A DNA stretch of 51,892 nucleotides, filler included, from Diploschistes diacapsis (lineage: Eukaryota): the NCBI GenBank assembly GCA_023645945.1. It is 3 parts of 3 records of this genome, joined end to end, with 100 filler letters (N's around TTAATTAATTAA, not from the genome) between each part and the next. Parts side by side here need not be neighbours in the genome. Positions count along the whole stretch, not along the records: positions 17,380 to 34,608 come from JALAIB010000462.1; 2 more parts are not named here. One strand, 5' to 3'. Below, one piece after another: positions 1 to 51,892 of this stretch. The translations under genes were made by a program, and so were the position numbers. Below the pieces are notes generated by a model. That model had not been told where the DNA came from. It did not search any database and saw only the letters and a list, made by a program, of their open reading frames with translations. The number at the start of each line of letters is the position of its first letter. Position 1 is the stretch's first letter.

Positions 1-810
1 CCCCATGCACTGCCCATGAGCGTTATAAACACAAATTACACAACGGCCAAGGATTCATGTCTTTAACTCTCTCCCGGAGCGCTACTCTTCTGCTTTCATC
101 ACCGTGTAAGGCGATACATACTTCTCTACTCCCACATTCGATGCCCAAGCCCTGCCCCCGGCGCTTCCCTGGCACTGTTTCTCGACAACTCGGTACCTCC
201 TCTCATCCAACTCGTGGAACGTGAGATCGACGTCTAGCCTCTGACGGCCTGAGGAGAGACGCATACGACCGCCTGCGGCTATCCTAGCCTAGTCCACCAT
301 CTCACTGCTTCTTGGCCCATCCATCAAGTCGCGCGTTGAACTGGCTCCCCTGGGTGCCAAAATATACATGGTACGCTCTTTCTTCATGTACCGGAGTGTT
401 GTTTGCCCTTCCCCCCGTTCCCCCCCTTGTCACTTGGGGTAACCATGCCCCGGGCTCGGTTGCGCCATCTTTTGCCGCGGGGCATGGCTGCAGCCAGGTG
501 CTTGGTCGACCAAAGGCTTTTGACCCCAACGGACCATCTTGGATGCGTGATTTACACATCTTTTTCTACCGATATTCTCGTCCACTCTGCGTCTGAGTTG
601 TTGAGCTGCTAGCACCTGTACACCTTTTTCTTTCCTGACCTATTTATTATTTAATTGTGTGATGACCAGTCATGTATCCCAAGTTTGAGTGGGAAGAGGC
701 TGTTTGGGCTTGGCAGTCTGGCAGGTTGGGGCCTATCGGCTCCTCCTGCAGGGCTAGGCTGCTGGATCGGCTAGCCGGGAGACGCGAGTTTCCCCCTTAG
801 TACCTCTCAC

Positions 811-1563
811 ATTTCCCCATTTCCCATTTTCCCGTTTCCCCATTTTTCCATTTTTCCATTTCGCATGATCTATCATTGCTACCACCTACATGTACGCTGC
901 CCAGTGGCACTGTGGCAGTGGACGCTGAAGGCTGGGAGCAAGAGCGAGAGCGAACTTCCAAAGATTGAGTCACTTTGTCACTCGCTCACTTCACTCGTGC
1001 CGTCAACTGCCTGAGTGGTGGTGGTGGTCTGAGTACTACTAGTGGCCCCGAACTGGCGAGGCCGAAACAAACACAGCAACTCTATTTTCTTTCCATCTTT
1101 TTTTTTCTCTTTTCAATTTCCGCTGGCTGCAGCACACCACGCAAGCCTCATACGCATCTACGGACACACGCACACACGACGTGCGTTTCATTTAACGTTT
1201 TTATTTCGCAACTGTTGCTGCAAACCTAATCCTTCCCGCACCTTTCCACACCTTTCCACACCTTTTTCTCCCCCCCACCAGGCACTCCAGCAATCTTAAC
1301 CTGCTTACCAAGCCCCCATTCCCTCTTATCCTCTAGCCACTCGTACGCTGTCTTGGCTTTTACTGTTGTGGCTGGCCGTTTTGTACCAATCTTCTTCTTC
1401 TTCTTCTTCTTCATCTTCTTCATCATCATAACTCCTTCCCACGCTCTCTCTACCTTCCCATACTAGCCTAACTGCTTTTTTTCCCAGATGACCCATTCCC
1501 CCGTTATCACTCGAAACTCTCTCTCTCTCTCTTCTCTCTCTCTTCTCTCTCTCTTCTCTCTCT
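811..1563. repeat. Simple-sequence repeats upstream of the first gene
   Basis: Degenerate (CCCATTT)n at 811-860, (TTC)n/(TCA)n at about 1391-1428, and (CT)n at about 1517-1563. Confidence 0.85.
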
Positions 1564-2127
1564 CAGTGCCTCACTGCCTTGAGCAATGCCTCGGCAATTA
1601 CCCTTTTTTCCCAGTCATAATTCACACAACTGTTGCATCCATGCACCCCCAAATCCTCCCGAACCTTTTCGCGCGCACATGCCCACACACCCCAAGCCCC
1701 ACCAATCACTACGGGCTGGCTTCCTCTTCATAAGATTTCATCTTTCTCGACCATAATATTGTTAATGACCCCCGGCCCCATTCAGCCATCACTTCAGTAC
1801 CACTGGTTCCCCCCTTATCGTCTTCAAGAGCGTTATTCCTCATTCTTTCCTCACCAAGAACCCGCACCCTAGCGCCACCTCCCTTTGACATTGTTCCTCA
1901 CCAAGGTGTCATTTTTCTATCCATCCGGTCAATCTACAACCTACCCGGCCCGGCCCCCGCGCCGAAGAACACGCCCCCAGATTGTATCCTGGAGCTGGAC
2001 CGGCAAATGGCTTCCGCTCTTTGAAACCGCCAATCGTGCTAATCTTGATCTTATTTCTTGAACCTTGTCAAGCTTCTCGCAAGAACAGGAGACACGGTGA
2101 TTGCTGACATTGGTCCCGTTTACACAG

Positions 2128-4858
2128 CATCGCTCCCATCTAGTACAGCAGGGGCAACCTCCCGCACACGTGCAGCAGCATCCAAGACCCTCGAACATAG
2201 TGCAACAGCAGCAGCAGCACCCCAGTTCGCCACGCCAGCCCGCACAAGCTCAACAGCACCCTGGCTCTTATACTGCTCCACACATCGCCCCCAACAGTCT
2301 CCCTCTCCAGCACCACCAAGTGGCTTATTCTCATCAGCAAGGTCCAGGAACGGCGAGACAGGCTGCTCCTCCGGAGGTCCCTTACTACGCAAGCCATACG
2401 GCCCCGTACGGGAACCCGGCGCAACCCCAATACTCTTCCTCCGGTAAGCTGACCCGAGGCCCCCCCCCCGTATTTCCGGGGCAGCCAGAGCGTGCACTGA
2501 CGGCTTCGCAGAAACCCCGGAACTGATGGCTGCCGCGCACATGCAGAGACCACCGTACAATCCGCAAATGTACCACACTCCACAGTCAAACTCTCCAGCA
2601 TCGGTCGCGTCGCCGCAGAGTCACGATTATGGCAGGATGTACAGCCAACCCCAAAGTCAGATGGGACAGGCGATGCAGTATCCACAGTATCCTCCCATGA
2701 GCCAAGTTCCGCCCTACGCCCAACACGGAGGCCAGACATCGCAACAGCCCCAAACCATGCCAGCTCAGTCGACGCTGATGCAATATCAGCAGGCACACCA
2801 AGCGCATCAATCGCACCAACAGGCAATGTCACATCAGCCGCCCCAAACACCCACCCAACAAGACATGACGACTTCGCCACGGCCGAAGCTGGAACCGTCG
2901 TCGACCCCGCAGAGACCGTTGGATCCCGCCTCGCTGCAGCAACGTCCGTCCGGCGCGCCGATGGCCGCGAGCGGCACGCCCAGCGGCACGCCCTCGACGA
3001 CGAACGGCGTGCAGCAGAACACGCCCGGCAGCTCCGGCGTCAATTCGAATGCGGCTCCGGGACCGATACCTGCGACCACGCCGCTGGTCGTAAGGCAGGA
3101 CAACAACGGCGTTCAGTGGATCGCGTTCGAATATTCGCGGGACCGCGTCAAGATGGAATACACGATCCGCTGCGATGTGGAGTCGGTCAACGTGGACAAT
3201 CTCAATCCCGACTTCAAGTCGGAAAATTGCGTCTACCCACGGGCCTGTTGCAGCAAAGATCAGTACAGGGGAAACCGGCTGGTTTATGAGACCGAGTGCA
3301 ATACCGTGGGCTGGGCCCTCGCGGAGCTGAACCCCTGTTTGCGGGGCAAGCGCGGTCTCATCCAGAGGGCGGTCGACAGCTGGAGGAACAGCAATTCGGA
3401 CCCGAAGCTACGAAGCCGAAGAGTCAGGCGAATGGCGAAGTTGAACAACCGAAGGCAATCGCATCCCCCCGGCCGCATGCCGGGTCCGGTTGGGCCCGCG
3501 GCTCCCGTAGGCCCTGTTGGTGGCCACGTTCCTCCTCCGGGAGCCACCTCGGCACCTCCCATGGGTGCCACCCTCCAGCGTCAACCCCCCCAGCCTTCCA
3601 TGGGCATGGGCCCCCAGCTGCACCACGACCACCACCATCCGGATGGAGCTCCACAGAGTGGCAACGCGGATGTCAGCGGTATGTTCCATCGCATGTAAAC
3701 CAACCGAACTTTTTGTTTTTTTTTTTTGTTTTTTTGGCTTGCCAGCATGAACATGTACCACGATGTTTGTGTGTTTGGAATCGGTGCTGGTACCGATGGG
3801 CGCTGGCGTAGCTAAAATGGAGGCACACGTAAAATGATTTTGCGTTCCATCGCGCGTCCCTTTGCTGCCGAAGCGTGCGCTGTGATTGTGAGACGTTGGT
3901 ACGATTTGCTATCCGAATCTGCTTCTTCGCATTGCCCGAGAGCTTCGTAGAACGTTTCTACGCAGCACATGCTAACACAACCCCGGGCAGGTTCAGCCAC
4001 CGAGGATCTTCGACCGAGCAACGTCTTCCATGGCTATCCCTCCTATGCACATCAGCCTCCCGTGGGCGCTTCGATGCCGCCGCAGATGCACGACGGACTG
4101 GCAGGTCTGGGCTCCCACAACCCAGCGAGCGTTGCCCCCGTTCGAGCCAAACGCAAAGCCTCGGAGGACCCGGAGACGATAGCCGCCCTCTATGGCGACC
4201 TGCCAGAGGAGAAGCGGCGGAAATTCATCCTCGTCGACGACAGTCAGCGAAATACGCGGGTACGTGTCCGCGTCGCTCTCGACCAGGTCGAAATGGACGA
4301 GATTCCGGACTCGAACCGCAAGACAAACTCCGTCTATCCCCGTGCATACTTCCCGATGCAGATGCAGTCGCCGAGCGACACGCCGCGCAACCCACGCCTT
4401 TTCGCCGAGGACGAGGACGACGGGGGCACCGAGCATGCGACAGCAGGCAGAACGACGGTTCCTATCCCCCTGCTGGAAGGTGGGCAGGAGCTTGCGCTCC
4501 CCAGGATCAGCAAGTCGAAGAAGAAGCGGGAGAATACGGTAAACGAGATGGGGTACAGGATGAGTTGGAGCCAGGGCAGGGTGTTTGCGGGGCGGATTCT
4601 GTTTCTGCAGAAGAGCCGTATGTCGTCCGAATAACGTCCTTCTCCGGTTGCAGACCGGGGCGATGCTGACCTGCTGTACTAGTGGACGCCTACAGGAAGA
4701 AGATGCAGACGGTGCTCATGCAGAACGCGCAGTCTTCCGCAGAAGCCGAGACGCAGCCTCGGCGGGTGGCTTCTCAGTTCTTGACAAGGGTCGGCAAGCA
4801 AAGGTGGTTACACCACTCGAAGAAGACAAAGAAGGAAGAAGACGACGACGACGCGTAA
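2128..4858 (+). CDS. Conserved fungal Q/P-rich protein with two copies of an uncharacterised domain (recalled as DUF8032-like); true start codon upstream and unresolved
   Basis: Exons 2128-2443, 2512-3678, 3991-4617 and 4683-4858 join in frame via GT..AG introns with CTGAC/CTAAC branch sites. Domain 1 reads WIAFEYSRDRVKMEYTIRCDVESV...NCVYPRAC; domain 2 reads KFILVDD...NSVYPRAYFP. An acceptor at 2127 implies a first exon that I could not place. Confidence 0.8.
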
Positions 4859-5040
4859 GGATGATCTCCATCTTTCGGCCAGCAGACTCGTATCATCCCC
4901 CTCGCCCTCCAACCATCGACCCTCGATCACGACCAGCATTGTCGCACTCGCCATCAAAACACCCGAACGACAAGGAGGCAGCGCAGCAGCGCAACAGCGA
5001 ACACGGGGGACGCGGCCCTGTGCTTCGACATTCTCAACTG

Positions 5041-5720
5041 TCTTTTTTCTTCTTTTTTTCTTCTTCTTCTTCTTCTTCTTCTTCCACCCAAAAAAACGCA
5101 CACGCTATTTCAACGCCTTCTTTTCTCTCCTTGTGGGGGACATCATCCAAGTAGCCAAGGGCTGGCTCCGAGCTATCTATTCGACGATCTCCGCCCGTTC
5201 CTTTCAGGGCTTCCCATCTTCTGCTCTGTTGGTCGTCGGCTCTACTTCTACTTCGGCTTCCCTCGGTTCGGATGTGGTGGCAGAAGGATTCCCATTCGAG
5301 TTTGGTCAAGGAATGGTGGAGGGAAAGGCCATCCGGGTCGGCGATGGATGGGGAGAACAACAGCATTAGGTAACAGGGTTGGTTGGTCGGTAGCTTGAGA
5401 AGCCTAGAACAAGAACAAGAACAAGAAACAAATGTTCAAAAAAACTAAACCCTCCCTGCGTGTTGGGGTACGGACTGTGCACGTAGAATGTTCGCTATAA
5501 GATATTCAATTTTGATTCAACTGATGCTCTCAACACCCGCCGGCCTAGCAATGCTCTCGAGCTTCCCGCTCGCTTGGACGATCTGTCCATCGATCCATCC
5601 ACCCATTAAAGCCAAAAAGCCTTCTCTCCTCTCTCTCTCTCTCCTCCTCTCCCCCTCTCCCTCCTCTCTCTTTCTCCCTCTCCCTTCTCCCATCCTTTTC
5701 TCCTACCTCTTCTCCCCCAG
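5041..5720. repeat. Microsatellites between convergent gene ends
   Basis: (TTC)n at about 5057-5083, (GAACAA)n at about 5406-5427, and a CT-rich tract at about 5620-5720. Confidence 0.85.
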
Positions 5721-8700
5721 CCCAACAACGTACCTCGACCTCCAAACCTTCTTCCTCCCATTCCCGTTCCCATCGGCATGAACATTGGCATGGACCGGCT
5801 TCCTCGGCGCAGCCAGCGCGGGGAACGCCTCGGCACTGTCCAGAGCCGGGACGGCCGGCGGCGCGGCCCACGCCGTCTCGCCCAGCGCCGGCGCCGGAGC
5901 CGCGGCGGCGCAAGCAGAATGCCGCGCACCAGCAGAGGTACGGGCGGGAGCATCGTCGCTCAGGTCGATGAGCGGGTAGTCGCCCATGCTGTTCGGCGCG
6001 GAGCATGCCGGCTGCTGCTGCTGCTGCTGCTGCGGCTTGCTGATGGCAGCGAGGGCGCCCATCTTCGTCCGTGCCGAGGCCGTCGTCTTCCGCTCCCCGG
6101 CGCCTTCCTTCGCCTCCTCCTCCTCCTCCTCGCCGCGCCGGGCGGTTTCCGCCTCGGCATCCGCCATGGCCCGCGCGTCCGCCGCCCTGTGCCCGCCCGC
6201 CGCGAAGGCGGCCCACTTCTTCTTGCCCTCTGCGATCTTCGCGGGCGAGAGAGCGGCAGTGGTGGTTGTTGTTGTTGTTACTACGGCGCCCCCGGTGGGT
6301 GGCGGCATGGCCGTGGCCGTGGCCGTTTGCCGCTGCCTCTGCGCGGCTTGTGGGCTGCGGTATCCGCCACTGCAGGGCTCGCAGTGGCACGGCTTGATGC
6401 CGCAGCCGCGGCTGCAGGCATGCCCGCAGTTCATCACCACGTCGCAGTCCTCCTCGCACTTCATGTCGTCGCAGGCGAACGGGTGGCAGGGGAGCTGGCA
6501 CCCGTGGCCGCAGGATCGGAGGCTCTCGCAGGCCTGCTGGCAGCCGCCGTAGAGGTTGTCGAAGTCTGTCGGGAGCAAGGCGCGAACGACGGTGCCGTGG
6601 CGCAAGCAGGTCGTTGGGAGGTAGGATTGGATGCAGCTTTGCTTCATCAGCACGGAGAGGATGTCCTTCCACTTTTCGCTGGTGTCCGCCAGGAGGCCGG
6701 CGTTGCCGAAGATGTAGAAGCCACGCCGGGCGCGGGAGAGGGAGACGCAGGCTCGGTTGATGTTGCTGAGGAAACCGATCTGGTTTCGCGCGTTGTTGCG
6801 TACTAAAGAGAGGAGGATGATGTCGTTTTCCTCGCCCTGGTAGGAGTCGACGGTGCTTACTTTGGTGTTGTGACCTTGGAGGAATTCATGCCTTTTGAAG
6901 AGACGGCGGATGAGTTTGGCCTGGCCATTGTAGAAGGTGAGCACGGTGATCTGCTCGGGTAAGAGACCGTTGTAGACCAGATAGACGAAGAAGGCCGTGA
7001 TCATGCGAGCCTCGAGGTCGTTCATCTTTGAGAGGGCGTCGTCGTTGGATTCGTGCCACTTATGGTGGAAAAAGTGCATGTTGACCTTACCCATACCAAT
7101 TATGTCGGGGCGATCAAGCACAGAAGAATGGTCCTCGAGCTCGGGGTAGATGGGGTTGATCAGCTCGCGGATCTCGGGGCGCATCCGCCTCTGGCTCGTC
7201 AACTGCGTGAATGGCATGCCGTTCTTGACAAGCCTCTCAAACATGGACATGTCGAAATTCGCCGGGTCACCCTCAAGATCCACATTGAAGCAATGGCCAC
7301 GCAGTTGCTGGTGGTCGCCGACGAGGATAAGATGCTCGAGCGATTCAAAACATGCCGCTGCTACGTACGCCTCAAGTGTCTCTGCGGCTTCCTCAATAAG
7401 GACGACCTTAGGTCTCAGACTCGTAATGAGGCCGCGGTATTTGCTCAACCCAGTTGTGGTCAGGCCGATGACCTTTGTTCTTTGGAGTATCTGATTTTCC
7501 ATTTCCCACTTGCCAATTTTCAAATCCTTTGCGAGATTTTGAGCATCATGCCCATAGTTACGGAGCAAGGCAGTGACCTTGGCCGTGATAGATCGCCGAA
7601 AGTAGTCGTACATGGCAGGACGATACGCCTTCAGTACTTTGTTCAGATCTTGGTGAGTCTGAAGCTGCTTTTCGATAACCTGGTCTGGAGTCGTGGTTGT
7701 CTGCTTAGAGGTATAACCGGCGTAGAAGGTGAATGACTTCCCCCTAAGTGTTTCGAATTTCTCATCATCGGTTGCGACAGCTTCGAGATCCTCCTCCCCG
7801 AGCTTCTCGAATTCTTCGAACTCCTCAAATTCGCCAAATGACCAATGCCCATGCGTCTTTTTCGCGGGAGCAATGGTGTTGTCACACCAGAGTTCCATGG
7901 GCGGAGTCTCATCCACAAAACTTCCGACGAATTCACTTTCCGCGTCCAGGATGGAGTCACGCTGCTGTTCGGATATGATACCATACTGACAGCAGAGCTC
8001 CGGAGTCAACGGCTGGTCGCTAATGTAGGGTGTTAGGAGCCTCTCAAGTTCTCTTTCCAGGCCACTTCGCTGCGAAAACGCATACTTCAAAGTATGGGGA
8101 AGTTTGATTTTGTTATGTTGCTTGACTTCAAATAGTGTGCGCGGCTTGATAATATCCATGTCGTTGGTCTGACCACCGAGACGAATGAAGTTCGGGTCGA
8201 ACTTACTGATCAGCCGTAATAGCTGATCTAGTGCATGGTTCGTCTGCGCTGTGACAATTATTGGCGGATCCGTGGGCAACATGTTCTCCAACATGATCTT
8301 GATGGCTACCACTGAGACATGCGTCTTTCCAGTACCAGGGGGCCCTTGGATGATCGCAAGCTTCCGCGTAAGTATGCGTTGCAGAGCGCGAAGTTGTGAT
8401 TCATCAAGCTCAGAGCTTGCTTGAGCTTTTGAGGCACCATTCGCAGCGTCGACGGGGGTCCCAGGATCATCCACTGATGCGAAGCTCGGCCAATCGGTGA
8501 GAACATTTTGACGATACAAGGGATCTCCATTGTCCTTCACTGCGCTCCCCAAATTCATCGACGGGCGCAGAACTCGATAGTCTGGAGGCGGAACACTTTG
8601 GTGTAGTGAAACTATATGCTGAAATAGGGGAAAGCTTTCGCTATATAGCTTCTTTAAAGCTTGAAATGTGTGACGATAGGCTTCCCAGTAGCCACTCACT

Positions 8701-9569
8701 GCCTCAACCATAACATACTCTTGTTGAGGGTCGATCTCAAGCTGATCCGCATTGCCGATATAGATCTGAATGCTGGGCTTTGCAGGATACTGGACATCTA
8801 GAGCGGATAGAAGCCGCGAAGCCACCACGGCAACGATGCATTTCGAACGAAAATTATCCTTCGCCGGGGTAAGGGCAACCATAGTCCCCGTCTTAAGACG
8901 CTTTGATTGAGCCCAATGTATCAGCTTCCCTGTGCGACGTGTGGAGAATTCGATTTTGAGAGCCAATCCTTCGCGAGCCACAGTGAGGCCTATGATATAG
9001 ACATTCTCGTATACCCGCGTATCGGCTGCCGAATCACTCTCCAGCATGTTTGGCTTCAAACGGAATTCGTCGACAGATTGCTGAAGCGGATAGACGCCAT
9101 CTTTGCGCATAAGGTCGGCCTGAATGCTCAAGTAGTCATTCTTGCCGATGAACGGCTCATTTACTCTGTTTGGATGCACACTGTTTCTGGGGACTCGGAC
9201 TTGCCCGTCAACAATCCAACCAATTTCTTCTTCACTTGGTATCTCCGGTAACTTGAGGCATGAAAGATCAATCTCGGCCTTCTTCTCTTCTGATACCCAT
9301 TCTTCCACAACATCCGGGATGCTGTTTTCCACATTGTTTGATACGTAGTTCTCGAGGTGTTTCTTCACCTGCGCTTGTTCGGAGTCGCTAAAGCTTGGTA
9401 ATGTTCCTCGTTCCCAGGCGCGCTGTTCATGGCCTATGGGACGTCTCCCTCCCTTACCAGGAGCTGTAGGACAAGAGTAAGTTTCTTTGGAAGAGGTGCA
9501 GGCCAGACATCAAGACTTACAGCTCAGAGCATTGAATGCACCGGGTCTACGTAGTTGCATGAAAGCCAT
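5703..9569 (-). CDS. hrr1: SF1 (UPF1-like) RNA helicase with NFX1-type zinc fingers; Hrr1/ZNFX1 family
   Basis: The 1221-aa ORF extends by a first exon (ATG 9569, intron 9464-9520). Motifs: IQGPPGTGKT (Walker A), IEEAAE, GDHQQL, QRRMRPEI, VDSYQGEEND, SLSRARRG. A Cys-rich region CGHGCQLPCH...CGHACSRGC follows. Confidence 0.85.
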
Positions 9570-10433
9570 CTTGATGGTCTCAAAGAACGCACATGAGAAC
9601 ACACAATTCGTTAGCCGGAGGAAAGCGGGATGATATAGTAACCTGAGCTTCCGGCAAGAACAACTTGAACGTCTTCACTGGTGGAAACTGCTGTGAGATA
9701 AATCATAATGTAGAAAATCACTTGTCATTAGGAGAGGTAGGCAGGAATATATAGCCACCAGAAAGTGACTTTACACGTGAATTGAATTGAAACCATCTCC
9801 GAAGCAACACTACTACGTAGACGCAACTTATCGAATTCACATAGTGTCTATTATGAAAGCCTCACAACTAGGTCTTGTTAGGTGATTAACACGTGAACTT
9901 TTGCTAGATGAATGCTCTTGCGTGTTTGTAGCGGCTTAAATGAAATGATAATAATAGGAGAAGTACACATCCTTACTGGTTCTCAATACCTGAAGATACA
10001 GAAGAATAATGGGAATTTCTACTATCCTGGATGTTCACTTTGTTGTTTGCCAGAGCAGCTGTGCTAGAAGCTCGTGTAGTTGCTCCAAGAACTTGGTATA
10101 CTATAGCGTTCGAGTGGAAATCGAAAATGGTGTTGAAAGTAAGAAAAGGGGGAAGACACGAGTTAAGATGTTCATACTTGTCGTACGGATTATCAACTCA
10201 TCCGCGGTAGCTTTTTGAATAATAGATCACCCCAACTCATCACAGCTTGCCTCCCTCCAGCATACCTCTGCAAATGCAGCGCACCGTTGTGGCGCAAAGA
10301 CGCACGACATCATTGTTGCAAGTTTGTTAGGTAATCTGTTGATCCATCTTTGGGCATGGTCCGATGCGAACGGCATATACCTAAAGATGCCAGCTTCTCC
10401 CAGCTACATGATCTATACAAGTCATAATCGAGT

Positions 10434-11408
10434 ATGGCTTACGACCCTCCCAACATTGTAGCTGTCTGTCTGGTGCTACCTATTTTAGCCTTGATAGCGG
10501 TCTGTCTCCGGTTTTGGGTCAGGCTGCGCGTACAACCGACATATCTCGGCCTCGACGACTGGCTAATCCTTGGTGCTTTCATCTTCCTGGTAGGAGATGC
10601 GGCAGACTTGGTCGTAGGCAAGTTAGTTCTTCAGTGCTCAAGAGCTCAAGGCGCTGGCTGACCAGACTTGTCATGACAGGAGCAATATCTGGGATTCAAG
10701 GGAGAGACTATCCTGGAGGTATTCCCTTGGATCGAAATATCCTTGGAAAGAAGGTAGGTTGAACAGCGTTCTTTCATCCTTTCGGCCATACTGAAGCAAA
10801 GCCGGAACAGTCGGATTATGCCCAGGTCATCATTGAGAAACCCATGTACGCCATGATGAAGCTCAGCGCGTCCTCTTCTTCTTTTGCCGCATATTCTACG
10901 TTGAAGAGACATTCTGCTGGATCAACAACTTTATGATTGTCCTGGTTATCGTTTGGGGCCTGGCATTTGTGCTTGTAAAAAAATTTTCGTTTGTGGCGGC
11001 AACCCTACTGTCCTTTGGGATCCGGACGCTGTGCATGCAGGCAGGGTCGTGTGTCATGCTCGCGGTGACCGACGCGGTTGGTGATATCCTCATAATCCTC
11101 ATGCCATACCCATATATTGGTAATTACAGAAGAGTGGGCGCGAGAGGATTGGTATAGCGCTAATTTTTGTGCTCGGTGCCCTGTCGACCCTAGCATGTGT
11201 CATCCGTCTGGGGTTCATATCGCAGGCTTTCACGGTAGGTTGTAGGTCTGAAGCGAATCATCACATGGCCGGCACACCTCCTGCTGTGTGGTCGACCGTC
11301 GAGGGGGCTATCAGAGTGCTTGCAGCATATCTACCCTTGTTGGGCCCACTGGTCAGGAAAACTCCGGGAGCAAAGGAAGCAATGATGTTTTTATCTGAAG
11401 CTGTTTGA
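10434..11408 (+). pseudogene. Frameshifted PTH11-like (fungal rhodopsin-domain) membrane protein
   Basis: Starts AVCLRFWVR...GLDDWLI. Introns are 10618-10679 (GC-AG) and 10754-10810. The family motifs KLS/VLFFFCRIF, IFVCGGNP, TDAVGDILIILMPYP and LQKSGRERIGIALIFVLG lie in different frames, with shifts near 10867, 10980 and 11120. Confidence 0.75.
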
Positions 11409-11887
11409 TAGTCATACGTTTCGACCTTTTTGTAATATCGCATCTTTGTTAAAACATAGTATTCCTTGATTGCAGGGCTAAGCAATGGGTTATGTGGCAG
11501 GCGATATTGATAATAATTTGCACCAGCACTATATTAAGCTCTTCCCTGAACTTTTAGGTCTGATTTGTAATTATTCTGAAGCATCGTTTCGTGTATCAGT
11601 CTAAAGCGGTGGAAGAGGTACTGGGTATGCAAATTATCATTACCGTCGTCTGAGGACCGCGATCGCCCAAACAGAATAAAGCGCAACCGAGAAATAGAGT
11701 CTCACGTGACTGATAAAAGTTTCAGTTTCAACTGATTCTCGAATCTTCATCGAGACGAATGTCGAACCACTATTTATGGAGTAATCATAGGTGAGAATAC
11801 TCATTGGCGGGCATGGAGTAGGATGCAATGAGCCGCTTCTCGTCTTTCCTGTAATCTACCGTAGATCAGGCATATATTATTAGCATT

Positions 11888-14018
11888 ATGCAGTCGTTTG
11901 ATGACGACCCTGATTTTGGAGGTAGTGCAAGTTCCGAATATATTTCATAGCTGCTGACAGTTTTCAGGCTCGCAAGATGGAAGTTCTGAAGATGATCAAA
12001 ATTATCAAGCCGAGGAAGCTGAAGAAGACGCAGAAGCCGAGGAAGAGGGGGATGCGGACGAGGACGACGATGGAGATGGCGACAGCGATGACAATAACGA
12101 AGGCGACGATTCAATGGTCCTTGACAACCTGCAGACGACATCTGTAGATCAGAAGTCGAAGACATCAACGCAGGCTGGCCCTATTCCGACTTCACTGGGC
12201 CAGACTCCAAACCTCGCACCCACTTCCCAATCAGGGCCTATGGTACCTTTGCCCGAGCGCCCACCGCAGTCAGGTCCTTCAAATACCCAGCTGGGATCAT
12301 TGTATCCGACTATCAGGCCCGAGGCGCTGTCCGCCTCGGTCTACGACATTGTGCCAACCATTGCAGCACCTCAAAGCACTTCGATCAATACCGTGACAGC
12401 GACTCCTGATTTCCGCTGGGTCTTCTCTGGCGGATCAGATGGCTATATAAGGAAATTCAACTGGGTCGACACCGTGAACGGCAAGCTTATGCTCACCGTA
12501 GCGCAAAGGCACCCGTTTGTCGAAAGCGTTGTTAAGGCCGGAGTTCTATCAAGCTATTGGGGAAACGAGGAGCCAACTACAGAAGCCGGCGAATACGGGT
12601 CGGCCCTTTCACCTGTATATTCGCTTGCTGTTCACCGGCAAGCCTTATGGTTATTGTCTGGGCTTGAGTCTGGGGGCATTAACCTGCAATCAGTACGTCA
12701 TGAAGAGGGAAAGCGGATCCATTGTTTACGAAAGCACACATCTGCAGTATCCGTGCTGAACCTAGCTCAGGACGGGAAGTCTGTACTTTCCGGAAGCTGG
12801 GACAAAACTGTTCTCGATTGGGATCTGAATACCGGCCAAGCAAGGAGAAGCTTTGACGGTGGCGCTGGCCAGATTTCGGCTATTGAGATGCGACCTATTT
12901 CTTCCTTGCCAGTGCCAGAGACGGCCAAAGATAATTTCTTTGAGAGCCACACTCTAGCTTCTGATACCGCGAATCAACCAAAAACTAACGGCACGCATAC
13001 TGATGGCAATGAAGCGGTAATAAATGCAGATAATCAACAGGATGGGCTACCTGTTTCTACCCCTTCGCCTACCGATTCTTTGTTTGGCGGCAACGATAAT
13101 GATTCTCTTTTTAGCGATCATGCAGACGATGGTTTAGGCAACGGTGGTGGACCGTCGTTCGGGGACGACTACGATGACGAATTCACACGTGCTATCAACA
13201 GTGGGATACAGCAAAACGCAGACGATGATGCAACGGCAGATGTAAACATGATGAACGCGAATGGAACTGAGGGAGATCCCTTCCTCAATGGTTTACTGGA
13301 GCCTAAGCCCACCGAGAACGGACCTATGAATACAAATGGGAGTCAAACTCCAACGGACCCGGTGCCAGCAGTATCAAACGGCCTTCCACATGCAGAAGAT
13401 ACCGAGATGCAGGATGTGCTCAAAAGCGAAGCCAAGGGTGCTACGGATGACGATCAACCGCTGGCGGATACGGTTTTTTTGGCTTCGTCGATAAACGGCA
13501 GTCTTCGGATCTGGGATAAGAGGAAGCCGACTGCTGTTGCAAAGCTCCTTGCAAAGAATGTGCCGCCCTGGTGTATGGGAGCCTGCTGGTCTCCGGATGG
13601 CAACTTCATTTACGCGGGTCGTAGAAACGGGACGGTCGAGGAGTTCAGTCTACATAAAGGCCTCAGGGGCGCGGAACGCACCTTCAGATTTCCCCAAGGC
13701 AGTGGACCCGTTAGCGCTGTGCGAGCGATGCCAAACGGAAAGCATTTGGTTTGGTAAGTCACAGCAGGTCTGCCATACCTAGCACTACTGATTCTGGGCA
13801 GTGCTTCTTATGATATCCTTCGTCTATATGATCTGCAGCAGTCACAAACCTCCAAACACTCCACCGTGCCATTCTTGATCGTACCAGGACATCGAACAGG
13901 TGTAATATCCCAGCTATACCTGGATGTCACGTGTCGGTTCATGATATCAGCGGCAGGCAACAGAGGGTGGGAGGGCAACTCGACCCAAGTCCTGTTGGGA
14001 TATGAGGTAAACATATAA
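11888..14018 (+). CDS. spt8: SAGA complex subunit Spt8 (acidic N-terminus, WD40 repeats)
   Basis: Exons 11888-11921, 11968-13753 and 13802-14018 are in frame. Motifs: YDIVPTIAAPQSTSIN, FSGGSDGYIRK, LTVAQRHPF, SGSWDK, PPWCMGACWS, VPFLIVPGH, GNRGW. Confidence 0.9.
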
Positions 14019-15116
14019 GACTGATCATTGGCGGGTGTAGGATTGGAGTCATCGGCGTAACATTTCCTAAAGTGATACCCAGGATCATTGTAACTTGTGT
14101 ATAGTTGATTCACACACGTGTCATATATGTACCCAAATACTCATATGTTCATTCAGGGAAGTAGATTAATTCCCATATGCAAGAACCTCGGGGCCACCTA
14201 ATCGAAATATAGCTGCTAATGTTTAGAGCAAGCTAATATCCCTTCGAAAATGGATCCTGTTATACCATTTATTACCTTGTGATTTGCAGCTATCAAGCCG
14301 TTGTGAGGTATGAGGTTCTGTATATGTATAAATATATATATATATATGGTACATTGGAAAATAGTGGGGTGGGTGTGCGGCTCTTACTAACCTGCACCTG
14401 CCAGCTTCCTTGTTGCCCCACTATCTCGTTTCCACGCGGTGCTGGTCCTGGTGCTGGCCCTTTACTTGTGTGTGTATATGTCTACCACTGTTTCCACGCC
14501 GGCCTAGAGGAAAGCTACAGACAGGATTCGAAAAGGAAATGCTTGCTTGCTTCCTTATTCTGTTTGCTCTTTTTACCTAACTTTCTACACAGCAAAGGCA
14601 TGGCATCCACGAGACAGACATTGCGTCACGCGTTATGGACGCATTTCAGCCGGAGGAACGATGTGCCGCCAGGTGCTTGCTCTCTCGGACAAACCGTTTT
14701 TCCCTCTTATTGTAGCCGGAACTGCCACCGCCGGTGCAAAGCGATCATTCAAAATTGCAAGGGAAATTGCCCACCTCTCTGGCCTGCGCTCCTCTCAAAG
14801 TCTCCTCTTTCTGCACCGTTGCTCGAAATCCGTACGCCTCGTTTGACCAGCTTGACCAGCTTGACCCATCCTCAGTTGACACAACCTCATCCATATTTGA
14901 GCTCTTTCTGCTCACAAATCGTTCCCACACCCATTGATTCACTTCCTGCTCTGCTTTACTGGCGACTGGATCAAAGCTACACCCCCTCAGTTGCACGGAC
15001 ACATTTAACCAAAATTGCAACGGCTGTTGGATTTAACAAACTCATCCTTCGATTACCTTGAGCTTCTGTAGCACTCAATCATGTCCAGATAGCACCTGAT
15101 AGGAGAAGATAGTGCA

Positions 15117-17279
15117 ATGTCGCCTCGCCGCTCTTCACGCGCGCGAACCACCACCCAGCTTCCGCCAGCAGTGCCCGCTCACACAAACTCGTCGACGTCT
15201 TCGATATCATCAAGCCGTGCAGAGCGAAGCACCCGATCAAAAGACAAGCCTTCGCCTCCTCAACGCTCTAATCCCCGCTCACAGTCCTTCGACCATCTCG
15301 ACGACCCGGTCAGACCACTACGCCGCACCCGCAGCGGCGCAGAAGAGATCAAGGAACAAAAAGCCAATAACCAGAACGAGGATGAGGAAGACGAGGGTGA
15401 CGAAGAGGAAATCACACGATGCATATGCGGTCACATGGAGTACCCTGGACTCCCAAGCCCGACTCGCGAGCTCCTGAAGCAGCAGGCCAAGGAGCCGGGC
15501 GCAACATACACGCTAGATGCCATTGGTGATGACCTTGGTGGTTTGTTCATACAATGCGATATCTGCAAAGTCTGGCAGCATGGAGGCTGTGTGAGCATTC
15601 TCGACGAATCTTCTGTTCCGGAGGAGTACTTCTGCGAAGAGTGTCGAAGGAACCTACACAAGGTCGCCACATCCCTCTCGGGGTAAGAATGATCATTACT
15701 ACCTCGCAAGTGATTTCTAACGAGCCTCCTAGCCAGAAGTACTCCAATTATCTTCCGCTCAAGGAAGAGCCGTCTCAGCCCACTTCTCCTCAACCTCCGT
15801 CTCGAGAGCGCTCCAAGAGGACGGCCGACAATAAAGGCCGGCAAGCACAAGGGCCAAAGCGAAGAGCGACTATGAATAGTCGAGAGATATACAATGAAGC
15901 CGAGGCCCTTTTGAGGGCAATTGAGGAAAGCAAGAAAGACGGGCCGCCTGGAAGCACCGACGGCTCGAGGAAGAAGCGCAGCAGAAGCGACAGCGAAGAG
16001 TAAGTTCTGTAGATCTTTGCGTGGTCATCTCCTAGGAAGCTTCAAACTCTCTGTTTTACCGTCGCCAAAAGAGCTGCTCGAGGGTTGAGGTGCTGATTCC
16101 CCCTCACAGGCGCAACGGCTCCAGTAAACGTCCACGAACCGGCACCAAGTCCAACTCTCCAGATGCGGACAAGGCAATTGTCTCCAACTCCTCTTCAGAC
16201 GAAGCACTTGCCTCCAAAAGAGAAGTCGAGCACACTCCAAAAAAGAACATTCGAGGCGCTGCCGCCCGGAATCACCAAGCGAAAGAGCTTCGCGAGCAAA
16301 AAGAGCGCGAGCGGCAAGAAGCTGCCGCAAAGCGCAAATCGCGCGTCGAGCGCAGACGTGGCGACGGTAAGCTTATTCCTCACCTTCTCTGGCCGCCGTC
16401 AAGCCCGCCCCACTGACCCCTTTCTTCCGACACAGAATCCGATAACCTCGATGACTCTAACCCTCCTCCCATTTCCACCATTTCCACCCCTCCTGCCATC
16501 GACGCCCCTCAGCCACGCTCTTCCCACCGCAAACCAGGCCGCAACCTCGCCGCTTCCTCTTCTACCATAATCTCGCCAACAACAAAACCCCCGGCCCGCC
16601 GCACAGGCCGCAATCAGTACACAAAAGACGTTCTGCCCCCCTCATCCCTCTCCAACACCCTCGATCCGAACATCGATTCCCGCAACGGTGGCTCCGGTGC
16701 AGCAGGCGCGCGTACGCGCTCACGCAGCCGTTCGAACGCACGGGAGCTTGAAAGCCCTGGGTACGGCGGCGCTGCAGGTACAAACGGGACGAGCCACAGT
16801 GGTGGTGCCGGACCTGGTGGTGGCGGAACCGGAAGCGGCGCGGCAGGTGTCAATGGACTGCCGAGTAGTGGTGCAGGTGGGGATATCAGAAGCAGGCCCT
16901 CGCGTCCAAAACACATGAACCCCAACCGCACGAGCATGAACGAGATGAAGAAGCGCGTGGCGGCCATATTGGAGTTTGTCAACCGTGCGGAGGAAGAAGG
17001 CCCGCGGCGAAACAGAGCCAACACAAACAAGAGCTTGGGGGGGTCAAGCAGCAACAGCGTTGCTGCTGCCCCCACCGCGGGCGCTGTGGGCAAAGACGAA
17101 GACGGCGGCAGCAGTACTACGAGCGGCAGCCTCTCCGGCGGCCTGCCCGACGGGTACAAGAGCCTGGTCGCAAGGGCTGAGGCGGGGCTCGACTTCGGCA
17201 CCCTGGACGCGCGGGAGATGCTGCGGGCGCTCAAGGCGAGGCTGGTCAGTTGGGAGGACGAATACGGGAGGTATGGAGG
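15117..17279 (+). CDS. cti6: PHD-finger Rpd3L/HDAC-associated protein Cti6; 3' end cut by assembly spacer
   Basis: Introns 15683-15732, 16000-16109 and 16367-16435 keep the frame. PHD finger TRCICG...FIQCDICKVWQHGGCV...YFCEEC. C-terminal motif RTSMNEMKKRVAAILEFV. Confidence 0.8.
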
Positions 17280-17379
17280 NNNNNNNNNNNNNNNNNNNNN
17301 NNNNNNNNNNNNNNNNNNNNNNNTTAATTAATTAANNNNNNNNNNNNNNNNNNNNNNNNNNNNNNNNNNNNNNNNNNNN
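17280..17379. other. Artificial contig-joining spacer
   Basis: 44 N + TTAATTAATTAA (stops in all six frames) + 44 N. An identical copy lies at 34609-34708. Confidence 0.97.
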
Positions 17380-17521
17380 TGCTGGAGCTGCGGGAGGGGT
17401 TTCTTGGTCAAGTGGGACGGGAAGGGAAGGGAGGAGCGGAACCTTTTTTGACGGCCTTTTGCTTGTCGGCTTTGCGCTGGGCGGCGGCCGGGTTGAGGGT
17501 CTTTTCCCGGTCTTTGGGCAT
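17380..17521 (-). CDS. 5' fragment of a WW-domain-binding protein 11 (Wbp11)-like splicing factor; remainder lost at the spacer
   Basis: ATG 17521 gives MPKDREKTLNPAAAQRKADKQKAVKK, then a GT donor at 17442. This matches my recollection of the fungal Wbp11 N-terminus (NPAxAQRKxxKxKxxKK). It is not in the ORF track. Confidence 0.65.
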
Positions 17522-18787
17522 GGCTTGTGAGGCGACTTGTGGCTGGGGGATACCTTGCTAGATGTAGGGTTTCCAAGAGGGGGGAGAAACGGTGGAGGGC
17601 TACTAAATTGACTAGGTGGGTTACAAGGCGTGTCTTTAAAAACTGTACAGCTATTATGCTGTTATACCAACTCCGTTATTGCAAGCGAGAAAGAAGTATG
17701 AGTCAGACAGCTCGTAGGGCTTAGCGTGCTTTTCTGGAATATATATACTCGGCCACCCCTCCTGCTCTGCAAACTTTCTTCTTCATACTTACCTTCTTGC
17801 ATTGTCCCAGGTCAAGATGTGGGATCAATACAAGACGAGTCCTTCATTGCACATCGAGGCGACAAGTCTTGTCGAGTGTCCTTCGGGGCCCTCGGCGGGG
17901 GAATTTTTGATGGTCTTCTCTTTCTTGGAGAATCTTTTCATCCAAGCTCGAACCTTGAGCTCTTCTTGGAGGGAAAGTCTTATGTGCTTACTACATGCAG
18001 TTGCCTGTTGTCTGTTGTAAGTAGATACAAGCGGATGGATCAAGTGGATGGTGCTGTCATGGATAGAAAGTTGAAAAGCAAATGTTGTGACGAGACGAAA
18101 GAGTTTTCATGGTCTATTGGTGGAGAGCCATAAGATGGAACAGGAAACCCCAAGGCTTGCTACTCAAGGGCACATGGGACCTCTGGCTGTTCTCTATCGC
18201 ACGTAGCTAGCTAGCTATCTATATTTTGACTCTCGGCGTCCCACTATTTCCTACTACCTACAGAGTAAGCTCGGATCTCTTGCCTACCCTTGTGTGTGTG
18301 TGTGTCACCGTTTCGTGTTGTACTCAGGCCTCCAGGAACCACTCATTGCTGTGGATGCTGGGTCCAAGGAGAGTTTGCAAAGGCGCCTGTGCAAGTCATC
18401 CGCTTCATCTTCCACTAATTGTATATATGTCTGTAATAATGCGCCGTAGGGTATCTACAGTGTAGTGAGGGGATAAGGGAACATGCCAACCAAGACCCGA
18501 GCACCGACGAAGCAATGAGAGCGAGTCCTCTGTAGCTGAGCAAGTGTACCAATTTAACAAGCTTGGATTGGGGGTGGCCGGGAACGACCCAAGTCGGAAG
18601 ACACAGTCAAGTTGTTTCTAGATTGAGTTGGTTGTGCTACCGGTACAAGACATGCTGGTCATTTCTCTCCTAGTCTTGCCGACACATTCTGGGCAATTGC
18701 CACCATCCTAGTACTCCGTAAATCCTTCCAACCATAAGTTAAACCGCAACACTCGGATCGTTCAAGCCTGCCAAACCCTCCAAAAAC

Positions 18788-20703
18788 TTAGTTGGCCATG
18801 TACGTGCTAGCATCGATGCCGCCTTCGGGGAATTCGCTGCACAATGTTAACCGGGTTTGGAAAGAGGCAGAGACGTGGGCAACTTACGGCAACGCAACAT
18901 CGAACCGCTTTTCAATCTGCTTGAGCACAGTCTGATCGTCCTCGCTGCTGACAAACGAGATACTAAGGCCCTTGGTTCCAAAACGGCCTGCACGACCGAC
19001 TCGGTGCAGATAAGAGTCGGCGTCGCCGGGCAGGTCGTAGTTGATAGCGAGGTTGATGCGCTCGATATCAATGCCGCGGCCAAAGACGTCGGTTGCAACG
19101 CAGATACGAGTCTGGAACTCCTTGAATTCCTTGTAGCGTTTGATACTGCTGGGCTATTAATGTATGTTCATACCATCAAGGCAGACTATGCCTACCGCTC
19201 CTCCTGGCTGACTCCTGAGTGCACCGCCGTGCTTGGGAAGCCGCATTCTTTTAGAATCTTGTCAAGCTCGGTGGCTCTCAGCGTGCTCTTGACGAAGATG
19301 ATAACCTGGTTGAACTCCAGAGTATCGAGGAGATCGTTGAGCTTCCGGTTCTTCTCGCCCTCACTCAATTTGATGTAGTACTGCTGAAGACCGTGGAGCG
19401 TGAGCTTGGTCTCGTCGTCTACGTAGATCTCCAAAGGATTCTGCATGAACTTCTTGCAGATGGGGCGGACCTCCTGCGACAGGGTAGCCGAAAACATCAT
19501 GACCTGTTTCTGGGTAGGTGTAGCACGGAAAATATCCTGGACATCGCGACGCATGTCTTGAATTTGATCAGCAAGGGCCCCAGTCCAGTGCAAGCCGGAA
19601 CATACCGATCTGGTCAAGCATCTTGTCACATTCGTCCAGTACAAAGACCTTGATGTTGGCTAGACGAAGCTTCTTATCACGAACGAGCGCATTGAGACGA
19701 CCAGGAGTACCGACAATGATATGGGGGTGGGTATCCTTGTTGGCGAGAGTCTCGACATCTTTCTGCATGGGCGTCCCACCGTAGAAAACGCCGGTCTTGA
19801 TCTCGGGCAGGTACTTGCTGAAGCGGTTGTACTCGTTCCTTATTTGGTACGCCAACTCACGAGTGTGGCACATGACGAGAACCACGCATTCTCCCGGAAC
19901 CGGATCGACTTGTTGCAGAGTAGTAAGCACGAAAACCGCAGTCTTGCCAAGACCGGATTTTGCCTGGCAGATAACATCGGTTCCAAGGATACCCTGAGGA
20001 ATGCAGACTTGCTGAACTGTGAGGTAATCGATGTCAGATTGTGATCGCAAAGAGTTTGAAGATATCAAGTCCAAAGCGTGCGTCCGTCCATCTCGTTTGG
20101 TTGAAACATCCCATATCGTAAAACATTGTCCCCACGTATTCTCTACTCGTCACTCGAGGTCTTTGTGCAGATCAACAAGCTCCGAGGCAACCCCTAAGGG
20201 TGAGCCGCATGCGAGGTTTGTCTAATGCTTAAAGACTTGCACCATAGTGTCTTCCTTCTGCTATCCCTTATAATATACACCAAGAGCTCTTAGCTGGTGA
20301 CGGCCCACAGCTGGCGCGCATGTCCTGCGTTCGCTGCGCCCCTGTAACAATTCCATGGAGACGCTTGCCAAGCAAAAAACTCTTGTTGCTGAGATGGACG
20401 GACGCTTTGGACATTTTCGAGACGACAGGCTGGGAAAAGAATGTTTGACTAACCCTCCGAAGGATGCTCGAAGCCGCAGTCCGTAATGGCGCGAAGCAGC
20501 TCAGGCTTCAACAAGAAGTCGCGGAATCCAGTGGAGTGAATGCCAACATAACTGCCCTTCGACTTGTCTGCGGCAGCTCCGGATACTGTGAGGTCACCTT
20601 TCTTTGCAGCACCGTTGGTCTCGGTTGTAGCTGCGGCCGGCGCGGCCTCGTTGGCTTGCAGCTCCTCGTCGGAGTAGTCAATGAGATCTTCCTCGTGAGA
20701 CAT
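18788..20703 (-). CDS. sub2: DECD-box RNA helicase Sub2/UAP56
   Basis: Exons 20703-20454, 20016-19606, 19556-19196, 19145-18888 and 18836-18788. Motifs: [45 protein letters not shown]. Confidence 0.96.
20069..20412 (-). repeat. Inverted repeat inside sub2 intron 1 (22-bp helix with a 4-nt bulge)
   Basis: GTCCAAAGCGT[GCGT]CCGTCCATCTC (20069-20094) is the reverse complement of GAGATGGACGGACGCTTTGGAC (20391-20412), apart from the bracketed bulge. Confidence 0.85.
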
Positions 20704-21166
20704 CTTGAATTCGTAAGAGATTGGTTAAGAGAACAGAGTAAAAATTCGGTTGCTGTAGACGGACAAAGGGCCCTGGTGATTGTGTGGTACGGTTTTGATA
20801 GAGGGATGGAGAAGAAATTCAAATTGATCGAAGAGGTTCAAAGGAACACGTATTGTCGCGCTTTCAATATGGGCTGATCAGCACTCAGATGTGGATGTCT
20901 GGATAAGCAGAGAGGGAGGGAAAGTCAACGATTGTTGAAAGGCTGGAGAAGGCTGAAAGGTTGAATGCGATGCAAGCGGAAGCTTCAAATTTTTTGCATC
21001 TTGACTTGCTAACCCTTTTAGGGTTAGTGCAGTTGACCTTCAATATCACTTCAACTTGAAATTGATTCACCGTGGTCACCAATGTCTTAAAAGATGTTAT
21101 TAGAGTGCAGTGTTGCTGGGTAGTACAATTTTGCTGTTTTTATTACTGGTACGAGCTCAAGGCACC

Positions 21167-21613
21167 ATGAAGTCGAAACCAGGATCGGGCAGTGTCCCTA
21201 ACAAGCACCTTCACTCCCGAGTAAGCTTCCTATTTCAAGCCGCCACTCTCTTAAACAAAACACGTGGGAAAGAGCCAGGAAAATGCAAGGGCTCAGAGAT
21301 CGATGAACTATATATACGAAACCCTGAGCTTGGGTCTGGCATCTCACGTCAATTGATCTCACACCTTCGTGGAGTATCCCTGAAAGCTCAAATGCGTCTA
21401 GCTCCTTCTATAAAGCATGCCATCTGCAAACGCTGCGATACGCTGCTGAAGGACGGCTCTACTTTGAGAACTTACGTCGAAAACAAGAGTCATGATAGGA
21501 AGAAGCCCTGGGCAGATGTACTCGTTCATGAGTGCACTCAATGTGGAACCATCAGGCGCTTTCCAGTTGGAGCGAAACGACAACCTCGCAGGCAAAAGCG
21601 TCCAGCCAAGTGA
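21167..21613 (+). CDS. rpr2: RNase P subunit Rpr2/Rpp21
   Basis: HLHSRVSFLFQAA and LRGVSLKAQMRL...KHAICKRC...ECTQCG zinc-ribbon pattern. Transcribed divergently from sub2. Confidence 0.85.
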   Translation: MKSKPGSGSVPNKHLHSRVSFLFQAATLLNKTRGKEPGKCKGSEIDELYIRNPELGSGISRQLISHLRGVSLKAQMRLAPSIKHAICKRCDTLLKDGSTLRTYVENKSHDRKKPWADVLVHECTQCGTIRRFPVGAKRQPRRQKRPAK

Positions 21614-21771
21614 TGAAACAGCTCAATCCAGCGAGCGTAACATGGCTTAGAGAACTGCGGGTTCAGCAGCTGCTGATAGAGCCTCATCGTGCCAACAGCA
21701 GAATTGATATTCATTGCACAGGGCACCGTGCAACGCCATCGGAAGGCACGATGCGGTAGCTGTCAGAGGCC

Positions 21772-23239
21772 TTAATTATCACCTTCTTCATCATCATCAT
21801 CTTCTTCTTCTGGAGCGTCCGCATTGTTCTCCCCGTCTTCCTCCGAATCATCTTCATCATCGTTGCTATGCTCCTGATCCGGATCAGGCATCACTACGCC
21901 GTTGAGGTAAGTAACCTGCTATCGGTTAGCCTGAGATCTTCTGGAACGTATATTCTAACTTACAAAAGGCGTCAGTGTCCCTAGGAGATCTACAACTTTA
22001 CCAAGACCTCCCGAACCCAGGACCTCATCATCTTTGAGCTTCCGGCCTATGGTATAATTACGAAGCCGAAGAAGCTCGATATCGAGATGATCTTGCGCAT
22101 AGCCCTAACACAGGTGAGACAAATAACGACCGATGTCGAAGATAAACTCTGACCTTTGGATGCCGCTTTAATGCATTCTCAGCATTATGCTCGCAAAATG
22201 TCTTTACCACTTTCTTTTCATCATCTTTGATTCCGCCAAAGAAATTCTTCCTTATCTCCCGATCCCTAAGCACACTTTTCAATTTCCTTGCCTTCCCGTC
22301 CACCGCTCTTCTCAATTTTCGTAGAGGCTCCGCTTCCGGACACCATAAACCCCCACCTACAAAACTATTACCTGGCGCAATTTGCACGTAATAGGCCGCA
22401 TATGGGCCCTTTCTTCCCGTCCTACTCCACGCCGCTGAGAAATGCGTCTTATATGGCGTCGGATCACTGCTAAATCTGACATCCCTGTATATCCTAAACA
22501 CCAGATCCTTTGGCGGTAGGTCTGGAATCGTCTCGTCCTTTTCCGTAAGTCTTTCAGTAACAGCTTCTACGAAGCTCTTCCAATCCTTCTCCGACTGGCG
22601 GAAATCCCTATCATGCACCTTCAGCCACGCACGCTCGTTGTTACGCTTCAGATCGCCCAAGAAGAGCAACGTATTCGGGTGCAGCGTATGGTCCTGATAC
22701 GGAGTCTTCCCCGGCGACCGTGCTCTAGGCAGAGTAATAAAGACCTCCCCTTCCCCCTCAACCTTAACACCTTCCTTCCACAACTCTTTATCCTTGGCGC
22801 TCTTGCCAGCAACACCCATAGCCGCGGCCGCGGAAGCAGGTACCAGCATTTTCTTACCCCTCCCTCCAGCGCCTCTTTTCTTTGCCTTCCCACTCCGACG
22901 AACGTCATCTTCCTCAGACGCATACTCCTCGCTCTCGTCCGCACTCGGCTCGGCCGAGGATACTGCGGAGGCTTCCTCGTCCTCGTAGCCCGACCCCTCG
23001 TTCTCGATCTCAGACTCGCTCTCAGCGACCGAGCCCTCGGTGTCTTGCTCAAAGTAGACGCTCTTTTTCGGCGTGGAGGTCTTGGTGCTGGCGGGCGTTT
23101 GCAAGGTGGAGTTTATGCGCTTCGACTGGCGCAAAGGGGTGACAGGGGATGCTGCGCGACGTTTGAGGGGGGTTGATTTGGTGGAGGCGGTTGCTGCGGA
23201 GGAGGTTGGTTTCGAAGTGCGGCCGCGTGGGCGGGCCAT
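21772..23239 (-). CDS. DUF2461-family conserved protein with low-complexity acidic termini
   Basis: Motifs FLGDLKRNNERAW, FRIYRDVRFSSDPTPYK, WSRTGRKG, GGGLWCP. Two 3' introns extend the ORF through GYAQDHLDIELLRLRN and VTYLNGVVMPD to TAA at 21772. Confidence 0.85.
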
Positions 23240-23989
23240 TGTTAGGACGGATGACGGGGAGTGGGAGGTTATGGGGGCCAGCTTGGAGTTAGGCTTGAAG
23301 TGCGATGACAGGGTGTTCTGTCGGAAAAAAGTGTTTTGGTTTCTTGAAGGGCGATTGTTGTTCGTCTTTTGTTACCCCTTGGTGAGCCCAGTGAGATCTA
23401 TGACCTCATTCAAGGCGGAACGCGACAACGCGTAGAATACTTCTAGTGGCTCTGAACGGGATCCAAGGACATAAACCCACAACAGTGAGCTTTGATGGTC
23501 TGGCACGGACCTCTAAGAGATTACGACCCTATCCAAGTGCACAAGTTACTACCCAGAACGAGATTCATATTTGTTTGTTTTCACGAGACAGGAAAACGGG
23601 AAAAAGTTGCTACGAGATGCTGCATTCAGCGTGAAGTACTTATCAGGGCAGCCCCAAGAAGGATATGCCCTCAAAGGCTAGCTTTAAAGACGCTTATTGG
23701 AGCTGAACCGTAAACGGATAGCCAAATTCAAATTACCCCATGCAGCGGATCAGAAAAGCAATTGTCGGAAACAAAGATAGCGATTCGTACTTGCAGGAGC
23801 AAGTGCCAGCCGTTTCTGGAACTGGCCCTTTGTCGAAGCAACGGCCAATCGAAATGTATGAATTCTGAATGAAATCTAGGACACTCTTTTCACTTTGGGT
23901 TGCTCATACTTTTACAGTCGGGATCGTTGCCATGAACATAGCCTCGATGGTGCGATGTCTCAGCTTTAGTCTCTCCAGTTGGGTTGACG

Positions 23990-24654
23990 ATGTTCTGCAT
24001 CATTGCTCTCAGCATTATTGCTAGTCTGTTTGGTGCTGAGGCAACAGAACCATTCCATGGCTCTATGCTGCTCGCCGCGCCATGGGGAAGTGCGGCAACA
24101 CTACCGATGCCTCTGCAAATCTTGCGGTGACCTTGTGGAGCGAAGCTAAATGCACCGGTACACCTATCTACGTGAATACATATTGCTCCCAGGCGAACCC
24201 CTTCACTTCGAACTATACGAGCATGCCCCTCAGTCGTGCCCTTGTGCAGAGTGAAGAAGTTTTTGCTATTAAGGGTGGCATCATACCTCATAAATCTTTC
24301 GACTATGAGCAACAGAGCATGGTTATGGGGAGTACAAATATGCATGTGATTATCTCCAGCCTGCAGTTAACAATTTCACCAGCCCCTATAATGGGTGCTC
24401 ACCGCTTGTCAACTCCACCCAAGCCACCTGCCTGGTGGTGGCCTCCACTGGTACACAATGTTTCAATGGGACCATGGCCCCTTAAGCCGGCCAAGGTGCC
24501 TTGCAATGCGAACGATACGGCGGGCTTCAACGCGGGCAACTATGCAGTGACTAGAGCACTCCCACATAGCGCTGCATCATCTTCGGCTACCGTACCAGGT
24601 TTAACTAGTACTGCATTAGTTTCCGCTGCTGCATCCCCATCGAATAGCGCCTAG
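23990..24654 (+). pseudogene. Possible decayed small secreted Cys-containing protein
   Basis: A signal-like segment MFCIIALSIIASLFGAEA starts at 23990. A frame change leads to AARRA-MGKCG...AKCTG...YCS. A further Cys-rich stretch (NGCSPLVNSTQATCLVV...QCFN) lies in another frame, and the tail is S/A/T-rich. Confidence 0.35.
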
Positions 24655-25505
24655 GCTAGAGCTTGCACGTTGATTTTTTGGAGACTTCAACGTTCCCTAC
24701 CACCACCACCGTCGTATAGTATAAAGCGAAGCTTGTTCAGGCAGGGTGGAGATAGCGGCGCCGACAACTCATCCAGTGGACCAGGTCTCTGTTCACTTAT
24801 CGAAAGCAACTTTAATAGCTATTGAAACCCTCTTAGGTCAAGAGGCAATTCCACTTTCCTTGGCCAGGTTCGATCTTCGTACCCATTTTGTCGTCAGCAA
24901 TATCTATCACGGAGTACTTAAAGCATTTGAGCTAATTCATGTCTTTCAGAAAAAACAGGGCAAGTGTACAGCTCTGGAATAACGTCTTATCCCGGGCAAT
25001 GAGATGCTCGCTGCTGCTCGATAACGCTCATTTGGGCCAGAAATCAGGTTGGTAGAAGAATTACGACTGTAAAACAAGGTAGAAGCTTCTTTTTCATATG
25101 TAGTGATGTGGTCTAGGAGACAGAGACTCGGATAAGGACGAGTCGACGTGCTCGAGTTCCTTCAAGTTCCTTTGCTTCTTATCTAGAAGGGTGACGTTAG
25201 ATCGGGGATGCCGTCCAGGGGTATTCAGATAGTAGTAGTAAGAGAACAGTATCTCTGGACCAGGAAAAGATTTTGATGCCTACAGCACGTAGGTATCGTC
25301 GCCCAGCTACCTATTACAGGTTCAACGAGGACACATGGCAGCAGGTGCGTCCACATTCAAGTATTAAAAAAATGGAGGTTGGTACCACTGAGAGGTAACA
25401 AATAGAAAAATAACGCTGCGAATGGTAATATCCTGCTGAAGTTGAGAAAACACTAAATTAAACCCCCCCCCTTTCCTTTCCTCCTCTTGCCTCCCGTAAT
25501 TCCCC

Positions 25506-27418
25506 CTACCTGTCCTCCTCCTGCGCCGTCGCTAGCGGCCTCATCGTCACCACGACATTGACGCCCTGCATCTTCGCCGTCGCGTTGCGCACCTCCTTGA
25601 GAATCTCTTCCATCCTGCTACTGCCCTCATAGATGTCAGGCTTGGCGCTGATCACGATCTCGTGCGTGACCTGGGGCCCGGAAACCGTATCGGAGGTCGG
25701 CGTCGTCGGCGCGGTGGACGACGGCGACCTCGTGGATCTGTCCTCTTCCGTGCCGTCCAGCGGCAGCAGCTCGTCGGCACTGTGCGAGAGTCCCGTTTTC
25801 TTTTCTAGCGGTGCTTCCCTCTCCTTCTCTGTCTTTGACCTGCCTTCGGACGCCGCCCGCACACCGGACGTCTTATCGAACACATTCTCCGGATCGTATC
25901 TCGTCTTCAACTCGACCAGTCTCTCGAAATTGGCCCCAAACGTCCGCTCCGCCTTCGTCCCCAGGCCGTCGTAGTTGCAATACTCCCCCAACCCCTCCAG
26001 CTCTTCTTGGCCATCCTGGTCCCTCCCATTCTCCTCTCCAACAACCCTCTTCAACTCCTCCATCGCCGTCCGTGTAAACTCCCTACAGATGGGATCATAC
26101 CGCTCGCTTCGCCACCGTGGGATGATCATTGCATTGCTATGCCTCGCCCTGTTCACAAACGCCATCTCCCTCGCCCCCACTCCACACACCTTGTCCAGCG
26201 GATAGAACTCGAACAGGCACGCCCCGCTCTCGCCCGCCTCCGGGCACGCGTTCGCGACAAAGTCTTCGTACAGCTCCAGCACGCGCTCGAACGCCCGCGG
26301 CGGCAGCGCGCCCTGGTAGCTCGCGCCCTTGCTGACGCGCCGGCCCTCGCTGCTCGCTGCCATGGCCAGCACCTCGTTCATGGCCGGGTAGGGCATGCTG
26401 GCTAGCGTACTCCGGATCGGCGGAACCGGCGCGTCGGCCAGCAGCGGGGCAAAGATAGACGAGCCCTCGGATGCGGGCCCGTCGTGGAAGCAGCAGGCGA
26501 AGATGATGCGCTTCCCGGGCATGAAGGGCGGGGTGGTGAAGCCGCAGAACATGGCGGTGCGGCCGTCGGAGGACTGCTGGATCCTGTTCGCGAAGGTGAT
26601 CATGTGCGAGATCGCGGGGCCGGAGGGCGGGAAGACGACCATGCCGCCGTATACTGGATCCGGCTGCGGGTGCGCGCGGAAGGTGAAGGAGGTTATGATG
26701 CCGAACATGTGGCCTGCGCCCCGCACGGCCCAGAAGAGGTCCGGCTCTGAGGTGGCGGAGCAGGTGGCGATGCGGCCGTCCGCAAGTACGATCTCCGCTG
26801 AGAGTAGGTTATCGATAGCGAGCCCGTACCGGCCCGATAGCCAGCCGAAGCCGCCGCCGGTGGTGTAACCTGCGACGCCGGTGTTGTTGACGGTGCCGCC
26901 GACGAGGGAGAGAGAGTGTTGGGCGGCAGCGACGTCGATTTCACACCAGAGGGAACCGCCGCCACAGGTCAGGGTTGGAGGTTTGGAGGTAGCGGAGACC
27001 GAGATGTGGTTGAGGCGGCGCAGATTGATGAGGAGACCGCCGTCGGTGGAGGAGTCGCCGGATGTGCCGTGGCCGCCTGCACGATTGTCAGGGCGCTGAT
27101 GAGGGAGACGGTGCGTGGAGGGCTTACCGCAGACGGAGGTTAGGGGGATGGAGTACTGGGTTGCAAGCTTGATGGATGTTGCCACGTCTTGAGGGGAGGT
27201 GGGATAGACTACGACGCCCTTGAAGATGGTTAACACAGGCCACTAGATATTATATAGGCGGAGCTGTGTCTTCTCCAGATGGAGACACTTACGGCTGGCT
27301 TCTCGATTGACGAGGCCCATCTTTTCAGACCTTGCTTGTATTCTTGGCTTCCAGCAGTAAATACCTTTTCGGTACCCAGCACCCTCTGCAAATCAGATAT
27401 GAAATATGACAAGGCCAT
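25506..27418 (-). CDS. FAD-linked oxidoreductase (VAO/BBE-like, 6-hydroxy-D-nicotine oxidase-like)
   Basis: Exon 1 is 27418-27293; a further intron near 27078-27127 restores CGGHG (His usually used for covalent FAD). Motifs GVAGYTTGGGFG, GLAIDNL, DLFWAVRGAG and the BBE-type tail YCNY...LKTRYDPENVF. Confidence 0.9.
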
Positions 27419-28359
27419 CTTAACAAAGAAACAAAATCAATATCACGCTTTCAGAACTTTTAAGAAACATAGGACTTGGTAACTCACATTTGCTATATAT
27501 CATAGCTCAAAGGTCGCGGCGCCTGGATAAATCAACGATAACATGGAAAACAAGCCGCTCTCGCATGACATCCAACCCAAGACCTACATCTAATTGGTGG
27601 CAAGCCATGCCTGCACCTATGGTGGTGGTGCCGATGCCGAGGTGCAATCCTGTAGGAACTTCAACAGCATTCCTAACCCTGCAAGGCAACCTCACGAGTT
27701 CAGGAATTTAAACATTGGCCTCCCAAGATGCAGCTCGGACGGCTTGCCATCCGAATCCGCTCATACCGTAGACACATCTAGTGGCAAACAGATGCATCGT
27801 ACAAAGTGAATACGATAATTGTTGATCCCGTGGCCTTTTAATTAGTGCAGCACTCACGACGCTGGGAAAATATGGCTTGATGGCCAGACTTTCGCCCTGA
27901 AAAAAAGCAATAAACAGAAGCGGCTATTGGCCTAGGCCCAGGCTTTGCTGCGCTGTCCCAAAGCCCCAGAAAACAGCGTGACTAGTCTCAAGCAGCGATA
28001 ATGCGACAAGCATATGGAAAAGAGCTATCGGCAGACAAAGGCGTCGGATAGCCTAGATTGAATTCCTTCGGCTCGGAAACTTCGGAAGAGGAATTTTACC
28101 TCATCCGGTCGTTTGGCTGACTCAGCCGAAATATTAGTCTGTTCTTGGAGACAAGGGTAGAAAGCTACAGGCAGCTTGTTGAGTAGAGACGACTCATATC
28201 GGCCTTTATAAGCTCTGCTGCAGCGCACTTAGATGCTTGGGTGAACAGGCCGAACCATAACTCCTCTCTTATGCTGGACCATCATGATGACTTTCGCGCG
28301 AATTTCTACCGCCCAGGAAATGCTCGGGATTAAACAAAAATGGCCAGCGGACTTAGGAT

Positions 28360-29713
28360 TCAGATCCTATGCGTATTGTGATGAGTTGTCCAGCTTCTGG
28401 CGTTTGCCTCGAATTGTCGATAGTCAGTTTTGTGCAGATGTGCAACTTCAAGGATCGAAATATCTGTCGCGCTCGGAGATTGAAGGACGGTGAGCATGGT
28501 AAGGAGCAAATCCCAAAGAGACCAACTGGTTGCCACTGGTCTTTTAAGATGTTCATGCATATCGAGCCATGTGCATCAATGTTGGGATGATAGACATTTC
28601 TAAGAAGCGGCATAGAGGAGGGACTAGGGGATAGCGATTTGGAATGCGAAATTGGACACAAAAGATTCCGTTCTCGTAGGGTGTGTCCGGCCTTTGAAGA
28701 TCCCGAGCAAGTCTGATATGGAGGAGTTGATGACCGAGAGGCTGGTAAAAGGTGGGGCGGACTCGGAGCGACGGATCTCCGCTAGGATTGACGTTGAGCT
28801 ATGTGGTCTATCGGATGATTCTGTAGCAGGGCCTCCTCATGGCCCTCTCTGCTGCGGTCAACAAGAGTCCTGAAGTGGCCGTGCAAGTCATGCTCGAAAA
28901 TGGATGATCGAGCAGTCAACGTTGAGGAAGACTTATTTGAATCGCTTGGAGCGCTGTCGTCCAAACCACCAACCACCGGGGTGAGTTGTTGAGCACTTGG
29001 TGACAGAGTCAGGAATGGACGCCGATGATCTAATCGCACATGCGGCGAGCACTCAGCTTAGGCGCCTTGACGGCAAGAGAAGCTTTCCTCCAACACAGAG
29101 TGCTCATATATCTGGAACTATTTCTAGCTCCACTCGAGACATTGCTAGCATCATTTCAGTCGCATAAGCCCTTTGTTTATGCAGTGCAATGTCTGAACCT
29201 GTTGCGGTATCTAGATCATCCATGAGTTCCTTGAGAAGCCGCAAAAAGGTCAAGAAGTCTGTAGCTTTATCAATCCGCCAGGTTCTTAGGCTCAAGCCAT
29301 CCTTGATATCTGAATAAATGGTGCGGATAATAGAGCATGGTGCAACATGCGGAACACATGGTTTAGCTTGCTCTTACTTCGCTCAAGTGCGTCGCTGTAG
29401 ACTGGTAGCAGACCGTACTGCTCCACCAATCTGTCTTCGTCTTGTAGAATTGATCGGATTCTTGTAGCCGTCTGCTTGGCTGAGCCCACTACCTTCTGGT
29501 TGTTGTCCTCTGAAGCCGCTCTGCTCCAAAAGATTGTCAAGCTTCAGGCACAGTGACTCGTTCCCTGTTACTCCGTCATGGTGGACAACGAAGTTGCGAA
29601 AATCGTTCAGGCATTTTGCTGGTTTCTTTTATCAAGCTTTCCTTATTCATTCGACTTTTTGGGATTTTGCCCTGCTGCGAATCAGTTTTACTGGACACAC
29701 CAAGGTCGTACAT
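28360..29713 (-). pseudogene. Frameshifted ubiquitin-conjugating enzyme (E2) domain with a long decayed N-terminal region
   Basis: PDTPYENGIF..F.IPNRYPLVPPLCRFL, VYHPNIDAHGSICMNILKDQW and LLTMLTVLQSP...FEANARSWT are split across frames between about 28360 and 28790. The upstream limit is approximate. Confidence 0.75.
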
Positions 29714-30039
29714 TAGCGGCAGCAGCCTCTGGGTTGCAATAGAAGAAAACAAAATTTCGTCTCAACAAAGGTGTGCATAATAGAGACAGAACGAACATGA
29801 CATTGGAATTTTAATCACATGATTTCTTCTTTGAGATTGCGTGTCTGGTATCTACAGTAGCTGAAGCTCTACCTCGCTGCTACTATACTACCATACATCC
29901 CGGCCTTGTGCTGTTGCCTGAGGAGCTGCGTTATGATCTCTACTTGAAGCAAGTGCAGTTCAACGGTTCCCGTTCGTTCATACATTCCATATTATTGGAT
30001 CCCATTGGAAGGTCTCATCTGATTCCCTACTCTCCATGG

Positions 30040-30560
30040 TGATCTCGAGCCAGCGTGAAAAACCAACCGGGAGCCCACATCCGAGCACTTTAGCCCTGCC
30101 TACCCCTCGGATGCCTGAGAAATCCAAAAGGGCGGAAATGTCTGAAACAGCAAAACTCGCCTGCTACGGCTCGACCTCAAGTTCTTCGATACCAAGCCCT
30201 TGTGAGGTCGTCGCTGCTCCAATAGGGATCACAGTCCAAGCAAATGGCGACGCAAAACCTGCGTATGAAGGCCGAACAAGCTGCAGATAACACAGGCTGC
30301 GAGGAGTCTACCAGATACGGGAGGCTGTTGAAAAGGGAAGGGTGAACTTGGAACTGATTCAAACGATGCAGAAGAGGCGTCGCTTCGAAGCGGATCTGTT
30401 TCGAGACGCGTAGGATGGATGCGGAAATGCTTGGAGAGGTCTTCTTATGCTCGTTTTTCTTGTAGGCAGTGCTCGGAAGCTTCGTCGTGTTCGTGAGGAG
30501 AAGACAATATGTTTCATTGCGGCTTTCTCCTGGGTAGCTGAAGAAAAGGGAAGCACTTCT
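30040..30560 (-). pseudogene. Decayed F-box-like fungal hypothetical protein
   Basis: PFLQLP/ESRNETYCLLL, ILRVSKQIRFEATPLL, IRRFCVAICLDCDPYW and EELEVEP*QASF...GIRGVGRAKV, with frameshifts and a TAG at 30164-30166. Confidence 0.6.
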
Positions 30561-31173
30561 CGTACTTACAATGGCCTAGGTCTTTTGTAAAGTTGAATGT
30601 CGCCTGTGAGGAATGGGATAATTATGCCAAAATTAAAGTGAATAGATCAGCATCCTCCTAATGTTGGATATTGCCTTTCTTTCTTAAAGCCAGTTCATGA
30701 ATCCTACTGCCATAACCTTTAAAAGTCAAACGAGGCCCAGTCGACAGCTTGAAGATATCTTTGCTATTGTATGCTTTATAGTGCTTATAAGCCGGTGAAA
30801 ACGGAAACACATATCTCCAGAACCTGATCATATTTCATAAAGTTAAATTCAGAATTTCTACATCACATCATCCGTTGAATTCACGGGGATCCAAGCCACG
30901 CAGCATGCACCTGTAGTATGTTCGTATGTGGGCTCGCCTCAATCACGTACCGACATCTCCTCTGTCCAACAATGCCAATGATCACAAATCAATTCGAATA
31001 GGTTTGGAAGCCAAAACAAAACAGACCTTGAGGGTTCACTTATAGCCGAGAAACCCGGCCGATAGTCCCGATAAGCTTCAAATAGCGTCATTATCCACCG
31101 GTCCAGGTAGGCTTGAGGTATAGTATCTTACCGCCTCGCTCACTGTTTTCATCGTTGTAGCTGAAGTTTATAG

Positions 31174-33958
31174 ATGCCATCTACAACTCGCTCCAGACGC
31201 GGTCGATGGCAGGATAGCTCTGACAAAGCGTTTCGCCCAAGCTTGAGCAGGTCCGACGAGAAGCCGGCACCGTCACCGGGAAAGCGTCAGAAGACGGGCC
31301 ACATCTACGAAGCACCTTCAACGCCCTTGCGATCGCAGGTAACACGGCCCGAGAACATGTATAGCTTTACATCAAACCTCGTCGATCTGACAAGCTCGCC
31401 GACAAAATCGTCGACAGGCTCACCTTCGTCACGAAAAATCACAAACGGGGTCCGCTTGACAAACGTTGCACCGAGCAATGGAGCTAAAAAGTTTTTGGTG
31501 AAGAACTTCAAGAAAACTTCGAAGTCAGACCCAGAAAATTACTTTAGCCAGGTCTGGGGTCAGCTTGACGAAGCACTGGAAGCCATCTTCAGCCGCGATG
31601 TCAAGCCTTTCTCCATGGAGCAGCTTTATAGAGGCGTGGAGAATGTTTGCCGACAGAACAAAGCCCCGAGCCTCTTCCAAAAACTACAGGCGAAGTGCAA
31701 GGACCACATCATCAACAGAGTCAAACATTCCCTTATCGAGGCCACTCAAGGGTTGTCAGATACGGACTCGCTTAGATCTACTACAGAAGCTTGGGCTACA
31801 TGGCGGAGGCAAATGGTATGGTTTGGATTGTCTCTCAAGTTAAAAACCTGCTAATCGTCCTAGACAACCATTCGTTCAATTTTTTACTACATGGACCGCT
31901 CTTACCTGCTGCATTCTACGACTCAGCCGTCAATTGATGAGTATGGAATCGCCTTGTTCCGTGACAATGTGTTTTCCGACTCTGCTTTGAAACCGAGAAT
32001 CCTTCAAGGTGCTTGCATGCTAGTCTCCAACGATAGGGCAGGAAGTTCCGAGGAGGGCTTCGCGCCGACACTGTTCAAGGAGGCAATAACAATGTTCCAT
32101 GTCCTCGCCGTGTACACGAAGAGCTTCGAACCTAAGCTTCTTGGAGAGTCTCAGGCCTTTTTCGATGATTGGGCTTCCAAAAAGAGTTCTGAGCTGAGTC
32201 TTACAGACTATGTCAATGAATGTCATGCCCTCTTCAAGAGTGAAATCCAGCGCTGCGACGTCTTCATCCTGGACGAATCAACAAAGAGGAACTTAAACAT
32301 TCAGATGGAGAATCACTTGGTTATGGATCATGAAGAACGACTGGTTGACACTGTGGATGTGGTAGAGCTTATGGATGGGAACAACCTGGACACTTTGAAA
32401 GATCTCTACAGTCTCCTCGAGAAGAAAGGGCTTGGCGAAAAGATTCGGGTACCATTCGAGGAATACATAAACTGCGAGGGCGAGTCAATAGTCTTCGATG
32501 AGAAAAGGCAGTCCGAGATGGTAGTCAGACTGCTCCAATTCAAGCAAAAGCTTGATACGATGTGGGAAACAGCTTTTAGGAGGAATCAGAATGTTGGATA
32601 CGGCCTGAAAGAGGCTTTTGAGACGTTTGTGAATAAGACCAAGAAATCAGACACGACTTGGGGTACGGACAATGATAAACCAGGAGAGATGATTGCGAAA
32701 TACGTCGACCTCATCTTGCGAGGTGGCTCCAAGGCTATCCCGGATTCTGTTGCATCTCCGATGCCTGCGCCAGCAAATGAGGATGAAATGGACGAGGAAG
32801 AGGCAGATGAAGATTCTCAAATTAACCGGCAACTGGATCAGGTCCTTGATCTGTTCCGCTTCGTCCATGGGAAAGCTGTTTTTGAAGCATTTTACAAGAA
32901 GGACCTCGCTAGACGCCTCCTAATGAACAGAAGTGCAAGCGCAGATGCGGAAAAGTCTATGTTGACCCGTCTCAAGTCCGGTAAGTTCTCACGGCTCTGC
33001 TTCGTAGCAAAGGTTAATAATTCAAGAATGCGGAGCAAATTTCACCCACAACCTCGAGCAAATGTTCAAAGATATCGAACTCGCCCGGGAGGAAAACAGT
33101 TCCTACAAAACCATCCTCGAAGACAGGCATGAAAAGCCCCCCGTCGATCTCAACGTCAACGTGCTCTCCGCCGCCGCCTGGCCGACATACCCAGCCGTCG
33201 AAGTCGAGGTTCCCAGAGACATCCAAAAGGCATCTACTGACTTCGAGCGCCATTACAAGCTTAAGCACACAGGTCGAATGCTCGAATGGAAGCACGCGCT
33301 AGCGCACTGCCAGATGAGAGCCATCTTCCCCAAAGGCCCCAAGGAGATTGTCTTTTCTTCCTTCCAAGCCATTGTAATGCTCTACTTTAACGAAAAAGCC
33401 GACGGCGAGTCGGTCACCTACGAAGAGCTTTCTAACGCGACCAAGCTCACGGACGACGAGCTCAAGCGTACCCTTCAGTCCCTCGCCTGCGCCAAGTACC
33501 GCCTCCTCACCAAATCCCCTCGCGGCAAAGATGTCAACCCTGGCGACAAGTTCGTGGTGAACCTGGGCTTCAGTGACCCGAAGTATCGCATCAAGATCAA
33601 CCAGATCCAGCTCAAGGAGACGAAGGAGGAGAACAAGCAGACGCACGAGCGGGTGGCGGCGGACCGGCAGTACGAGACGCAGGCGGCGATCGTGAGGATC
33701 ATGAAAGGCAAGAAGAAGATTAAGCACGCGTTGCTCATTACTGAGGTGATCAACGCGCTCAAGAGTAGGGGCGCGGTAAATCCGGAGGATATCAAGAAAC
33801 AGATTGAAAAGTATGTGGCCCTTATCCCTTATTCTCCCTTCCTTCCTCTTTTAGTGTGATCTGTTCTGTCCGGATATGGCTTACACCCGGCTTTCAGGCT
33901 TATCGACAAGGACTACATGGAAAGGGCGGACAATGGGTTCTATGAATACATTTCCTAA
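31174..33958 (+). CDS. cul4: Cullin-4 E3 ubiquitin ligase scaffold
   Basis: Introns 31816-31863, 32981-33026 and 33811-33897. Motifs EQLYRGVENVC, RSIFYYMDRSY, FEAFYKKDLARRLL, LQSLACAK and the Nedd8 site QAAIVRIMK. Confidence 0.93.
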
Positions 33959-34307
33959 GCTGAAAATACTCCGGGTCAATCAAACAAGAGGACTTGTCAG
34001 CGCATATGCGACGCTTCCAGCGGGTACACTTCCCGAGCCGAATGTTAGGGCTCATGTAGCTTTTAATCGGTCAACATGAATATGAGACAATGAAACACAA
34101 TGTTAGCATAGCAGTTGGAATATTAAACACTTGCAGGAGGAAGCAGAATGAATTCCGATACTTCTCATGATCTATTCTTTCGATTCGAATACTCTATCGC
34201 TCTGGACGCTCTAATACACCAAAAAAAAACGCGACGTGCACAGACTGCTCTCTTTTTTCGACGAAACCCCCCTTTCAAGCCCTTTCCCCCTTCTAAAAGC
34301 CCACGGA

Positions 34308-34608
34308 CTAGGAAAACACCCCCCTCCTCTTTGATTTCTTCACATCAATCTCATCTTCATACTATACCACGAATAATCATTAGCACCACTGATCCGTCTT
34401 ACAACCCGGGAGGAGGGGGGGACCCAGAAACAAAAAAATATAAACGAGAAACGGTGGAAAAAAGTAAGTAAAAAAAAAAACTCACCGCCCTAAACCCCAC
34501 TGCCTCAACCAGCACCACAAACCCCTCTACCAGTTCCGCCAACACATCCTCCATTTCCTTCTCCCTCTCCTCCATCTCGCCCTTTCCCATCCCCCTTCCG
34601 TTCCCGTC
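34308..34608 (-). CDS. 3' fragment of an unidentified protein; 5' part lost at the spacer
   Basis: ...EDVLAELVEGFVVLVEAVGFRA is spliced (GTGAGT at 34485, CTAAT branch, TAG at 34362) to YEDEIDVKKSKRRGVFS*. Confidence 0.55.
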
Positions 34609-34708
34609 NNNNNNNNNNNNNNNNNNNNNNNNNNNNNNNNNNNNNNNNNNNNTTAATTAATTAANNNNNNNNNNNNNNNNNNNNNNNNNNNNNNNNNNNN
34701 NNNNNNNN
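34609..34708. other. Artificial contig-joining spacer
   Basis: 44 N + TTAATTAATTAA + 44 N. Confidence 0.97.
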
Positions 34709-35276
34709 GATGGGGGGGAAGAGCTTTTGAATGGGGGGATTGCATGGAGGCCAGGAAAAGAGATTGTAGGAAGGGAAGGAACGAATAGGCAGGAGAATCC
34801 GAGGCAGAAGGCTACTATGAATGGTATCCAAAAAAAAAGGGGGGAGGGTCAAGAACTTACACCCCAGTAACCCAGCACTCCGCATACCCCTCAATCTCGG
34901 GATAAACATCCACTACCCCCATCGCCAGCACCAGCTTTCGTCCCTGCCAGCTCTTGCCATGCACATCCACGACCTCAAATAGCCCGCCATCGCCCAGCTG
35001 CTTGACCGTCTCGACCTTGACGTCCTGGAACTGCACCGTCTGGTAGCCCTCCAGAATGTTCTTCCTCGCGGCGGCCCGGAAGTCCTTAGAGTCGCGGTGG
35101 TCCCACGTGACGACGGTGTGCATGTGCTTGCTCTGCTCGTTGCGGTAGGAGCCCGAATCGAAGACGACGACGGTGTGCAGCTGCCGCGCGAGCGTCAGCG
35201 CGGCGGTGAGGCCGGCTGGGCCGGCGCCGATTATCAGGACGTCGTGGGGCTGGGGGTGGGGGGTTGAGCCGTTCAT
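34709..35276 (-). CDS. TrxB-like FAD-dependent dithiol oxidoreductase (GliT/AclT-like); only exon 1 (35276-34861) visible
   Basis: DVLIIGAGPAGL, VFDSGSYRN...HMHTVVTWDH, GRKLVLAMGVVD...GYAECW. A GTAAGT donor at 34860 opens an intron that runs into the gap, so the active-site motif is not visible. Confidence 0.8.
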
Positions 35277-35652
35277 AGTGGAAGAGTTATTGGTGCCTTA
35301 TGGAGAATGTGTGTGAATTTAAGAGATATAGGATTGAGGAATGATGGAGCTTTTTATGCTGCCTGGAGCTGATTTCTAGGTACATTAATCAGCTCGTTCT
35401 TTGCCGCATGTGCAATACAGGGTGTGTTGCAGTACAAGGGCTGGCCGCATGTGATCTTCCGAAAAGGGTAACTCCGTCCAAAACGGACATAGGGGTCTCG
35501 GAACCCGACTGAGTGCGATGCAGCAATAAGATGGAGCTCTTGTTGCATGCTGATGGCAGGCTTGGCGATACGATGTTCATTTTCTAGATAACTCGAAATC
35601 CAATCATTTGCTATCTATATATTGATTCACAAATAGTGATTACTCATTCGTC

Positions 35653-36705
35653 ATGGGTTCGATAGCAGCCGATCCTCTGGTCGTCGACGTTCTTATAGTA
35701 GGGGGCGGCTACGCGGGTCTTTCAGCAGCATTCACCCTTTATAGAGCCCTTCACACATGCATCATCTTTGACGCCCACAAGCCACGGAACTGGTACGGTT
35801 CGCCAATAAGACTCACGCCGCAATGGGAGGGCCAGGACCCGGAAAAGGTTCGCAATGAGCAGCGGGAGGAATTGTCGAGGTCTGGGTTCGTGCGGTTTGT
35901 GGACGAGGAAGTTAAAGGTGCGTGGAAGACGGCAGAGGGCCTATTTCGAGCGACGGCTGGAGACGGAAAGGAGTGGCTGGGCAGGAGGCTGCTGATTGCC
36001 ACAGGGGCAGTGGATGTGTTTCCGGATGTAAAGGGGTATGCAGAGTGCTATACAAAGGGAATGTAAGTTACGAGATCTCCTTTCCTCCAGACACGATGTT
36101 GCATGTGCAGGTTAGTGTATATGGCTGCGATGTATTGATTCTCAGATCGTGTTAGCTTCCCCTGTATGTTCCAATTCGGCTACGAGCAGCGCGGAGCCTC
36201 ATCAGCAGGTCTACTGGCTCTAGGCACAGTAGCGAATTCGTTCTTTGCCAGCAAACTTGCCGAAGACGGCCTGAAGTTCTCTTCCTCTCTCACCATATAT
36301 ACTTCCGGTAACGAGAAGCTGGTTTCGGAATTAAAGACTACTATTGAAGACCCAGCCATCAAGGTGGATGATCGGAAGATTTCACATCTAGTCCAAGGAA
36401 AGACCTCGGAGGTTACTATCAACTTCGAAGACGGATCAAGCGTCACCGAAGCGTTTATCGTGCACCGACCGTTGGTGAAGCTGGACACTCAGCTGCCAGA
36501 TCTGCTGGGTCTTGAGTATGGTAGCTTTGGCGAGATCAAGGCCAATCCCCCTTTTCTGGAGACGAGCATGCCAGGCGTCTTTGCGGCTGGAGACTGTGCA
36601 ACGCATATGAGGATCATTCCGAATGCGTTGAGCATGGGAGCATATGCTGGCGCGGGATTGGCCAGGGGGTTGCCGAGGAGTATGACGGGGAACGATTATC
36701 GTTGA
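35653..36705 (+). CDS. TrxB-like flavoprotein with non-canonical CxxQ motif (TdaE/AclD-like)
   Basis: Exons 35653-36062 and 36156-36705 give ...YTKGIFPCMFQFGYE. FAD motifs GGGYAG, ATG and GVFAAGD. Confidence 0.85.
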
Positions 36706-37191
36706 CATGCGCTTGACTTCATGATACAAGATTTGATCGCGCGGCATCAGAGCCCGTACATCAGCATTCCACTCTGCCTAGATGGAGCTCATCATGGTAG
36801 CCATAGACCTGAATCCTCATCTCGGTGGCTATTCTTCCCTCTTCCAGGCCCTCTGCCATTCACAATAAATGTCAAGCGTTGCGTATATGATCTTTATGAG
36901 GCTCGCTGCCTATCTCTTTAATGCCTCACCAAGCACGGTTTTCGTTCTCAGGTAGGCAAGTAAAGCCGAAGCTGTCAATATCAAGGTTTAAAGAAGATCT
37001 CCGGTTCTTCAAGATCCGACTTCAGACCCCGACAACCATGCTGTAGAGAGAAGACTCATGTCACCAATGAGACACGCTATGACACAGTCAGGAACAAGAC
37101 GACCACAGATAGGTATCCGATGTGATTGCTGAATCAGCTACCGAGCGATGGTTCTCTGCCCATATTGAGTGGATGCATCATCGTCCTTCCT

Positions 37192-37920
37192 CTAAAACCA
37201 TATCCCTTGTAGGATCCCTGCATTGAGAGGTTCGCCCTTTGGACTTTCAATACGCCGCAAAAGCATCTTTTTCTCCATTTCACACAACCGTATAAGCCTC
37301 ATTCTCATATGCTTATACTTGAGAAATGTAGTAACCATTGCCTTAGCCACCAGAATCTGATAGTTCTTAACTGCGAGATTGTCAGCATCGTTCGCTTCCT
37401 TGTGGAGAGCCTCCATGTCTTTCATCACTTGAGTGCAGCCTGTTTGAAATAATTCTCAGATCAGATCCGCGGTGTGGTAGTATCGTTCGTTCTTGGTGGC
37501 TGAACAGCGAGATGTTCAAGTTGTTCATCGAGGATCTTGTTGAATGCGGCCATGGCTTCGCGGTTGGTGGTGAGGATTTGTTCGAGCCATGGTGGTGGGG
37601 CGGAGACAGATCCGGTTGCAAAGACAAAGCCAGCGAGGAGTAGAAGCTGTCTTGGCCAAGGGTAAGCTCCTCGCTGGCATCTTCATCGTCAACATCCTCG
37701 AGGCTTTCTATACCGGCGCGTGACCTGCGGATTTGCGAGGGCAGGGACTTAGCTTCCCCTTTTTAGGCACATCTGGAGCATGTCGGATGTCCGTTGCTGC
37801 ATCTGGCCTTACAGCCAATGAGCAATTTGGAAAGTGTTTGAATCAGTTGCTAACGTTGAGTTTGCGACATGCGTCGCATCCTGCATTCCTCGGTTTTGCT
37901 TTACCAGTTGCTTCCTCCAT
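37192..37920 (-). pseudogene. Decayed Zn2Cys6 transcription factor
   Basis: ATG 37920 gives MEEATGKAKPRNAGCDACRKLN, then intron 37854-37808, then ARCSNGHPTCSRCA*. There is an in-frame TAA at 37763-37765 and no sixth Cys. The 3' limit is approximate. Confidence 0.65.
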
Positions 37921-38363
37921 GGCGACCTTGCCCTCGGGATAGAGGTTTCTGATGGTCTATGTGACGGAGATGAGATGAGCTAGGAGGTGATGAGTAAGAA
38001 GACATGATCAAGAGGAGGTGAAGTAGGAAGAGATGAAGTGGGACAAGGTGAAGTAAGAACAGGTGAGTGAAGAAGAGGTCAATCAAGCGATCCACCTTCG
38101 TCAACGGAGCAGATCTCAGACCAAGAAATAGCAGGTATGTATGGAACTACTTCCAGTGTCAAAGCTTCAGTTATTATAGCTACGTCATTCTTCAATAAGG
38201 ACAACCTGTAGTCTTTTCAGTGTCTGCAACTCAGGACAAGGAGCAGTACCTTACCTCGAGAAGTTGTGAGCATGCAAGCTCAAAGGGGGATAACAGTCAC
38301 ATTTATCAGAATGGAAGGCAAGGAGAAAAGCATGGTTCAGATTAGTTCTATAGCCAACAGCAG

Positions 38364-40290
38364 TCAATCAGAGCCTACAAAATGATACTCCCACCAAGCC
38401 CACTCTGCTAAAGAATCCTCCTGGCTAGATCTTCCACTCACCGGAGCCCGGTCTTGTCTCATCTTGGATATAGCCAGCGTATATCTATCTCCCAACCCTA
38501 GTGACACTCGAGACCCGCCTGTTATCATGGTGGTTGCCACTACCGAGTGAGGTATATCAAGAAAGCTAATCGTTGTTGCAGTCCTGAATCTCCACAGTCC
38601 CCATGATATGTCAGACTCTCTCGGATCTTGGTGCCTATGCCAGTGCGAAGAGGATCTCGGATAATGCGCAGTCCTGTACTTAGCTAGTCCCATGGTGTCT
38701 GTAAAGAGTACCTGTCTATAAACCACATGCCGTTTGCGCCTGTATCCACTAGCCCCCAGATACCCTGATCTTTTCAGTTCTTTTTCCAGCAGCACATCCT
38801 TAGGAAGAGCTGGTGCTCTAGGAAATTCTTCGTAATTACCCCAATCATGAGAACAGTCGTCCCTGGGAAAGTGTGTCCTCTTCAATATTCCAGAAGATTC
38901 TTCACCTACTAATTGTTGCGTAGTCCTGTACCCAGCCAACTCCGTGATACAGCAGAACCTTCTCGGCATGATATATTTGCCAGTTCGTGTCACGTTATCG
39001 GATAGACTGGCGCCTGAGAAGCTGATGCTACATGGCATATCTGTCGGCATATCTTCAAACTCAAGCCATCGATGCGGTTATCTCGCGGACTCTCTGCCTG
39101 GTAATCTCGACATAAATCAAAACCAGACGAGTTCCAGGCCTCGTGTATACCAGCGTGGAAAGCGATAACCATCCTGCAAATGATACATCAGATCGATGTT
39201 CGGTTCTGCAGAGGATCCGGCGCCACAATATGACTGGATGGCAACCTAATGCCAGCCCTAGGATAATTCAGCAAAGCGAAGAGAGTGTGCGCACGCTCCA
39301 GGACCTGATCTGCAGAAGAAGTCGCTCCCTCAAATTTTGTGTAACCGCCAGGATATTCGTTGGTGCCAGGGCTTCCTATCATTTGACTGGTGCCGCTGTT
39401 CAACGCCCGCCTGGACTATTTTTGGAGACGCTTGAGCCCCACAGACAAAAGTTCCTCATCTAGGCACTGTGTTGTCACACTTTCCCTCAGCTGCAGTATC
39501 TACTGCCTTACACCCTCCCTCTGATGGCAGCGCTGCTTCCTGCTTGTGACGATTGCCGAAATCAAATTTGCACCACCTCTCAGCTCCTTCTAGCTTGCGA
39601 AAGTTGCATCCAACCTCAGGGCCACACTTGTAGTCGAAAGGCGTTGCTGGCCTATGAAACACCTACACAGGAAATTGGGCGACCAAGGAAAGAGCCTGAA
39701 GAGATTATACATAGTCAGGATATCTGCAGGCAAAAGGTCTCGACTGGACGCTGCCTCGGTCTTTCTTGTTGTCCAGCGGGTCTCGGGGTCATTCTAGAGT
39801 AGCAAGGAATGGAAGACTTGGTGGTATTGCAGGGGTGTTGGTGGGTCCAGCCTGAACTTCACTTTGCGGAGCTTTCGTTCTATGTTGAACTGTACGCTCT
39901 ACTTCCTGTTCAAGTTTCTCGAAGATTCGAATTGTCTTGTTATTCCTCTTGAGTCAATACTCTTTTAAGAGGTCTCCTGTCGTTGGATAAGTGCCGCTGG
40001 AGAGCCCTTGTGATTGAAGAGGCCATTTCGCTATTCGGGCCTCACGGTCTGGCATTGAGATAGTCTGGTATTGAGCTCGCCATTCTCCGATCGTGGAAGT
40101 TCACCAGTGTGAGTACCTCGTAAAGAGTCGATGCGTGTGTCTCCACTGCGAACATCCTATACAAATTGGCTTCTCTCTGCTGCACTTGCGGCTATATAGC
40201 ATGAGATTTGGCTGACAACCCAATAGAGTTCTGATGTGTTGGCTTACCCTGTCTTGAAGATAGCCGTGGCAGGAAGGGCTTAGCCCTGTG
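38364..40290 (-). pseudogene. Second decayed Zn2Cys6 / fungal-specific transcription factor
   Basis: SCHGY/FKTG-(intron 40247-40192)-RKCSREKPICIGCSQW, followed by a coiled-coil-like IFEKLEQEVER and broken ORFs down to about 38364. Limits are approximate. Confidence 0.5.
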
Positions 40291-40949
40291 AAACAAAGGC
40301 CTGTGCTGCAGGGCATCGAAAGTATCAAGAGAAACTTTGGCAACAGAGCTGCTCCTGACATGACTGAAGAAGTGGACAGGCTGTAACGGGAGAGAATGTT
40401 AAGAGGATAGATATATCGTGGTGATGTGCTCAGTATACGCAGCGGAACAGAGCAACGGGGGGCCAGTTGAAGAGCGCCGATATCTCGCCGATGACCACTT
40501 TGAAGATCTGCACGATGTCCGCCCCTGGTCCCGGCTGGAGATTTTATAAGCTGTCGGGGTCCGTGATGTTGACAGGAAACGAACACTCAACCGACCTCAG
40601 TTGATGTACCGTAGTCATTTCGATCCTTTATGCTTAGCAGAAAATTGCTGTCCAGAACCGCGATGGCGGCCATTATATCAGGTTAGAATTTTGTCCTTTA
40701 TATACCACAATACTCTTCAAACTCATCTCCCAAACTTTTGCAGGAGATACCTGAGGCACGCCGAGATATCATCCTACAGCGTTGCTCTGTCTTCGAATTA
40801 TATACGGCAAGCGTCAATCCACTGGCCTGAATTCGTCCGACTTTGTTATTATAGATCCCTCTCTGGGTATATCATGTTCTGGATTCGAACGCCTGACTAA
40901 TTCCTGCGTTTTGAGTTTTCCATCTTTGCTCAGAGCCCTCGAATTAAAC

Positions 40950-43900
40950 TCCAACTTCACTATAGCAATCTCTTCCTCGTGATAATAGAATCTCTATCGA
41001 ATGCCTCGATTCGTTCGCTTGCATCTTGTCAGAAGGTTTGGGCGAATCACCTAGACTATTATGTTCAGCAGACTTCCTCGCTTCAGCACGTAACGATATA
41101 CACCGTTGTTGTCCGGCTCGGACCATAGGCGGTATAACAATCGCCGCCAGTTTTGGGTCTCCGTACCAGTCTTGAATCTGTCAAGATCGTTCCGTTCATC
41201 CCAGTATCTTATTATCTGTTGAGCACCCTTCTAGTTTCAATAATTTGGCTTATAGCCCAACCTGGGCGGGTAACAGCTGCAGATGCTTAGAACAAATATC
41301 ATCTAAGCCTCGCCTGCCTTGTCCAACAATCACCTTTGGCTTCAGCATCTCAAGACAACCGCTAACAGTGCCCGTCCCTGCGGCAACGTCCGGCTAGCGA
41401 TGTATACGGTCAACCAACATCCTGGGAATGTCATTGGCAATGCATTTGCACGCCTTCCCCCCGCTGCTGGATCTTCCTCGTCGCTGTTGACGCCGACAGA
41501 CATCTTACAGATCATACCGACGTCTCTTCAGGCATATCGGCCTGCGCTACTGCAATCTAGTCCACTAAGCCAAGCTATTACCTCACTACAACAAACTCTT
41601 CCCTGTTTTGTGACGAGATATTCAACTCAAATGCCTCGCGCCGTTTCATTTGGGTCTATCCATTTCAAGGTTTTGACGGTAGCTGCTTCGAATGATCCTG
41701 TCAAGCTGTAAATTCAGTCTAGAAAGTCCTGGTCAATTCATAAAGGACTGTCGAGTTCGGGATACCTGCCCTATCTTATCGATGTCTTGATCCCGAAGTT
41801 TTCCGTCTTCCCTTCAGATCAAACCAAGTTAAGCTTTTATCTCACTATAACGAGCTCTTCCCTGGAATTGGGAAACTTCGATCTCGAATACCTAGCATGG
41901 TATTCGTCCAACCAAATTCGAAGTCCTTTTGCTTTCCGTTGTTATGGATCGACCAAATATAGCTCTTGGCCCAATCCGTGTCCTTTCATCGTCCCTGACT
42001 GTCTGATCCTTCCTTGATATAAGCTCTTCCCTGGGTATGACAAACCACTTAGTTCCATCTATCGGCTGCGTACACGCCTGGGCCTAACTTTGAGTATCCC
42101 TTCGTCCATTTGGGCCACGACTTGATCTTCTCGATCTTCATGGGCCTATAAGTTTTCTTTTTGGACTTATCGACTTTAACAGACTGGGTAATCTCTCCCC
42201 TTTTCTTTCCCCCAAAAGAAACCTTCGATACGTCCGGCTTTAACTGGTTGGAAGTATTTAATAGAACTCAATCAGTACCGATCAGTTATGAAGCATAAAA
42301 TATTTCACCTCAGTCGCACACCCTGTTATGAGCCTTCTGAGCGCAGTTGGCGCATGCATTCCTCGATGCAAAGAGACCCGAACCGAGTTTATATGATACG
42401 TATTTTTTGAATTGGCCATGCACGGTTAGACAGGATTGTACAGTCCGGGTTTATATCGCCAGCACAGTAGATGACTAGCGCATTAATATGCCTGCCTCGC
42501 GTCGTTTGCGTGCATTTGTTTCGGTCCAAGATCCCGATACCCATCGCTATTATGAATCGACCAAGTTATATCTCTTACCTCAATACGAGCTCATCCCTGA
42601 TAACAATGGTTTGTTACTTACAATCGCCGGGTAACAATGGCTGTTACTTTCAATTGCCTGACATTGTTTCACATTAGTTGGCTTTCAGATCCTGAGCCAT
42701 AGACATGGCCAGACCAGTCGAATCAAGCTCTTCTTTAGAAACTTCATTCCTGGTTATATAAAAGGGTTGGATCCAAAAGCCTGGCGATCTTGGAAAATCT
42801 TCAATTTAATCGTCCGTCTTCATAGGCATCCAGCTTTCAGTTCGGTGTAAGTCTTGGCCTAGGAGCATGGTTTATCCTCAAATACTTGTCGTTATCCTTG
42901 CGCTCCGAGTTTCCTGGTTCCGGTTGAAATTTCTCCGTCTTCCTGATTTATTTGTATGTGTACTTGTGAGATTCCCTGATGAGTATACAAAGCCCTAAGA
43001 TGGAAAGATGAGCCGTGGCTATTCACCAATGCTTCCTATGGGAATAGGTTGCAAGTTTTTTGTCTTCCCGGTTTCAATGAAGTCGAGTTGTGGCTCCATC
43101 AAGTTCTATCCTGCATATATAAAGGCCTGGCTCAAAACCAATCTCATCTTTACTTTGTATCTCTAAAATCTTCGTTCCCATCTTGGACTTCTAGGTGAGT
43201 CCAGTTGCGATTAATTTCATGGAATGAGATATTGTTTGTCCATCCTACCCTTCAAGGTGGATTATTCTTGAGTATATCGGCTCGAATGTGAACGCCTGAC
43301 TTTGCTATTGAAAGTTGACTTCCTAGATTGTGATATATTTCGTTTTTCCTGTCTTCCCCACGGAGGTAACATCCTTGTTTGTAATATCAACGCCATCATT
43401 CCCATATTTGGTTTATGGCTATGTCCAACTGCAATTCGATTCCTAACTCTCGGTATCACACCTCCATCTTCCTTAGAGAAGGAGGCCAATCCACGCTAGT
43501 TTTGTTCCTGTGCGAGTTTTGTCCCAGAGTAGACAAGACTTTCACTCCAAACACCTGGCTTTGGCCAGTTGTAACTACAGTCGAGAACCCGAAAACGCCT
43601 CATCTATCTCAATCGGTCAAAATGACGTTCTCTCAAACTGATTCTTGCCAGGCCTTCTGCCGTCGACTGGTCCCGATTCGCTCGGAAGCTTCCTGATTTT
43701 AACAGTCTTGCGCCGCTGATTAATGTCTTAAGTCAACAACCCAATAACTCCAGGATTCCTGAGGCAGAAGATCGCGTAAGAAGAATCACGAATGCCGAGC
43801 CAGGAATATCATATAATAAGTCTATAAGAGACGAAAGGAGCGCACGGCCCTCGAAGCTTGTCCCGCCGGAGTCCAACGCAGGAAGGTCCGCATCCAGGTC

Positions 43901-44700
43901 TGATACTTTCATAGGTTCATATTGATCTTAGATGATACAGGATGATGGTGAAGCGAAGCTCGGTATCAGTGTGAACTCTCCTCATACGTAGTCTCTGAAT
44001 AAGAAAGTAACAGACCGGCGGTTACTCCATGGTACAGTAGGTTACGGAAGGGTTTCCCTGTTTCTCTTTGATCTGTTGGATCCCAAGCCTCACCTAAGCC
44101 TCTTCAGTAAATTCTTCCTTCGAGATAGCAGGTGACCGAAGGCTCCGCCTAATATCTGGAATTGGATGGATTGCAGGTTTCGCCTGCTGTTCCTTCGGTT
44201 TCTTGGCTCACAAGGTCCACCTCAACTTCTAATCAAACTGGTATTCCATCTTCCCAGAGTGAGTGATGTATGATCTCCTGTCGGCCTAATACTTGATAGA
44301 AGAATCACCGGTTGGCCTTTTCTTCAGAATATGATCCCCTAGTCACTTGTACCAGGAGAGTAAGAGCGCTCGGCTACTCCTCCACTGATCTGAGATTCCA
44401 CCGAAGGATCCCTCGATTCTCCAGATTTTCAAGTAAAAGGGCAAGACAGTTCGGCGGCTCCACTCTTGGTTGAAGACTCGAATAGGTGGCCCAGTATCAA
44501 TATATACTCCCCTTATCAAATACCGACTTTCAGTAAGATAGCAGTACAGCTCGGCGATTTCTCCTAGGATCTGCAACTCCAACCAAGGTTTTGCCCGTTG
44601 GATCACTGTACTATACACCTGATACATCCTCATGATAAGGGTGGAGAGAGGCCAACAATCCTGTATGAAGATCCAAGTGTGCTGACAGAAGCCTCATTCT
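40950..44700 (-). mobile_element. Highly degenerate Ty3/gypsy-like retrotransposon relic
   Basis: Motif remnants appear in PR-RT-RH-IN order: YIDTG (about 44500), FDRL (about 43615), TELKAGCL* (about 42835), TKWFVIP/DWAKSY (about 42050-41965) and a possible chromodomain-like YGP (about 41125). There are many stops and I recognised no LTR pair. Confidence 0.45.
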
Positions 44701-45558
44701 CTCTTCAGTTGAATTGTTCCCCAGGTATTACCTAGCTGTTTTGGCATTGCTTGCTTATAGGCTTCATCTGATTGTTCTTATTTGCTTGAACTGTTCACAG
44801 GCTCTGCCTGTCTCCGTTCTTGTACTGCTCATCAACTGGCAATATATAAGTTCGAATTGCAGAAGCATCTTGAGAACCTTGATGTCAGATCCAGGGAACA
44901 AAGGCAATCTGATGGTTTAGACAAGATAGGAAGCTAAAAGCCGAAGGACTCATATAATCCACAGTCAAGGACTACCAAGCATGAAGACAACCTGATAGTG
45001 GATAAAGGTGGTTGTCAAAAGGGAAAGAATCATATATATCCACAATCAAGGACAGGTATATATACAAACTGACTGACTGCTTGTTTGCTTGCTTATTGCA
45101 AACATGAAAGAAAGACAGATGCGGTTCTCATTAAATATTCCACAAACATTGCCACAACAAGCGTGGTGGTCCGTGCATCTACAGTTCTACAGCCGGATTT
45201 GGGCGTCTCATCTCTAATACCTCCCCTTTCATGCACCACTCTTTACGGAGTAGAGCGGGTAGGTCCTTCATCCATCCAATTTGAAGCTGTTCAGATACTC
45301 TACACTATTGTCCTTGGACTTTATTCTATGAGTCACCAGAGTCATTCCCGCTGATTACCGTCCGTTCCCTGCTGGCTTCGACGTCCAGCGTCTCTAACCC
45401 ATCACTACCCGTCCCGTCGATCATGAGCCTTCCATTCACTAATCAACATCCCTGCTAGCTTCAACTTTCTGAGCCTCTAACCCGCCACTGCTCGTCCGTC
45501 ACGCACCTCCCATTCACCTGTCATCGCCCATTCCCCACCGGCCCCGGCTTCAGCGCTT

Positions 45559-46928
45559 CTAACCCATCACAAAGGGCCCGGTATAACTCAAGCTCGGGAC
45601 CCACCCCAGCAAGAACTCCAGATGCCGGTACGAGGCCCTCCGCGCATACTGCGGCTCCGTATGGCCCGAGAGCTGCGTCTCGACAAACGTCAGCCCCCTC
45701 TCCGTTCTGGTCTTGCCAAGGACTCCGCTCCCGGCTAGGGCACCCAGCTCGTAGTCGCTATGGTACGGCACGTAGAAGCCATCGGAAGGGTGTTCGGAGA
45801 AGGCCTGGGCGGATAATAATCCCAGCACTTGTGGGGCGCTTCTGTAAGCTATCAAAAGGGGCGTTAGGGGTAACAGAGCTTACTGGATTGACATCCATGG
45901 CGGTACTCGCGACATCATTGTATAGCGAAAAGCAATTGATAGCTTTTCCTAAGCTGAGTGGGTCTGGGAGGTCACCCTTGGGTGGAAAGTTGAAGTTCTC
46001 CTCGCAGACGGCCTTGTAGCCGCAAGATCCGTCGCGGTCATTAATACTATTCATGAAGGTTTGGTTGAGTCCGGAGAGCTCTTGCCAGTATTTCACAAAG
46101 GGGGACTACTTGCATGTCGTCGAGAACAAGATCAAAACTGATTGAAGGATCGTAGAGCATCACGCCCGTGACGTCGAAGTATTCATTGTTCGAGGCGTTA
46201 AGCATAGCGCTTGATATGTAAGGCACATACATGCCGGCATAGGACTTGCCGGTGTAGATCTTCCTGTATTGCAAATCAAATAGGTCGACAAAGTTCTGAA
46301 AGAAGCGCAAGAACTTGTTTGCAATGTCAACTTCTGACTTTGCCTCCACAGCGCCTTGGGTGAAACCGGTTCCGACTGGCTGTTCGACCCATACCAAGTT
46401 TGTCAGGTTTACCCAGGTCCATGATTCGGCACAGGTTTGAAAGTCCCATACTGCCATTGGAAAGGACCGTTCTCTTGCAAAAGTCCTTCAGACTGCTGCA
46501 GCCTGGTCCGCCATTCAGCCATATCAGAACCTCATCTGATGCGGCAGCATTTGCAATGGAAAGAACCAAAAATACAGCTTTCTATCTGTGAAGCTATTTG
46601 AGATGGGCAATAGACCCGCGTAGGATTCGCCGACATCGAATTCGACTTCTGGAAGCGCAGAGCCATTGACTGAATAGTCTATGAGGTGTAAGTGGTATTA
46701 CGCACCCCCAACGCATTCACAGCACCCCCTTTATGTTTTCTCATTCAGGTACTGCAAAGAGGCTTCTGGCTTGTGGTGCTTCGCGGATCTGAAGGCGTCC
46801 CTATTATGTTCTTGCACCCTTTCTCTAACGTCCCGATACCCCTCGAGCCTTTTATCAACATGTTGGGAGCTTCTGGCGAGAGACGCCTCAGTAAAGAGAA
46901 GGAAACAAAGCAATGAAAGAAGCTCCAT
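45559..46928 (-). pseudogene. Serine carboxypeptidase (S10) pseudogene
   Basis: Signal peptide MELLSLLCFLLF, in-frame TAA at 46731, then [50 protein letters not shown] and ERGLTFVETQLSGHTEPQY in shifting frames. An internal segment appears deleted. Confidence 0.85.
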
Positions 46929-47898
46929 TCGCGCTGCGTGCAAGATGCGAACCATGATTTGAGATTTGCTACACAGATAACATGGAACGGGTGTAAGCGC
47001 TGGGGGAAGGTCCAGCAAAAAGCAGGACAAAATTGGTAAAGCTTCAAGCTCTTAAAGCAAAAAGAGAGACGTTCTCTAGCACTTACCATCTCTTCGAATC
47101 AAGAGCTACATCATCACTAGCTTCTGCACAGCTGTATTTCATTTTTAGGAGCCAGGATCCACTCGGGTGCATCTTGTTGACAGCATCCTGCACAGAAATC
47201 TCCATAGGGATGCTAAGCTTACTAGCCTAATGCAAGGGGGCGTCGAGTGATCGAGGGAGAGTCCCTGTTGAGCATGCACCGATTGTGACATGTTCGCAGA
47301 GACTCCGCACCCGATAGCCCAATAGATCGGTGCGTTCTAATAACGAGACTGTGTGGAAAATAGGCGAAGAGGTGTTGCAAGATAAGCTTTTGAGTAGGGT
47401 GGCAGGGTGGTTAAGCCCTGCAGCTGTGGAAAGATAGGAAGGCCAGGAATACAAATTAGCTTCAGCAACCTTAGAAGAAATTGACCATGGCAGCCATCAG
47501 AAACTCCTGCCCTTGCTGTGCCTCAAATCTTGCGTGTGTCGCGCTAAACTTGGCAGTGAGCGCGTCCGTTTTGATAGAATGTTATTTTTATGCAAAGCAG
47601 ACGAGCAAGAAATGTCACTTCTAAACAAAGCATTGCATATGGAAGCTGCTTCGAACCTTATTCAAAAGCGCGATTTGAATCGCGAAAGCATAGAGCTTAA
47701 TAAAACAAGGGTATTTACCGTATCCATGAAGCCATTCCACGCCCGCCATTGCCGTGTCTCCAGCCCGTCCCAATGCATCATAAGCCATCGTTAGCAACCA
47801 TATAGCCTTCCCATAGCAATACAGCATTGTACATCGTACCTCGAATCCCATACAATCTGCCGTCGCAATCCTCCTGCCATTTCCCGCTCCCGTAGCTA

Positions 47899-49336
47899 TT
47901 AGTTCACAGCCACTGGCGTCGCCGGCGTAGTAACAACACTCGCTTTCCGCTGTGGCGCCGCCATACCTCCCACAATACCCGAGCCCGCAGCTCTGGCACT
48001 ACCACCCCCTGTCCCGGGCTGTGCCATGCTCGTTCTTCTCGTCTCGTTCTCCTCCACCTCACCACCTCCTCCAACACCTGCTGAGCCCCCAACTGTACTT
48101 CCAACCGCACTTCCTATCACGGCCCCAGTCGTGCCATTTGACGACGCACTGCTCATATTGCCCTTCGTCCCTAACGCGCTTCTGATCATGTCCTTGACCC
48201 GAATGAGCTGGTATTTCCGCCTCATACTCATGGGGACGTGCTGCGCTAAGGGTTGCGGGCGGGCGCGTGCTATACCGGCCATGACGAGATCCTTTTCTTC
48301 GTCCGAGTCGACGGGGCCAATTTTGTCGGCTTCTTCATCGAGGAGAGGAGCGTTGGCATCGATGGCGGCTTCTGTTGGCAAAACAGTCAGCGAGTGATCG
48401 AATTGGCATGAATATTAAGACGGGGTTGGATTAGGGTCAGGATTTGGGTTTGGCTTAGAGTTAGAAAATGGGTTAAAAAGATAAGGGTCAGAGATAGCGG
48501 GGTCGAATGTGGGGTTCAATGTACTTTGCTGCTTGGCCTGGTTCTTCTTCTGATATGCCGCAAGGAGCATATCGTATGGCAAGCTCCTTCCCGGCACAGC
48601 GCGCTTCGCACCCATGGCGTGCGACTTGCAGGTCAAGCTTCTGGCGCACATGGCTCCGTTGGGCAGGAGAACACCGCATTGCTTTTCAACATCCACCGGA
48701 CCTTTCAGTTTCGGCGCCTTTGGTTTCGCAGCCTCAAGCTCCTTCTTGGTTTTCTTCTTTGGGCCCTTATCTTCGTCGTCATCGGCTTTGCGCTTCTTCG
48801 ACGTTCCCGAAATACCCTTCACAGCACTCTTCTTGCCAAACTTGGACATGTCACCGTTCGCAGAGTCCTCGTCACCTTCCGCATCCTGAACATCTTCCGC
48901 CTCGGCTCTCTCAGCCTTCTGTTGGGCTTCGCGAGCTTTACGATTGGCTTCCTTCTGCTCCTTTTTCCTTTGAGCCTTCTCATTCTTCTTTTGGATGCAG
49001 AGAGTAATATGATCGTTGGCTACTAAGGCAAGCATTGGCTTTTTGCAGTGTTTGCATTGGATCATATTAATCTTGTCTTCGAGGGGCCGCCCGGATTCAA
49101 AAGTTGAGCGAAGTTCATAGTTGATTGGGTTAACGAGGGGTGAAGCGGGCTCGGCATCACCTAGTCTGATGTCAATGATAGTTCAGGGTGATATTGTAGT
49201 GAAGCATACCGCTGTCGGGTTTGGCCTTTGCCTGAGGCTTCCTGATCTTAACTTTCCCAACATGGCTATCTTTCTTGGAAAGAAGCTTCGTAACGATGTT
49301 GACATCAATGAGCGTCAAGCTCGAGTGTGAGGCCAT
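47899..49336 (-). CDS. sgf73: SAGA deubiquitinase-module subunit Sgf73 (ataxin-7/SCA7 domain)
   Basis: Exons 49336-49210, 49160-48525 and 48371-47899. ZnF CKHCKKP...HITLC and SCA7 domain PVDVEKQCGV...CARSLTCKSHAMGAKRAVPGRS. Confidence 0.9.
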
Positions 49337-49780
49337 TTAGGCTATAAGAACGATCTGAGGCCTACATACGTTAGAGCTGTTCCTTGACTCTTATCAATCT
49401 AAAGTGAGGTGTCACATTATGTAGATGAAGTGTTAAGGTGCACGTGCTTGCTTCATAATACTCGGGTCCGGAGCGGAACAACCTAATCCGGTCATCCGCT
49501 GTTCTTACAGCCCTCCGAGTCTGCTTTTATTCCCTGCAATGTGTATAGAGTAGCAATAGGACTTCAATTGAAATTACCCTCACGTAGTCAGTATGGTTTA
49601 TAACTAACAGCAGCTTTCAAGAGTCTGTCCTGCAGTCTGTCTACAATATGCTCCGATTTTCGCGATCCGAGGCCCATATACATTGCAGAGTTGAGAGTTT
49701 CGGCTACTACGCCTATTCTGTTGCGCATAAACGAAAAGCTCCAGCAGTGTATCTTTCACGGATAGCGCTTATAGAACTCA

Positions 49781-51466
49781 TCACATTCTGTCCTTTGTAA
49801 AGCATAATGTAGCATTAGTTCCCCCAAACCCAAAGCTATTAGTCAGTACCACGTCAACCTCACGCTGTTGAGCCCTCAAAGATACATAGTTGAAGTTGGG
49901 AAGCTCTTCGTCTGGATGTTCAAGATTGATAGTCGGCGGTACCATATTCTGATATGTACAGTTAGCTTTGATTATTTAATATTGAAACTCAAATGTACCT
50001 CTTTAATGGCCAGGACAGAAAATACAGCTTCCATAGCCCCAGATCCTCCGAGCAGATGGCCTGTAGCTCCCTTGGTGCTGCTTACACACACATCTTCTTC
50101 TCTTTGGAAACCACTCTCCCCAAGCATCATCGCCTTGATAGCCTTTGTCTCTGCTGCATCACCCAGTGGGGTGGAGGTGGCATGTGTATTAATGTAGGAT
50201 ACTTTTGATGGAGGGATCTGGGCGACGGATAAAGCTCGTCGCATGCTCCTGTAGGCGCCATTGCCATCTTCTGGGGGTTGGGTTAAATGGTGGGCGTCTG
50301 AAGTGGCAGCATAACTAGCCAAGTGCGCATAGATGGGAGCCCCTCTATTTATGGCATGATTCAGTTCCTGAGGATGATTAACGAAGTTCTTCTGCTAAGT
50401 ATCCGAAGAGAACATAGTCATCTGTGATATTCAAGGAAGGGCATGATATCTCCATAACAGATAGGCTTACCTCTAGTACCAGGACAGCAGCCCCTTCAGC
50501 GATTACAAATCCATCTCTTCCCTTTCCAAAGGGTCTCGAAGCTTTGGATGGAGTCTCATTGTGCGTAACAGTGAGACTCCTTGACCTCTCAAAGCCTGCT
50601 ATTGCCAAAGGATGGATGCACGACTCGGCACCACCAGCAACCATAACATCTGCATCGCCAAACGCAATGAAGCGAGCAGCATCCCCGATAGAGTGAGCGC
50701 CCGTCGTGCAAGCTGTTGTTGCTGCGTGACTGGGACCCTGTGCTTACTTAGAGACAATAGAAATCAACACTGCTAGAGTCGCACCTTGAAGCTATATTTC
50801 ATCGAGATGTGTCCGGCAGCCAGATTTATCAGGAGTCGTGGAACGAAAAGGGGCGAAACCTTCTTAGGACCCTCCAGACACTCAGAATCGCTCTATCAAT
50901 GAGACTAGACTCGCCTTACAACTTTCTCATGCATTACTGATGTAGCATATATATCTTCAAGACTTCCAATTCCCGAGCCCAAACATACACCCTACAAAGT
51001 AATCAGCTGCATTACAATACCAGCTGGCGCAATGCTCACGGTAGCCTCCTGAGCTTCTGCACTCTCGGGCTTCCATCGCGCATCGTCCAATGCCTCCTTC
51101 GCTGCGACTACAGCGTACTGCATGAATTTGGCCATGCGCCGCTCATCCTGTCTAGTATTAGTAAAGGAGGAGGTAAGGTAGATTAGAGAAGCAGACATCG
51201 CGACTCAGCCATTCGGAAGCGTTCCAACCACCCTCATCTCTATTGCCTTGAGGAACGAGGCCTGCGACTTGACATTGGAGCTGTTTGCACCATGGTCGAT
51301 GCTCCTTGAGCGACACTATTCCGGATTTACCCTCCAGTAGCGCGTTCCATGTCCGCTTCACACCTAATAATCGTGAATCGATGGGACACTTCGATCAGCT
51401 TAAAGCCATCTTACCTAGTCCCAATGGTGTTATAGCTCCTAATCCCGTCACTACTACTTGTCTCAT
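49781..51466 (-). CDS. cem1: Mitochondrial 3-oxoacyl-[ACP] synthase (KAS II, Cem1/OXSM)
   Basis: Multi-intron gene. [16 protein letters not shown], catalytic [37 protein letters not shown]. Confidence 0.92.
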
Positions 51467-51652
51467 CTCATTTTGCAACAAGGGTAAAGCTTGCAAAACA
51501 AATATTTTGGCTGTCACCCGAAGTCAAGGATTCGAGAGCGTAGGGCTGAAGGGATAGAATTGGGATAGGAAAAGTTTCCGCTCCACATCTCCGGAGCTTA
51601 GAGACTAGCAACCTTCTCTTTTGTTCCAATTCTCCCTTCTCTTCCTAATGCC

Positions 51653-51892
51653 ATGGCGCACAGCATATCTCAGCTCAGACATGAGTTAACGCAACTACGT
51701 ACGCTGAAAAACCCCGCTACAAGCAACTCCGCAGCCTCCATACTCTTCCTAACACCCTCAGGCCACTCCAGTCTCTGCACAACCTGCCTCCACACCCTCC
51801 GTTACCGACTTACCCCTAAATCCCAACTCCGGCATGCCTCCACCTCGACGGCCACCGCCCCTTCACCCTCTACTCCTCCGCCAGACCCCCTC
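51653..51892 (+). CDS. 5' fragment of a probably mitochondria-targeted protein, divergent from cem1
   Basis: ATG 51653, intron 51699-51761 (GTACGC..CTAAC..CAG). The product MAHSISQLRHELTQLRHSSLCTTCLHTLRYRLTPKSQLRHASTST is Arg/Ser-rich and acid-poor, like a presequence. Confidence 0.6.
   Translation, partial: MAHSISQLRHELTQLRTLKNPATSNSAASILFLTPSGHSSLCTTCLHTLRYRLTPKSQLRHASTSTATAPSPSTPPPDPL

Follow-up and report, generated by a model that had tools for sequence, protein, structure and literature searches.

The unusually long first intron of sub2 in Diploschistes diacapsis contains a conserved long-range helix that may promote its splicing

The window, by which we mean the whole stretch of Diploschistes diacapsis DNA analysed here (51,892 nucleotides, filler included; assembly GCA_023645945.1), contains a gene on the minus strand with its ATG at 20703, which is SUB2/UAP56. 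The product of its exon 2 matches S. cerevisiae Sub2 (5sup) with an E value of 9.7e-63 and also matches the Pfam DEAD domain, and exon 1 was recovered by tblastn in 63-65 related loci. The features of the gene are summarized in Table 1. Its first intron is about nine times as long as the remaining sub2 introns (437 nt vs 49-51 nt), a difference that the first-pass annotation of this DNA had correctly described, giving about 50 nt for the others.

Table 1. Features of sub2 and of its first intron; positions count along the window.
Feature	Position	Strand	Remarks
sub2/UAP56 exon 1	20454..20703	-	sequence and translation; ends in ...EHPSE plus the first base of a split codon
Intron 1	20017..20453	-	437 nt, phase 1; GTTAGT...CTGAC...ACAG
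Donor GTTAGT	20448..20453	-	non-consensus, pyrimidine at +3
P1 5' arm	20391..20412	-	intron nt 42-63; core CGUCCGUCCAUCU at 20392-20404
Loop motifs	GCTAAG 20294; TAAG 20270; GATAG 20265; GCAG 20261	-	located in the sequence
Loop motifs	GAAGGAAGA 20258; GCAAGT 20240	-	located in the sequence
Candidate 26-nt micro-exon	20241..20266	-	motifs present; exon status unsupported
Best internal helix of the window's intron	20176..20290	-	nt 164-195 with nt 248-278, -26.2 kcal/mol
P1 3' arm	20069..20094	-	intron nt 360-385; core AGAUGGACGGACG at 20081-20093; bulge at about 20077-20080
Branch-point motif CTGAC	20033..20037	-	branch A at 20034; distance to the acceptor 17 nt
sub2 exon 2	19606..20016	-	helicase domain 1; query used for relatives
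sub2 intron	19605-19557	-	49 nt
sub2 intron	19195-19146	-	50 nt
sub2 intron	18887-18837	-	51 nt

Intron 1 contains inverted-repeat arms that match at 20069-20088/20393-20412 (20 nt, 90%) and at 20080-20094/20391-20405 (15 nt, 100%). Combined, the two matches form a helix of 22 bp, termed P1, with a single 4-nt bulge in its 3' arm. The local duplex has a predicted stability of -40.9 kcal/mol, compared to -20.4 ± 3.2 kcal/mol for 200 dinucleotide shuffles (z -6.4), none of which equalled it. P1 is found in both the minimum free energy fold and the centroid fold of intron 1, and the stability of the intron fold as a whole is ordinary (z -1.13). The 22-bp inverted repeat proposed in the first-pass annotation is thus confirmed, and so is the pairing it postulated between the region just after the donor and the region just before the branch point; the comparative data described below indicate that the helix is real and under selection. 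Sequence reads of several runs were also surveyed. A near-identical strain (run X3) has one additional T within the P1 bulge, seen at a weak depth of 3.1. The reads of X2 are near-identical and uninformatively close: of 6 differences over 1361 nt, intron 1 accounts for three, and the arms and the candidate micro-exon are unchanged. Those of X4 cover 19621-19771 only.

The relatives used for comparison are loci on metagenome contigs that are 78-90% identical in exon 2. In 60 of the 63 loci having both exons, an intron is found at the same codon, always with a length of 437-703 nt; a looser count of intron 1 presence gives 62 of 65 loci. The remaining three of the 63 are intron-free and transcript-like, with exon 1 fused straight to exon 2. 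A contig of organism C has 613 letters over a stretch that measures 569 in the window, so that its intron should be about 481 nt long. Introns 2-4 of the relatives measure 50-93 nt or are absent. More distant contigs gave no alignment within intron 1 at 80% likeness. When 49 distinct introns were aligned with MAFFT, conservation was confined to the donor, the acceptor, the branch region and both arms of P1: the mean column identity is 23%, whereas columns within the arms reach a conservation of at least 90%. Besides the splice signals, the P1 core (GUCCGUCCAUCU / AGAUGGACGGAC) is nearly the sole alignable intron sequence. Exact 7-mers of the 5' arm are present in 39-40, and those of the 3' arm in 33-38, of the 49 distinct introns, and the branch motif of the relatives, found at the same place, reads CTAAC, CTGAC or CTAAT.

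Two conserved arms around a variable interior could also be the terminal inverted repeats of a MITE or introner-like relic, or paired protein-binding sites that act at the DNA level, in either case without RNA function. Introner-like elements of fungi are long and structured, and the sequence of about 344 nt in intron 1 is indeed delimited by inverted repeats. However, the arms are found at an orthologous position in all relatives while the remaining intron is unalignable, and a neutral relic would not be conserved at its ends alone. Exact arm 10-mers occur at most twice per record in the 413,690 bases searched, the window contains no further good match to the arms, and the ends of the arms show no target-site duplication. 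Moreover, changes in a single arm are mirrored in the opposite arm. We consider a relic or a DNA-level function very unlikely.

The mirrored changes emerge from a check of the stem for covariation in the relatives, as the first-pass annotation had suggested, which we ran as pair counts over 14 P1 pairs in 49 sequences and which did find compensatory changes. The P1 cells are paired in 89.0% of cases, compared to 25.6-54.6% when the partner is slid by 1-3 columns. Two-sided changes are seen in 24 cells belonging to five pairs, for example UAUCCGUCCAUCC/GGAUGGACGGAUA and AGUCCGUCCAUUU/GAAUGGACGGACU. Neither the observed number of two-sided cells nor the covariation score was matched in any of 500 shuffles, a control that overstates significance because the sequences are related. 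Since the P1 core is almost invariant, most pairs are without covariation, and the covarying pairs lie at the helix ends. In the 12 inner pairs G-U cells outnumber A-C cells (28 vs 14), which is a weak test of the strand. The standard arm motif was located in 43 of the 49 introns; it was not found in six and its placement is doubtful in L045 and L075, and all eight of these introns hold a long-range helix of 18-27 bp with a stability of -29.9 to -43.9 kcal/mol. Beyond their role in the helix, the near-invariant arms may also be recognised by their sequence, either by a protein or by another RNA.

The donor of intron 1 is unusual as well. All 45 distinct GT contexts have the sequence GTYAGT (GTTAGT in 24 and GTCAGT in 21), and thus a pyrimidine at position +3, which is found in only 8 of 145 donors of introns 2-4, the other 137 having a purine. 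Moreover, the consensus donor GT[AG]AGT does not occur once in the 25,645 nt of the 49 introns, where 7.0 ± 2.7 copies are expected, and none of 200 shuffles gave a count as low. In the intron-retained form the first in-frame stop is reached at codon 2 in 25, and at codon 4 in 16, of the 49 introns.

We propose that the removal of intron 1 depends on P1, which would act as a structural splicing enhancer, and that the intron itself is old, long, intrinsically weak and maintained by selection. Judging from the comparison of sequences, we assign to these two statements together a probability of roughly 0.58. P1 would join a segment about 40-60 nt past the donor to one that precedes the branch point by about 30-55 nt, and thereby loop out about 300 nt and reduce the distance between donor and branch point to about 60-75 nt. 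Because the GUYAGU donor is kept non-consensus in every relative, splicing should respond to P1 formation. If the intron were not removed, translation would stop a few codons past exon 1, leaving an unproductive transcript. We infer a promotion of splicing by P1 and a role of the arrangement in setting or regulating the level of Sub2, and intron 1 is probably a built-in splicing control of an essential gene.

The geometry of P1 can be compared to that of the zipper stems of yeast. In the available text of PMC12350175 these are defined as stems between donor and branch point that comprise 6 bp or more and no more than 5 bulged nt, with a total linker of 42-85 nt and offsets of at least 10 and at least 20 nt. 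P1 of the window has 22 contiguous bp and one 4-nt bulge, and its linkers are 41+34 nt for the contiguous helix, or 33+30 nt for the duplex prediction, which has four further pairs. Both totals (63-75 nt) are within 42-85 nt, so that by position P1 falls under the definition of a zipper stem. Among the relatives only 26 of 43 are inside this range by an automatic measure, the values below it coming from over-extended predictions and those above it from a group of 680-nt introns with 99-128 nt; the range itself comes from modelling of the spliceosome of S. cerevisiae. In the RPL7B intron the zipper stem is required because a suboptimal splice signal is combined with a long intron, according to the accessible part of PMC12311795, and a suboptimal core signal in a long intron is also what we find in sub2, with GTYAGT donors and 437-703 nt. 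A zipper stem is not always a splicing enhancer, since certain zipper-stem mutants, as reported for RPL28 in the part of PMC12350175 at hand, decreased retention.

In many relatives the sequence between the arms is structured, too. It contains P2, a second long-range helix between about nt 95-130 and about nt 240-270 (-36 to -46 kcal/mol), and P3, a small hairpin with a conserved loop. P2 was defined by hand and counted over 18 pairs in 17 sequences, in which 78.9% of the cells are paired, compared to 30.6-49.7% for slid partners; two-sided changes are found in nine pairs, which was reached in 1 of 500 shuffles. RNAalifold returned no consensus structure for the P2 region of the 17 sequences, probably due to a one-column shift between groups in the MAFFT alignment. 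Together with an inter-arm distance that is similar in many lineages, these helices would fit a domain of about 300-330 nt that works as a functional excised-intron RNA or as a protein platform, and for which P1 would be the closing stem and not a splicing device. However, P2 and P3 are not universal: the intron of the window has neither, and the 680-nt group has other helices. Rfam 15 gave no match, either to the window at 19900-20600 with E up to 10 or, with E up to 1, to 16 related loci, and inspection of the window by eye showed no arrangement of C/D or H/ACA boxes. Moreover, the distances of P1 to the donor and to the branch point are fixed, which is consistent with a role in splicing. 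An independent function of the enclosed domain thus appears unlikely. For P1 as a splicing enhancer, the retention of a loop of about 300-500 nt with P2 and P3 in many relatives suggests a function beyond the shortening of the intron. Shortening alone appears insufficient, as the loop could simply have been deleted in evolution.

A different use of the helix had been proposed in the first-pass annotation, namely that it favours the skipping of a 26-nt poison micro-exon with a GC donor, and that unwinding, possibly by Sub2 itself, could promote the inclusion of this exon and nonsense-mediated decay. The motifs on which this rests and the 26-nt interval are all present (Table 1), and the length of the micro-exon is indivisible by three. 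The stretch lies within a local helix, the best internal helix of the window's intron, which encloses it and differs from P2 of the relatives, and it can be loosely aligned to a semi-conserved purine-rich block of some relatives. However, the arrangement is compatible with chance: when the intron was shuffled 2000 times, 249 of the shuffles (12.5%) had a donor-like hexamer preceded by an AG and accompanied by a branch-like motif. When conservation was checked across the 48 related introns, an equivalent AG/donor pair was absent from all of them. Nor do they have a conserved block holding an internal donor, their internal donor-like hexamers being scattered GC[AG]AGT sequences at non-homologous positions. 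The three transcript-like contigs join exon 1 directly to exon 2, which concerns the dominant assembled form only. Finally, GC donors are rare in fungi, and GCTAAG deviates from the branch consensus CTRAY. Such a micro-exon is therefore highly improbable. That the helix favours skipping is doubtful, since the comparative data fit a helix that promotes splicing-out of intron 1 in full, the off state being its retention. Of the splicing switch originally envisaged, the micro-exon thus finds no support. Control of splicing as such, in contrast, is a reasonable reading of the helix, of the exceptionally long intron in a helicase gene and of the conserved weak donor.

If splicing of intron 1 is controlled, the sensing element could be P1. 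It would be opened or blocked by Sub2 in excess, or by a different helicase or an RNA-binding factor, so that splicing of the weak intron would fail or move to the donor-like GUCCGU in the 5' arm; the resulting RNA with its early stop would be degraded and Sub2 held at a set level. This proposal draws on the same evidence as P1 being an enhancer of a weak intron, including the early in-frame stops of the retained form, and Sub2 is an RNA helicase that functions in branch-point recognition and export. The GUCCGU of the 5' arm core is similar to the true donor GUYAGU, and a pairing of the 3' arm with the region of the true donor is possible, at a median of -9.55 kcal/mol compared to -5.65 kcal/mol for shuffled donor regions, 19 of 42 introns being at or below 10 of 200 shuffles. 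However, this pairing is weak, substitutions at positions +7 to +9 of the donor are not accompanied by covariation, and no conserved structure that is mutually exclusive with P1 was identified. Moreover, DEAD-box proteins unwind short duplexes locally, for which a helix of 22-36 bp and -40 kcal/mol would be a poor substrate. A by-eye candidate for another alternative pairing, between the 3' arm and the branch region, was dropped, as CAUCG follows the branch point in only a minority of introns. Precedents for such sensing can be cited. As far as the accessible text goes, a structure in plant pre-mRNAs, the DEAD element, senses the DEAD-box helicase encoded by its own gene and switches splicing to non-coding variants (bioRxiv 10.64898/2026.01.23.701338), and RPL7B is autoregulated by preventing its zipper stem (PMC12311795, available part). 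We regard a sensor function of P1 as possible but as clearly less than likely, and feedback control of intron 1 by Sub2 as a plausible proposal.

Somewhat more tentatively still, the sensor may be imagined as a fungus-wide SUB2/UAP56 homeostat, in which P1 senses an excess of helicase activity, of Sub2 or of a partner, and the intron is then retained or mis-spliced. Opening or prevention of P1 would expose GUCCGU and free the 3' arm to pair with the true donor, and the retained or mis-spliced RNA would run into an in-frame stop within 2-4 codons and be discarded. In many lineages the looped domain with P2 and P3 could serve as a docking site that provides specificity.

Sub2/UAP56 is an essential helicase that links splicing and mRNA export, and its dosage matters in yeast. 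In our literature searches we found no description of how filamentous or lichen-forming fungi set the level of Sub2. Nor did searches on autoregulation through the Sub2/UAP56 intron, or with the arm sequences, return a description of the element: matches to 'sub2 intron' concerned the Plasmodium SUB2 protease, the sole fungal match to an arm 10-mer was a beta-tubulin intron, and the main text of Li and Breaker 2017 (PMC5640933), in the portion available, does not mention helicase, SUB2 or UAP56. A 13-nt core, a non-consensus donor and an intron that is about tenfold over-long have been kept across many divergent relatives, and such joint conservation is unusually clear comparative evidence of a functional intron structure. 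Intron 1 of sub2 would show RNA structure controlling splicing in intron-rich fungi, and sub2 may be the second helicase gene, independent of plants, that is regulated via the structure of its own pre-mRNA.

To our knowledge, SUB2 of S. cerevisiae has no intron at the position of intron 1. The long intron of another helicase gene, DBP2, is said to be used for negative feedback, which is attributed to Barta and Iggo in 1995. YRA1 (PMC2864733) resembles sub2 in that a gene for an mRNA export factor has an unusually long intron, which in YRA1 serves negative feedback. Both DBP2 and YRA1 are genes of Saccharomycotina with an experimental basis, and their cis elements are not known to be a single conserved donor-to-branch helix. 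The DEAD element of plant DRH1/RH46 shares with sub2 a conserved pre-mRNA structure in the gene of a DEAD-box helicase. However, its helicase belongs to the DDX5-like family and to another kingdom, whereas Sub2 is UAP56-like, and the likeness shown, to the extent that the available text of bioRxiv 10.64898/2026.01.23.701338 permits comparison, extends neither to sequence nor to an alternative splice site in sub2.

The closest parallels come from the zipper stems. Intron 1 of RPL7B, as described in the accessible part of PMC12311795, is like that of sub2 a long intron with one suboptimal signal and a stem that would compensate for it, and by analogy repression of sub2 might be possible by preventing the stem. 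The weak signal differs, being the pyrimidine at donor position +3 in sub2 and the branch point in RPL7B, and RPL7B has an autoregulation with an alternative structure and encodes a ribosomal protein, whereas the product of sub2 is a helicase. The zipper stems of S. cerevisiae introns such as that of RPS17B/RP51B, treated transcriptome-wide in PMC12350175 (available text), are, like P1, long-range helices between donor-proximal and branch-proximal segments of a long intron. The predicted P1, in contrast to these stems, belongs to a lineage in which introns are normally about 50-60 nt long. Finally, according to the same text, yeast zipper stems have a sequence conservation of only 20-30% between Saccharomyces species and are often found in few of the orthologues, whereas hardly any change is seen in the P1 core among relatives with differences of 10-22% in an exon encoding a highly conserved protein.

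The sub2 gene as read from the window sequence has five exons on the minus strand, and its exon 2, which contains a Pfam DEAD domain, matches S. cerevisiae Sub2 (PDB 5sup, E 9.7e-63) as well as human DDX39B. As the first-pass annotation had noted, intron 1 is far longer than the other introns (437 versus 49, 50 and 51 nt). Upstream of sub2 lies a divergent ORF (window 21104-21613, plus strand) with an RNase P Rpr2/Rpp21/SNM1 subunit domain (Pfam PF04032, E 7.6e-22), and a run of N at window ~17336-17380 yields an X in every ORF translation across that stretch.

Features of sub2, of its intron 1 and of related introns (A1, MAFFT alignment of 49 introns; L001, a related locus; P2 and P3, internal helix and hairpin of relatives)
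Feature	Sequence or size	Position	Strand	Source or remark
sub2 exon 1		20703-20454	minus	sequence reading
sub2 intron 1	437 nt	20453-20017	minus	splits codon after ...EHPSE
Intron 1 donor; acceptor end	GTTAGT; ACAG	ends of 20453-20017	minus	sequence reading
Intron 1 branch motif	CTGAC	20037-20033	minus	sequence reading
sub2 short intron	49 nt	19605-19557	minus	sequence reading
sub2 short intron	50 nt	19195-19146	minus	sequence reading
sub2 short intron	51 nt	18887-18837	minus	sequence reading
Conserved block 1, donor	GTYAGTCA			A1
Conserved block 2, 5' block	CGTCCGTCCATCT			A1
Conserved block 3, 3' block	AGATGGACGGACG			A1
Conserved block 4, branch region	TCTAAC(ATCG)			A1
Conserved block 5, acceptor	TACAG			A1
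P2 in L001		L001:2620-2808		equivalent stretches in ~25 related loci
P3		L001 intron nt ~140-160		A1 columns ~513-545

An inverted-repeat search recovered two overlapping pairs in intron 1 (20069-20088/20393-20412 and 20080-20094/20391-20405), which combine into a helix of 22 bp with a 4-nt bulge on the side of the 3' arm, termed P1. P1 starts 41 nt past the first intron base, ends 34 nt ahead of the branch adenosine and is part of the MFE and centroid folds alike. Over its full length, the intron folds with an ordinary energy (z -1.13). The local duplex between intron nt 7-110 and nt 330-415, however, reaches -40.9 kcal/mol in the window intron, far beyond its dinucleotide shuffles (-20.4 +/- 3.2, n=200; z -6.4; none as good), which bears out the inverted repeat originally described. 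In X3, a rock metagenome run, a near-identical strain has one extra T in the bulge of the 3' arm (window 20078-20079) with all pairs intact, although this is a single contig at depth 3.1 and may be an error.

To collect relatives, metagenome contigs were searched once using the exon 2 protein as query, and the best 80 of at least 464 matches were taken (78-90% identity across 136 residues); with exon 1 searched by tblastn, both exon ends were obtained for 63 of these loci. Among these best-matching loci, 60 of the 63 have intron 1 at the identical codon and in the same phase, with lengths of 437-703 nt, and their other sub2 introns measure 50-93 nt or are missing. The remaining three of this set (L021, L035 and L070) display a direct exon 1-exon 2 junction and lack introns at every other sub2 position, too. 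Since L021 skips every intron of genomic loci L018 and L031-33, whose exons it matches with 88-96% identity, it behaves as a spliced transcript of a close relative, and all three look like assembled transcripts. Contigs of four DNA sequencing runs were also compared with the locus. In run X2, a near-identical strain shows 6 differences over 1361 nt, half of them within intron 1 but none within the P1 arms or the candidate micro-exon discussed below. In run X7, a contig of a more distant organism spans 613 letters against 569 in the window, implying an intron 1 of about 481 nt. Thus, the shared codon, phase and length range indicate that within the scanned relatives, and beyond this one genome, the long intron 1 is an old and stable feature.

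After removal of duplicates, the window and the 60 loci gave 49 distinct introns. Their mean column identity in A1 is 23%, with just five conserved blocks, and the two internal ones, CGTCCGTCCATCT and AGATGGACGGACG, form the core of the helix first proposed. Exact 7-mers of the 5' arm recur in 35-40 of the 49 introns (CGTCCGT in 31) and those of the 3' arm in 33-38 (AGATGGA in 26). One or both arms are also present in nine more loci for which exon 1 was not recovered; in L025 and L027, whose contigs extend 198 and 545 nt upstream, neither arm was found at one mismatch. Six introns failed the arm motif search and two were doubtful, but all eight hold a long-range helix of 18-27 bp (-29.9 to -43.9 kcal/mol), with a recognisable core variant in three and diverged sequence in five.

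Across the 14 pairs of the P1 core, 89.0% of 680 cells are standard pairs, compared to just 25.6-54.6% after shifting the 3' partner 1-3 columns along. Changes on both sides occur in 24 cells of five pairs, as in L022 (UAUCCGUCCAUCC/GGAUGGACGGAUA) and L041 (AGUCCGUCCAUUU/GAAUGGACGGACU), and L001 has two G-U wobbles. The number of both-side cells, the percentage paired and the covariation score were each reached by none of 500 shuffles, statistics that are optimistic because the introns are phylogenetically related. The number of pairs with both-side changes was equalled in 122 of 500 shuffles; the compensatory changes therefore sit in a few terminal pairs, the inner pairs being nearly invariant and too conserved for covariation. 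A helix of this kind might also be a relic of a mobile element or of a DNA-level element. Exact arm 10-mers, however, occur at most twice per record in the 413,690 bases searched, and no second good arm match was found in the window, so P1 is not a dispersed repeat in these sequences, and we consider a relic very improbable.

In the interior of the intron, nt 95-130 of ~25 relatives pair with nt 240-270 (-36 to -46 kcal/mol), forming P2, which consists of GAAGUCUC/GAGACUUC and a group-specific pair that is compensatory between groups (GGGCGGCC/GGCCGCCY in some, GAUCCUGG/CCAGGAUC in others). For 18 pairs defined by hand in 17 sequences, 78.9% of P2 cells are paired versus 30.6-49.7% when slid, and the nine pairs with both-side changes were matched by one of 500 shuffles; RNAalifold predicted no structure from the same 17-sequence MAFFT alignment. 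P3 is a small hairpin of one group (CUGUA-UUUCGAC-UGCAG) with compensatory stem variants (e.g., CUACA/UGUAG, CUACA/UGUGG); its 7-nt loop is conserved, and a protein may bind this hairpin. P1 could accordingly close a functional RNA or a protein platform. Intron 1 of the window has neither P2 nor P3, only a degenerate P3 remnant, and the most stable helix in its interior, between nt 164-195 and nt 248-278 (-26.2 kcal/mol), differs in position from P2; such a role of P1 thus appears unlikely. P1 and the splice signals alone are common to all introns compared, a sign that no element of intron 1 is under stronger constraint than P1.

The first-pass annotation had placed a 26-nt micro-exon with a GC donor (20266-20241) in the loop, to be skipped when the helix forms. 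Its motifs do sit at these coordinates. However, the arrangement, scored as a donor-like G[TC]RAGT preceded at 15-80 nt by an AG that itself follows a branch-like motif, arises in 249 of 2000 intron shuffles and in none of the 48 related introns, where the few internal GC[AG]AGT are at non-homologous positions. No internal donor was found within the conserved k-mers of the 49 introns, and the transcript-like contigs, which reflect the dominant form only, join exon 1 straight to exon 2. The stretch aligns loosely with a purine-rich block 3' of P3 in one group, so its enhancer-like run may be what is left of such a block. With motifs at chance level, a real exon here is scarcely credible.

The donor of intron 1 is weak and conserved. 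Among 45 distinct contexts that start with GT it reads GTTAGT (24) or GTCAGT (21), so that +3 is a pyrimidine every time, whereas in these genes' three short introns +3 is a purine in 137 cases and a pyrimidine in eight (145 in total). GT[AG]AGT is the fungal donor consensus. Not one copy occurs within the 25,645 nt that the 49 introns comprise (window 20017-20447 included), where 7.0 +/- 2.7 are expected and none of 200 shuffles is as low, although related sequences amount to fewer than 49 independent observations. The pattern looks like selection against cryptic donors beside the weak true one. If intron 1 is retained, the first in-frame stop is codon 2 in 25 and codon 4 in 16 of the 49.

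We therefore favour, with a probability of roughly 0.6, that P1 is a conserved zipper stem which makes a long intron with a weak donor spliceable. Failure of splicing would leave an RNA with a translation stop within a few codons, and since such RNA terminates early, the combination of P1 and weak intron would set, and may regulate, Sub2 output. The platform, relic and micro-exon readings are less likely than this one. In yeast, Sub2 is dosage-sensitive and DBP2 is autoregulated. A feedback version, in which Sub2 or a partner would open or block P1, is attractive: sub2 itself encodes a helicase, and in plants a gene for a DEAD-box helicase is controlled via a sensor structure of this kind (bioRxiv 10.64898/2026.01.23.701338). 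The 5'-arm core GUCCGU (20399-20404) resembles the true donor GUYAGU (20448-20453; GUUAGU/GUCAGU(CAU)), so that the 3' arm is able to pair weakly with the donor region (median -9.55 versus -5.65 kcal/mol for shuffled donor regions; at or below 10/200 shuffles in 19 of 42 introns). The arm might thus offer a decoy donor or a competing pairing. This hints at a switch; as the pairing is weak and lacks covariation, we regard feedback as a tentative possibility.

No Rfam family matches the window intron (E up to 10) or 16 related loci (E up to 1), no account of the element was found by topic, phrase or arm sequence outside subscription-only papers, and a systematic survey of fungal introns for structured RNAs does not name the gene in its main text (PMC5640933). 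P1 of the window lies within all positional limits that PMC12350175 sets for zipper stems (offsets of at least 10 and 20 nt, total linker 42-85 nt), its total linker being 63 or 75 nt with or without four additional outer pairs of the prediction. Measured automatically, 26 of 43 relatives are within the 42-85 nt range; below it, the duplex prediction adds doubtful outer pairs, and above it is, e.g., a 680-nt group (99-128 nt). According to the same source, yeast zipper stems show just 20-30% sequence conservation and are patchy across orthologues, so the near-invariant core of P1 is unusual for the class. A parallel is RPL7B, for which PMC12311795 shows that a long intron with one suboptimal core signal makes a zipper stem necessary, and that autoregulation works by preventing the stem. 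Sub2 intron 1 has the same three ingredients, except that its weak signal is the donor, whereas in RPL7B it is the branch point.
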